Shown here: positions 1 through 64,000 of the stretch, one piece after another
Numbering within the stretch: the stretch's first letter is position 1
How the letters are laid out: each line of letters starts with the position of its first letter
Source: Perna viridis
Lineage: Eukaryota
Length of the DNA: 64,000 nt
Assembly: GCA_037379345.1 (NCBI GenBank)
Contig: CM074524.1
Span: 26,780,750-26,844,749 of the forward strand
Reading direction: 5' to 3'
The notes under the pieces: model-generated
What the model was told of the DNA's origin: nothing
Databases searched by the model: none
The model's input: the letters and a program-made list of their open reading frames with translations, nothing else
Program-made: the position numbers and the translations under genes

Positions 1-202
1 CTGGAGATTTTGAACAGATTGATATTTACCTTACAACACATTTGTTGCGTAGTCAAGCATTTTTTTTCATTGAATGAAACACTTAGAAAAATGATTTTTT
101 TTTGTAAATATTACACGTGGTGCTAAATAAAAAATTTAAAGCATATCTAATATAAATTAATAGAAATACTCAATACCAAAGTTATAGTTACACATAACTT
201 AC

Positions 203-1881
203 CTTTCTTCGAGGAAACTTCTAGGGTACCAAAAGCATCAATTGTTTTATTCAACTTGCTATCTATATTGATTGTAGTCTGTTTCAAAGTATGAAAATCT
301 GTTGAGACAAAAAAATTAGGAAATAACTAGTGGAAACTACAATGTAGTCAGCGGAAACATGTTTAAGTAAAACAACGCCGCACAGAAGATCAGTTGGCAG
401 TTTAACACAGGATTATGGTCATCACTACAAACTTGTTACGACATCATGAACTGTGTATCAATCTACATCATGATAACCGCATCATCGTTTTCCTGTTATC
501 TTTCTTTCACCTCGTATGAGCAACTCGTCGTTTGTTTCTAGATAAGCAGAGGGCGTTTACCCTACTGGTGCAATGTTTCCAGTAATTACAATGTAGTGGA
601 GTCTGGGTTGCTCTTTTACTTTTGTTTCGTATTTTGTTTTTTTTTTTTTTGGTTATTTCAAGTTCTTTGCATTGTGTGTCTACTTTCCTTGACGAGTCTT
701 TATCCCTTGTATCATATTTTTTATTGTTCTCTTTATTGCCATTGAAAATGTATGTTGGTGACACAAATTAAATTTGTAAATAATGTATCATATTAGAAGC
801 TTGGCATGAAATGCCTACACAAGTTTGAAGTGATTCACGGTATAATATCTGCTTTTTGTTGAATTTATAAAAAAGCATAGTAAAAAACATTTAAAAAAGC
901 TGAATAACAAAATAATTTGTTTATATTAAAAAAAAAAATAAAAAGCCGTGGATCCTGCAACACTGAACCTTCATTCCTTGTATTATATTTTGTTGAACTT
1001 CTCGGTGCTGCAATTGGCTTCCTTTTTCGAATTGTTTTGGTTTAAGTAATTCTTGCATACAATTTACTTTTGTATAAAGATCTTCCTTTGCTTTTAGTTC
1101 GTTCTAATGCTGTTTTGAAGAGGCAACCTATTTAAATATTTGCACAGCATACTGAAACTTTATATATTTATTTAAGTTGTGTTTTTATATCTATTACAAT
1201 CAAGTTGATTGGGAACATGCAAGAAATAAATAACCCGCTGTCATTTACATGACTATATGTTTTGAAATTTGCGGAACATTTCAAAATACGTATTGAGAAG
1301 CCTCAAATTCAATACGGTTTTCTCCAGATTTTTTTAAATGTTAGATTGATACTGGAGGCATATATATGAAATGTATTACATGATAGTACCTTCTTCCGTA
1401 CGATTTTCAAAATCATCATAACGTGCTTTGGTTTTCTGTAGATCTGAATCTGATTCTTTTGCTGTTTTCCTCAGCAGATCTATTTCTAGAGTAAAAAAGA
1501 TTTCCGAGTATGAAAGTTTCAACCTACAGGTAGGTCATTTCCATACAAGAGTGTTAAGCGAACACAATGTGCCCATTTATGAAAACCAAAGCAAAGAAGG
1601 AAAAAAAACATTCAGGTAATTTGTTCTAATAAAAATCTTATGAATTCTTCATGAAGCAGCTAAACTGTTTTTTTTTTATGTCTTAGTTATTTACATTTAT
1701 ATTTTACATAAAATGACTAAGAACAAGAATGTAAAAAAAACTTAAAGTATTACAAGTTCCCGATATTGTGATCTTTGAAACATACCTTCTTGTGTCGTAC
1801 TCATTTGCCTCTTCAAATCGTTAACAACTGTATAAAATTCATTTTTCATGTCGCCTAACTCATAAACAACATGTTGTACTT
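203..1881 (-). CDS. Partial gene (continues beyond left edge or is decayed): three 96-nt phase-1/phase-1 exons at 1881-1786, 1485-1390 and 298-203 encoding coiled-coil-like segments
   Basis: Each exon has a pyrimidine-rich AG acceptor and a G|GT donor (gtatgt, gtacta, gtaagt), is exactly 96 nt and is open in phase 1. Translations: EVQHVVYELGDMKNEFYTVVNDLKRQMSTTQE / EIDLLRKTAKESDSDLQKTKARYDDFENRTEE / DFHTLKQTTINIDSKLNKTIDAFGTLEVSSKK. No start or stop codon located. Confidence 0.6.
400..770 (+). mobile_element. Diverged Penelope-like (Naiad-type) 3'-end fragment
   Basis: Contains atgagcaactcg...tttctagataagcagagggcgtttaccctactggtgca...gttgctc, homologous to the 3' UTR of the element at 44545-48070 and the copy at 57762-58368. 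Boundaries approximate. Confidence 0.6.
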
Positions 1882-4457
1882 CTGAAAGTAATCAAAGGTT
1901 TTAATGTTAATCATAACCACATAATGCAACGTTATTCTTTTTCCAACATGGTAACTGTTTTACATCTTGGCTTAAACTACATTCAATTATGGGAAGTGTC
2001 AAAGACAGTCTGCAAATAAGTATTGAAAAGATGTACTATTGTTGACACTATGTTTGTTTTCCTTTTTTAGTTTTAGTTTTGTTTCTAATTTTTGTTCTCT
2101 AGTTGTTTTTATTTTATTTTTGTGTGTTTGTTTTTTTATCGTTTCAAACGAAAATACCTACATCTACATGTATTTCTTCTGATTGTTAAGGTTGTTCTCG
2201 TCGGAAAGAGCTGTTTGAGACTGACCCTGCTAAGAGTTTATTTTTAAAGCTCAGAACTATTCCCCCGAAACCAAAAAAATATAATATCGTTAAAATCTTT
2301 TGAACCATGATTACACAAAACCCCAAAGCTGTATATGTTTGCACAAATACAGACCGCAGTACTATTCGGAAAGGCTTCGATGTCTCCCTAGTTACCCAAT
2401 TTTACGTTATAAAATAAAACGACTTACGGTAAATGACTTAATATAGATCTTTCAGGCCGTAAGTCTTGCCCTCAACATCGATCTTAGAATATATTTTGAG
2501 ATGATGTGTTTAGGAATTAGCGCCGAAAAACTGGTGTTTTTTGTGATTTTGCGTTTTGAACGGATATACATGTAGTGTAACGCAACAAATATTCGTATAG
2601 CTGTAATCCGGAATACATGTAATTTCAGAGATCACCAAAATGTTTTTTTGCTAGTGTAAAGACTTCTTAAAGTAAGCGTTGAAAGGCCCGGATAATAACA
2701 GTAATAACATCTATAGTAACAGAACGATGACTGACAATTCTTTAAAATCCAACTAAAAAGCGATGTAACGGCAAGGAAGACACATTAATGACCAACATAT
2801 CTTAGTTGTGGAGATGTACAATTAATCTGCAGTCGCCTTGAACTAGTTATATAAGGCCTTAACCATTCCCCTTTTAACTAAGATCAAAGGTGAACTGAAA
2901 CATCCAACAAACTATAACCAAAATAATTATTAAGTAATGATATTTTAAACCGGAAGTGACTGATTGTTTCTTGAAGCTAGCTCATACATAACAAAAGTCC
3001 CTAGCAACTACGATTGTGCTTTATTAGGTTAAGAAGGTAAAAAATAATAAAGATATGATATTTTGATACCGGAAATGATTTGCTTTCCTTGGTAACCATA
3101 TTTATTTAGATTAGAAGGTCCGAAACGACAAAAATATTTTTCCCTGGCAACATGTCCCTTTCATTTGTTAAAAAATGGATCTTTAAGGTGCTGCAAAGGT
3201 CAAAATCTAGGACATTAATTAATAGATTATTTTTAGTCAAGATGTTATGAATGCAATTATTACGTTCCTGAAAACTTAGCTAAATGCTTCTTTATACAGC
3301 GTTCTACATACTATGCTTATTTCCTGCCTTTACAACACATGTTACTACAGCCATATTTTGCTAATAACAGAAGTGTATTTTACATCAAATTTTAAAATAA
3401 ATGTACAGATTTACGAGAACAGATTTTCGTTCGGATATGCAAGTATGCTGCAGTCTAAATATGCAGTGCAGTGTAAGCTAGTAATAATTTGTGACAAATT
3501 GCCAGATTTAAACGAAAATTTAATGTTATGTTTATTGGTGTTGGTAATTGGATCATGGCATAAAATATCTCAATTCATCTAAATTTAAAGAAATGGCATT
3601 TTTTTTCAAGAAATTTAATGCTAACTTACACTGCCTAATACATTCAGGAACAGGCTGTATGAATTTCAGACTCCAAATCTTGTTAGCTGTAGATTTATTC
3701 TTTTAAAAATATGTTGTTTACACTTTGTTTTTAATGTTATGTAGAAGTTATAAAACATTTGTCCCAGGTTTGACTTGTGCTAATATGTGAAATTCATATG
3801 AAGATGCATTTGGCAATACTTCAATGCTAAATTTAATTTTTTATTAACACTGTGAATGAAAACATTTCATTAAGGAATATCCTAGATATTGACTTAAGCG
3901 GAACCTTAATGCTACTTTCGATTCGTGTGGTAAGTTACTTGAAACATTGAAACAATAATGGCCCGATTACTATAATGTGGCCCTATATTTGGACATGTTC
4001 TCCGGAATGAAGATGTAACAATGGCGCGTTGATTTGTTATACACATACATGTATATTTTCTTTTTAAAAATTATAATTATATTGTGTCGTATATAATACT
4101 GACCTTTTCTTAAAAAATCGATTTTTGTCTTGCATTCCGATTTGAATTGCAGCATTTTCCTTTCATTTTCATACACATAGTATGCGAAGACCAATACAAT
4201 TAAGGACTGCATACAAATGAGTACAAACCCCATTGCAAACGAGCGGTAATGATTGTTTATAACTGAACGGGTATATTCATGCTAATGTATGCAAGTTTAT
4301 ATTTAGATCTCTCGCTCTGTTGATATTTAAATATACCTTTCGTCAAATTGACATATTGTGTGGTATTTTTAAGCTTTAGTGCTATTAGTCCGATAAAATC
4401 ACGGGTATGTATGATTAATCAAAAGATTTCAAAGTCGCAACTGTTTTTCTACATATG

Positions 4458-4830
4458 TAGTCCATACAATTATAAAATTAAGATACTGGCTATGGTAGAG
4501 GTAATTCATGGTATAGAAAAAAAAAAACACTGAACAAATGATGCTGTTTCGGTCTACATATGTTACTTTGTATATTGCTACATTGTAAGTAACGATTGTC
4601 ATGTCTGTATTTAGATCTGTATTTTTTTTAGAAAACCAAACACACATATCCCACGTGCAATCAAACCAAACCAAGAACGATAACTTTTTCATACACAATC
4701 CATGAATGTGCAACAACCGAAGAACTAATACTTGTTATGTGGTCCGTAACTATTTCTAAATAATAAATAAAAGTTAATTCGGTGGGTTTTGACACGCAAA
4801 AATCACTGCTACTCTATGGCAGAGCCTCTA
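4458..4830. repeat. Interspersed non-autonomous repeat (related copies at ~9022-9420, 18161-18728 and 25065-25440)
   Basis: Shared colinear blocks (agtccatacaa..., ttcggtctacata, gtatt(t/c)agatctgtatttt, aagaacgataact, gtgggtttttgaca) with the 25065-25440 copy and more diverged copies at 9 kb and 18 kb. Confidence 0.55.
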
Positions 4831-4975
4831 AAACATTCTCTTAGTATGTATGACAGTCCCGTGTCAAACTTATTCTACTATGTATTGTAATTTTACAAGG
4901 TTTTAAACTTTGACAAATTTTCACTTAGTTCACTTAAAGTGGTTTTTGTCCTGGTCTAATAAATGGCAAAATCAC

Positions 4976-5165
4976 CTGATCGCAATTATGTTTCCCGATT
5001 GGCCAAATACTAATAACTTAGTGTCGTTCGAAAAAAAAAAACTGTATCGAAATTTGAAATTGCGTGCCACGTATAATTTCCTGAATGAAATGCGGAAAAT
5101 TATAAGTAAAACGAACAAAAGTTTACTGCTTCGGCTATCTTTTTTTCAAAGATAATACTTGTTTG
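4976..5165. repeat. Interspersed repeat fragment, homologous to 59892-60075
   Basis: ctgatcgcaatt(a/c)tgtttcccgattgg(c/t)caaatact...tcggctatctttttt...aaagata(a/g)tacttgttt is present at both loci in the same orientation. Confidence 0.65.
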
Positions 5166-5503
5166 TTCTCTTAACGTAGCCACAGCAATTGGACTTCTTA
5201 AGAATGAGTGCAATTCGTAAGATCGGACCAAAATGATATAAAATGGTTCAAAGTTGAATCGATCAACTTCTACTTGGATATGTACACGATATCCATGTTT
5301 GTAGAGTCAATCATAATTTTTACTGCAAACCTCTACTAAGACTTCTCTAATTATGTTGGCATAGCACGATAACCAAAAACAGAAACGTCTTTGAAATAGA
5401 GACTGGTTTATTAAACTTAACAATAAATTTATTTGGTAAACTGGTGATATTGGCATTCAGTTTTCTGGCAGCTTTCCCTTTCTGTAAAAGTTTTGTTGAA
5501 GAC

Positions 5504-7223
5504 TTATTTCAATGCCAACTGTTGCTGATGCTGGTAAGAATCTTTCCGAATTACACACTTATTTTTTAAACCTACAACAAGATAAATGAGTTATTATTCA
5601 GATATTGTATACAGTTATAAAATAACAAAGTTAAGCCGTACATGTAGTATTGGAAAGTGTAATTATGTACATGTAGTAATTTACACTTATTGCTTTGGAG
5701 AGTCATTTTGAGGAGGCGTTGGTCTAGTGGAGTCAGTATAACAGACATACGGACATCATACATTTGATTACGGTAACAAACATTGTCAACTTCATAAAAC
5801 TTTATTTCAATAGTTTTTTCTTTCATTATTTTCATTCTACACGTGGCATTTCAAAAATGAGAATAATAATATTAATATTGCTTTCTGAGTTTAGACAGAT
5901 ATGTGTCAGATTCAAAAAAAGAGCAATAACTGTATAAGAGCAATACTGGCTTGAAATAAATACACAGATCATTTAAGAATCAATAAAATTCAGACACTGC
6001 CTATGATAGTGATGATTGATGGTGTAGAAAAAAATCAAATCTATATGGGTCTACACACACTATATTTTTACGTAACAATAGTCGTTTTCGTAATTGGATC
6101 TGGTCTGAGTTTCATAAAAATATCTTATACAGAGGATCTTCTCAAATCCTCAGTTTATCCTCAATTTCAGGTGATATGATTGGTTGGAATTTGAGTTGAG
6201 AAAATATTTTGGGAAAATCTCAAATTGAGACTTTTATTGAAACCGAGCACAGAACTTCTGTGAAAATCTAAAATTCATCTCCCACTTACATAAATGAAAT
6301 CAAGATCAGTTACCAATTTCATAGAAAATCTATATTTTTCTATGTAAAAAGTGCGATAACCGCATGAAAAAATATAATGAATATGTAGTCTTTAAGTGTT
6401 TTTGAATAAGAATGCATGAATCACCTCCTGCTTTAATATAAAAAGAAAATGCTACTTAAGTTTCGACACATATCGTTATGTATGCATTGGACCCATCAAA
6501 CAATGTACTTGACATCTAAGGGTATACATGGTTTTGAAACAGATACAGAAAAAAACATTAACTTACATTTTAACCAAGTCTATTTCCGGTGGCGTTGGTG
6601 TATTGGAGAAGGAGAAGGAATCCAAACACTAAAAAAAATTATATAATTAAAATAACATCTTTTATTTTAGAGTTGGTACTATTTTTTTTCTCGTGTTTTT
6701 TTTTAATCATTTTTTATCATTTTAGTTATTGTTTTTTTTACGTGTAAAATCTTTCTTATATGATGTAACACATGTGTTTGGCGTGTCAAAGGAAAGATTA
6801 AAACTTGAAAAAAGGTCATTTTAAATGTCAGAATGTTTTTTTTTAAATTACTATGGAATTCATAGTTTTATGAACTTTGTGTGTAGTCTTTTATTGAATA
6901 CATTATACATATGTAAAATATCTAATGTAGAAAACATATATGATTCAACATTCCTACTGATATGTATTAAGAATATCTAAAATGATTGATAACATGTGGC
7001 AAATTATAAAACAAGTAATCAGACTGTTGAACTTACAGTAGTTAAGGATTTTAGCATTCTGGTACTGAGCTGTGGCAACGTTTCCAGTATTGTACAGGGC
7101 ATTCTGGCGGGCATAGGTCTGGTAAGCTCCACCATATCCGTATGGGTACTGATGTACGAACTGAGCACTGACCAAGGCGGCCAAAACACAGGGCACAATT
7201 ACCAGAAGAATGGACTTGTTCAT
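5504..7223 (-). CDS. Small secreted Tyr/Gln-rich orphan protein (~97 aa); coding exons 7223-7037, 5723-5685, 5571-5504; non-coding exon 1 at ~7857-7833
   Basis: ATG 7223 follows a tttttttcag acceptor (exon from 7239). Signal peptide MNKSILLVIVPCVLAALVSA, then QFVHQYPYGYGGAYQTYARQNALYNTGNVATAQYQNAKILNY; donor gtaagt at 7036 (phase 1). A 39-nt phase-1 exon (YQRLLKMTLQSNK) and a last exon (CLKNKCVIRKDSYQHQQQLALK*) keep frame. AATAAA at 5433-5428. The first coding exon is strong; the 3' exons are less certain. Confidence 0.75.
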
Positions 7224-7879
7224 CTTGATACGAAGAAATCTGAAAAAAAAATTTGCGACATATTTCCAATAACTTTTTCCATATGCATGGCTAAAGTAAG
7301 TCTTAAAATTGTTTTTAATGTAACTGATAGATAAAGCATGTTTACAACTAAACACGACGATACAAAATTTTAGGCGTTTTGAGATTTAACGTCATGGCGG
7401 AGTCAAATTCGAGATTTAAAATTTATAAATTTCGGAAAAACCTCAATTAACAAAAGCTGGGATTGAATTTCTCTTGAATGTATTAAATTTGTTTATCTCA
7501 ATTATACATTTCGATAAACCTTATTATCTATAAATGGTATACGTACATGTATCAATTAGCGGCAGAATCAAGTCTTACAATGTATTTATTATTTTTTTAA
7601 ATTTAATTAATGTAGACCGAAAATAAAGAAGTAAATAAAAATGAAGAATGTAAGAACGTCTGTTGACTATAATGGGTATTTTGGTACGAAAGTAAATAAA
7701 TGAAGTTCGTGTGAAAACGGAAAAGCATCAAAATGTCTATTTACTTCTCGGTAACCCCATTTTAGCATATCAAATTTGAAAAAAAAAAAACAGTTGAGTG
7801 AGACCTTATATATGTTAAGAGATATTCCTTACCGACTACGACCAATGCCAAATAGTGAAGACTATCGTAGAGTCTATCC

Positions 7880-7887
7880 TTTTTATA
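7880..7887 (-). promoter_or_regulatory. TATA box of the small secreted-protein gene
   Basis: TATAAAAA on the minus strand, about 30 nt upstream of a short putative first exon that ends in a gtaag donor at 7832. Confidence 0.6.
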
Positions 7888-9535
7888 CCCCTATCGCCGT
7901 GAGATGAAAGGAACAGATATAGACTATTTCCGTGTGTAAACTCGCTTCCGGGTGAGTTAAAATTATTCAATTACATGTATATTTTTGGGCGACATATGTA
8001 CATGCATATCACAAATTAAAAAAAAAACGATCATTTTGTTTGACCAGAAAAATTACATGTAAACTATGCGTGACTTGTTTATGTTTTAATACTACATAAA
8101 GATGTATAACAAGTCCATACAATTTATGTTCCAATATTTTTAGAACTACTTTTACAAGTAGTATAACATTTGTATTCAGTAATTAACCCGTTGGATATAT
8201 GTCTATTCAGCGCCTTATAGTACTGTATGCCTGAGCTATATGGACATTTTTACTTGTTGTACATGTGTTTTCGCTGTGATTTGTAATTTAAGTATAAAAT
8301 TTGTGCCTTTGTTTGTTTTTTTTTATTTTGTTGTTGTTTTGGTCTGTTGTTATTTTTTATTGTGTTTTGTTGCTTTGTTTGTTTGTTCTTTGTTATTTTT
8401 GTTTTTGTTATTTTTTTTGTTTGTTTGTTTTGTTTGTTTGTTTTTTGGTTCTCATGATTTTTTGGTTTTTCGGTACATATCGAGATGCAATAATAATAGC
8501 AATCAAAAAGAACAGTTCCTCTTTATACGTACATGTTATATTCCAGAATCGCAAAAATACAAGTAATGCATGTATCATATGACCAATTATATATAATGAA
8601 GAGTACCAAAAAGTCTATAGTTTTATATTTAAGTATATAATAGCACCATGCAATTTTGCATGAAAAATTCTCGTTCCGCAAAAAAACTTGAACGGCATTT
8701 ATTACTTAGTCTAGTTCAAATTGAAAATTCAATATTCAGACGTATTCGCTACCATTGTATTTTTATTCACAGTACGCATGTCCGAGATGATACTCTAGTT
8801 AGTTAAAGATGGACCCTGAAATCTGTAATTTTTTTTAGTTTATTAATTTGTTTTAAGATAAATAAATATCTGTTGACATAATTATGTGGCCATCTCTACA
8901 ATTTGCTCCAACTACCATGTACCCACGTAAGTTCTGAATTCTGCACTAGTATATTTCTGTTTTTTTTTCTAAATTGAAGGTTTTATCATCGTATTGCATT
9001 CTTTTCTTCTTAATATATACATTAAGTACCAGTCCACATAAAATTCAGAAACTGCCAATAGTAAAGTGCTTCATGATGTAGAACAATGCTTTTTCTATCT
9101 ACATACGCTATATATTAACATAACGATAGATCTGCACTTTTGACAAAATCTTACATTTATCTCCCATTAAATTCAGCCAATTTGAAATCGAACAAAATCA
9201 AGAACGATAACTCTTGCAAAATGCCAATTTCAAGTACAATCTATACAATTTTTATCTCATAAACGCAAACTTCAAATGAAAAAAAGTTAGACTGGGTATG
9301 TGATCAATAGCTGTTTCTGAACAAGGAATTAAAGTGAGTACGTCGGGTTTTTTTAAATGCAAGAATCACTTTCTCTCTGATTTTTGTAAAGAATGCTATT
9401 TAAATGTTTAGGTAACCTTACTTTTTTTAAGGTTAATGACACATGATTGTATTCAAGTGCAAATGATATAAGTTATGAGTTGTGACCAACAATCGTTGAT
9501 ACATTTGTAGCACTTGTGCAAGTGTATAAAATAGT

Positions 9536-9693
9536 AAGTGGCGGGTCTAGTGGCCCAATTCCGGGTCTGGGTTGGAACCCTTTTTTAAAATTCTGTTACG
9601 TTTTTGCAGAATTTGGACAAAAATTAGCAAATAATAGCCTAGAATTTCTCTTTCACTCACACTCCAATTTCAAAATATCTAGAACCGCACCTG
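9536..9693. mobile_element. MITE with degenerate AGTGGCGG(A/G)TC...GA(T/A)CCGC termini
   Basis: Ends agtggcgggtctag ... ctagaaccgcacctg; same family as 30577-30757 (shared gggttggaaccc). Confidence 0.5.
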
Positions 9694-10418
9694 AAAGGCG
9701 TAGAGCGTAACAAATTATGGTTTTGGCGATAATGTATAAAATTTACCATGACATTCTAATTGAAATGATACATGTGTAATGACAAATTTCCATCTGCACG
9801 TTACACACATGTAGACACAGTAGTACCCGTCACTTTGAGTTCCACATCAGTGAAAGACTATTATACATGGTGTATGCGGCTACATGTACAGATGAATTAC
9901 AGCTTGCAACATGTTAGTGAGCATCAAGATTTTTTTTCTAATCCACTGTAAATGAGAATGTTTTAAGTAGTAACAGGTTTGCAAAGGCCGGATATTACGA
10001 TTTTTTTTCGTCTAATTCGGGACTGTGTATTAATTTGCAAAACGTAGACTTTACGTCTTATTTCATACATTGTTCAGTGTTTTTATAAACAGTTGTCTCT
10101 TATTACCCTACATTCTATGAATCAAATCTGTATCTCTCCTTAATAAGTGACTGTCTGACCTAACAACAACAACAAACGACACGTGTTAATTGTCACAGTT
10201 GTTAATTGCTTCTCGGTTATCAAATTAAATTTAGCGGTTTCAAAAAATGATTTAAAGCTGCATTAGCTGGCAAATGTGTTCAGTTTTGATTCTACTGAAT
10301 TTTGCTGATTCAATGAAATAAGTTTGTAGTCATGCAATTGAAGCTATAAATGTCGATAATACCTACAGAATATTGTGAAAACAACGTTTTTTTTTTAATC
10401 GGAGAAGATCGATAGTTC

Positions 10419-13400
10419 AAATCAAAATCAGATCAAATAAGCTTTATTTAAAGTCGGCAAGTTATGTAACAAAATAACATAATCTCTTAAAGAGCTTTTA
10501 TAACCGACATAAAGTGAATAATAAAACAGTGAGTGCATGCATACATGTAAGACAATACATAAAACGAGACATAAATAAAATATGACGAAGACAAGTTAAG
10601 ACATTTACAAGCACTTATAAGGAAATTAAATGCAAAGCAAGCAATAAGCTGTTTAATAAAACTAGTAGCGTAAATTTAAGGAAGATAAGCAATCAAAACA
10701 TCAATAAACATAAACAGGACCACACAGAGAACAATAGGATTTAGGTGCGCTGCTTCAGTCATGGTAACATAAATCATGTTTTACAGGCAACACAGGAGCA
10801 GTTTTTTCCCTCCCAGCTCGAAATCATAGATTTAAATTGATTAAAATTTGAGCACTGTCTGTACTCATCAGGAAGAGAGTTCCAGAGGACTGGAGCAGCA
10901 TACCTAAATGATTGTTTCCCATACCTTGTTGTTTTTACATGAAGGATCTGTAATAAGTTACTGTATCTGAAATTATAAGTATGATTTTGTTTACAGATTA
11001 AACCGGATAATACAGGTGGTGCTTGATTATGTAAAATTTTAAAAGTTTCTAGTGCCATGGCTCTAACACGGCTTATATGTAGTGAAGGCATTTTTGCCTT
11101 TATTAAAAGATCCTCATATAGAGTTATAATCATAATACACATACCGTAATGCTCTTTCTTGTATTTTTTCTATTTTCTTTATATTGGCAATTGAACAAAA
11201 GTGCCAAGAAAGGAGACAAAAATTAAAATTTGACAATATAAATGTATGAAAAATAGTAAGTCTACTTAGTTTACAAAGATTTCTACCAACTCTTTTTTTT
11301 AAATATTCATATGTTGTACAGCTTTTGTACAAATATTTTTAATATGACTATCAAAATTTAACATAAAATCTATATCAACACCTAGGAGGTTGACTGTCTA
11401 TTCACATGTCAAATTAATATTACCAATTCTAAAAGAAGGAGACCTTTCAGCAGACTTTTTACCTACAGCAATCGCCTGAAATTTTTCAGGGTTAGCCTGT
11501 ATGCAGTTAACTTGAAACCAATCAATAAATTTTACTTTCTGTTTCTAAAACATGTACTAGATCATCATAACTAGAAGAACAGTATGACAAAGTATTGTCC
11601 TCTGCATACTTATAAAGATTTCCCTTTTCAATGAAATAAAAAATGTCATTGATAAATACATTAAATAGTAAAGGCCCCAGTATTGATCCCTGGGGTACAC
11701 CTTTTTCAATATCTGCCCATTGGCTTACAATACCACCTATCTTTATTTGTTGTTTTCTACTTGATAAATAAGATAAAAGTAGATTACAGGCTTCTTCAGA
11801 CAGGCCATAGGAAGACAGTTTACACATCAAAATATTGTGGGGAAGGCAGTCAAACGCTTTAGATAAATCCATAAGAATAGCAGGCAAAAAGTGATTTCGT
11901 TCCAAAGCAAGTTTCCAATCTTCCAAAAGTTTTAGCAGAGTTGTTTGACAGCCATGTCCTTTCCTGAATGCACACAAAAAGTTATCAAATATATTTTCGA
12001 AGAAATTTGAGAGTTGCTCTGCCTTCAATTTTTCGAATAGGGAGAATATTGACAGGTCTATAGTTGTTTTTCAGGAAAGGATCGCTCTTTTTGTAGATAG
12101 GTGTAACCTGTGCTTCCTTTAGCCTGTCTGGAAAAGAACTAGTTTCTATAGAAAAATTGATCATATCAGTAATTGGTTTTACAATTGATGAGCTGCAACA
12201 TTTTATCAATTTTACAGAAATTTTATCAACACCTGTAGCCTTTTTTGTATCAAATTTGCTTATAATTTTGGCTACTTTTTCCTCACTGGTGGGTTGAAAA
12301 GTAAAGCAATTTTCTCAAACATTTTATCTTCAATTTTCTCCAAACTAGGATGATTATCTTTGTCAAAATTGTAATCTTTTCCAATATCTTTGGCTACGCT
12401 TATAAAAAAGTATTAAAAACTTCTGCCACTTCTTCATTTTTTGAAATAACATTTTCATTTTCTTGCAGAATAATTTTTGAATCTGAACTTTTACATTTCT
12501 TTGAAAAATGAGGCTTTATAGTTTGCCAGAGATCCTTTTATTTTCATGCTCCAGTGAATCGTTCTAAAAAATACTTATTCTCTGATTTACGTTTTAGTTT
12601 GTTAACAAGATTTCGTCTAATTCTATACTGTTCCCATGTTTTAGAATTCTTATTTTTTAAATATTTGGTATAATACATTTTCTTGTCATAGATTGCCTTC
12701 CGAATTCCCTGTTCATATAAGGAACCTGATTTTGCTTCCTGTACATTGTTTTTATAGGAGTATGTTTATCAAAAATGGTTGACAGTTTATTTTCAAAACA
12801 CTCATTTATGTTGGTACTTTGGTCTTGGTAGGTTGGTTTATCGATATTTGCAATAACTTCATTTAATGCATTGATATCTAGTGTTCGGAAACTAATATAG
12901 TTTATTTTCTGTTTTTCTTGGACAGGAATAGAGTTATTGATAACTGTACAGATCATATTATGGCAGTCACTAATTCCTGTTGAAAAATTTAGTGTTCTAA
13001 TGCATTGTTTCCTGTTGTTTGTTAATATGATGTCAATCATTGAAGGTGTGCAGTTTTTCATGTTGGTTCCTTGACTAAGTTGGATAAGTCAAAAAGCTCA
13101 ACTAGATCAAAAAGTACTTTTCTTTTTTGGGACACAAAAGATCATAATTAATGTCACCAATTATCATATTATTATCATAATGCGTAATACATTTGTCGAG
13201 AGTTTTTGTAATATTCTCACGAAAGATCGTATCATTCATATTTGGTGGCCTATAGACACAGATTATACACCATTTAGTTTTATTCAGGATTACCTCATAT
13301 ATGATGTTTTCAAGGGTCTTGCACTCTAGGTCTGGTCGTCTCCCTGCAGGGATATCTGATCTGATGAACGTCGCAATACCTTTGGCTCGGGAATCTCTAT

Positions 13401-14582
13401 CTCTACGTTCTATTTTGTATCCTGGAACTTCATATCAGCTATTTCTGTAAGATGGATCAAGTTTGGTTTCTGCTAGAAAATCGACAATTTTGTCAACAAG
13501 TAATTCTTTAATTTCAAAATAAATTTTGTTTTTAAACTGTTGATATTTAGATGTGACACAATAAATTTGCTGGGGTGATCTTTCCGTACATTGACCAATT
13601 CATCCAAAACTGAATGTTCATTTTCACTGGATGTAAAACTTGAATTTCTAGATGAGTATTGATTTACTTCTTCTGCGAAGAATGAATCGGTAAAATGAAA
13701 CTTGTCACACTGATTACAAATCCATGGGTCTTTTGAACTGGTTATCAAAGTATATTCTGGTGGTGTTATACTTGCACACTTTATGTGCCATTCGAAAAAG
13801 CAGACATCGCAACGAGCACATCTAAGAGTTTTGGCAACTGCCTTATGGCAGCTCTCGCATGGATTCTTTATAGGCCCGGGATTAACGGACACGTCGCCAC
13901 TTATAATAAGAATAACCAGCTTGAAGTGATCTTCCCTTATGTTGATTGGTATTGATAAGGGCTTTGGTCTACTGTGTTTGATGTGATAGAAAAAGGTGAC
14001 GAATCGGTTTATCTCAAAATCCGGTGCTAAAGTTATGTTGTAAGAATGTACATCATTCATATAGTCATTGCTACATGTAGTTGGAAAGCTCTGTGTGATA
14101 TTATAATAGCTTGTCTTTGGGCGTTCCTTTCCAATCACCTGATATGGTGGTAGTATCAAGGCAATGTTCAAAAGTAGATTGACGTATTGAATCATCATCT
14201 CCCTTTGTAGAAAAGATCAATTCATTAATCAACGATTGAAATGTGTTAGTGCGTAGTGAATTATAACTGAATAACGGGTCCCCAGGCTGCTTGGGTACAA
14301 AGTCCAACTTTGTAATAACGGGTCAGAGACGTTCACGACACAACAACACCTTAAAACGAAGTGGGCAGTGTTAACGGTTGTGTTATGTATACGATTTTTG
14401 ATGTTCAAAGTAACTATTTCAAAGTTGTTTTAACTCACAGTTTTGGAATAATGTAAGTTCCGGAACACATTTTCAAGTTGAATCCCTTGTTTGAGTTGTA
14501 AGAGACAAGCTTTAGGGTAATTCCAATTTATATCGGAGCATGAAAAATTACGCATCCATTACAAGGGGAGACAACAAATGAT
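10419..14582 (-). mobile_element. CR1-group non-LTR retrotransposon, near full length, decayed (2A-like motif, PHD, APE endonuclease, RT)
   Basis: Frameshifted ORF pieces: PHD (CESC...CDVC...WHIKC...WICNQC), APE (HLNINSL, ETKLD, IDIILTN, SDCHNMI), RT (MDLSKAFD, GVPQGSILGPLLFNVFINDI, YAED) and a CR1-type C-terminus (SFRYAAPVLWNSLP). The 3' end has AATAAA plus a degenerate (ATTTG)n tail; GATAGTTC is duplicated at 10411-10418 and 14583-14590. Confidence 0.92.
10774..14198 (-). pseudogene. Disrupted PHD-endonuclease-reverse transcriptase polyprotein of the CR1 element
   Basis: ORF-track pieces 13473-14198, 12657-13061, 11985-12209, 11522-12028, 11114-11332 and 10774-11142 are colinear parts of one polyprotein broken by frameshifts; catalytic YADD reads YAED. 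Confidence 0.88.
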
Positions 14583-15849
14583 GATAGTTCTGATCTAGTT
14601 ATTTTTCGCCATAACTTCCGAAGATTGCCAATAGGACATTCACCTAAGTTAAAAATACTTTAACCTTTGTAAAAAAAAAATAACAATAACGGATTCACAG
14701 TAAGCACGTGTTTTCATTTCATTTCATCTACTTCTTGATTAGTTTTCAAATAAATAATGACCATATTTGAGCCATATTATATCACAAAAGGATCCTTGCC
14801 TTATTATTGAACTTTTTTCTTTTACGGCTTGAGTCCGTCTGTCTTCCTTACTTTTAGTAACCACTTTCGCTTTGCTATCAGATTTGTAATTAAAAAAGCG
14901 ACCCTTACAGCGCATGCGCGGATTAAGGTCACCAGAAGTCGCATGCATACGAATTTATCTAAGTCGATTTAGTGTCTTGCAAGACAATAAATATATAGAC
15001 ACCCGTTTCATGTATTTAATGCATTTTATTTGTGGTTATCAAATGAAATTATATAGGAAAACTACAATTTAGTAGAAATAATTCATAGTTAAGTTATACT
15101 TCAACAGAAACAAAAATTTACGAAAATGACAGCCAATGCAGCTTTAACGTTTCATAGGACTAAATTTAATTCTACGGGTACTTTATGTCATATTTATTTG
15201 TCCAAAGTAACATAAACGAGAATTTACAGTATCTATCTATACTACTAAAGGAAGAGAAAGATTTCGTTGAGCCGCAACTCCTCTGAAACCCTACAAGGTC
15301 GAATATTTTTGTGATATAAGGTATAAATGTAGTGTAGTGTACTTCCTAAATTTGTTTTTGAAACAATCTTTTTTTCTACGGAAAACGAGATTTTTTTGGA
15401 AAATATCCCAATGCGGAGACTCTCATTGGTACATGTGTTAAAATACGCTTTCGCGCATGCACAATCGACTTATTGTCCGGATCATGTGTACGTGTGTTAC
15501 ACGAGTATTGTGCGTTCATTGTTTTACTTAATTAAACGACATCCACCATTTTTTCTGAGGTACAAAAATGTCCAGACATGGAAAGGCGTAGAAATGAAGC
15601 TTCCTCCTTCTAAGTGTAAACATCTGCGCCCATCCCCTTTTTATTTGTAAACTGGCACGACTGGTAAACCCCTACCCATTGTTTTGAGTAAAATATTGAA
15701 TTATTTAAAATTTAATAATTTATTATGCACCTTTTAACTGGGGGAGCAGAACTTTCAGAAAATTTAAAGGGTATTAAACCCCAACAACAACAACAACAAA
15801 AACAAACAAAACAAAACAAAAAAGGACTGGATCAGCAATCACAAACAAC

Positions 15850-15933
15850 AGGAAATGACATTGTCACATATTAGGAAAGGAAATGACATTTTCACATATT
15901 AAGAAAGGAAATGACGTTTTCACATATAAAGAA
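15850..15933. repeat. Tandem repeat, 3 x 28 bp
   Basis: aggaaatgacattgtcacatattaggaa / aggaaatgacattttcacatattaagaa / aggaaatgacgttttcacatataaagaa. Confidence 0.85.
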
Positions 15934-16543
15934 TGACTTTAAAATGTAGAACCAAGTCTGAAAAGCTTAAAGTATACATGTAGTTGTCTTTCTTTTATTA
16001 CATTGTATGCATGTAAACAGTTCTGTTGGAGCAAAATAAAACAGCTTTTTAGTCCCAGATTAAACCAATTTTTCCAGGAAAGTGCATTGGCATGAGTATA
16101 TGAAACTTTGAATACGGACGCACCATTTAACTTTCTGAAGGGGGGGGGCTTGCTTTTTTTCTTTGGTTGTTAAAAATATTTTGATCCTGATTTCAGAGAA
16201 AAGATAATTGGGTAAGAAATAGTTAAAAATAAGTAAAGTGAATAAAAAAAAATAAAATAATTCGCTTACATGCGCCAGAAAAATACATGCGCTGAGTCAA
16301 AAGAAAACCAAGTCCCCCTGAAATGTTGATGGTCAACCCCTCTTAAACAAGTAAACCAATTTGAACAAAAGTACACCATTGATGTATGGTAGATGATCGT
16401 AGATCCTTTACAACGATTATTCATTTTGTTTGGATTCGTCAAATTAGTACAGTGTCCACACTTCACAAGTGTATCCTAGGTACATCATAAGTGTAAGAAA
16501 TGCTTCGAATTAGTCTCTCAAGGTCAACGCGGCAAAGCAGACA

Positions 16544-16550
16544 TATAAAA
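16544..16550 (+). promoter_or_regulatory. Putative TATA box of the beta-propeller gene
   Basis: TATAAAA about 107 nt upstream of ATG 16651. Confidence 0.45.
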
Positions 16551-16650
16551 GTATCCCAAGGTACGTTGAGATAAGCTGTACTTATGCATTGGTCAAATAC
16601 TTGCGCTGTAACATCCCGTTCAAACATCTGATAGTAGACTAAGGAGGATA

Positions 16651-18055
16651 ATGTTGGACCGGTTTAACTTTCTTGTTATGACCCTCTTACAATTACAGTT
16701 TCTTACTGGTAAGTTTACACGTCCTTTTGAGAACATTGTAAAGGCGACGAAAATGTATTTTCTATTATGAAAGATTAATTAAGGAAACCCAAAGTCGATT
16801 GGAAATTAAAGAATTTATTTCAAGAGTAAAGACTAGACGGGAAAAATAGACACACAAAACGTAGAAACAAAAGAAAGTGAGCAACCCGGACTCTACTTAA
16901 AACTTGAATCATGAAAAATGAACCGGGATCGAGCTTCATTGTTGAACTTATTTTTCTATAGTCAAAATTTGGAACAGCTAGAAAAATGGAAAATCCAAAA
17001 CTCCAGACTCCAAAACTTTAAATCTTTAGAACTTGGACAGTTATAGTGTATGCACCGTCCCACTGTCAATGAAATTCGAAACAATATTTGCTACATGTAA
17101 CTACGTGTAAACACCAAGAATTCTATAAATAGAAATAGCATGGAAACGTATCGCGCAGAATCGTACAAATAAACACGATAGATAAATAACTCAAATGAGG
17201 ACAGGGACACACTGCCAGGTATGCAGATTCTTTGGTTGAATTTGAAAAAAATAGGATTACTAATTTGTTTATCAATGACACTTAATATCGTTAATGTTTA
17301 CGGTAAATTAGTTTAATCTTTTTGAAAATCGCATTGACGTACAAACTTATTTTAAAATCTACAAGGAAACGATTGGTGTGGTCTTAAAAATAAACTTAAA
17401 AAAGCATGATGGAAAGATAACGACTAGACAAGACACAAACAATAAATAATTTAAAATAAAAAAAAATAATACGTACAAAGAAACAAATGTAAATGAGCAT
17501 CCCGAAGTTGCTCATATGATGTCACATCTGGGGTAGATCAAACAGTGTAGGAAACGATGCACACATCAGTTGGATACTCCGTTCATGATGGCAACCACAC
17601 AATTCTGTAGTGATGTCTTTGAACTTGAAGCAACATAACACTGTTCCAGAAGCTTAATTGTGAGAATTCTTGCTCGGTTCAAAAAGTCCGTCTAGTTTTC
17701 GTAACATATGGCATAATGTATGAGGTGTGAAATAAAAATTCCGTACGTAGGTGCTAAAGGGATGTAGAGTTCTCCTTTTTACCCTATCAATAGATCAAAT
17801 TTAGTTGAAACACTGCAGTAAAGTGGCGTTTAAATTTCTCGGACATTTCCCTATATAAGCAGTCAAAAACAATCTATGCCACGGATGCTTCAAGCATTTT
17901 AAAAATAAAAAATAACTTTCCGGCTGTATTTTCGATGTATTGAATTTATTTGAGACAAAAAAAAAATTGAGAAAGTAATGTGTCATCCAATGCCTGATTT
18001 TGACAAAAAAGGTACTTGATATGTTAGATCTTAGTCAGTAACATTCTATACGTTA

Positions 18056-18091
<36 letters not shown>

Positions 18092-21000
18092 TCTTTTATT
18101 CACATTTCAGATAACCGCGATCATTATCTTTCATTGAAACATTTCAGTTAAATTACTATTTAAGTACCAGTCCGTATAAAATGCAGATACTTTCCATACT
18201 AATGTGTTTCATGGTGAAGAAAAATCCGCCGTACAAACGAAGATTTTTCAGTTTACATAATTATGCTGTACTTTCATATAATGATAGTCCTTCCTGACAT
18301 CGTTTGTCCCTATCGAGACCTTTTAGTTTTAAAGCAAACCAAAATATTTCATATTATATTGCTCTTTTTAAATTGTTATATTATATGGCTTAATGATATT
18401 TTAAGTGTCTCATAGGTCTATAGTGGCCGGGCAACAGATTATTTCATAAATGTTTATCTTGTATTGTGTTATTTATGTATATCTGATGTGTGACACTCAA
18501 ATAAATATTTTATTATTTTTAATCATTTATTTAAATCTGTGTAATGGATAAAACCTTGTATTCATCTCCCACTAAAATCAATGAAATTAAGACGAATCAC
18601 GAACATTAACTTTTGCAATTTTTTTGCCAATTTCATACACATTTTTAAAATTTCTTAAAAAAATCACTTTGTAAAGACTGCTACTAAATAGACATACATG
18701 TACACTTGTACATGTAGACTAGTACTTACCACGGTCAGCTGTGGTTTGTGTAAACAGACCTGTCAATGTGAAAACTTTTTCTCGGTTTCTAAATTTTCGT
18801 TTTCTGACCAGGTAGTGCTTATTTAATCAACATCAATTATAACTAGTCTGTATGTTTAAAAAAATAAACGAATGATTTCAAGTTGGTCTGGTATTTGTAA
18901 ACAATTCCTGTTTCTTTACATAAGGTTATTATTTTTCGATGTTATTGTATATGACACTAGCACTGAAACTTACGTCAAAACTGATAATGATATAATTCGT
19001 TATGGAAAGGCCGGATCAAGATTCACGATTAAAAAAGTACGAGTTAACTAAAGCATTTTGGGGTTTTACAAAATCTTAATGTGACAGAAATTACAATACG
19101 TGATTTCCAAGTGGTGACAAGTACATCTACATGTATGACTTTCAACCATAAATTCATAAAAAATAAATATAAACGATATTCTTGTTTGTGTTGTGAAGAT
19201 ATGTTTTTCATATTTTTTCAATTTGATTTTTTCAAGCTGTTCCGAATTTTGATCATGGAACAAAACTTTCAACAGTGACATCAGGGCGTATTGATGAAGC
19301 TTCCGGTCTAGCTGCAAGCCGAACGCATTCCGGGGTACTGTACACCATAAATGATCATGGCGACGGACCACATATTTATGTGTTGGATAGTGCAACAGGC
19401 CACAGGATTTCTACGATCACTTTAAACAATGCTCAAAATGGCGACTGGGAGGATATAGCCTATGGTCCCTGCCCAGGAGGATCATACTGCATTTACGTTG
19501 GTAAGCCTCTAGAACAACGGGCATGTAAACTGGGATTTTATACATATATTTACAGTTACCAGTATAAAGGTACATTTTGTATATCCTGTCTTGGAACCCT
19601 CTCCATTTTTGGAAAATTTTGTTAAATTCGTGCTAAAATTATGGGCACAAATGATAAAATAATACCCGGAAACCCTCTTTTTGCAGTCGCTGGATCCACC
19701 CCAAAAATATGTTGTGTAGCTCACTTGTCTTCTATCGAATAGAAGTTAACATCCTTATACGACTGCAAAGAAATTGCGGTCGAATTATTGTTTGTTGCTG
19801 TCGTCTGTGTCGTCGTCAGTGATTTTCGGTACCATTTTTAACATTTTTGGTAACATTTTATAAAGATCGAAAGTCTTGTATTCAAGTTATAGCACGATTT
19901 ACTTGGTATCGTGCTACAACTTGAATACAAGACATTCGATCTTTATAAAATGTTACCAAAAAGTTCCACAAAAAAATAAGAAGTTTGCTAATACAATATT
20001 ATTGTTGGGTTTATAGTCCCGACAGTTTCAAGAATTAATTTTCATAGAACTTCGAACTACATTTAAAAAAACCCATTTTACTATGACTTTGGTCAAGGCA
20101 GAGGGATGTTTATGATATTGTATTGGCAATATTCCACAATGTACATCATAAAGATAAGACTTTAGTTGATCTTTGGGGTTAAACTTGAAAAATTAAGGAA
20201 TAATGAACAAAAATGGGTCAGCAACCAGCATTTTTGTGAGTCTGAATGATTACTGGAGATAAATTGTGCCACATGGTACCTTCCCAAAGGAAGGTCGGGG
20301 TTAATTTTGGAGATTGTGACTTGAAACGTTTCGAGGCCTCAAACAAACATTTTCTTGATGTTCGGACAAAACGTGAATTGATCATTTTAACAATCGTTCA
20401 ATATTCCTCAATGTGCCATTCCAAAATAGAAATGAAGTTTGGTTTTTGAGATTGTGGCTTGAACCTTTTCGGTATAAGGGTACATAAATGGGCAACTTTG
20501 ATTCTGTTTTAATTCATGTTTTGTGTCAAATATTTAATTGCCGTCAAAATTCATCTAGCTTTATAAAGTTTGGATGGTGTGTCCATACATGCCCTAACGG
20601 TTCGGGGTTCGGCCTCTACAGCAGTATCCAGCTGCATCCTGGGAAGTATTTTATTACTTTCCAAAGAACCATGAATGCTGGATCACACACATTTGGTCAC
20701 ATGATACGATATTTTTTTCAGGGGACACCGGCGATGCTACTTCTAGGAACACTTTGTACATGATCAGAGAACCAGCCGATGTACACACTGATCAGCATAT
20801 TGATGTATTTAAAACGCTGAGATATTCGTAAGTTTTGGGCCATAGAGGTTTGATCCCAACTAGTATATACATGTATAAGCAGGGTGTACAATTGATAGTG
20901 TGAGCAAGTAAGCCCCTGTGGTTGAGCCAACCGCATGTCTTGAAATGATGTGTTGAAAATCACATAGTTACATGTACATGTACTGTAATTATGACACTTA

Positions 21001-21878
21001 ATTACGGCTAGTATTTTAAATAATGTTTTGTGCCTTGTTAAGAAATACGTGTCGATGCGTCTGTCTACACATGCGAAATGATAGTATTTGGTAGAAATCA
21101 ACAAAAGATAAATGTAGAATCTACACTTTTGCTACATCACAAGCGGAAGTAATATTAGTGTCGATTCATTATCTATTGTTATTCCGGAAAAAAAGTATTG
21201 AGTTGTTCATACATATAATGCACCTGTATAATAAGCAGGGGCGGTTCCCGGATTTCGTGTTTGGGGAGATACATAAAATAAAAGGTCGAGCGATGCGAGG
21301 CACGAATATATTTGGGGTACGATTAGTGAACAATCAAAATTTTGTGCCTTAAAAAATATTCCAAAGTTTTATGAGACATTCACAAGGTCCACCACCAATG
21401 ATCTGCGCTTGGTATTATGTTCAAAATTGTACAGTATTGGTTCTTTGAAACTTACAGATGGTCAGAAGGAGATTGTGAGACGTTATTGGTTGATCCTCAG
21501 GGAGAAGTCTACCTAGTAACAAAAATTAAGGGACAAGCCGCCAAAGCTGCGCATGTTCCATCTAGCGGATGGAACAGTGGGACAACTGTTGCCCTGAACA
21601 ATCTGGTAACCCTGGCATTTCACACAGCAAACAACGACCCGACAGGAGGTGACATTTCTCCAGATGGCCGCGAAATCCTTCTTGTATCTCATCATAAAAT
21701 GTTTTGGTTCAACGTAACGAATGGTGACGTCCTTGCCGCGCTTCAAACTAGTCCTGTCGAAGTTCCTTATATAGACGAACCCCAAGGAGAGTCTGTTACT
21801 TGGGATCCTAAAGGTCAAGGTTATTACACACTGAGTGAAGGTCATTATCAACCTATATACTACTACACGCGTCAATGA
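16651..21878 (+). CDS. Secreted beta-propeller protein of a bacterial-type uncharacterised family (282 aa); exons 16651-16708, 19237-19500, 20722-20827, 21458-21878
   Basis: All junctions are GT-AG with matching phases (1,1,2), total 849 nt. Hydrophobic leader MLDRFNFLVMTLLQLQFLTA. Blade-like motifs EASGLAASR..LYTINDHG, DWEDIAYGP..IYVGDTGD, DCETLLVDP..VYLVTK, TGGDISPDG, EPQGESVTWDPKG..YYTLSEG. AATAAA at 21901-21906. The exon 1 link is the least certain part. Confidence 0.88.
17490..17733 (-). mobile_element. Diverged Penelope-like 3' fragment (intronic)
   Basis: Homologous to 44780-45045 (gttcatgatg, ttctgtagtgat, caacataac, ctgttccagaagc). Confidence 0.6.
18056..18090. repeat. (GT)n microsatellite
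   Basis: Direct inspection. Confidence 0.95.
18161..18728. mobile_element. MITE-like copy of the 4.4/9/25-kb repeat family with short terminal inverted repeats
   Basis: TAAGTACCAGTC at the left end and GACTAGTACTTA at the right end (11/12 complementary); internal homology to 9022-9420. Confidence 0.5.
19844..19962. repeat. Long near-perfect inverted repeat (55-bp arms, 9-nt loop)
   Basis: Arm 19844-19898 is complementary to 19908-19962 with 2 mismatches; loop ttacttggt. Confidence 0.95.
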
Positions 21879-23004
21879 TGGAATGAGGAGTGCCTTTGTC
21901 AATAAATGAGGTGGAAACTTTCACGTGTATAGTCATACACGGAGGACATGTCATTCATAGGTATCTTTGACAAACCCAAATTGAATGACAAACTTAAGTA
22001 CAATATACATTGTATCTCTCGGGTAATAATTTTAAGTACATTAAATATATATAATTATCTTTTACATCCTTCATGTACAAGAAAAATCAGGATTGCCTTT
22101 ATTGTAGATTCCAAAGAGACGGAAATGCTTCAGATCAAACTAAGTTGCCGCCTGTACAGTTATACATGTAACGGTATCTGACCGTCCGTCCAACCATCCC
22201 CACCTTTTTGACATATTTTGTAATATTAGTTTTGACCAAATGGTTTCCAGGAAGAAGAGCGGGTGTATCCTCTAGTGAGCTTGTCTGGAAACTTTTTTTT
22301 CTAGTTTAAGTAGAAATAGGCGTAGTTTTTATTTGAGTTCACTTAAATGTATACATGTATATTTGATGTTACTGACGCATCGTACCTTTATTTCAAATGA
22401 ACGATATAACTCCTTGTTTCTTCATCTAGTAAAGTAGCTAGACTTTTTGGGGTCCAACATTGTAACTAATAAATCTGAAGTCACACCCTTCCCTGGTTAC
22501 TACCCAGTTTCATGGGTAATTCGCCGCAGCATAAAATATATGCTCATATCATGACCGCCTACGTCAGAATCTAAATTGGAATGTGAACGAAATTACACAT
22601 TTTTTAATAGTTTTTAGTATTTTGTATTTAGATGCGTTACGTCTAATCAAAATTTGACACTTTACGTGTTTAAATTCTAATTAATAAAAAATAACACTTA
22701 GCGTACACATCTTACAGTCAACGTTTACAAAAGGTTATCATAGCTAATTAAAACTCTGAAAACATCGTAATTTTCTTACTCTTTTATTTGATATAAAAAT
22801 ATAAGTTACACAAATATTGTGTATATAAGATATTAAACTGCACATCGTTCCCATTGTTCTTCAGCTTGTATATTTTTTTTAATTTGTCACGTTTGTAAGT
22901 TTTCTGTTTAGTGTGAATATTTCTTGGTTTTTATGTACATGCATTGTTTCGTTTAATTTTGTTTTTGTTTTTTCTCCCTTCCCACTTCTTGTAATCTGAT
23001 GATT

Positions 23005-23383
23005 GTCTATTGATTTGTTAGTTGTGAATCTCTGTATCCGTCTTTGTAAATTGATTTGATAGTTGTGAATCTCTGTATCCGTCTTTGTCAATTGATTTGT
23101 TAGTAGTGAATCTCTATATCCGTCTTTGTTTATTGACTTCCTAGTTGCGAATCTCTGTATCCGTCTTTGTCTATTGATTTGATAGTTGCGAATCTCTGTA
23201 TCCGTCTTTTTCTATTGATTTGCTAATTGTGAATCTCTTTATCCGTCTTTGTCATCCATCTTTGTCTATTGATTTGATAGTTGTGAATCTCTGTATCTGT
23301 CTTTGTCTATTGATTTGCTAGTTGTGCATCTCTGTATCTGTCTTTGTCTATTGATTTGCTAGTTGTGAATCTCTGTTTCCGTT
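23005..23383. repeat. 41-bp minisatellite, about 9 copies
   Basis: Unit ctattgatttg(a/c)tagttgtgaatctctgtatccgtctttgt; homologous positions at 23021, 23062 and 23103 give period 41. Confidence 0.92.
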
Positions 23384-24026
23384 GTCTGAAACTTGTACAA
23401 TGAAACCTGTGCAAACCGAAGCCATCTTTGACTGAGAGATATATGTTCGGCAATTGTCCATTTTACACTGTGAAAATGAACCCGAACAACTTGTATTACG
23501 GGTACTACATGTATAATTGTGAAAAACTGTCAAATATTTATGTCACTTCAAAATAATTGGCATGTTAAACAAAACATCTGATAAGGTTTTTAATTGTAAT
23601 TTTCAAAATCAAAACCACAAAATTAATAATAAAAAAGCAACAACTTTCGTGGTTTATATGTCACGGTAAAATAACTAGAGCACATTCAAGTAATATAAAA
23701 ACGATATCACATTTTAATTGAACCTAGATATTTAAATTTCACATGACAGGTACATGTACGTCTCTTTGTAATGTAATTGCTGTATAATAAGTATAGATTT
23801 TGTTCTTTAATTACTGATTTTCAATTGTTAAAAGGTCTTGAGTTTGAACAGAAAAAATAGACAGATCGATTTCAGACCTTTAAAATGACCTGCCGGGGTT
23901 TCAGTTTACTGTAGTTATACAGTAGAGGTGAGACATACGGACGGGTTCTATGAGCATTCCGAATCAGGGAGTTTACGTTCATTTGACATTTAGCTACTTT
24001 AAATTGTTCATGTCAGTTCGGACAAC

Positions 24027-27000
24027 ATGAGTAAAAAGGGATCTTCGTCTGAGGTAAGATAATTCATCTGTTTCTTAATGATACTTACAATGACAATGAA
24101 ATTCATTAATGCAGAGAGTCATGTAAAACATCAATATAGAAATACAAAGAATGTTCGGTTTCTCCCTTAGTTATATAAGATTTGGGCTTGTTCAAGTTAT
24201 GCAGGACTAGACAACTGCTTCCTGTTTTTTTTGTTTAATTTGTTTTTGTTGTTGATTTTTTGTTTGTTTGTTTGGCTTTTTTTGGGGGGGGTTCTGTTTT
24301 TGTTTGTTTGTGTTAATTTTGTCGTTTTTGTTTTTTGTTTTGTTTTGTTTTAAGAGGGAGGAGTTGTTTCAAAAGACTAAACTGAGTATCTATATACACT
24401 ATAAATATACATGTACATAATACCCTGTAAGTCCTGCTTTTGTACGGTCAGTTTATAATGGGAGGATTCATAACTTGTTTTCTTCTTTTTATATGAAATT
24501 TTACTATCAGATAAACATTTCATTTGATTCTCGTGTGTGTTGTTGCCATGGAGACCCTTCCGTATTTAAACATCCATGAAAAAATTACATAAATTAATAA
24601 TCGTGAGGTCCAAAATTCTAAACAAATTCTTTATTAAACCGTTAGTATAGTTTGTAGATATTGGGCTTTGTCTTTTAATTGTTGACTATTTCCTGTGGAG
24701 TTACAAACTTTAATTAAATTTGTGTATTTTTCGTCTACTAGGTATACATGAACATTTTATCTCATAGATATGTTCTCCTGTGCATATACATGCATTGACT
24801 GCGGATGATGGGGAAATTCGTAACTTCAGTCAAAGATGATATCAAATAGATATTGATTCCTGACAAACACTTAAACGATTTTCGCACTATCCTTTACAGT
24901 AGAATTCCCCAAATGTCTTTTTGTTTACATTATCTATGATTTTCGGTGATAAGATAGATCGTAATTTAAACTTACAATCCAAGTCCTTAAGTATATCTAA
25001 CTCGCACGTTTATAGATAATACAGATTATATAGATAACATATGGGCCATGTTTCTTCTCTTGGGTACCAGTCCATACAAATTTCTGACACTGCTACATGC
25101 CTATGGTAGATGTGGTTCTAAGTCTAAGAACCCCTCCCGGAACAGATGATACTTTTTCGGTCTACATATACTACATTTTGTATTTTTTCACGTAACGATA
25201 TTCTTTTCTGTATTCAGATCTGTATTTTAGGACAACATTATTTTTATATCACATGGCCACATAGATCAATCAAAACAAACCAAACAAAGACCGATTATTC
25301 TTGTAGAGTGCCAAATTTCATACTCAATCTATGATCAACCAAATGAGAAACTTTGACTGTTAATTTGGTATGCAATTGTTTCTAAATAAGATAAAAAAAG
25401 TCAACTCCGTGGGTTTTTGACATGCATGAATCACCCCCTGTCTTATTTTTATAAAGACCAATATTTTAGTATAAATTATACAGCAATTTAATATATGGTT
25501 TGGAGATATATTTATATTAGCACCAGTGAAGTAAAATTATATCTTCCATTCTAGAAGTAACCCTTGATCATGCAGTATTAGTTTTGCATTTTGTTGAAAC
25601 CGGAAAGAATTGAATTTTAATTAATGGTTATTATTAATAGGTGGAAAAGGGGGGATGAATTTTTGAACGGGAAGTTTCATTTAAACTTTGGTCTCATACA
25701 TACATAAAGTATGGATTTTGATATATCGTCATATACCGGTTAGAATAATTTTTGTTTTGTTTTTGTTTTATACTTGCACTTGGAGTGTTATTAATTTATT
25801 ATTTTTGTGATGCAAAAAAAATTACACTCATTCCTCTTACTTCGTGTAGCCCAAGTCAGGAAATCTATTTTATACACATCACTATCAGGGGGTGGAGTTG
25901 GGCAGTCTGTGTAGCAATTGTCACTTTCCTTTCCTCTACACATGTAGTTCCCGTCCCCCTAATTTTCGCGTCACTCCGATCCCCCCCCCACCTCAAAAAA
26001 AAAAGGTCACCCGGACCCAATACTCTCGTTATACAATATAAATATGAAATAACAAGTGAATGTCGTAAAACTTAGATTATACATTTTGGTAATATTATCT
26101 TTTACACATTGAAAGATTGAAATGTCTATCATCCATTCTAATTACCGGAACCATTTGCCCGGTACTTCAGAAAATTCTATTCTTTTAGAACTCTGCCTGT
26201 CTGTCTGTGCATGTTTGTTTTAAAGTTCATTATTCTTTCATCCTAAGGCTTACTAAATCTCGCATTACTATCTGGTTACAATTAAAGTATATATCAGACT
26301 TAGGGTCAGACGTTTTTGGTATTACGTTTATAGCTCAAAACGTAGCCTTCAGTTCCTATGTTTTACTTTAAAGTCAATGTACTAGTTAACCTTAGCTTGC
26401 TTTTATATAGACCGATGTCAACTCCTTATTAATAATTATACCATGTTCAATAAGCTATGAATTTAAAACCTGTATTATTAATAAATGTGATTGATACATT
26501 CACAAGTTTAAATCACCTCTAATTTACAATAAAAATATTTTAAAAAGGCTTTTAGATCAATGTAATTTCGCCAAGTATTGAGTGTTTTGTTGCCTTTGTT
26601 ATTTTTTGACTACATGTATAGGTCCAAGCTGTTGGGGAAAGTGTCTCTTTACAAGGACAAGTCCGTTTGCTAGTGTCGTTTAAGAATTATTTAGTTTTTG
26701 GATCAAATTATTTTCAAAATGGTAAGTCTTTCATTATCAGCTACATTGATGCACATGGTACGGTACCAACGCGGTCACAATGGACTACTGTACTGGACGA
26801 ATCACTTACATAAAGGTTTCAGATCTTATTTATTCCAACGTTCATATTTTCAAATCTTCCTGAGTCCTCGCTTTAAATAAGATTTTGTTTATACAAATTT
26901 TACGAAACAAAAAGCAAAAGTCGTTGTCAATGCTAATTTTCATTCTTTCACTAAAAAGTTCGATTAATATTTGCATGTTGCATGTTCTTTCAATTTTATT

Positions 27001-30000
27001 TGATTGCTGTGTACTTGGAATACCTAAAGTTTTTTCATATCAAATCTAATATTTTCTTTTCGTCAAGCCTTCAGCATATTAATCTTCTAACCGGGTACAC
27101 TATATTCTTGACTGACAATTTACTGTTATTATTCTTCTGTTAATCAAGAAAATAATCGCCAAAGGATTTAGATACTTCATTTTTTAAACATGATTAGAAC
27201 GTCTACAACATAACTCATGATGAACTGTAGTTACCGGAAAACAAAACAGTATATTTTGCAAGCTTCTTACCCATAATTTAAATGAAGGGAGCATTAAGTT
27301 GTTAGGGGTTTTGTCAGATGGAATATCGTGTCCTGATCTTTTATTTGCTTAATTTGGTTTTACATGTACATGTATTAGGAGCATCTGTTATTATAATTTG
27401 GTTCTGTTCTTTTTAAATTAATATTAGCTTTGTCACCGGTTGTTTCCTCAGGGAATTCATGTTCAGAAACAGCTAATTATACCAACATCGAGAGTTATTA
27501 AAGACTGTTGAAATAAACTAATTCAGTTCAGTGGTTAAAATATGCCGTTTTTACTGCCCTGTGTTTATCTACATGTTCATACAAAAATGCTCGTGAACTG
27601 GTGTGAATAGTTTTATAGATACACACGGCACCCACCAAATGCCAAGCAATAAACATTAGCATTCTACAGGTCTCCATGCGGTCTTCAGTGATGGGCCAAA
27701 CCCATACCATATAGCTGTAAAAGGCCCAAAATAAATGTAGAGAAACTATTCATAAAAGACGAAAATTAACTATATGGAAAAAAACGAATAACAATGAACA
27801 CGAAAAAGGACAACAACCACTAGACTACAGGTTCCTGGCATAGGACAGGCACAATATGTATGTGATGGGGTTGCAACTGTTTGTGATCGCCCAAACATCC
27901 CCCCTTACCTGGGACTGCGGTGGTTAATTTAGAACAATAAAACAAACTATAAAAATCTGTTGAATTCTTATCTAACTTTTGAGATCGATACAGAACGCAA
28001 ACACAAAGACAACAAGCTGAATCTACATGTACATGTACCGCGGAGGAGTACTCCTTTTTTCTGTTAGCTAGTTCAAAATTCAAAAGCAACTCTTGTTAAC
28101 TCAAAAAAAGGTATCAACAATAACACGTCGAACAGTATTTAGTGAAAATATATAATAAAATGTCTACGTAAAACGACGTATTCGTGCAAATTGCCAAAAG
28201 GAACAGCACTGATGTTCACATAACACATTAACATACATGTAATAATATTACGTGGGATTCGTTAATGTTGAAATTTGTCAAAGAACTACAGTATTTAACG
28301 CCACCGGCATCGTAGAAAATATGGAATAGAGTACTATTGTAAAGAACTTATCATTTCAATTGATCTGTATGTTGTCTGCATATTAGTCAATATGATTTAT
28401 TGAAAACATATTAAAAAATGTCTAAGTAAAACAAGGTCTTCGTACATGTACGATAAACACATTTGAGTCTGATCCCCTTGCTTGAACTTTTGAGCAAATA
28501 ATTATGTTTAAACTAAACGATAAAAAACATTTTGTTTGTCTTACGACTTCGAAGTCGTTTATCCGTAAACATGTTTTACTAATGTTTATAATAATCTCTT
28601 AGATAAACTCATTGGATTTCGTCAAACGTAATACCATCATGACGGTGAATGACGTAATTTTATCCTGTAAAAATGTTGTATCCGATGTTAAAATTGCTTT
28701 TTAAAAACAGTTGTTACCAAATTGTATCATGTACATGGTGTTCAGATAGCTCCTTCGAATTACATTCGGGGGGGGGGGGGGCGGGAACAGAAACTTATAA
28801 AAAGATCGAACAAGAATGCATTCCTTGACGGGGTTCCTGGCTATCATGTCCTCATTTTTGCCCAAATTTTACCGAGAATTAACAATCTTTTCTAACAATC
28901 AAAGTGCTGAGGCACTGGGTCAAGGAGGACATCATAAATATTCATGTAACCATTCATTCATTCATTCATTCATTCATTCATTCATTCATTCATTCCTCAA
29001 AATAGAGATTACATGAATTGCAATTACATAAGAACAAATTAATTAAGACACAAATAGGAAATATTAAATAATAATAATAATGAATTTTATTACTAATTCA
29101 TATCTATATACAAGTAAAGTGAGCAAGATATGTTCGTGTACTGGTGACATTACATGCATTAGCTACAAAAATGTATTGCAACAATGTAAGCATCTTAAAT
29201 ATTCGCCTGTTGACTTTACAATATGGATGTAGCAGAGTCGTCTGAATTCATCTATATCGGAATCACAGAGTTCAGTGAAAGTTTTTCTACCGAGGAGAAT
29301 TCGGACAAGCGATTCATCATCATACTCGCTTAGTTCTACGTACAGCTCTAGAGGAAAATGTTCAATTATGAGGTCCATCCAAACATTAAACAACTCTGAA
29401 GTACTTGTACAGTTTTGGGTAGCACGGACAAGCATGTCGGTGAATATTTGATCACATAATTTATATGATTGTTCGATTAGGTTTGGTACAGAGGAAATGT
29501 ATTTAGCAATAATGTGAGCGGTACGCAAATCAAAGCAGTTTGTAGGGTACTTCCAGATGTCAGCAACAGCAATGGAATTGTGGATTTCTCTGAATCGACT
29601 AAAGCCACTATGTGAGTCTATACGTGTTTTCCAGTCATTATCATGTTTTGTATGAACCACATTTATCACCATGTGTTTCCATTGTAATTTACCAGGAAAG
29701 TCACCGTCTCTGATAAAGATCGCAAGGGATTCGTACAGGTTATATTTGATTAAGATATCTAAAATATCTGGGATAAAGCCTATGCGATTTCGATTTCTGA
29801 TACATTGTTTAAGGATCCGCTATCATTATAATAGAAATATAATAGAAAAAACAGTAATTATAATTTATAATTATTGTTTTTTTTCTATTATCTGACTCAT
29901 TTGGCGTCCCTCTAAAACATTCTGCCATGGACCAGAGACTTCATTTGAACCGTACAAGGATTCGCCTACTTAGTACTACATGTACACTGTATAATTTATT

Positions 30001-33000
30001 AATATTAAAATTAAGTAGATTTATTTTATTAAATGATGGTCGGTTCAGGGTATTTTTAAATCATAATTAACTAGTTAAATTTTGACTTACTTATTAGTCT
30101 CGAATCAAAATACAATAAAGAATCAACTGATCCGCACGATAGGATTTTCGTGGATCAATATATTTGTAATACATAAATCGTGTTGGGAGCAGAAATGTGT
30201 TTATATTTTCTTCTATGCTATCAAAGCTGTTTGAAAATAATTTAAAACAACGTAATTCTTATTACGTAAACCAGTGCATGACCTACTTTTTAAAATGTAT
30301 ATGTAAATTGTACTAGTAAGCAAATCATATCCTGCAAGAAAGTACTGATAAAATGAGAAAAGTCATCGAATTCCACTCGGTTTTGGCAGAACTTGGGTCG
30401 AACGAAATGAAAGGCCGACAAACGGACGGACGGACAACATGATTTTATATAAGTTTTTAAAGTGATGGGTAAAACAAATGCTTACACTTTTGAGGTTGCT
30501 ACTTACTGCACGTACATCTGGCTTTACTCTGAATGTGAAACTCCAGAGTCTGATCCTTAACGTTCGTGAATAACAGCAGTGGCGGATCCAGAGGGGTGCA
30601 GGGGGTTGGAACCCCCCTTTTTAATAGAAAATTTGACATGTTCATGTGTAAAAGTGACAAAAAATGGTCCGTTTTGTAAATAATGTCCTAGCACCCCCTA
30701 TTTCTGAGAAACCCCGGATGGTACCCTTCCTTTTCAAAGTGACGGGATCCGCCCTCGAAGAGTTAGCTATTCAGATTGATCGTTTGACAATGGTCTAACT
30801 TCAATCAATCAATCTTATAGCTGCATATTAATATACAGTTTTTGTCAGTTACATGTACATCTACGTTAAACCAGGAGATTTAAAAGCTTTGTATGCTTAA
30901 AAAGTTCATAAAGCTTTTAATTTGAACTTTGCAGTCTCGACTTTAATTAGTAAACAGCGGTATCGGTTACTTAAATAAAATTCACACAGTTCAACCTTAA
31001 TATCATGCAAGTGTAAACATGAAACCTGTCTAAACCAAATCCTTTGTATTGGTTCCATTCAGACAGGTGTTCGGTTTAACAAGGTCCAGTATATTTATAC
31101 AGTTTCACTGTATTTGGCAAATTATCTGAATTATCTACCTCGAATGTGTTGTCTTAGCACAACGGCATAAAAAAAAACAAAAAAAAAACCGGCTAGATTG
31201 TCACTGTATTTATCTTGTATATATTATTAATTAAGCGAATTTAGGCAAGACACAGCAGATGTTAGACGTCTTTCGCTTATTAGTATTTACCTGCGCCACC
31301 GACGTGTATTGGTCTTGTTATTTGTCAAAATCTAAAAAAAATATAATGCGCCCTTATTTCTAGTACATGTCTTTGCAGCCCCCTCCCCCGGCCCCATTTC
31401 TATTACTATAATCCTACATTCTGATGAATCATTACTATACATTAGTTGTCCGTTCTGAGCCTACTTTATGTATGTTAAAAGTGGGACTTGAAAATTCTCT
31501 CCTTCGCATAAAAAGATAGCCTACATGTATCTTAAAGTGTACATAAACATGTATATTGTGCTAGTCCTCCGCCGAATCATGACAACGACTTTGATACTGT
31601 AATTACTACTTATCCGCCAAGCAGGGGATAAAGTGACTGTTTTGATCAGAATCAGAATAATATGTCCGAGTGGCGTAAAATGCCTAACTGCGGGCTGTTG
31701 CCTCTGTGAGCTCTGGCTTAGCATGTTAGACTAGTGAAAAGCAAGGTCTGTTTGATTGTTCGAGCGTTTTTGTCCATAAATACTGAAATATATGTCATAG
31801 GACGTCCAACAATATCAATCATTATACTAGACAATGAATATTTCAATGACTGCAATACGGACTAACAAAAAAAATCAAATTACTGTACATAGAGGATACA
31901 GCAGGTACATAACCTAAAGAGTAATCAAGAGAACCAAGGTTATAGCGGTAATCAAAAGAATGTAAACCTTGGACAAAGACCAGACATGGAAAACAAACAT
32001 ACACAACAAAGAACATAAAGTAACTAAAATCATACATACAAAGTAACAAAAGCAAATGAGCAACTCGGACTCCACTAAAAACTGGAAGCATGGACCAGGT
32101 GCACCGGTAGGGTTAGCGTCCTGTAAAGGTGAATCAAATGTCTACATGCCATTTAAACGGAACTATAATTCATAACATACCAACTTGCTTTGCCCTGGTA
32201 TACTGCTTTGAATTAAATAGAAATGTGTTTTATTTCTATAGGCTGACCTTTGTATCGTGTCAAACCTATTATAAACAGGACAAACAAAATTTAATAAGAA
32301 AGTTTTCTGATCAATTAAATTTAAACTGTACCTTTAATTTAAATATTGACATTGTAACCAAGGTGATTTAATTACAATAAAGATTTAGTAACAGTGAAAT
32401 ATTTACAGCGAGTAGAGTCCGTCTGTGAGCAACCTTTTAATTTTAAACTAAAAGTGTAAAAACAAATTTTACACAGGCAGAATTATAACTTTACAACAAA
32501 AATCATGAAATAGTCAAAATAATACACACAAAGTAACAAAAGTAAATGAGCAATTCGGACTCCTCTGCAAAAAATGGGCGCATGGACCAGGTGCACGGTT
32601 AGGGTAGCGTCATCTGCTTTTATAGAAACACCCGCCGAGTTGCTCATAAAAAGTGAAGTTCAGGATATGCGGAAGGGGAAAAGAAAACTACATGTATGAC
32701 ACGTTGAACAAATCAGTTCTTATGATGCATATGGATACACCTAATGATCCACGAGTTCATGATGACGACCATGAAACTTCTGTAGTGATGACTTCGATCT
32801 TGTAATAACATAACCCTGTTCCAGAAGCCTAATTGTAAGAAGTCTAGATAAAGTGATTAATATCAGGATTAATGAACTTTTACATCATTTCATATAATAT
32901 CACTAGTCCATTCTATTATAATTACAATTAAGTCTGACTTAAGTAATTTTTGTTACTTCTCCGGAGTTTTGACACTTTTGGTGTTTAATCCATATTAAAT

Positions 33001-36000
33001 CGGATCAATCTCATAATTGCCTTTCATTATTTTTTCAAGTAGTTGTTTTTACCAAACCTTATGCAAAAAAAAATACCCATACATTAACACAGTGGCAAAC
33101 AGTTACGGTTTTTAATTTTACGATTTAGTAGACAACTACTTGTTTTACTTTTATTTCATATGGCTTATACTCTTTGAAAATTAAAAGCCTTTTAGTTTGT
33201 TTGCCAATAAACCTAAAAAATTATGTTCAATATTTTTATCTTGATATTTTGTGCTGTAATCCCAGACAAGACAGATCATTGTTTATGACAGTCCATCATT
33301 ATTTCTATTTATCATCATTTTTGAGACAAACCAAATTCCCCCATCCGCCTCCAACCTATGTAGGACAACGCCAGACGTCATCATCATTTACAAATAATAG
33401 TGGACGGGGGGGGGGGGGGAGGGGGGTAAAGGAAGTAATCCTCCATTGAATCCTTGCTCATTTTCTTATTTTAGAAAAAAATTCATGGCACCTATACAAA
33501 TGTGCATAACGTGATAAATAACGTGATGGATTTTTCCATTGAAAAATAATGTTAATAATAATCCTCTGCAGAATATCAAGAATTATAGTTGAAGACCACT
33601 TTCAATAGTAAAGATATACATTGAATTTTTTTTTACATTTTCAGAGTCGGAAGCACGAAAATTTAGACAAAGGTAAGCATATGTAACTATTTTTTAATCA
33701 ATGGAACAGAAACTATGGTTCTTCTTTTCTTGACTAAAATTAATCTCTCTGTAGCAATCTGCATCGACGAAGATCATCCAGCCAATCCCTGGCTATACAT
33801 ATCGATACGGAATTTTTTGTGTCCCTCCCACAAGGAATGATAGTAACTTCGCAACTTTGCTCATTATGTTCTTGGTACATTCTGGTGAAATACACCTTTT
33901 AAGTAAAACTGTTTTTATTCAAGTGACCATCTATAGCAACTCAAACTAGAATTGATTTCCATGTTTAATCTCGTTGAAAGCTACGCTGCACATGTATGTA
34001 AATGTTATCGGGTTTTCCATTTTTTAGAATTTTAATATTCAAATTGTTTTAGGAAATTGCGCCAGATAATGGTGAAAGTTTTATGCCCTCTTATACATGT
34101 ATATATGTACATATAATACAAATCTTCGTCTGTACAAACGAGTTTGTACTTGTACAGTAACAATAGTTCTTCTGTAACTACGTAACTTTAATTTATTCTA
34201 CATATTGAGGCAGAAGTTTGGAGTATTCATCTATATCAATGTGAATTAAATGTTTTTCCGTTTGTATTACACAAATAAAAGACTGCGGTTTTATGATTGA
34301 TATCTACATGTAAAATAGTTTTTCTTTTTTTTTCAGAAATTGACGAATTGTTCAAAGTCTTCGACAAAAACAATGATAACTCTATAACGACTTCAGAGCT
34401 AGGATCAGCCATGAGATTCCTAGGTTTACGTCCGACAAATAAGGAAATTAAAGAGACAATGAAACTGTTAGATAAAAATGGCAATGGACGAGTAGACAAG
34501 AGGGAATTTAAGGTATTTCTGAAAAACTACATTAAAGAAAACCCAGAAGCAATGAGTCAAGAGGAAGCGATCCGTGCTGCGTTTAAAGTGTTCGACAAAG
34601 ACGGCAACGGTTCTATAGGTAAGAATGGGTTAATGGACACCAATTTTACTCATAATATCCTTACCCTTCCAGAGAACCTTATATCACTTCCGTTTTTTTG
34701 TGGGAGTTCAAATTACTTTTATTTAAATACGTGTGTGTGTGTATGTGTGTGCTTTTCGTCATCTTCAGTTTTTCAAAGTAATTTAAAGTGATTGTATAAC
34801 TACAAAAATGTACATTGTGTGCAGAGTCAGTCTACATCATTAGATTCGGAGTTCTCTAGATTGTCCTATTATTCCGATACTTCGGTGATCCTATTTTTGT
34901 GATATTTACGTTAACAGGTAACAACTATTAGGACTACAAAGTTGTAAGTACAAATCTGTGTCAGATTCGTGCAAAATGTGAAATCAGATACACATATCGG
35001 TGTCAAAAACTTATCGGTCTGGCAATAGATATCGTTACTCGTTTTATCCAAATGTTGAAAAATGAGGTTTTGACAATGGTACATGTATCTACCCCTGAAA
35101 TGTGCATTTGTAGTGCATTTAGATGAAATTATAAATCATTTTACGAAATGATATAGAAAAGTTTCTCTTTGATCCTTTATACTTTATATATTAATGAATC
35201 AAATTGTAAAAAATATACTTTAAAAGCGGTATATTATTACTCGCTTTGTGTCAGCTACTGTGTTTGAATTTTACTTATAGACAATGCTTTAAATAAAACA
35301 AACATAAAACAATGGAACTAAATAAAATAAAACATGACAAAATTGGAAGACAGTAGGAAAGAAATTAAGGATACACGCACAAATATACATATGTACACCA
35401 GCTTACATCATCAAAAACATGTTACTACTAGGGCATATGGAGAAAAACCTAAATGGAACTCTTTGTCCGGCATACACTCTATATGCATGACTTATTTATT
35501 TTATACACTTCGCAACTGTTTTACAGACGCGAAGGAATTGAAAATAGCAATGACAAAGCTTGGTGAAGCCTTAACCGACAAGGAGTTAGCAGAAATGATG
35601 AGGGATGCTGATATCAATAAAGATGGAAAAATAGACTATGATGGTAAAATTCTTTTTACAAGTGCTTTAATGATTTAATCGCTTTTATATTTCTGCATTG
35701 CTAAAGATACTTAATACATTTGTTTCAAGGGACAGATATAATATCATACGCAAAGTAAAGATTTGTGCTGACTATTTTGGTCTTTAATTACTAATAATAT
35801 AAGTGAGGATTGCATGCGATACTAAGTGTCGTCAGCTGTGGGCTAGACCATGTCAGAAACAGCTTTATAAATGGTCTAAATGTATACACATGTTCAAAGA
35901 AAATATGAAAATAAACCATACGTACTAGTATAATTTTATATCATCTACGTTCGTTTTTTTTTTCAGAATTTGTGAAAATTTGGACTGAGACAGAGAATGC

Positions 36001-36007
36001 TAAATAA
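24027..36007 (+). CDS. Calmodulin-like protein, four EF-hands (164 aa); exons 24027-24053, 33645-33672, 34337-34618, 35527-35643, 35967-36007
   Basis: EF loops DKNNDNSITTSE, DKNGNGRVDKRE, DKDGNGSIDAKE and DINKDGKIDYDE, with calmodulin-like linkers (LGLRPTNKEI, LGEALTDKELAEMMRDAD). All junctions are GT-AG with consistent phases (0,1,1,1), total 495 nt. The first micro-exon (MSKKGSSSE, 9.6-kb intron) is less certain. Too divergent to be canonical calmodulin. Confidence 0.9.
28951..28994. repeat. (CATT)n microsatellite
   Basis: Direct inspection. Confidence 0.95.
29068..29820 (-). mobile_element. 5'-truncated non-LTR retrotransposon 3' end (post-RT region with degenerate CCHC knuckle), intronic
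   Basis: The 29163-29672 frame extends upstream without ATG (RILKQC..GFIPDILDILIKYNL..GDFPGKLQWKHMV..W..R..F.RF..IH) and includes YKLC..D.LVR..C, read as a decayed Cx2C..H..C. It is followed by AATAAA and an (ATT)n tail near 29093-29068. Clade not determined. Confidence 0.55.
30577..30757. mobile_element. MITE (CAGTGGCGGATCC ... GGATCCGCCCTCG)
   Basis: Terminal inverted repeats visible directly; no target duplication recognised. Confidence 0.65.
31570..31822 (+). mobile_element. Diverged SINE, same family as 49786-52203
   Basis: Shares cgccaag..., ataatatgtccgagtgg, ctggcttagcatgttagactagt, ctgtttgattgttc and the ..caatca tail with the 49.8-kb SINE. Confidence 0.5.
31916..32122 (-). mobile_element. 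Penelope-like (Naiad-type) 3'-terminal fragment
   Basis: Highly similar to 44545-44752 and the reverse complement of 58160-58367. Confidence 0.85.
32460..32848 (-). mobile_element. Penelope-like (Naiad-type) 3' fragment (RT C-terminus plus 3' UTR)
   Basis: Homologous to ~44620-44980 (gatccacgagttcatgatgacgacca, cataaccctgttccagaagcc, atgagcaa..cgg...ccgagttgctcat). Confidence 0.8.
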
Positions 36008-37211
36008 GTTTTATACTTACGCTATAATTGTTATCATGTGACAATTATTATATAAGGAGTCTCAAACAGTCGAATATGATATTTGCGTATTGGAACATTT
36101 CTATGCTGAATGAGCAACATTAGTCGATATATTCCTCAAATGAAATCAAAAAGTAATTCACCTAATACATGTAAAATATTCGTATTGATATTAGAAGAGT
36201 TTGTTCGAACATTAGTAGTTTTCATGTGTTTTGTTTATTCAGGAGAATTAATTCGAGAAAACAAATAGAATAATTTTTAATAACTTTGAATTTATTTTAA
36301 AATACATATATTTATAGAAATAATGATTATTACTGAAAGTATTTTTTGATTAGAGATTCTTTTAATTCTATGTTCTATAAAAAAAAAATTGTTAGGAGAC
36401 ACAACAGCATTTTATATATGTACATGTACTTTCATTTTATGTTCTTCTTACAATGGCGGCTTGCTTCAGTTTTATTTTTGATAGGAAAATATAAGAAGAA
36501 ATGACTTGAATTGAAAAAGAAGTCATTCAAACGGAGGCTACATGTATATATTTATAGGATTCTGCAAAGTAGAACTTTCCTTTTCAATACAATAATAATA
36601 CCACATGTTATCACAGATTGGACTTTTGTAATTACAAACTCGACACCTCCATCTTGCTCAATTATAAGCGTCAGCCAATCATAGTTTGTTAACACTTACC
36701 CTAATATAAAGTGTTACAATTAAGGTATAGTTTATAGATTTTGTATTTTTATATATTCTGAATACAGTTGTCTCTGTCATTAAGATTTCAACGTTGTTTA
36801 CTACTGAAGTGATATTCTACAATAGTTATAACTGATGAATGCAATATTTTTTCTTATACATGTACATTGTGCGATATAAAAATAAGATAAATGTTTATGT
36901 TACAAGTCTTTACTTTATTCTTGTTAGTGCCTTTCAGCTAATCCTTTCAAAATTCTAAATTATACAAAAAGCCGTATTTAAATCACTTCTAAAATTAGCA
37001 ACTCATTTTACTCTAAGACTGCTTCAAAAACACAACTTTTTCAATAAAATCACAAAACTAAGTTCAGGTAAAAAAATAAAAAGCCAAAACAAAAACATAC
37101 AAAAAAAATAATAACAAAAAGAAAAACAAACAAAAAATGTATGGTCTATCAGTATTAATGGATCCAATGGTAGATAAGACTTCTGATCTCCACGTCCAGT
37201 TTAATTCATGT

Positions 37212-40200
37212 CTAGCCAATTGCAGCACTTATTATTGGGAATTGGAGAAAAGTACTTCCTGTTTGTTTATGAGCCACATGTAAGGTCTTTATAAATTTTG
37301 GAATAAATTCTGTCCACAAAGCAGTTCTCATTGGGAGCATGCGAGACGTTGCTTCTATTTTCTGACCAACACGGAGATATCGCTGATGTTCTACGTCATA
37401 AGGTTGCCAATGTTCTTCTAATGGATTTGGTTGGTTCGGATTTCTGAAAAGTAAATTCCAATAATTTGACTGAGAACATACTTTGAGACTGTATATGTAC
37501 ATGCACCTTTTTATACTTATTCTAGCCTTGCGAAATAAAAATAATGTTATAATTCTCTTATGTTGGAAGGGGAAATAGAGGGAACCGAGCTTCGAATGGT
37601 AATAAAAAAGAATATAATCGAAGGATAACAATATGACAAAGATAATACAAGTCTTGTACAATAAACACACTCCTTAAAACTTTCACGGTTCCCACTTTAG
37701 CATTCATGCATCGTTTATCGTGTGTTTACACATGGTTTTGTGTTCGTTCAAACGCACCATAAACGTACGATAGAAGGGTTCGTGTAAACGCACGCTAGGT
37801 GGTCTCAGTATTGCATTAATATTACCACAGACTTCTATAGTGAAGTGCATATTTGTACGGTTTTTAAAAAAAATCTGTAAATTGATTCAATAAAATTTTC
37901 ACTTAGGTAGCATTACTGAAGACATGGGAAAAATAATTTCCCGCAAAAAAAGTCGGGTGAGTCCACGAAGATTAGTCTTTAACTATATATAGCTATATTC
38001 TCTACTTTCACTTTCGATAAAACTTTCACTTAGGTAGCATTACTGAAGACATGGGAAAATAATTTTCCGCAAAAAAAGTAGGGTGAGTCCACGAAGATCG
38101 GACAAAAAAGTAGTCTTTGAACTATTAAATAGCCATTTTCTCTCGTTTTGCACTCGCCAAACCAACCTTTTCAGGCGAACATTTTTATGTTAAAATGTTA
38201 ATTTTTCTTAATCAAAAGTTTGGCATCTTATAGTGTGATGTTTGCCCATTATTCATATATTTTAACAAAACATTAGTTCCTAGAAAGGCGAATAGAAATC
38301 ACACTATTTCTTTTAAATATGCCCCGTGTTTTGACGTACACCTGCTCAGGAATACGCAATGCAATACTGGTACCAGGTATCGTGCGTGCGAGAAACCTAA
38401 ACTTCTCAGGGAGAGTAGCACGTGCAAAGAAAGCAACCCGGACTCCACTAACAATTGGGCATTGACCAGGTAAGCAGCCCCGGTCACCTTATATTGAAAA
38501 ATTGTCGGCCAGGGTATAATGTATCCACAACCTGTCAATAAACCTAAAAACTAGTTCAAATCTGTTGATTTTAACCTTTTTAAAGTGTGGGGGTGGGGCT
38601 TGGAAAATTTTGAAATAAAAAAAAATAACTCGGACCTTTTTTTTTTATTAAAAAAATAGATAGATACATCAAATATTCAAACTTTTGAGAAAAACAGAGA
38701 ATTTTCAAATCAGTCATTGCAGTGTAAAAACAAAACACAAATTTCTTACCCTGTCTTTGCAAAATTTGCAATGTATGACATCAGTCTTTTTGACATCTCA
38801 TTTTCTTCCGCAGGAATCTTAGACCTTGACATTGCAAAAGGTCCCAATACACTGTTCGGAAATCCAAAGAAGTAAGGTATTTCGTCAGCATGTAGGTTGG
38901 GTGGTTGGTAATCTAGTGGTTGGGTGAAGGATGAATGCCTTGCAAATCCCATTAAGTAAGTTTTCTTCCCTTTCTCGCGTTTGGCATGAGCAATGGCAGT
39001 AAAAATTGACGGAATAAAGAAACTAAAGTCCGTATCTAAATTTAAAAGTTCCGTTTTATAGGTTTTGTTACCCAGTGTTTTGTTCCAGTCCGTATACACA
39101 AAAGCTAACATGTTTGCTAGTTCCGGTGACGTAATATTGTACCTATCCAATAGCATTTTCGGTATAACATCTTTCTCAATAACCGTGTCCGGAGAAATTG
39201 TTCCGTTTGTGAATTTTTGTACGTATGGCAGCATAGTTGCACCCGTAACGACCGTTCCATCGCCGGTCAGTGCAACTATTGTTATATCGATGTTGTCAAA
39301 CACAATTCCGGTTTGATCACTCATCAAGGAATAATTCTGAAAAATATCTGGAGCATACTGAAGAACAAAGTCTCCATCTGGAGCAGGAACGAATTCAGGG
39401 CGAAAAAGATTTTCAGATTCCTTTCCGACACGTGATTTTGCAATAATATCGTTTGCAGGTATTCTGCGCATACATTCTAACATTTTTGAATCATTGTTTA
39501 CTGGACAATTCAAATTAAATGCCATGCGTTTTGTAAAATCTAGCATTTTGGCTCGTGTATTGTAACCCCAAGCAGACATGGCGACACCACTCTCGGCTAT
39601 TACACGTGTCACAAGGCCTTTATTCCCAGGATACATTGTTTGGTAGATTGTACTTCCGCCTCCGGCTGATTCACCAAATATCGTTATTTTGTTCGGATCA
39701 CCACCGAAATATATAATGTTATCGTGAACCCACTTAATGGCAAGGTGCTGGTCCCACAGACCTAAATTACCCAATGCGTCTGGGTCGTTTGATGCCATAA
39801 ATCCAAAAGGTCCAAGCCGGTAGTTTATTGTGACCTATGTATACGACAAAATACGATAAATCTCGGTACATTGTAGGTATAGGGGTTAAATGAATAATCG
39901 TACATGTACATGTACAATGCATACTGTTTGTACAGTTCTTATCAATTATTGGTGTTAATACATGTAATAAGTTTAAGCATAGGCAAATTATGAACAATCG
40001 TTTTTTTTTTCACCAGCACACGTAGAAAAATTTAAACTACAGAGTGGAGAAAACTTTTAATATGACTGTATGTATTTTTATTATACATGTAAGAAATGTG
40101 TAATTTAAAATATTGTGCATTTGTGAGTTTTGCTCGTATTAGAAATTAAATCAATTTTCTCTGAAATGACAAAACAAAACAACAAAATATATCCATTGTA

Positions 40201-41638
40201 ATTTTTTACAAACTGGTGGTATAACCTGAGATTGTGATAGATTTTCAATGTAAATGTCAATTATTTTCGTTGTTATTTACATTTTGTTGTTTCATCTTGG
40301 TTACTTAACAAATAAAGGTTTTGACTTTCAATGAGACATGTATACAAAATATGATACATCTATTACCAACCACAATAACATCTTCGTATACCGCCAGATT
40401 TTCTCCAGAATAAATACTAGACTGGCCAATCTGGTAAGCCCCACCATGTATCCATAACATTACAGCCTTATGCTCGGAATAGTTATTACTCGGAACAAAA
40501 ATGTTCAATGTAAGACAGTCTTCCGAAAGGTAGTCACGTCCTGCATAAATAATACAAATGCTTGTTTCAAATTGAAATATTCAATCCGATTGGGAATCAC
40601 ACAAACGTAACCATGGGTTACATCATCGACATCTTACTGTGATTACATTTATACTAGTATTGAAAAAAAATATATCCTTTTGGTCTCAAGTCGAGAGTAA
40701 AATTTATCTTAACATACCTTTGGTTATTATTTGAATTATTGCACTCAACAGTCATTTTCGAAGACGGCCACATGAAATAATGATAAGAAGCCAGTGGAAT
40801 AGTTCCATTACACTGTTCTACTAATATAAGGAGACAAATAAAAGTGCACTTAGATGTTGTGTCAAGATACAGAATGCCTTACATGGAGGAAGACTAAAGC
40901 GAACAATTAAAATCGTAAAAATGATTAAATTTGTAACGTCATTGATAAAATGCACGATGTAACTTTAAAGAAATGAGATGGCAACTACACGTACATTACC
41001 CTGCCAATAAGGTACGGTAGTGAAAATCGTTGGTGCTTACATGATAACATTAAAGACAATATCAAGGTTACATTTTTTTGTGTCAGTGGGATTGTTGGTT
41101 AACTGAAAAAGAATATAAGAACAAAACAATCGTTTTGTTCTAATTCTCGTCTCATCACAGTCGGAAGTGTTCGTGTAACAACAAAAGTCATGTTAAAACA
41201 AAGAAATTAAATTAAGAAATGTGAATGAAGAATAATAAGTACAGCTGAAAAAAAAACTATACTGTAAGACAATATACTATCACTACTGCACTATATCACT
41301 ATAGCACTACAGAAACACTTTTTGGGAAAAATCTTCATTGGAACATTACCTGGTAACCACATCGACATCAAAAACTTGTTCTGTAAACATCCGGGTCCGA
41401 ATTGGTTGGCAATGAACGGTGTCTGAAAATGTTTGGCAGGTCTCGGTTTCCTGAATCTTAAACTCCCAACAGGAGGCTCAGCATATGGAATTCCAAGGAA
41501 TTTCGTAACATTTAAAGCCTTATTGTTAAAAAGTGTACGTTCTTCGATTCCATGGATTTCACCAACGTTCGTATGAATAACACGTACCGTATGTCCCAAA
41601 GACAATATTAAACAGACGGACAGTGCAAAGGTCAGCAT
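37212..41638 (-). CDS. Type-B carboxylesterase/cholinesterase-family protein, secreted (591 aa); exons 41638-41350, 40540-40371, 39834-38750, 37443-37212
   Basis: Signal peptide; FLGIPYAEPPVGSLRF, SEDCLTLNIFVP, WIHGGAY (oxyanion hole), VTINYRLG, GNLGLWDQ, FGESAGG (catalytic Ser), TGDG (acid position), HADEI (catalytic His), ANFAKTGNPN. Splice phases 1,0,2 are consistent, total 1776 nt. Confidence 0.95.
37897..38140. repeat. Local tandem duplication (~128-bp period, 2 copies) in carboxylesterase intron 3
   Basis: tttcacttaggtagcattactgaagacatgggaaaa...gggtgagtccacgaagat at 37897 and again at 38025. Confidence 0.85.
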
Positions 41639-43115
41639 TTTATGTGCTATTAAACACTAACCTTCACTTTCTTAACTATGTCGCAATTACTTATCTATAT
41701 TTATCACTGCTTGCTTATGTAAGAACAAGATAGGTTGATATGTTCACATTATCATTAAACGATGTAAAATGATAATTATAGTACTCAAAATGTTTATACC
41801 AGTATGTGTTACCCTAGTGTATTATCTTCTAATAGAGTTTAAATACCGATCTAACAACAAATGAAATAAACCTAATCGAGTATCCTAAGAACTCCGTGTG
41901 TCCAATAAATGGTGCCATTACTCCAGTAGTTTTGGCTTACTGTTGGTTGCTACCAATAGCTATGGACCGATCGGTATCAAACATTAACACTGGTGCTTAA
42001 CACCAACAGCTATCGACGATTACCATATTTACCGATAGATATCATGCATACACCAGCATCTTCCGAATATATATGTACAAGAGAGCAAGCTTCACTGCTG
42101 GTACCAGTCACAAAAATAGCCGTCGTATGCAAACAACCGGTATCATACGTCAGCATCTGACGAAGAATACCAACAGACACTAAACTTCAACAGCCAGCCG
42201 AAGCTACAAAAAATTTAAAAGCTATTTTTTGTTCTTAAAAAATGCATAGCTTATAAAATTTAAAAAAGACTGTATATTACAAATGAGTGCGGAACCATAG
42301 AAGTAAAAAATGTAAAAATTTCGGAACCTTCAAACTTTTTATTGTGGTTGAAAAAAAGAAGGTCAACCCTTCTTGCCATGGTGGTTTTTCGATTTCTGAA
42401 TGAAAGTACTACAATAAAAATGGGGTTTGAGGAATAGTTTTAATTAGAAACTACTGAAAAACTTGAAAAAGTTAGTATTGTCGGCTATGGGAAAATACAT
42501 ATATAAACTTAATATCTGGGAGAAGAACTAATCAGTATACAACGAGCTCATAGATAATATGTGATTATTATCTAATATACATACCTGCATATACAGTGTA
42601 TTTCACGCGCCAATCGCCATGACGTAACCAAACAGTGGTTGGAAATGATTATAATTTAATTTGTGACGCAAAACCTGATGGTACATATATAATATATACA
42701 GCTTTCGTAATTGTGTATGTCATTGACGATCCAACATAATTATAACCTTTCTAGTGGAAAAGATACTTAGAATAATTATTTGTATGAGTCATAATTGTTG
42801 TTACATTTTTTTCTCATTTTAAAAACATCAAAGATTGCGATCAAAGAGAAAGAAATATGCTACTCAAAGTTTATAATAAAATAAAAAAAAATAAAGAGCA
42901 TGGACGCCGGGGCATGCGTGCTCTGATTTTTTCGACAATTCATCGAGAAGCGCTTTTTAAGTCACTAATGTTGTGACGGACTTCTTGCATTCCTAATTTC
43001 AGTACTTTATATTCGCATATGATTTGCACAATTATATATTTATACTCCACGTTATGCTACAGATCTGTACCATATTTACCACCATAGCGTCATAGTTCTA
43101 GCTTCATACGAGATA

Positions 43116-43615
43116 AAAATGTACCTCTTAAATATCATACACGTGTGTTCTATATGTGTTTCTTGTTTGTATGAGAACGGGAAGTTTATATGAAATGACC
43201 GGTTAGCATTGAATATTACCCAGTTTCCGATTCAGACAGAAGGGCTCGTTAAAAGACTATCTAGGTCACATTAGCACGGCCCTGATATCTATGAATATTC
43301 TTTGCCAGTTGTTTAATCTGGTTCCTAATCTGGTTCCATTGTCAATATCATATGCAACCCAAAACTCGCTACAACGTACAAAATGTACTTCCTTTAAAAA
43401 TATCATGCACATGTCTATGTGTGATTTTTTTGCTTGTTTGAGAACGGGAAGTTTACATTAAAAGATGAAATGATCGGTTACCATTGAATTAATGTAATGT
43501 TACCCAGTTTCCGATTCAAACACAAGGGCTCGTTAAAATTGATCATATATAGGTCATATACATCATCAGGGCCCCGATATCTATATATAGCCATTTCCAA
43601 TTGTTTAATCTGTTT
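43116..43615. repeat. Diverged tandem duplication (~264-bp unit, 2 copies)
   Basis: aaaatgtac..., gagaacgggaagttta, ttacccagtttccgattca, aagggctcgttaaaa and ttgtttaatctg each occur twice in order. Confidence 0.8.
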
Positions 43616-45984
43616 CCGGGTAATTGAAAACATTCGGGCTATCGAGGTTACGACAGAATACGCAATCATATCAACGGAACCAAACTTTTAGCGTAAGTTA
43701 CCCGATTTTGGACATATTGCATTCGTGCCATTTCGGATGTTGAAAGTAAATCAGTGACAGAGAATATTTGACGATTAGCGACTTGAAGATTTCAGTCTTT
43801 GATTTGTTACGTTGCTGATGTCTCGTCCAACGGAAATATGCTAAAGAACTTTGAACATATATTGAGTGAGCTACTTTTGATAATTTTATTTGAAAATCTA
43901 CATTGTTAAATAGATTTCAAATTTGTGCAAACATTTTTTTACACAGATTTGAACAGAAAAAAAAAAAACCTTAATTTGATTCAATATTCCTCCCATTACT
44001 TAGCAATGTAGTTTAACTCCAGCAGCTGCTAAAAAATTAAGTGTTTTTGCGTTTGTGCGAAAATACATTCCCTATTCAAAATGAAATGAAATCCCAGACC
44101 CCCTTTCCGCCCTCTTCCTCGAGCGGAAAAATGGTCTGTACTTTATATCTCCAAGAGTCGATAATGCAAGCATAACTTGGTGACATATTTAACATATTTC
44201 AGCTGAAATTATTTCTATTAAAATGTAATGTTTTTAACGTAGTTAATTATGTCCATTACAACAACCAAATGTGGTTGTCGATGAAGTTTTTTTGTTATAT
44301 TTATAAACATTAATGCATTTCTCAGTTGACAGATCTCTTTGATTTTAACCACAGAGTGAAATCATTATAAGTACAGATTTATCAAAACTAGACAGCCTGG
44401 TAGTACATGATTAATCTTAGTGTAACTATAATTAGGTCATTAAAAGTAATTTTTTGGGGTGATGATTATTTTGTATGCAGTATTATCAATCATTAATGCC
44501 ACTATTTAATTATAATTTTATTTTCACGAAAAAGTCGATCAATTCAAAGAGTAATCAAGGGAACCAAGGTTATAGCGGTAATAAAAGGAATGTAATCCAT
44601 GAAAAAAGACCAGACATGGAAAACAGACATACACAACAAAGAACATAAAGTAACTAAAATCATACATACAAAGTAACAAAAGTAAATGAGCAACTCGGAC
44701 ACCAATAAAAACTGGGAGCATGGACCAGGTGCACTGGTAGGGTAAGCGTCCTCTGCTTTTCTAGAAACACACACCGAGTTGCTCATAAAAGATCAAGTCC
44801 GGCGTAGACAAACAAGGAAAGGAAAACTATTACCCATTGAATAAATCAGTCTTCATGGTGCAGATGGATACACCATAGCGATCCACGAGTTCATGATGAC
44901 GACCATAAAACTTCTGTAGTGATTACTTCAATCTTGTAGTAACATAACCCTGTTCCAGAAGCCTATTTGTTAGAGTTCTAGCGCGATACAAAAAGTCTGC
45001 GTAGTTTCGACAAGCTCTGGCATAACGTATGGGTTGTGATATGAACACTCCATACGCAGGTGCTGAAGGGATGTTGCTACAGATGGAAGGAAAGTTGCCA
45101 TTCTGAATGAAAAGTCATCGTGTTTGTCGTAAAGTTGGGTCAATAGTTTTCCTTTACCATCGGTTTCTATGTGTAGGTCAAGATATGAGGCTGACTTCAC
45201 AGTGTCTGTAATATCCTTTATCTCAAGTTCTTCAGGGTAGATGCGATGTATCAAATCCACGAAATTAGGATTGTTTAAAGATAATACCTCATCTATATAG
45301 CGGAAACTGAGTTTAAAGGATCTAGCCAAACGATATTCTTTCCTTCGGATCATATCAGCTATAAAGTCAGCCTAATAAGAATGAAGGAATAGGTCAGCAA
45401 GTAAAGGAGCATAATTGGTTCCCATTGGAATGCCGACCATTTGTTGAAAAACACGTCCATCACACTGGAAAAACATGTTGTTCCAGCATTGTGTAAACTT
45501 CTTCCTCTGTATATTTGGAAGAATATTTGGAATTATTTCTTACAAAGTATGAGGAATCTATACCAAGATCTATATATTTGTTTCTAGGTGTACCATCTTG
45601 TTTGGAAAAACAACGATGTATAATGTTTTTAAGTCGGGATTTTAACTGAGTATAGGGAATAGAAGTGTACAATGTTGAAAAATCACAGGTTTTAATGCCA
45701 TTATATTCAGATAATAGTCTTGAACTGAGTTTAGGAATCCAGTATATAGACGGTAAAACACAATCATCGTCCTTGGTAGAGAGACCAAAAGAGGATAGCA
45801 CAGATTTATGGTTTTCACAATCACTTCTTTGGAGGGTGTTGTAGCAGTATAGGTCTTATCATTGCTATTATTTTCTACGTCTACCCCCGATAATAAGCAT
45901 TGGAAGTAAAACGTTTGCAGACAAAAACAATGTTGTCTTGGACTTTGTCCATAAGAACTTTAAAGTTATAATTCCACTTTATGG

Positions 45985-46499
45985 GCCCGGTGCAGGTAGG
46001 GGTGTCAACTGAATAGGCCTGCAGCAGCGCTAAGCATGTCGTAAAAGGCGACTAAACAGTGCTCAGAAACCTAGCCGGGGCCTAGGCGCTCTGCCCACAG
46101 AGCAACCGGGATGTGTGCCCCAGGTGGTGGAATGGGGTACCCCTGGCGTGTTACATGCTGGGTTTGTCAGGCTATAATACGGAAAACCTGATCGCAAACC
46201 ATAGTGGTGCACCGTGTTGGGAAAGATGCCACGTTCCTCGCACGTTAAGAACCTTGCTGTGGTATTCGATAGGAGTAGGAACTTTTGTGCTCCGCCACAG
46301 GAGGCTAAATTGCCCGACCCTGCCCATCCCTCCTTTTTATCATGTGACAATCAAAATTTGTCGACCCTATTATCCTTTTTGTCCCATCATCATCATTTCA
46401 TGTTCATTTTATCATCCTTTTCATGTTCATCGCCTGAATATGGCTGAAATATTGCTGCTCGGGCGTTAAACCCCAACAATCAATCAATCAATCAATCAA
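45985..46499 (+). mobile_element. SINE inserted in the Penelope ORF (Meta-like plus Deu/Nin-like domains, (AATC)n tail)
   Basis: 11-bp target duplication cca(c/a)tttatgg at 45974-45984 and 46500-46510 splits the host frame (…REPRSINW|NYNFKVLMD). Motifs tgtcgtaaaaggcgactaaa and gcacgttaagaacc..ttcgataggagtagg..ggctaaatt resemble conserved SINE central domains (recalled from memory); tail ggcgttaaaccccaa(caat)n. Confidence 0.8.
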
Positions 46500-47050
46500 C
46501 CAATTTATGGAGCGTGGTTCACGGTACTTGAGACCTTTAGAACGGATATTACGCAGAGATTCGTTTTCGCTGATGGTTAAATCTCCCGTAACGACGAGAC
46601 CAGAAGGACCATATTTGAATGGAGAGTTTTTGGAAGAACAGTCAGGTGGTTTAGCCTTGAAGTCCTCAATCTTGAGGTTCTGCAATGGGTGAAGTATAGG
46701 AATATGAAATAATTGGTATGGATTTGTCTTTGAACTGTGGGGGAAATTTGTTGGTAACGTTTTTGTGACGGAGGATGTCAGCAAAATTAATTGCATCTAT
46801 ACCATTGTTGACAAAAGGGTAGTGGAAGAAATGATCGTTTTTCTTCATCTTGACTTTTCACATAAACTGGTTTAAAGAGTCTGTGGAAACCAATATCCAA
46901 AATGAAGGCTACAAGTCTGTATAATGATGAGGTGGGGTCAGAAACAGGAGTATCTGTTTTGTAAAGGGAGTGTTGTAGAGTGAGAGGTATAGAATAAAGT
47001 TTGGTTCTAATGTGTAAAATTGACAAGAAAACAATAAAAACCGTAAAATA

Positions 47051-47185
47051 CAGTGACCTCGCCGTGGTCACGTGATGCCATCACCGGTTTAACGGATCAG
47101 TTTGACGGATCGATGACTGACCGGAAATTGATCGATGACCGATGACCGATCGAAATTTTTGTTGCAGGGATCGGTTCAGGTACTG
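47051..47185. mobile_element. Small TA-flanked MITE (Tc1/mariner-like) inserted in the Penelope element
   Basis: TA|CAGTGACCT ... AGGTACTG|TA ends with internal gaccgat/gatcgat repeats; interrupts the host after RRERSYGHRH. Confidence 0.6.
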
Positions 47186-49464
47186 TATTGTGGCGATGGC
47201 CATAACTCCTTTCCCGTCTTGGATTTTTGTCAAATAAATTCATCACATTTACGCTATTGTTATATTGGCTCGAAAGGTTTCCTATACTTTTGATATTGTC
47301 ATTGCATCCGTAAGGTATTGCAGTACCTAGTCTGCGTATCCAGTACTCCTCTCTTTCCCTACCATAGTTTTTACTTAGAACGGGACTGTTCGTAGGATGG
47401 TAATTTTTTTTCTAAAATACGAACTTTCATAGAGAGGATTGAATAATCTTGTTGAATAAAGTGTTGATAAGCTGTCGGGAATTTGGTGGTGTTAATTCCC
47501 GAACGATGACATTATTTTGTTTAATCGTTCTTGCGTTTCTCCGACATATACTAAACCAAGTTGCATTCTAATCCATATATTAGGTGTGTTGATTTGAAAC
47601 TTAAGTCATCGTGACTTCTTGTATGGAAGGTTTTGTTTGTAAGGGAACTGGAGAAGTAAGAGTCGGTTATAGGAATGTTGTATGTTTTGCAATTTTTAAT
47701 ACCACATTTTGATATGGTACAATGTGGTTCGTCATCGTTGTAGTCAAATATATCATTTAAGGTGATGGAACATGGTTTGATAATTTTTAAATAGTCAGAA
47801 TTTTTGTACTGGAATAGATGGTCTGCAGACTGAACGTGTGATTGGGTACTTTTCGTTGAATTGGTCGGGCACTTTCCATACCAGATGAGAGTGTGCTTGA
47901 TTCCCATCTGTTCTGAATCAGTATTTTGTCTAGGACGCCATTGACGTCAATATTGAAAAAATAAAAAAAACAGTTACTGTATCTTATATTTAGACAAGTG
48001 AATTGATGCCACTTGTGGATCATAGGACCACGACAGTATTCACAAGCCCAGAAGACTGACTTGTCCTACCTGAATTATATAATAAATTTGTAATCCTCAT
48101 AAACGCAGAGGCTTCATTCCTTGTATTACATTTGGTAAAACCTCTTCAAAGCTGGATTTGGCCTACCATTGCGATTTTTTTTGCTTTGAGTTATTTAGGC
48201 TACAAATCAGTTTAAAAAATTGATCTTAAACCTAAAAAAATATTTGATTCTAATGCTACCGATGGGAAGGACTTCTTGAAAAATATGTATCTATGGAACA
48301 ATATTTACATGATTAGTATTCTTGTTTTTACTTACATACGAACATGTAACAAACAATTGGTTAATCTATAAATCTTGATTAAAACCCAACGCATTTTGCC
48401 CATACTACAGTGTATCAAATTTCTTATTCAGAATATGTTAATGTTTATGAAAATATTATATTTGGATTGTAAAAAAATGACAATAATTTAAATAATCGCA
48501 AAAAAGACACGTGTTTCGCAAAATATGGTAGATAAATCGAGGCGTAACTTCTATAACTTTCTTACTTCTCTAAAAACCAAATTCAATGGTAATGAGTAAT
48601 ACTGACATCTATAATTATGCACATTTACAATAAAATGTTTCGTTTATTATATTATGATAACAACACCTCATATAACAGTAAGTAGAAACGTAAAAACTAT
48701 AAAAGTCTCAGAATGTCGGATCAAATTGATAGAGAGAAGATAATGTAAGCATAGAAGGGTTTTAAAATCAAGTTTTGTTTGTCAATAGCACAAATAAATT
48801 TGCAGATATTATTAAGATAAGGGAGATAGCGACTATTTATCAGCTAACCACATTTTAAGATATTTGGTCGAACGTATAATCCACTCTTCAGGCGACTACC
48901 AACTACATTCAGGTCTTAAAAATTCTGTATATCAAGCAATATATAATACAAATACATTTTCGGCCGAGTCTCTTTTAAATGATGCTGATGTTAAATAAAA
49001 ATTGGCATATTCGGAGGACCCGATAGATGTTCTGACTATGAATAGTAAAATTGTTAACATGTATGTACACGAGAAACTGAAAAGATACACAGATATTTTT
49101 AGTGAAATTAAAACTCGAAATGTAAGAAAACCCTCTAAACCATTAAAGAACTGAAAATTTGTTACGGTGTGTACAAGTTAAGATTATTTTGCCGTTTCCA
49201 TAGAGACACCAGGAGTTTTATGTGTATCGGACTGGGTCCTGGGAAATATGTTTTTAAGTTCATTATAATAAACTGATTCTACTTAATTAAGTAAAGCCTG
49301 ACAACGAAATCGGACCTTGACACATTAATAAATACAATGAAATATTTTGAAGTGTGGATAAGGTGTCCTGTTAAGACTAGAAGACCTCGTGTTTTCGGAT
49401 GTAAAATCCGGATTGGTATTGTTTTCAGTATCACACAGTAGTAGAGAAGACAAATCTGCCAACT

Positions 49465-49785
49465 GTATTGACATATTTCTTTACTCTAATGATGCTGACT
49501 TTATAGCTGATCTGATTTAAAAGAAGGAACATCGTTTAGGAAGATCCTTTAGTCTCAGTTTCCGCTATATAGATAACGTATCATCGTTAAACAATCCTAG
49601 TTTCGGGGATATGATGCATTGCATCTATCCCAAAAGAACTCGTGATAAAGGATACTTCTGATATTGTGAAGTCAGCCTCATATCTTGACCTACACTTAGA
49701 GATCGATGGTGAAGGAAAACTATTGATGACTTTTCATTCCGTATTGTCAATTTTCCTTTCATCTGTGTTAACATCACTTCAGCAC
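49465..49785 (+). mobile_element. Penelope-like RT fragment
   Basis: Reverse complement of 45060-45395 (gctgactttatagctgat, ctcagtttccgctatatagat, gtgaagtcagcctcatatcttgacctacac). Confidence 0.8.
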
Positions 49786-50308
49786 GGGAGGTCATAGGTT
49801 CAATCATGGGTCTCAGAGTAGTATACTTGCCATAAGTACGGGAGCTCTTTGGTTCAATCTCCGGTAGAGTCAACTTTGAAATTGGTAATAACTGTTTTTT
49901 TTTCGCCAAGTACGCCGAGTGTAAGTGGTCAGCGCGGACTCTGAATACATGTAATGTGTCTGCGTCTTGTGGCATGCCTAACATGTACCTGCGAGTACAC
50001 TAAACATCCGAGTAAGCGTGTCAGACAAGTACAAAGTAGGACCTGTTCGATTGTTCAACCGTTATCGTTCAGGGCCCAGTTGTTCAAAACTGTCGTTATA
50101 TTTAATTATGATTAGCCTTAACGATTCGTTAAAAATTAATTACATGTTAGTTAACGCTTGCATTAAAATGTGTTGCACAAAATTATTCAACAACTGTGTT
50201 AGCTAACACCATGCTAGCTGATTAGTGTTAAAATGTTACTCATCATCCTATGCAAAAAGTTCGGGAATATGTATGCTTACTTCTGAAGACCTACATGATG
50301 CACCAAGG

Positions 50309-50696
50309 ATGCTTCCAAGGGACAGAAAGACAAATTTCTCTCTAGAGGAGACAAATATTATAACTGAAAGAGTGATTAGTGAGATGGAACTTCTTAGGGG
50401 AAGGCACAACAACTGTATAACTACACAAATGAATAATATGTGGCAAAAGATCACTGATGAGATGAATGCAGTTGGAATTTGCTTCAGGACTGTAAGTGAG
50501 GTCAGAAACAAATACCGTAACTTACAGAGGGGCGCCAAAGCGAAATTTTCAGTTTCTAGAATGGAAATGCAGAGTACTGGTGGTGGACCACCACCCCCAG
50601 TTACTACACCAGCAGAGATGATCATCAACAGCCTCCGAGACACAGCATCTTTCAGTGGTGTAGAAGGAGGCTTAGAAACACGTATTGTAATAAGCG
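50309..50696 (+). pseudogene. Harbinger Myb/SANT-like DNA-binding protein, first exon
   Basis: RKTNFSLEE...WQKITDEMNA....RTVSEVRNKYRNL...STGGGPPP, the trihelix/Myb-SANT pattern of Harbinger ORFs; donor gtgagt at 50697. Confidence 0.8.
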
Positions 50697-51502
50697 GTGA
50701 GTTCACCGTTATTCTTGAATTACAAACTTTCACTGCATGAATTACGATTGCATTTGGGTAGATGAATAAGCTTGAACATATATTCGTGCTTACCTGGGAA
50801 TATTTTTCTTGACCCAAAAACATTGTTATTGTCGTAGTTGTATCTTCAAATTATCTAACTAAGTACAAAACACTGCATAAAATTAATAACAAGTGGTAAA
50901 TATGTACTTGGGGAGATAATTGGATGCTTTAAATACCATCAATAATTGTTTTCGCTTCAGCGTTCTTCGGTTGTCAGAGGGAAAGGCGAGGGCAACTCTG
51001 ACAAACTTGAACTAAAGTCTATTCCACATAAATGCATTTTAATGTACTGTGCAATTTTGAGTTTTCTATCTTTGTCTTTAGAACTCATAGAGAAGGAGCT
51101 GGAATTATAAAAAAAAATCTACTTTTTTGCCGAGATATTTTTATTCATTTATGGAAAAAAATTCCATACTTATGTTTACTTCAATTTTAAAGTATTGTAA
51201 ATCTATTGCAAGTCTGTGGCATGTGTGATAAAAAAGTAATATTTGAACAAATAAGCATTAGATGATATGAATTTCACACTCTGAACATGAACCTGAACAT
51301 GAAAAGAATGACTTAAACACTGCTGCTGTTGAGAGGATTTGGGCCACTAGACTCGAAGCAATTGACAGGAGTAATCTAGACCTGAAGCAGGCAGAAGAAG
51401 CGTCAGGTACTGCTGACACTCCATCTACCAGTGCAGCAGTATCTCAAATCCAGGTATCTTTTCTTATGAATCGTACAGATTTGATAGCAAATGAAAATTC
51501 AA

Positions 51503-51974
51503 TTAATTTAAAGTAACTACTTTGCTATGAAACATCTTCCTGTAAACATAAGATGACTCGTCCTCGTGTGGTGCTTGAATGCGAATATGCGTTTCATCAA
51601 CAGCTCCCAGCACATTCGGAAAACCAAATCTCTCAAAGAACTCACTTCTGGTCTGCTCAACATTTGGCCATTGAACAAATTCACTAAGTCTTCTACAAAG
51701 TGCATCTGAGACAGCGATGATAACCCCGGAGACAGTCCCCTTCTCTAGTCCAAGCGTGTTTCCTATTACTTGTAGAAAACTTCCTGAGACATAAAACCTA
51801 AGTGCTATCATAACTTCTTGTTGTACAGTCAGTGCATGGTTCCTGTTGGTATCAAATCGTCATGCAGAATGTTTGTTAAGAACATAATGCCTTGCCTACC
51901 AAATCTGTATCTCTGCCTCAAGTCCTCACGTCTTTGACCAGGAACAGATACTTCCATAAAATTAATGCAGCCAT
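51503..51974 (-). pseudogene. Truncated HARBI1-like (DDE_Tnp_4) transposase
   Basis: RYRF, ALRFYVSGSF, FPNVLGAVDETHIRIQAP, YVYRKMFHS (family motifs G.IDGTHI and NRK..HS); frameshifted and missing the C-terminal catalytic region. Confidence 0.88.
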
Positions 51975-53887
51975 TTTAATCAAGCGTTAATTTTTTAATC
52001 GACCTGTTTATGTTGACTTTAAATTTAACGACAATTTTAGGCAGAATTTTTCAATACAATATTTGAACAACACGAACGCGTTATTTTTTAACGACAAATT
52101 TAACAACAAAGTTAGCCTAATCATTAATTTGAACAACTGGGCCCTGAAAGCCATGAAATAGCTGCCATAGAACGTTAAACCATATATAACGAATCAATCA
52201 ATGTTCATTATATATACAATGCATATACAGTTGTTGACGCATCCATTTATTGTTCAACAAAATAAGTTTCAGAATGTGCAATTCAAATTCATGCTTCGTA
52301 AATAAAACGCAAATGCATATGTCATTCAGGTCAACATTTATTTCATTATTCCACCTTTATCTTTATACATGTCAGAAAAAACAGATATTAAATTAATAAA
52401 GTTTGACATCTGATGTGTAAACTTTAGTGAAAAGTTAACACTATTGAATAATGATTGTCGACATTTGACTATTACACTAATTTTACATGGGCTGTACAGA
52501 TATTACTCATAGAAATTATATTGTTTGGTACCATCATATGTTCCTATTTTAAATTGTGGAATGATACATACATGTGTAATAATTCAATTCTAGAAAAGAT
52601 TGCAAGTACATTATAAGTACAACTTTGTGCATAAAGCATTTGAATTAAGGATCGACACAAGTTGAATAAAGTTGTAATTTTAAAATTTCTTTTTGCCCTC
52701 CAAAATAAAGAATTTGGAGTTTATTCGTTAAGCCTTTATGGGCATTCTTTTTGAATATTCCTTATCGAAATGTTGATAATAAAATAAGGCAAAACAAAAA
52801 GGCTCTCTAGCAAAACTAAAGCAAACGTTAATTTCTAAAAATAAATAGACCGCCCTGCTTTTGGCCAGTTATCATTTAATGATAAGTGAAATGGTTGGGT
52901 TTTTAGAAATAAATGAAGTTGCGGATTTGGATGAATGTCAAATTATTTTTGCAAAATATTTTACTACAGAAATACGATTCACAAGTAATGTTCCAATTTT
53001 TATTTTATACATATTATAGGAAGCTATTTAGAAAGAATGCTTTATCGGTTTTGTAAATAAGTAGAAATCTTACTACGATATAGGAAATTGATCATAAGAA
53101 CGACCTTAGTAGTAAAGCAAGACGAGAAAAGTACAAAAGGTCCTCCTCAAGTCTGCTACGCTGATTTAGAAACATATTTAACCACAAGTTTTTATCACCG
53201 TTATCAAAGTTTAGCAGAATTGTATAACACCATTATGTTTAAAGGCAAGCACGTACCGGTACTTCACAGAATTTACATGCATTTCCTCTCAAAATTTGTT
53301 TTTCCGTCACCACAGCGAGGCCGAAACTGCTTATAATACAATGAGGTGATACCGGTAAACAATGAGAAAACAATGGAAGAAAAGAGTTTTCAAATAAGTC
53401 CAAGACATTGTATAGTTGTATAAATCGATGTAAGATTTATCGATGTATTTTTAGATATAATTTTACTCCCCTTGTAGGAATGTAATACAAGTTCATAAAT
53501 ATAAATGGAAAACAATACTATAAACACAGTAACAAGGACTACACTAACTCACTTAAATGAATGGATTTCACTGACGTCTTATCAGACATAAATGCAAAAA
53601 TAGTTCGCTCATAATGGCATTCACAATATTATGTGCCTTTACCCTGTTATTGAAGTGTTGCAATGTAAACATTGATTTGAAACACCAACAGTAATGTGTT
53701 ATTATCAAGGCATTCCACGATTTCCGACAATGACAATGTTAAAACTTAGGGATCATTTAACAAATGTTTACAGTCTCTGTAATTAGAAGCAGCAGGAAGA
53801 GCAGTCAAATGCTGCGTTGATATTGTTACGTTGACAAAATACCACATTTTAACGGGGAATCTCATTATATCAAATGCAGTTAAATAC

Positions 53888-56800
53888 TTATCGGAATATT
53901 TTCTTTATTTGAACAATAAGTTCAGGTTTGCTGTTTTCTGATCTGTATAATTTTGTTCTCTGAACGAACAGAACAGGAGATTTTGTTGGGTATATAACAT
54001 TAGTCCGTATTTTTGTGTCACCATACTGTCGGTTAGGTCGTATAGTCTTAATATAACCATTTAACTGGGGTTGATATTGTATCACTGAAGAACCTGGAAG
54101 TTGATTATGAAATGCTCGATTAACGGTGTTTGATATCGTTCTACCACTTTGACGTTTCATCATATAGTTTAGTAAATGCCTCAATACTTGGTCTATTCTT
54201 TGTAACTTAGAAATAACCTTCTGTCTCTTTTGAAAGCTTGACACAGGTGCTCTTCTCTTTGGGGACCGATCCATAACTTTGAAGAAATCATATTCAGTTT
54301 CCTTTTTATGAATTTTATCTGTGTTCCCTTGCACTATTCTATTACCTTGTAAAATGTTGTTAGTGGTTGTTTTCTGAGAGTGTTTAGGTTTAATATCATG
54401 CTGGAAACTTTGTCGCAAATTAGTCGGCTGTATCATATTTGTCTGCAAATTTTCTTTTCGAAAATGGTTATAACCCTTATTAAACATCGGACTTTGCATA
54501 ACAGCATTCCTAGATTCATTTTGTAATTCGTTTAACGAGACACGACTTGGCCAATTATTTGAATTTCGGTTAAGATATTGTACATTGCTTGATCCAAATA
54601 CGCTGGTATTCCATTCAGGGTTGTGCGTATTTGTTGTATCTTCACGACGGTTTTGGTCAGAAGATTTTTCAGTTGAATTCCTGTTAAACTGTGTGTAGCG
54701 GCCGTTTTGCACATAAATGATACCTTTGTTCGCTTCTGTAGCATCATTGGTAATTCTTTTAGAATGTAATATGTCTACATGATTTGTCATATTGTCAACA
54801 CTACTAAAAACATCTATGTCAGACTTTTTAAAATCCATCGAGGAATTTTCTATATTTGTTTTATCTAATGGTAAACCATTGTCAGCATTCAATTTATTTC
54901 TTGTTATCTTTGTCTTTTTGTTTTGTCGTTGTACAAATGAACCCCGCGACAAGAAACCGACAAGTCCTCCTTTGGTAGAGTTAGGGAAACGATGAATAAT
55001 TTTCTTCGGATTATACTGAGTTGTCGACATGAATATTTTCTTTGGAATTGATGATGCCAGGTCAAAGAAGTAAACTTCTGCATCCTCAATTGGTACTTCT
55101 GTACTTTTAAGATCCTTTGGAAGGGCACTTCCTTTGGTTTCCCTTGGCGATGTCGTTATGATCTCCGATTGTATACTCTTTGGTGTAGGAGCAAGCTGGT
55201 TAACAGTTCCTTCGACAATTCTATCTGGTTTCTCTGACCCATCAAACTGATATTTTGGCAAATAATCATTCGATCCTGAATTACGTTTCATCATGATTTC
55301 GGAATTATTTTCGTATATACGTTCAAATATAATTGGGTTATATAAACTTCTGGTCAGTTCCACATTGACCGGCGTAATGTTAAGTGGCAATACGTCAGTA
55401 TGTTTCTCGATACTTGGAAAAGATGAATTCTGACCAACTTCATCTCGGTTACCTCTAATTGAAGTATATGTTTTCAATTTTTGTTCATTAGAAGCAATAT
55501 TACTTTCTGCTTTTGGCCTTCGAATTTTTCTAGATAGGAAACTAGACAAGGATGCAACATTTGTTTTGTTCTTTGTTTCAGCAATTCTAGATTTGTCATG
55601 GGCTTCGTGACTTGCGAGGTTCCAGCTTTTTAGACCATGCATTCCATATTGCTTTTGTGCATTGTGATAAGAAAAAGGTCGAATAAAATTAGTCTTAGTA
55701 ATACTATTTGTGTGATGAGTGTGATGATTTAATTGTCTCGACATCTGATTTGAGAGGGGTTTCGGTCCAATAAAACTCGTTGTGGTTGATTCACCTGTTT
55801 TGACGTCTTTAAGTTGCTGGTACGAATGAGGGAATTTAGGTTGAATTGAACCCTTGACTTGCGAGTTGTGTCGAACGTTTTGATAAGAAAATGGATCGTT
55901 GTCAAGAAAACGTTTCCTTGTAATTGATTTCTGAAGAGGTTTTTCTAAATACGAGAACGTCCCTGAGTGAGCTTTATCACTTGAACCTTGAACTGATTTT
56001 TTGTATCGTTTTTGCCACTCGGAGTAATTTCTATCATATTTTGGCATTGCCAAACTATTACTCACAATGTTTTTGTCCAGTCTTTTTTCTTCTTGTTTGT
56101 TGTTTTCCTGTTTGTATATTTTTTTAATCTTCAAGTTGTAGTTGGCAGCACGGTTTTCACGTATTATGTGTTTTGATGTCTGAATATTGTCATCACTTTT
56201 GGGAGCTTTGCGGAAATAATTATGTTGAGGTCCGCTTGAGTATGATGATTTATACTGAAGTAAAAATCATAAAATCATAGATACTTAGTTCAGTTTACTT
56301 TTATCCTCAATGGGATATATACATTGTAAAAAAGTTCTATTACACTTCAACAATTATATTGAACATTTGCTTTTTTCATCTTAAGTCGATATTTCATTCG
56401 CACATTTACAAAAATAATTACAGTGTTATCGTTTCTATTAAAATTTTTTATATTAATGTTGAATTACTGTTTAAAATTGTAACATTACTTCTAAATTTGA
56501 TGGGCCAGGATGAGTAGGTGAACTGTTCAATGATGATATTGGAAAGGTTTTGAAACTTGTTGATTTAAAAGGATGAAACTATTAAACAGTCCATGTAAAT
56601 AACACGAGTATTTTAGGGAATACATTTTAGGCACGGAAGTCTCTATATAGTTGCATAAAAAACATTTTTGTATACAGTTTCTTTTACGTGTAAATAAAAA
56701 GAGCAAAAAATAAGAAAGAAATTGGAAAAACAAGTGTCCAATATTGCTTATTTTTGCTGTATGAAGTCATCCTGGCATGTAAACAGGGAAAACAATAACA

Positions 56801-59800
56801 CTTTTTATTTTGATAACCGTGTTGCCATGGTAACTAACAAAGACATTTTACTGTACTGCTGGAAATGTCATTCAATGGCATTCTAATTGTTCTGTTTCCA
56901 TGGGAAACCATTACTGAATTTACTTAATAACTTTTTATGCATTGATTAAGGCCCATCTTTTTAACATCGTATACAGGTATAATTGTAATAGTTGTATTAC
57001 TGCTGTTAAAATTCGTGGTCTAAACGAGTCTAAAAGTACCTCCAAAAATGGTAATTTTTGCATTGTAAAAAAAGCTAAAAATACAACTGTACATAGGTAA
57101 TTATTCTTAAAGGTTACAAAATATCAACTTTACTTTATGTTAAGAGAAAAATAAACATGTGTTTTTCAATTTGGAGAAAAATTACCTTGAATATAATTGG
57201 TTTGATAAAAAAAGCAAAAAAATATGAATATTGTAATGGTTGGTTTCTATACCCCAGACGTTTGAAAATTCATTTCCACCAAGTGGTAAAATGTTTCAAT
57301 ATAGTCAGGACATACATATAAAAACAATAAAAATATATTTTGTGGCTACATTAAAGGTCAAGGTCACGATATAAATGCACGTTTATAAAAGCAGAAATTA
57401 TGAAAATGACCTTTTAAATAACCTTGAAATAAGAAAATTTGACCTTGATGTTTAAAACCTTGCTTTTTATGTTGTTTTGAATTCTTTTGCAGTAACAAAT
57501 TTAACCTGCTTACTTAAAGTGATTCAGGGTTTTAATAAAATGCCCTGTGGAAAAAACACTAAAAATTGCCATTTACTTGAAAATTACCATGGATACTAAA
57601 TTTCTTTTCCTATTTCTGAAAATCAAAAAATAACAAACCTCTATTTTTCTATGATTTTCTTGTACAAAGATAATTCTATAAACTTTTGAAAGTACACACG
57701 TATTTACGGGCACGATTCTGTACTGTTTTGTATTTTTTGTAATTACATAAAACAGAGTTTTGAAAACTATTGACCAAACTTTACGACAAACGTAATGACT
57801 TTTCATGCAGAATTGTCAACTTTCCTTTCATCTGTGGCAACATCCCTTCAGCACCTGCGTATGGAGTGTTCATATCACAACTCATACGTTATGCCAGAGC
57901 TTGCCGAAACTACGCAGACTTTTTGTATCGCACTAGAACTCTAACAAATAGGCTTCTGGAACAGGGTTATGATGCTACAAGATTGAAGTCATCACTACAG
58001 AAGTTTATGGTCGTCATCATGAACTCGTGGATCGTTATGGTGTATCCATCTGCACCATGAAAACTGATTTATTCAGCGGGTCATAGTTTTCCTTTCCTCG
58101 TTTGTCTACGCCGGACTTGATTTTTTATGAGCAACTCGGTGGGTGTTTCTGGAAAAGCAGAGGACGCTTACCCTACCCGTGCACCTGGTCCATGCTCCCA
58201 GTTTTTAGTAGAGTCCGAGTTGCTCATTTGCTTTTGTTACTTTGTATGTATGATTTTAGTTACCGTATGTTCTTTGTTGTGTATGTCTGTTTTCCATGTC
58301 GGGTCTTTGTCCCTGGATTACATTCTTTTGATTACCGCTATAACCTGGTTGCCTTGATTACTCTTTGAAAAAAGTGACTTTTTTTTAAACCATTGTAGAC
58401 ACTTTTTATACCTCAGTACATGAAGATACGGATGAAACTACCTTCACAAAAACTGATTGTAATATTATCATGGAATTGTCAAACTGTCTAATTAAAGCAT
58501 AAATTTATAAAATATATTAAGTCTGCATTAATGGTTTCGATAAAACAAGTCCACTAAAAGAAGTAAGATTTCCCATTTGGTAGTTAAGGTAAATACTAAA
58601 CATTGGTTACCATGGCTACGGGTTTACCGAAATTAAAACACAAATCTGCTTATTTCGGTGTAAATATGCCATATAGACATATTTTGGTTATTTTAAAGAT
58701 ATTTGAAAATTTGAAAACTATTTAAACGATCCATGAAAATATCACAAACATTTTAGAGAATACCTTGTAAGCACGGAAGTCTCTGTATAGGTGTATAGTT
58801 GTATGTTGTAAACTGTTACTTTCATGTGTAAATTTACGACATCCCTAAGTTGGTTATCTATTCATGCGGAACACATTTCATATACAATTGTTTTGTTGTA
58901 CATAGATAATTAAAGTGTCATACAAATTTTCTGTCACTTAGGATTGTAATCTGATGTTTATCATTTACCGTTTTTAAGACGATGGCTAAATAAGTTACTA
59001 TTTATTATCGAAAATTATCAATCGCACTATACATATAAAATAAGGGACAAACAAATATAATTCGAACATTAAAAAGGCAAAGTGAAAAAAAACCAAAAAA
59101 CAAAAAATAGCACAAGAAACGTATTGAAGCAGACAATATATGAAAATAAAACATCAATAATAAGGTTAATTAAAATGTGATATGTTGTTGTGATTTAAAC
59201 AGCAAAACAACTTCATGGGAAAATAAGTAAAAAATTCAGAAGTCGTAGAATGCTTGAATCTAAAATTGCCTTGTTCCTTTGCATGATACACCAGTAAAAA
59301 AGTCATATCTCAGACAAGGAAACTTTGAGGAAGTTTCAGTTTAAATTAACATAGTGCATTTCAATTTAAAGGGGGTGACACTGCAATTAATCAAATGATT
59401 AAAGGAAAAAACAAATTAATTGTGTTTGATTTCCAATGTACATTGTACATGACCTTGCACCAAACAGCTTTCTAAAAGTAATGCTATCTCTGAAATACCA
59501 GCTCGTGAAAAAATCCCATAATGATACCAAAGATATAATTGGTTTTAAACAGAAAATAAATGAAACAAGTAATACGTTATAATTACGCCTTTCCCAATAC
59601 TTTTTTCTCCTATTTTTTGGTCATCGATTTGAGGGACAAAATCAAGATATAATGCAATATTACAAAGGTCTGTGATGTACTAAATCTCATACATAGCTTA
59701 ACAAGATGCTTTAATATTAATCGTCATATTTCACTTTTATCGATAATGATGACATTATTCCATTTACTCTACACGAGTTTCTGTCAAATAGAGTGTATTA

Positions 59801-62800
59801 TTTAGATGTTTGAATTTTTTCCGACGCAGTCGGCATAGTTTCGCTTTTTACCCTTTGACCTTAAAGACACATCCATGGAAACGCTAGTCATCTGATCGCA
59901 ATTCTGTTTCCCGATTGGTCAAATACTGATAACTCAGTGGCGTTCGAAAAAAAACTGCATAAAAAATTGACATTGCGTGACATGTGTTTTTTTCCTGAAT
60001 GAAATGTAGTAAATTATAAATAAAAAGAACACTGCGTCGGCTATCTTTTTTTTTTGTAAAGATAGTACTTGTTTTTCATTTCTGTACTTGTCAGTGAGAA
60101 TATACGTACAGAAAATAATTCCTTTTATCTACGTATTTAAATTGTCGTTTTTTAAAAGGGTTGTGTCAAACGATTGAATAATGATATTACACCAGAGTAT
60201 GCCAAAGGTAAAGCTTACATGCGTTAATTGCAAAAAGGTGGGGAGATAAAACTAGAAGTTACACCGATTATTTGCCTTGTCCCTAGGTATTGATGAGGGC
60301 ACATTGTACATACGAATTAAATTGTCAAAAACACATTCATATTGCATTAATTCTACAATTCAAACAGGAAAAAAATTATGTATATGTAAACTCTTACTTC
60401 ACTCCCTTTATCCCAACTCTGCTCAAGTTAATTTCGCAAGATTTTAAAATTCTAACACCATTATGAAAAAAATATAGAAATGCCATTGTACGAAAGGTTA
60501 GAAATATTGGTCAATTTCAAATTATTTCTAATAATGTATACAGTATTTCACAACAACTGTTAACCATTAATGTTATGATCAACAACAAGATACATCGTGA
60601 AAGCTGGGATAATCTATGATGACGTACTTGCATGGCAATAGCTGGATATTCTATGAAATTATGGAAACAAACATTTATAAAATGAATCAACAAATGTCTA
60701 TAACCAAATTAGGAGGTTAGTTCATACATATTCTTTTTTTCCATGCCATTCACTGTAGGGTTGTTGGACACTTGTTTGTCTCGTGGAATTGTAATTTCTA
60801 CAATTTCTACAGAGTGGGCATGATACATTTTGACAATCAATTATTTAAATCATAGAATCTTTAATTTCTTTTATTAAATATTGTCTTGTTACATTACACT
60901 TTGCATTGATTTATATATAATAGACTACATTGACTACAATGAAGAAATTATATTAAAAGGGGAAATTAATTTATTTTTGTAATCCCATTTAGCTATAAAA
61001 TTTTACTAAAAAAAACATTTCACCGAATATGGTACATTTTATATGAAAACGCTTTTTGCAAAATGTTAACATTGTATCTTAAAACATCATTTGTATGGCG
61101 ACATCCTAGACATTGTGATTCGCCACAACATGATTATAGCTTACATTGACAAAATTTCTTCCGACTTGAATGACCAAGATTAAAAGAGCCCTTCAAAATT
61201 TCCAGAAAAACATACGCAAAATCTTTTTGATTATATATATATCCTTATATTGATATTAATTACATGTCAGGCCAAAATAAAATTAATAAGTATATTTTCA
61301 TCCCCTCTCTCCCCTAAAACAATTGACAAATAAAAAACATTGGGGCGGGAATCAAAATGAGGATTTGTTTTGTGTGTCAGTTTCTAGTATTGAGGTACTA
61401 TATATACTTCAAATAACTAAAATTAGGCTAGAAAATATCTGATAAGAAATAAAAAATCAAAAACAAAATCCTCCTACCGCCTTATATTTGTTTGTGAATG
61501 TTGGATGAAAATATACCATGTAAGTTTACTGAGCCTGTTATAGGTGATATGTGTTGGTTTTTAATCAGCAATTTTTCCATAGCTACATACACATGATACA
61601 TAAGCGCTGTTTTTTAAAGTCATAAAAATGGATTTTTTCAAAATTATATCGTAAACGTTTGCACAGTTCCTTAAGAGTTCATATTTGTAATGAAGAATTA
61701 AACAAACACCAGCAATTTAAATATCAATATAAGAAGCAAACTATTGGTGCAAGATCATCTCAAGTGAGGAAGTATTTACTGGAAATTCTTTCCCACTAAA
61801 CAGATTTTTTCCCATTTTTAACTGTGCGAGATTTCCTTATCTCAACCACGGTTTGAGACAGAACACGTGCGCTTTCCCGTGAAAAATTAGCACAATTAAA
61901 TAGGGAGTTTATAAACAATCATGTCATAGAAATATCCAGGATGTGTTTCACAATTCTTTTAAAATGGTAATTTTATAGAGAATAACCAGTGATGGATTTT
62001 GTTGCAGTTTGAAGTGACCTAAATTTTACACCTTGTCGAATCACTGGCCTGATACGTCAAGATCAACTGTTCAATGCAGATCATTTCAGTTAAAAACTGA
62101 TTCGAAGAGAGAAAAAGTATCAAACATCCGTTTTTTACATGGAAGATTGGGAAACCTTAGTAAGAAGTAATAGTTCTGGAACTCGACTTTATCTCGTTAG
62201 AGAAAACGATTTAATCTTATTCTCGGGGACCTAAGATTTCACTATATTACACTCGTACGGGAATTAGATTTTTAATATCTCACATGAGATGACCTTGGAC
62301 ACATATCTTCGATTCTCATATGGTGTTTAAACGTTCGTATTACTAATAAAATTTCTTGTATTTCTTTATTGTAAATACAGACTCTTAAGACATTGTTTGG
62401 AAATATATCTTAGAAAAATCCTTTACTATTCTTTTATGTTTTTTAAAAAATTGAAAGAAGTATATTGATGAGACTGCTAAGTATTTGTTATAAGTAATAC
62501 AGGTGATTTTTATTCAGTTTGGTAGATATTATATTTTATCATGACTGCACAAATTGATATTCAATTCCCCCCTATGCATTTCTATATATACATGTAATGC
62601 CTGTGTTTTCAATAATCAGAACTTTTGTAAATACTAAACATGTAAAGGTACTGGTGTATCTGGGGATACGTTCTATTAGTGGCGGGGAATCAGTCAAAAA
62701 TTTTGTTTGACTCATGAAATTTTGAAATCTATTTATTTTATATGTAGCTATAAGTAGTTTGTTACTTACGTGAAATGGGTGTTCACTGCCTCTTTCAGCT

Positions 62801-62874
62801 TCATTTGGTTTAAGTGTGTATCCAAAGTTAAGCAGGATTATAATGAAAACGAAGATATGAAGATGTAACAACAT
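53888..62874 (-). CDS. Large secreted low-complexity, cysteine-free protein (~823 aa); exons 62874-62770 and 56254-53888
   Basis: The 748-aa ORF extends open to an acceptor (tttttacttcag) at 56255. Exon 1 MLLHLHIFVFIIILLNFGYTLKPNEAERGSEHPFH is signal-peptide-like and ends with a gtaagt donor in matching phase 0. A 2.3-kb open frame in AT-rich DNA is unlikely by chance. Extra small internal exons cannot be excluded. Confidence 0.78.
57762..58368 (+). mobile_element. Penelope-like (Naiad-type) 5'-truncated copy (RT C-terminus plus 3' UTR), intronic
   Basis: TKLYDKRNDFSCRIVNFPFICGNIPSAPAYGVFISQLIRYARAC; highly similar to the reverse complement of 44545-45150; possible tttgaaaa duplication at the ends. 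Confidence 0.9.
59740..60130. repeat. Non-autonomous interspersed element with internal inverted repeat
   Basis: ccgacgcagt (59821) and actgcgtcgg (~60031) form an inverted pair; internal part shared with 4976-5165. Boundaries approximate. Confidence 0.45.
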
Positions 62875-62989
62875 ACTTTAATAACAGTGTAATACACACT
62901 CAAATAACATAAATACACTTTGACAAGCGTGTTTATCAATACAGTTTATGTCAAAATACCGATATAATTCTTTACATTTCAAATTTGAA

Positions 62990-62997
62990 TTTATATA
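62990..62997 (-). promoter_or_regulatory. Putative TATA box of the large secreted-protein gene
   Basis: TATATAAA on the minus strand about 120 nt upstream of ATG 62874. Confidence 0.5.
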
Positions 62998-64000
62998 GGG
63001 GCAAGAAAGGGAAACGCATGAATTAATTTTTTGTGGGTCTATTCTTGGTTACAATATTTTTTTTCTGTAATCTATTTTTGTAGAAACTACGTTTCATTTT
63101 TTTTACAAAAAAAGCGTATTGTACTTTTTTTATAAAAAGAAACAGTAATTATTTTTTAGATGAAAAAATTGACCCTTAGGTTAAATATTTGCTTGATTTT
63201 CAATATGATTGTGATGTATTTATGGGTTTAATATTTGTCGTCTACCTTGTTCTGATGTCAATCAGAGACAAAACCTGTGAATACATTAAGTATAAGTCTT
63301 TTTTAGAATCAGACAAAAGGGAAATGTCTGACCTAAGCATGTCAAAAACCTGCCGATCTGACTAAATACTGTTAACGAATTCGTTTTTGAGGAGTTCAAA
63401 TTTTGAAATGTTCTTGAATGACAGACGAAGGAATTCTTTAATCAAGGAATCCTTTTCTATAAGAAATTACCACTGTTGTAGCACTGCATTTCTGAGTATG
63501 ATTGGTACTTTGGTTTGAAAGTAAGAAGATTGAGGTTTTTGAAAGAGACATAATTCCTTCAAATGTTAATTCGCAGTCTAATGTAATAATTAATAAATAT
63601 ACTAATTTAACCAAAATTTGTTTTGTTTTGTTAATGTCTTTAATACCAATGAGGTACCAACAACACTCCTCCCTCTAGTTCCGTATTGTGTCCGTCACTC
63701 CATATCTTGCCACTTTTTTGTATTATTCCATAAATTGTTGGACTTACAAAAACAGCAGCAATTCAAATCTTTAAAACAAAACTTTTGACCTATTTTATAC
63801 TAATTTAAATGCAAATCGGTAGGTATGTTGTAATCATGCTGCTCGTTCTACCCAGCTTTAATCTACCACTCCTCTTATACTCCTGGAAGGAATTTAATGA
63901 AATTTTTACGAGTTCTTGATATGATGCCATTGTTCTCTTTATAATTTGTTTTTCTCATTTTAATAAATTTTGGGGCTGCCTATAATTTATAAACATGGAC

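What the first reader, a model, noticed from the sequence alone, without database searches (positions are those of the whole stretch)
16651..21878. Intron-containing secreted beta-propeller gene of a bacterial-type family: candidate domesticated horizontal transfer
Seen: four exons splice in frame to a 282-aa protein with a leader peptide, an upstream TATA and AATAAA, so this is an integrated nuclear gene and not contamination. Recalled family knowledge: the motif series EASGLAAS-R / ND(H/S)G / DWEDIA-GP / YVGD(T/I)GD / D(C/A)E-LLVDP / VTK / TG(G/A)DISPDG / PQGE / SEG matches an uncharacterised secreted propeller family common in Bacteroidetes and Actinobacteria; I do not recognise it from model animals. 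Inference: about five blades each begin with an acidic residue, suggesting a central Ca2+/metal or catalytic site, i.e. an unknown extracellular enzyme acquired from bacteria that later gained introns.
Basis: partly seen in the sequence, partly recalled or inferred. Interest (0 to 1): 0.8.

Follow-up and report, generated by a model that had tools for sequence, protein, structure and literature searches.

The report
Bacterial-type propeller gene domesticated in shellfish
This is a real, spliced and expressed animal gene for a secreted five-bladed propeller protein whose family is otherwise bacterial; molluscs and a brachiopod seem to have inherited it from one very old gene transfer, and what it does is still unknown.

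Summary
Four exons (16651-16708, 19237-19500, 20722-20827, 21458-21878) join in frame to 282 aa. A 1050-nt RNA contig with no mismatches crosses all three GT..AG junctions.

No Pfam or NCBIfam model covers the protein. A profile search found 6724 clusters of relatives. They are overwhelmingly bacterial, from at least 15 phyla, and often carry secretion tails.

Every named eukaryotic member is a bivalve or gastropod, except one from the brachiopod Lingula. The eukaryotic sequences form one clade (100/100), with Lingula outside the molluscs. They share a phase-2 intron at the same codon and a cysteine pair that bacteria lack.

This fits one bacterium-to-animal transfer before the mollusc-brachiopod split, followed by intron gain and duplication. 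This genome has three copies.

Two limits apply. The tree cannot be rooted, so the direction of transfer rests on distribution. Absence from other animals is not proven, because hit lists were truncated.

A homologue folds with high confidence (pLDDT 93.5) as a five-bladed propeller. It is closest to E. coli YjiK (Z 22) and to bacterial glutaminyl cyclases (Z 20-21). The window protein keeps all 21 family-wide conserved residues. A calcium- or metal-dependent extracellular role is inferred, not shown.

The parts
16544..16551 (+). TATAAAAG, a TATA-like box
   Evidence: Read. It lies 25-32 nt upstream of the first base covered by the spliced RNA contig (16576). A contig cannot fix the transcription start.
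16576..16650 (+). 5' UTR (minimum extent), containing a 15-codon upstream ORF at 16584-16631
   Evidence: Record 1 of X1 starts at 16576. The upstream ORF was read and is out of frame with the main ATG.
16651..16708 (+). Coding exon 1: start codon and leader peptide (19 codons plus 1 nt; the following intron is phase 1)
   Evidence: The joint 16707/16708 to 19236/19237 is GT..AG in the X1 contig.
16709..19236 (+). Intron 1 (2528 nt), with a (GT)n microsatellite near 18060-18090
   Evidence: Skipped in the RNA contig; sequence.
19237..19500 (+). Coding exon 2: blades 1-2, with EASGLAAS, NDHG, DWEDIA and the eukaryote-only pair Cys98/Cys104
19501..20721 (+). Intron 2 (1221 nt, phase 1), containing a roughly 110-nt inverted repeat near 19850-19960
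   Evidence: Skipped in the X1 and X2 contigs. Mirror-image ORFs show the inverted repeat.
20722..20827 (+). Coding exon 3: GDTGD and the invariant Glu124-Pro125
20828..21457 (+). Intron 3 (630 nt, phase 2, splitting the Ser143 codon as TC|A just before the conserved Trp). The same position and phase occur in Haliotis and Lingula.
   Evidence: for the joint; for the shared position.
21458..21878 (+). Coding exon 4: blades 3-5, with DCETLLVDP, GGDISPDG, EPQGE and SEG; stop codon TGA at 21876-21878
21879..22100 (+). 3' UTR (minimum extent). AATAAA at 21901-21906 is read through.
   Evidence: The X1 contig ends at 22004. The X2 contig continues beyond 22100 by about 490 nt.

Best explanation
The locus is a functional nuclear gene for a secreted, acidic protein of about 260 aa once the leader is removed. 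The protein is a five-bladed beta-propeller of a large family that no curated model covers. That family is a remote relative of the YjiK/CarP ('SdiA-regulated') propellers and has the same fold as the bacterial/plant-type glutaminyl cyclases.

The family is widespread in bacteria as a secreted or surface protein. An ancestor of molluscs and brachiopods most likely acquired one copy from a bacterium. The gene then gained a eukaryotic leader, a disulfide-type cysteine pair and spliceosomal introns. At least one of those introns arose before the two phyla split. It then duplicated repeatedly, leaving three loci in this genome.

How it works is inferred. Conserved carboxylates (Glu, Asp) sit at the start of the second DSSP-listed strand of every blade. 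I take these to be the inner strands, so the carboxylates would ring one mouth of the central channel. There they would bind Ca2+ or another metal and a small ligand or substrate outside the cell.

Shown here: the gene model, its expression, the fold, the family's size, the single eukaryotic clade, the shared intron and the cysteine pair. Inferred: the direction and date of transfer, secretion, metal binding and any catalysis.
For: Splicing and expression. Host context, a carboxylesterase exon and an EF-hand gene nearby.

Family size and bacterial breadth: 6724 clusters at E<=1e-3 and 593 confirmed stretches in species-representative bacterial genomes from many phyla. Bacterial members carry T9SS tails, a lipoprotein signal, dockerin, PKD and lectin fusions.

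Named eukaryotic members are only bivalves, gastropods and Lingula. The Atlas shows a single eukaryotic cluster, mostly Mollusca.

Trees: the eukaryote/bacteria split has 99 in FastTree (446 rows), SH-aLRT 100 in IQ-TREE C20 quick and 100/100 in IQ-TREE LG+F+G4. Molluscs are one clade at 96.6/98, with Lingula outside.

The phase-2 intron sits at the same codon in the window gene, Haliotis and Lingula. tblastn exon boundaries in the C6 and C15 paralogues and in Potamilus agree approximately.

Cys98 and Cys104 occur in 94-95% of eukaryotic rows and in no bacterial row. All 21 family-wide conserved residues are kept in the window protein.

Fold: pLDDT 93.5 and pTM 0.91. YjiK Z 22.2 and glutaminyl cyclases Z 20-20.8, well above the next match at 15.9. 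hhalign against YjiK gives E 6.6e-5 over 230 columns. CarP of that family affects Ca2+ homeostasis (PMC10574481).
Against: The root of the tree is unknown. The midpoint root falls in the eukaryotic stem region, splitting off the 80 mollusc rows, so nesting inside bacteria is not shown.

Hit lists were capped at 120-150 rows, and only about a quarter of proteins carry names. Other animal phyla may therefore hold the family unseen. Two transcript-like sequences that branch with Lingula (P0033, P0308) have no known organism.

No conserved bacterial gene neighbourhood points to a function. No experimental function exists for YjiK, the closest structure. The window protein's leader is less hydrophobic than its orthologues'. 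Two RNA runs of the same species show no reads on the exons, so expression is restricted.
Confidence: 0.7

Rival explanations
1. The family is ancient in eukaryotes or animals and was inherited vertically. It was then lost in almost every lineage except lophotrochozoans. No transfer took place.
For: Eukaryotes and bacteria are reciprocally separated by one long branch, and the midpoint root falls in that region of the tree. The gene tree inside the eukaryotes follows the species tree.
Against: No named eukaryote outside Mollusca and Brachiopoda appears among the best 150 or 120 rows of three searches made with eukaryote-derived queries. Eukaryotic and bacterial proteins still share 33-47% identity over their full length. 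This reading needs very many independent losses.
Confidence: 0.12
2. Molluscs and brachiopods, or several mollusc lineages, acquired the gene from bacteria in separate transfers.
For: Marine filter feeders are constantly exposed to Bacteroidota and Planctomycetota, which carry the family.
Against: All eukaryotic rows form a single clade at 100/100. They share a phase-2 intron at the same codon. They share a cysteine pair and other eukaryote-only residues that are absent from the 363 bacterial rows.
Confidence: 0.04
3. The transfer went the other way, from an animal to bacteria.
For: The tree is unrooted.
Against: Thousands of bacterial clusters in at least 15 phyla, free-living soil and freshwater taxa among them, stand against two animal phyla. 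Bacterial members have typical bacterial secretion modules. The bacterial branches are deep and diverse.
Confidence: 0.03
4. The gene is bacterial contamination or an assembly artefact and is not an animal gene.
For: The nearest non-animal relatives are bacterial.
Against: There are three spliceosomal introns, and spliced RNA contigs match exactly. The locus lies in a chromosome-scale contig with animal genes and retroelements around it. Paralogues with introns lie on two other chromosomes. Intron-bearing orthologues occur in many independent mollusc assemblies.
Confidence: 0.01

Closest known systems
YjiK / CarP family (Pfam PF06977 'SdiA-regulated'); structure 3QQZ of E. coli CFT073 YjiK; P. 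aeruginosa CarP (PA0327)
   Same: It has the same five-bladed propeller fold and is the best structural match: Z 22.2, rmsd 3.0 A, 225 of 243 residues. A profile-to-sequence alignment covers the whole domain in register (hhalign E 6.6e-5, probability 64%). Blade-start motifs partly correspond (S-x-L, D-x-E-x-I, GDN, E-G, SE). Both are exported bacterial proteins. CarP is Ca2+-regulated and affects Ca2+ homeostasis (PMC10574481).
   Different: The PF06977 model does not detect the window gene, its exons or its full-length homologues. Identity in the structural alignment is 13%. The DWEDIA, GGDISPDG and EPQGE signatures are specific to this family. No biochemical activity is known for YjiK or CarP, so the comparison transfers little function.
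Bacterial/plant-type glutaminyl cyclases (Pfam PF05096; structures 3MBR Xanthomonas, 3NOK Myxococcus)
   Same: They are five-bladed propellers of the same size: Z 20.8 and 20.0, with 212-215 residues aligned. From my own knowledge, they are secreted or periplasmic proteins with a metal ion on the propeller axis.
   Different: PF05096 finds nothing in this genome. Identity is 9-12%. The cyclase catalytic residues could not be compared here.
Phytase-like / esterase-like propeller repeats (Pfam PF13449)
   Same: Two relatives give sub-threshold hits: P0011 at 22.4 bits and P0067 at 23.2 bits, against a cut-off of 27.6. Atlas neighbours carry PF13449, NHL and PF06977 together. Blade starts are rich in Glu and Asp.
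   Different: Nothing is above the cut-off and there is no hit on the window exons. PF13449 proteins are usually larger.
Other bacterial genes domesticated in animals (for example the 28 putative bacterial genes reported in the clam Archivesica marissinica)
   Same: A gene of bacterial type is integrated in a mollusc chromosome and expressed.
   Different: Most of those clam genes carry integrase or gag domains, and the paper reads two-thirds of them as acquired after two vesicomyid genera split about 14.5 Ma (PMC7826175). This gene is shared by bivalves, gastropods and a brachiopod, has conserved introns, and belongs to a family without any annotation.

Membership tests
Pfam PF06977 SdiA-regulated (YjiK/CarP) | Match to the family HMM above the gathering score (21 bits) | tested here: not met
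   There was no hit on the three exon translations or on 14 full-length homologues. The own-genome scan finds only an unrelated 18.6-bit match on contig C2.
Pfam PF06977 SdiA-regulated (YjiK/CarP) | Five-bladed propeller fold superposable on YjiK (3QQZ) | tested here: met
   Model of the Haliotis homologue P0020 (pLDDT 93.5) against 3qqz_A: Z 22.2, rmsd 3.0, 225 of 243 residues, top of 48161 chains.
Pfam PF06977 SdiA-regulated (YjiK/CarP) | Detectable sequence homology at profile level | tested here: inconclusive
   hhalign of family alignment A2 against the single E. coli YjiK sequence gives probability 63.9% and E 6.6e-5 over 230 aligned columns. No YjiK family profile was available.
Pfam PF05096 glutaminyl cyclase (bacterial/plant type) | Match to the family HMM above the gathering score (22.3 bits) | tested here: not met
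   No match in the own genome at E<=1, while 4 of 14 control genomes match. No Pfam hit on homologues.
Pfam PF05096 glutaminyl cyclase (bacterial/plant type) | Conserved catalytic residues of the cyclase active site | not tested
Pfam PF13449 Phytase-like | Match above the gathering score (27.6 bits) | tested here: not met
   The best scores are 22.4 and 23.2 bits on two relatives. There is nothing on the window exons.
Domesticated bacterium-to-animal transferred gene | Integrated in a host chromosome, with spliceosomal introns and a spliced transcript | tested here: met
   contig C14 of a 723-Mb assembly; three GT..AG joints in RNA contigs; host genes nearby.
Domesticated bacterium-to-animal transferred gene | Eukaryotic members form one narrow clade while prokaryotic members are many and diverse | tested here: met
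   The eukaryote/bacteria split is supported at 100/100.
Domesticated bacterium-to-animal transferred gene | Eukaryotic clade nested inside donor diversity on a rooted tree | tested here: inconclusive
   No usable outgroup was available. The midpoint root falls in the eukaryotic stem region.
Domesticated bacterium-to-animal transferred gene | Absence from other animals and from unicellular relatives | tested here: inconclusive
   Only molluscs and Lingula are named among the best rows. The lists are capped, most proteins are unnamed, and P0033 and P0308 are unidentified.

The most novel reading that the evidence does not exclude
A bacterial secreted Ca2+-handling propeller was captured by the last common ancestor of molluscs and brachiopods and co-opted into extracellular calcium handling, that is shell or biomineral formation. 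On this reading a horizontal transfer contributed to the Cambrian origin of lophotrochozoan shells. The only support is circumstantial. The known carriers are two shell-forming phyla. The protein is secreted and acidic (31 Asp+Glu against 15 Lys+Arg). Its nearest characterised relative, CarP, affects Ca2+ homeostasis. Nothing here shows mantle expression or presence in shell proteomes.
Probability: 0.06. Interest if true: 0.9.

Novelty: new member of a known kind. Interest (0 to 1): 0.6.

Why it matters
Well-supported bacterial genes that animals have kept for hundreds of millions of years are few. For molluscs, a 2020 genome paper still stated that no such event had been reported in the phylum (PMC7826175).

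This case is clean. It has a spliced transcript, a shared intron and a eukaryote-only cysteine pair. It forms one clade across two phyla and has multiple retained copies, which implies a lasting selected function.

It also draws attention to a very large bacterial family of secreted propellers that has no Pfam or NCBIfam model and no known activity. Working out the function in either a bacterium or an oyster would annotate thousands of proteins.

Tried and rejected
**Searches that gave nothing useful**
- Pfam and NCBIfam on exons and on full-length homologues: nothing on the propeller domain.
- PDB by sequence: only blade-level similarity to WD40-type designed propellers.
- Foldseek against PDB: generic seven-bladed WD40 hits at TM below 0.52, so uninformative. 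The VIA wide search was needed instead.
- Bacterial gene neighbourhoods in 80 loci: no conserved partner. The best was a TonB-dependent receptor in 7 of 80, and the rest were housekeeping genes.
- Literature look-ups by protein or LOC identifiers and by SRA run numbers: no paper. General searches for transferred genes in molluscs found no report of this family. The shell-proteome paper PMC13425148 does not mention propellers, and no supplement is held for it.

**Tree work that did not finish or did not settle the question**
- The 'careful' mixture-model trees did not finish in the time allowed. I report the quick C20 trees and a completed LG+F+G4 run with bootstraps instead.
- Midpoint rooting did not settle the direction of transfer.

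- The joined 282-aa protein was never handed to a search or fold tool. Database searches used exon references, and the structure is that of the Haliotis homologue. The joined protein was assembled only inside local scripts from window.fa, for local BLAST, alignment and trees (onward).
Full report
**Gene model**

The sequence at 16651-21878 contains four coding pieces: 16651-16708, 19237-19500, 20722-20827 and 21458-21878. They are bounded by GT..AG and have intron phases 1, 1 and 2. Joined inside a local script, they give 849 nt, which is 282 codons plus TGA with no internal stop.

One 1050-nt contig of X1 covers 16576-16707, 19236-19499, 20721-20827 and 21458-22004 with no mismatch. A 1442-nt contig of X2 covers the last three exons and runs past 22100.

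Seventeen RNA-type runs from five studies hold 0.10-0.22 of the sampled words, which is roughly the share the exons and UTRs make of the stretch. Two raw RNA-seq runs (X21, X22) have zero depth on the exons, so expression is restricted by tissue or stage.

TATAAAAG at 16544-16551 sits 25-32 nt upstream of the contig's first base. The AATAAA at 21901-21906 is read through.

**Host context**

The window is G000:C14:26780750-26844749 of a 723-Mb, 46-contig assembly. Nearby are a carboxylesterase exon (38746-39798, minus strand), an intronless EF-hand ORF (34297-34791) and reverse-transcriptase fragments. Contamination is excluded.

**The family**

No Pfam or NCBIfam model hits the exon translations.

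The word search with exon 4 found only exon-sized fragments and one unionid mussel protein. A profile of these (A1) against 1.84 billion cluster representatives gave 6724 proteins at E<=1e-3 and 2438 at 1e-10. Most are 280-320 aa and match end to end.

In local BLAST the joined protein aligns over its full length with:
- Haliotis, at 45% identity;
- Sinanodonta, at 43%;
- bacterial proteins of about 300 aa, at 33-39%.

Its closest named relative is a Mytilus trossulus protein at 70% identity.

Bacterial members come from KSB1, Latescibacterota, Armatimonadota, Ignavibacteriota, Bacteroidota, Calditrichota, Planctomycetota, Verrucomicrobiota, Cloacimonadota, Chloroflexota, Myxococcota, Hydrogenedentota, Fidelibacterota, Rhodothermota, Pseudomonadota, Krumholzibacteriota and, rarely, Actinomycetota.

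Many bacterial members carry a T9SS sorting tail. Others carry a lipoprotein signal, dockerin, PKD, lectin, metallophosphoesterase or CarboxypepD_reg modules. These are exported proteins. The propeller domain itself has no Pfam or NCBIfam model in any member tested.

**Eukaryotic range**

Every named eukaryotic hit is one of the following:
- a bivalve: Mytilus, Magallana, Crassostrea, Saccostrea, Pinctada, Argopecten, Pecten, Ylistrum, Tegillarca, Mercenaria, Mactra, Mya, Dreissena, Sinanodonta, Potamilus;
- a gastropod: Haliotis, Lottia, Patella, Biomphalaria;
- or a single exception.

The exception came from searching with P0033, an unidentified transcript-like sequence that branches beside the molluscs. 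It returned LOC106178750 of the brachiopod Lingula anatina at 48% identity.

The ESM Atlas shows one large eukaryotic cluster (92 members, mostly Mollusca) and otherwise bacterial clusters. No cephalopod, annelid or non-lophotrochozoan name appeared. The lists are capped at 120-150 rows and most proteins are unnamed, so absence elsewhere is not established.

**Phylogeny**

| Tree | Rows | Result |
|---|---|---|
| FastTree | 446 domain rows | All eukaryotic rows form one clade (support 99). The 80 mollusc rows are one clade (95). Lingula, P0033 and P0308 lie outside. |
| IQ-TREE LG+C20+F+G4, quick | 115 | SH-aLRT 100 for the eukaryote/bacteria branch, length 0.84. |
| IQ-TREE LG+F+G4, complete | 64 rows, about 303 columns | 100/100 for that branch; 96.6/98 for molluscs; 89.4/98 for molluscs plus Lingula; 88/99 for P0033 plus P0308. 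|

The gene tree inside the eukaryotes therefore follows the species tree. Inside the molluscs there are several old paralogue groups. The mixture-model 'careful' runs did not finish.

The tree has no reliable root. The midpoint falls in the eukaryotic stem region because mollusc branches are long. 'Nested within bacteria' is therefore not demonstrated, and the direction of transfer rests on distribution.

**Shared derived characters**

- Intron 3 of the window gene splits the codon before a conserved Trp as TC|A. In Lingula the split is TC|A at the aligned codon, and in Haliotis rubra it is AG|A at the aligned codon. All three are phase 2.
- tblastn exon boundaries put an intron at the same place in the C6 and C15 paralogues of this genome and in Potamilus.
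- The phase-1 intron at the end of the leader is at the identical codon in the window gene and Haliotis. In Lingula it is phase 1 but offset by three residues.
- Other introns are specific to a lineage or paralogue. The C6 copy has only the shared one. The C15 copy has extra ones near residues 67 and 215.
- Across 83 eukaryotic and 363 bacterial rows, Cys98 and Cys104 occur in 94-95% of eukaryotes and in no bacterium. Tyr55, Trp144 and Pro204 are also specific to eukaryotes.

Together these argue for one acquisition before the mollusc-brachiopod split. From established palaeontology, that split is Cambrian or older.

**Structure and function**

With alignment A2, AlphaFold2 models the Haliotis homologue P0020 at pLDDT 93.5 and pTM 0.91 as five four-stranded blades. 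Foldseek returned only generic WD40 hits.

The full VIA search ranks the matches as follows:

| PDB chain | Protein | Z |
|---|---|---|
| 3qqz_A | E. coli YjiK (rmsd 3.0, 225 of 243 residues aligned) | 22.2 |
| 3mbr_X | Xanthomonas glutaminyl cyclase | 20.8 |
| 3nok_B | Myxococcus glutaminyl cyclase | 20.0 |
| 5efv_A | next best match, phage host-recognition device (a clear drop) | 15.9 |

hhalign of A2 against E. coli YjiK aligns 230 columns in register (E 6.6e-5, probability 64%). PF06977 and PF05096 do not detect the gene. The family is therefore a separate, unmodelled branch of the same fold group.

In window numbering, the family-wide near-invariant residues are S42, G43, S47, N58, D59, D89, W90, E91, D92, A94, G96, Y106, G111, E124, P125, D208, S210, G213, E254, T267 and E270. 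The window protein keeps all of them.

The acidic residues fall at the start of the second DSSP-listed strand of each blade in the model, which I take to be the inner strand. This fits a ring of carboxylates at one mouth of the channel. CarP of the YjiK family is Ca2+-regulated and affects Ca2+ homeostasis (PMC10574481).

Bacterial gene neighbourhoods gave no functional clue. A Ca2+- or metal-dependent extracellular binding or hydrolytic role is thus my best guess, at perhaps 30-40%. It is not shown.

**Verdict**

Four corrections apply:
- The family is older and wider than 'molluscs only'.
- Nesting in bacteria is unproven.
- The AATAAA is not the main poly(A) signal.
- The enzyme idea is untested.

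I found no report of this family or transfer in the held literature.

Noticed in passing
window 16584-16631: A 15-codon upstream ORF (ATG...TGA) lies inside the 5' UTR covered by the RNA contig. It is out of frame with the main start at 16651.
   Followed up: no
window 19850-19960 (intron 2): A near-perfect inverted repeat of about 110 nt gives mirror-image ORFs on both strands. It looks like a small hairpin or MITE-type element.
   Followed up: no
window 18059-18090 (intron 1): A (GT)n microsatellite. Reads appear cut there in read laying.
   Followed up: no
window 34297-34791 (+) and 38746-39798 (-): An intronless 164-aa EF-hand (calmodulin-like) ORF, and a 350-aa exon of a carboxylesterase (PF00135, E 2.8e-58). 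Both are ordinary animal genes next to the finding.
   Followed up: partly
window 11522-12028 (-) and 53888-56134 (-): A reverse-transcriptase fragment (PF00078), and a 748-aa ORF with no Pfam hit. The latter lies near the place where another reader noted a Penelope 3' UTR.
   Followed up: partly
G000:C6:14682777-14683934 (-) and G000:C15:24118347-24124461 (+): Two paralogues of the gene lie on other chromosomes, at 40-50% identity. Their intron sets differ: the C6 copy has only the shared intron, and the C15 copy has extra introns near residues 67 and 215.
   Followed up: partly
L093 (Haliotis rubra QXJH01000324.1) 7724-7939 and 22482-22697: The exon for residues 71-142 of P0020 occurs twice at 100% identity, 14.8 kb apart. 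This is either a tandem gene duplication or a duplicated assembly stretch. Haliotis also has two-domain fusions of the propeller (P0011 598 aa, P0012 661 aa, P0086 612 aa).
   Followed up: no
Saccostrea cucullata proteins P0029, P0094, P0325, P0327, P0343, P0391: At least six family members (LOC134257345 to LOC134257355) sit on one 129,669-bp contig. This is a tandem array.
   Followed up: no
Atlas structure search with P0309: Actinomycetota PE/PGRS proteins of about 571 aa contain a domain that superposes on the Lingula model (TM 0.85 by query over 273 residues). This probably explains the automatic name 'PE-PGRS family protein' given to a Biomphalaria member.
   Followed up: no
L090 (SRR14325533 contig) and L091 (SRR27896765 contig): Transcript-sized contigs of about 1 kb encode uninterrupted members of the eukaryotic clade (P0033, P0054) from organisms I could not name. 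P0033 with P0308 branches outside molluscs plus Lingula.
   Followed up: partly
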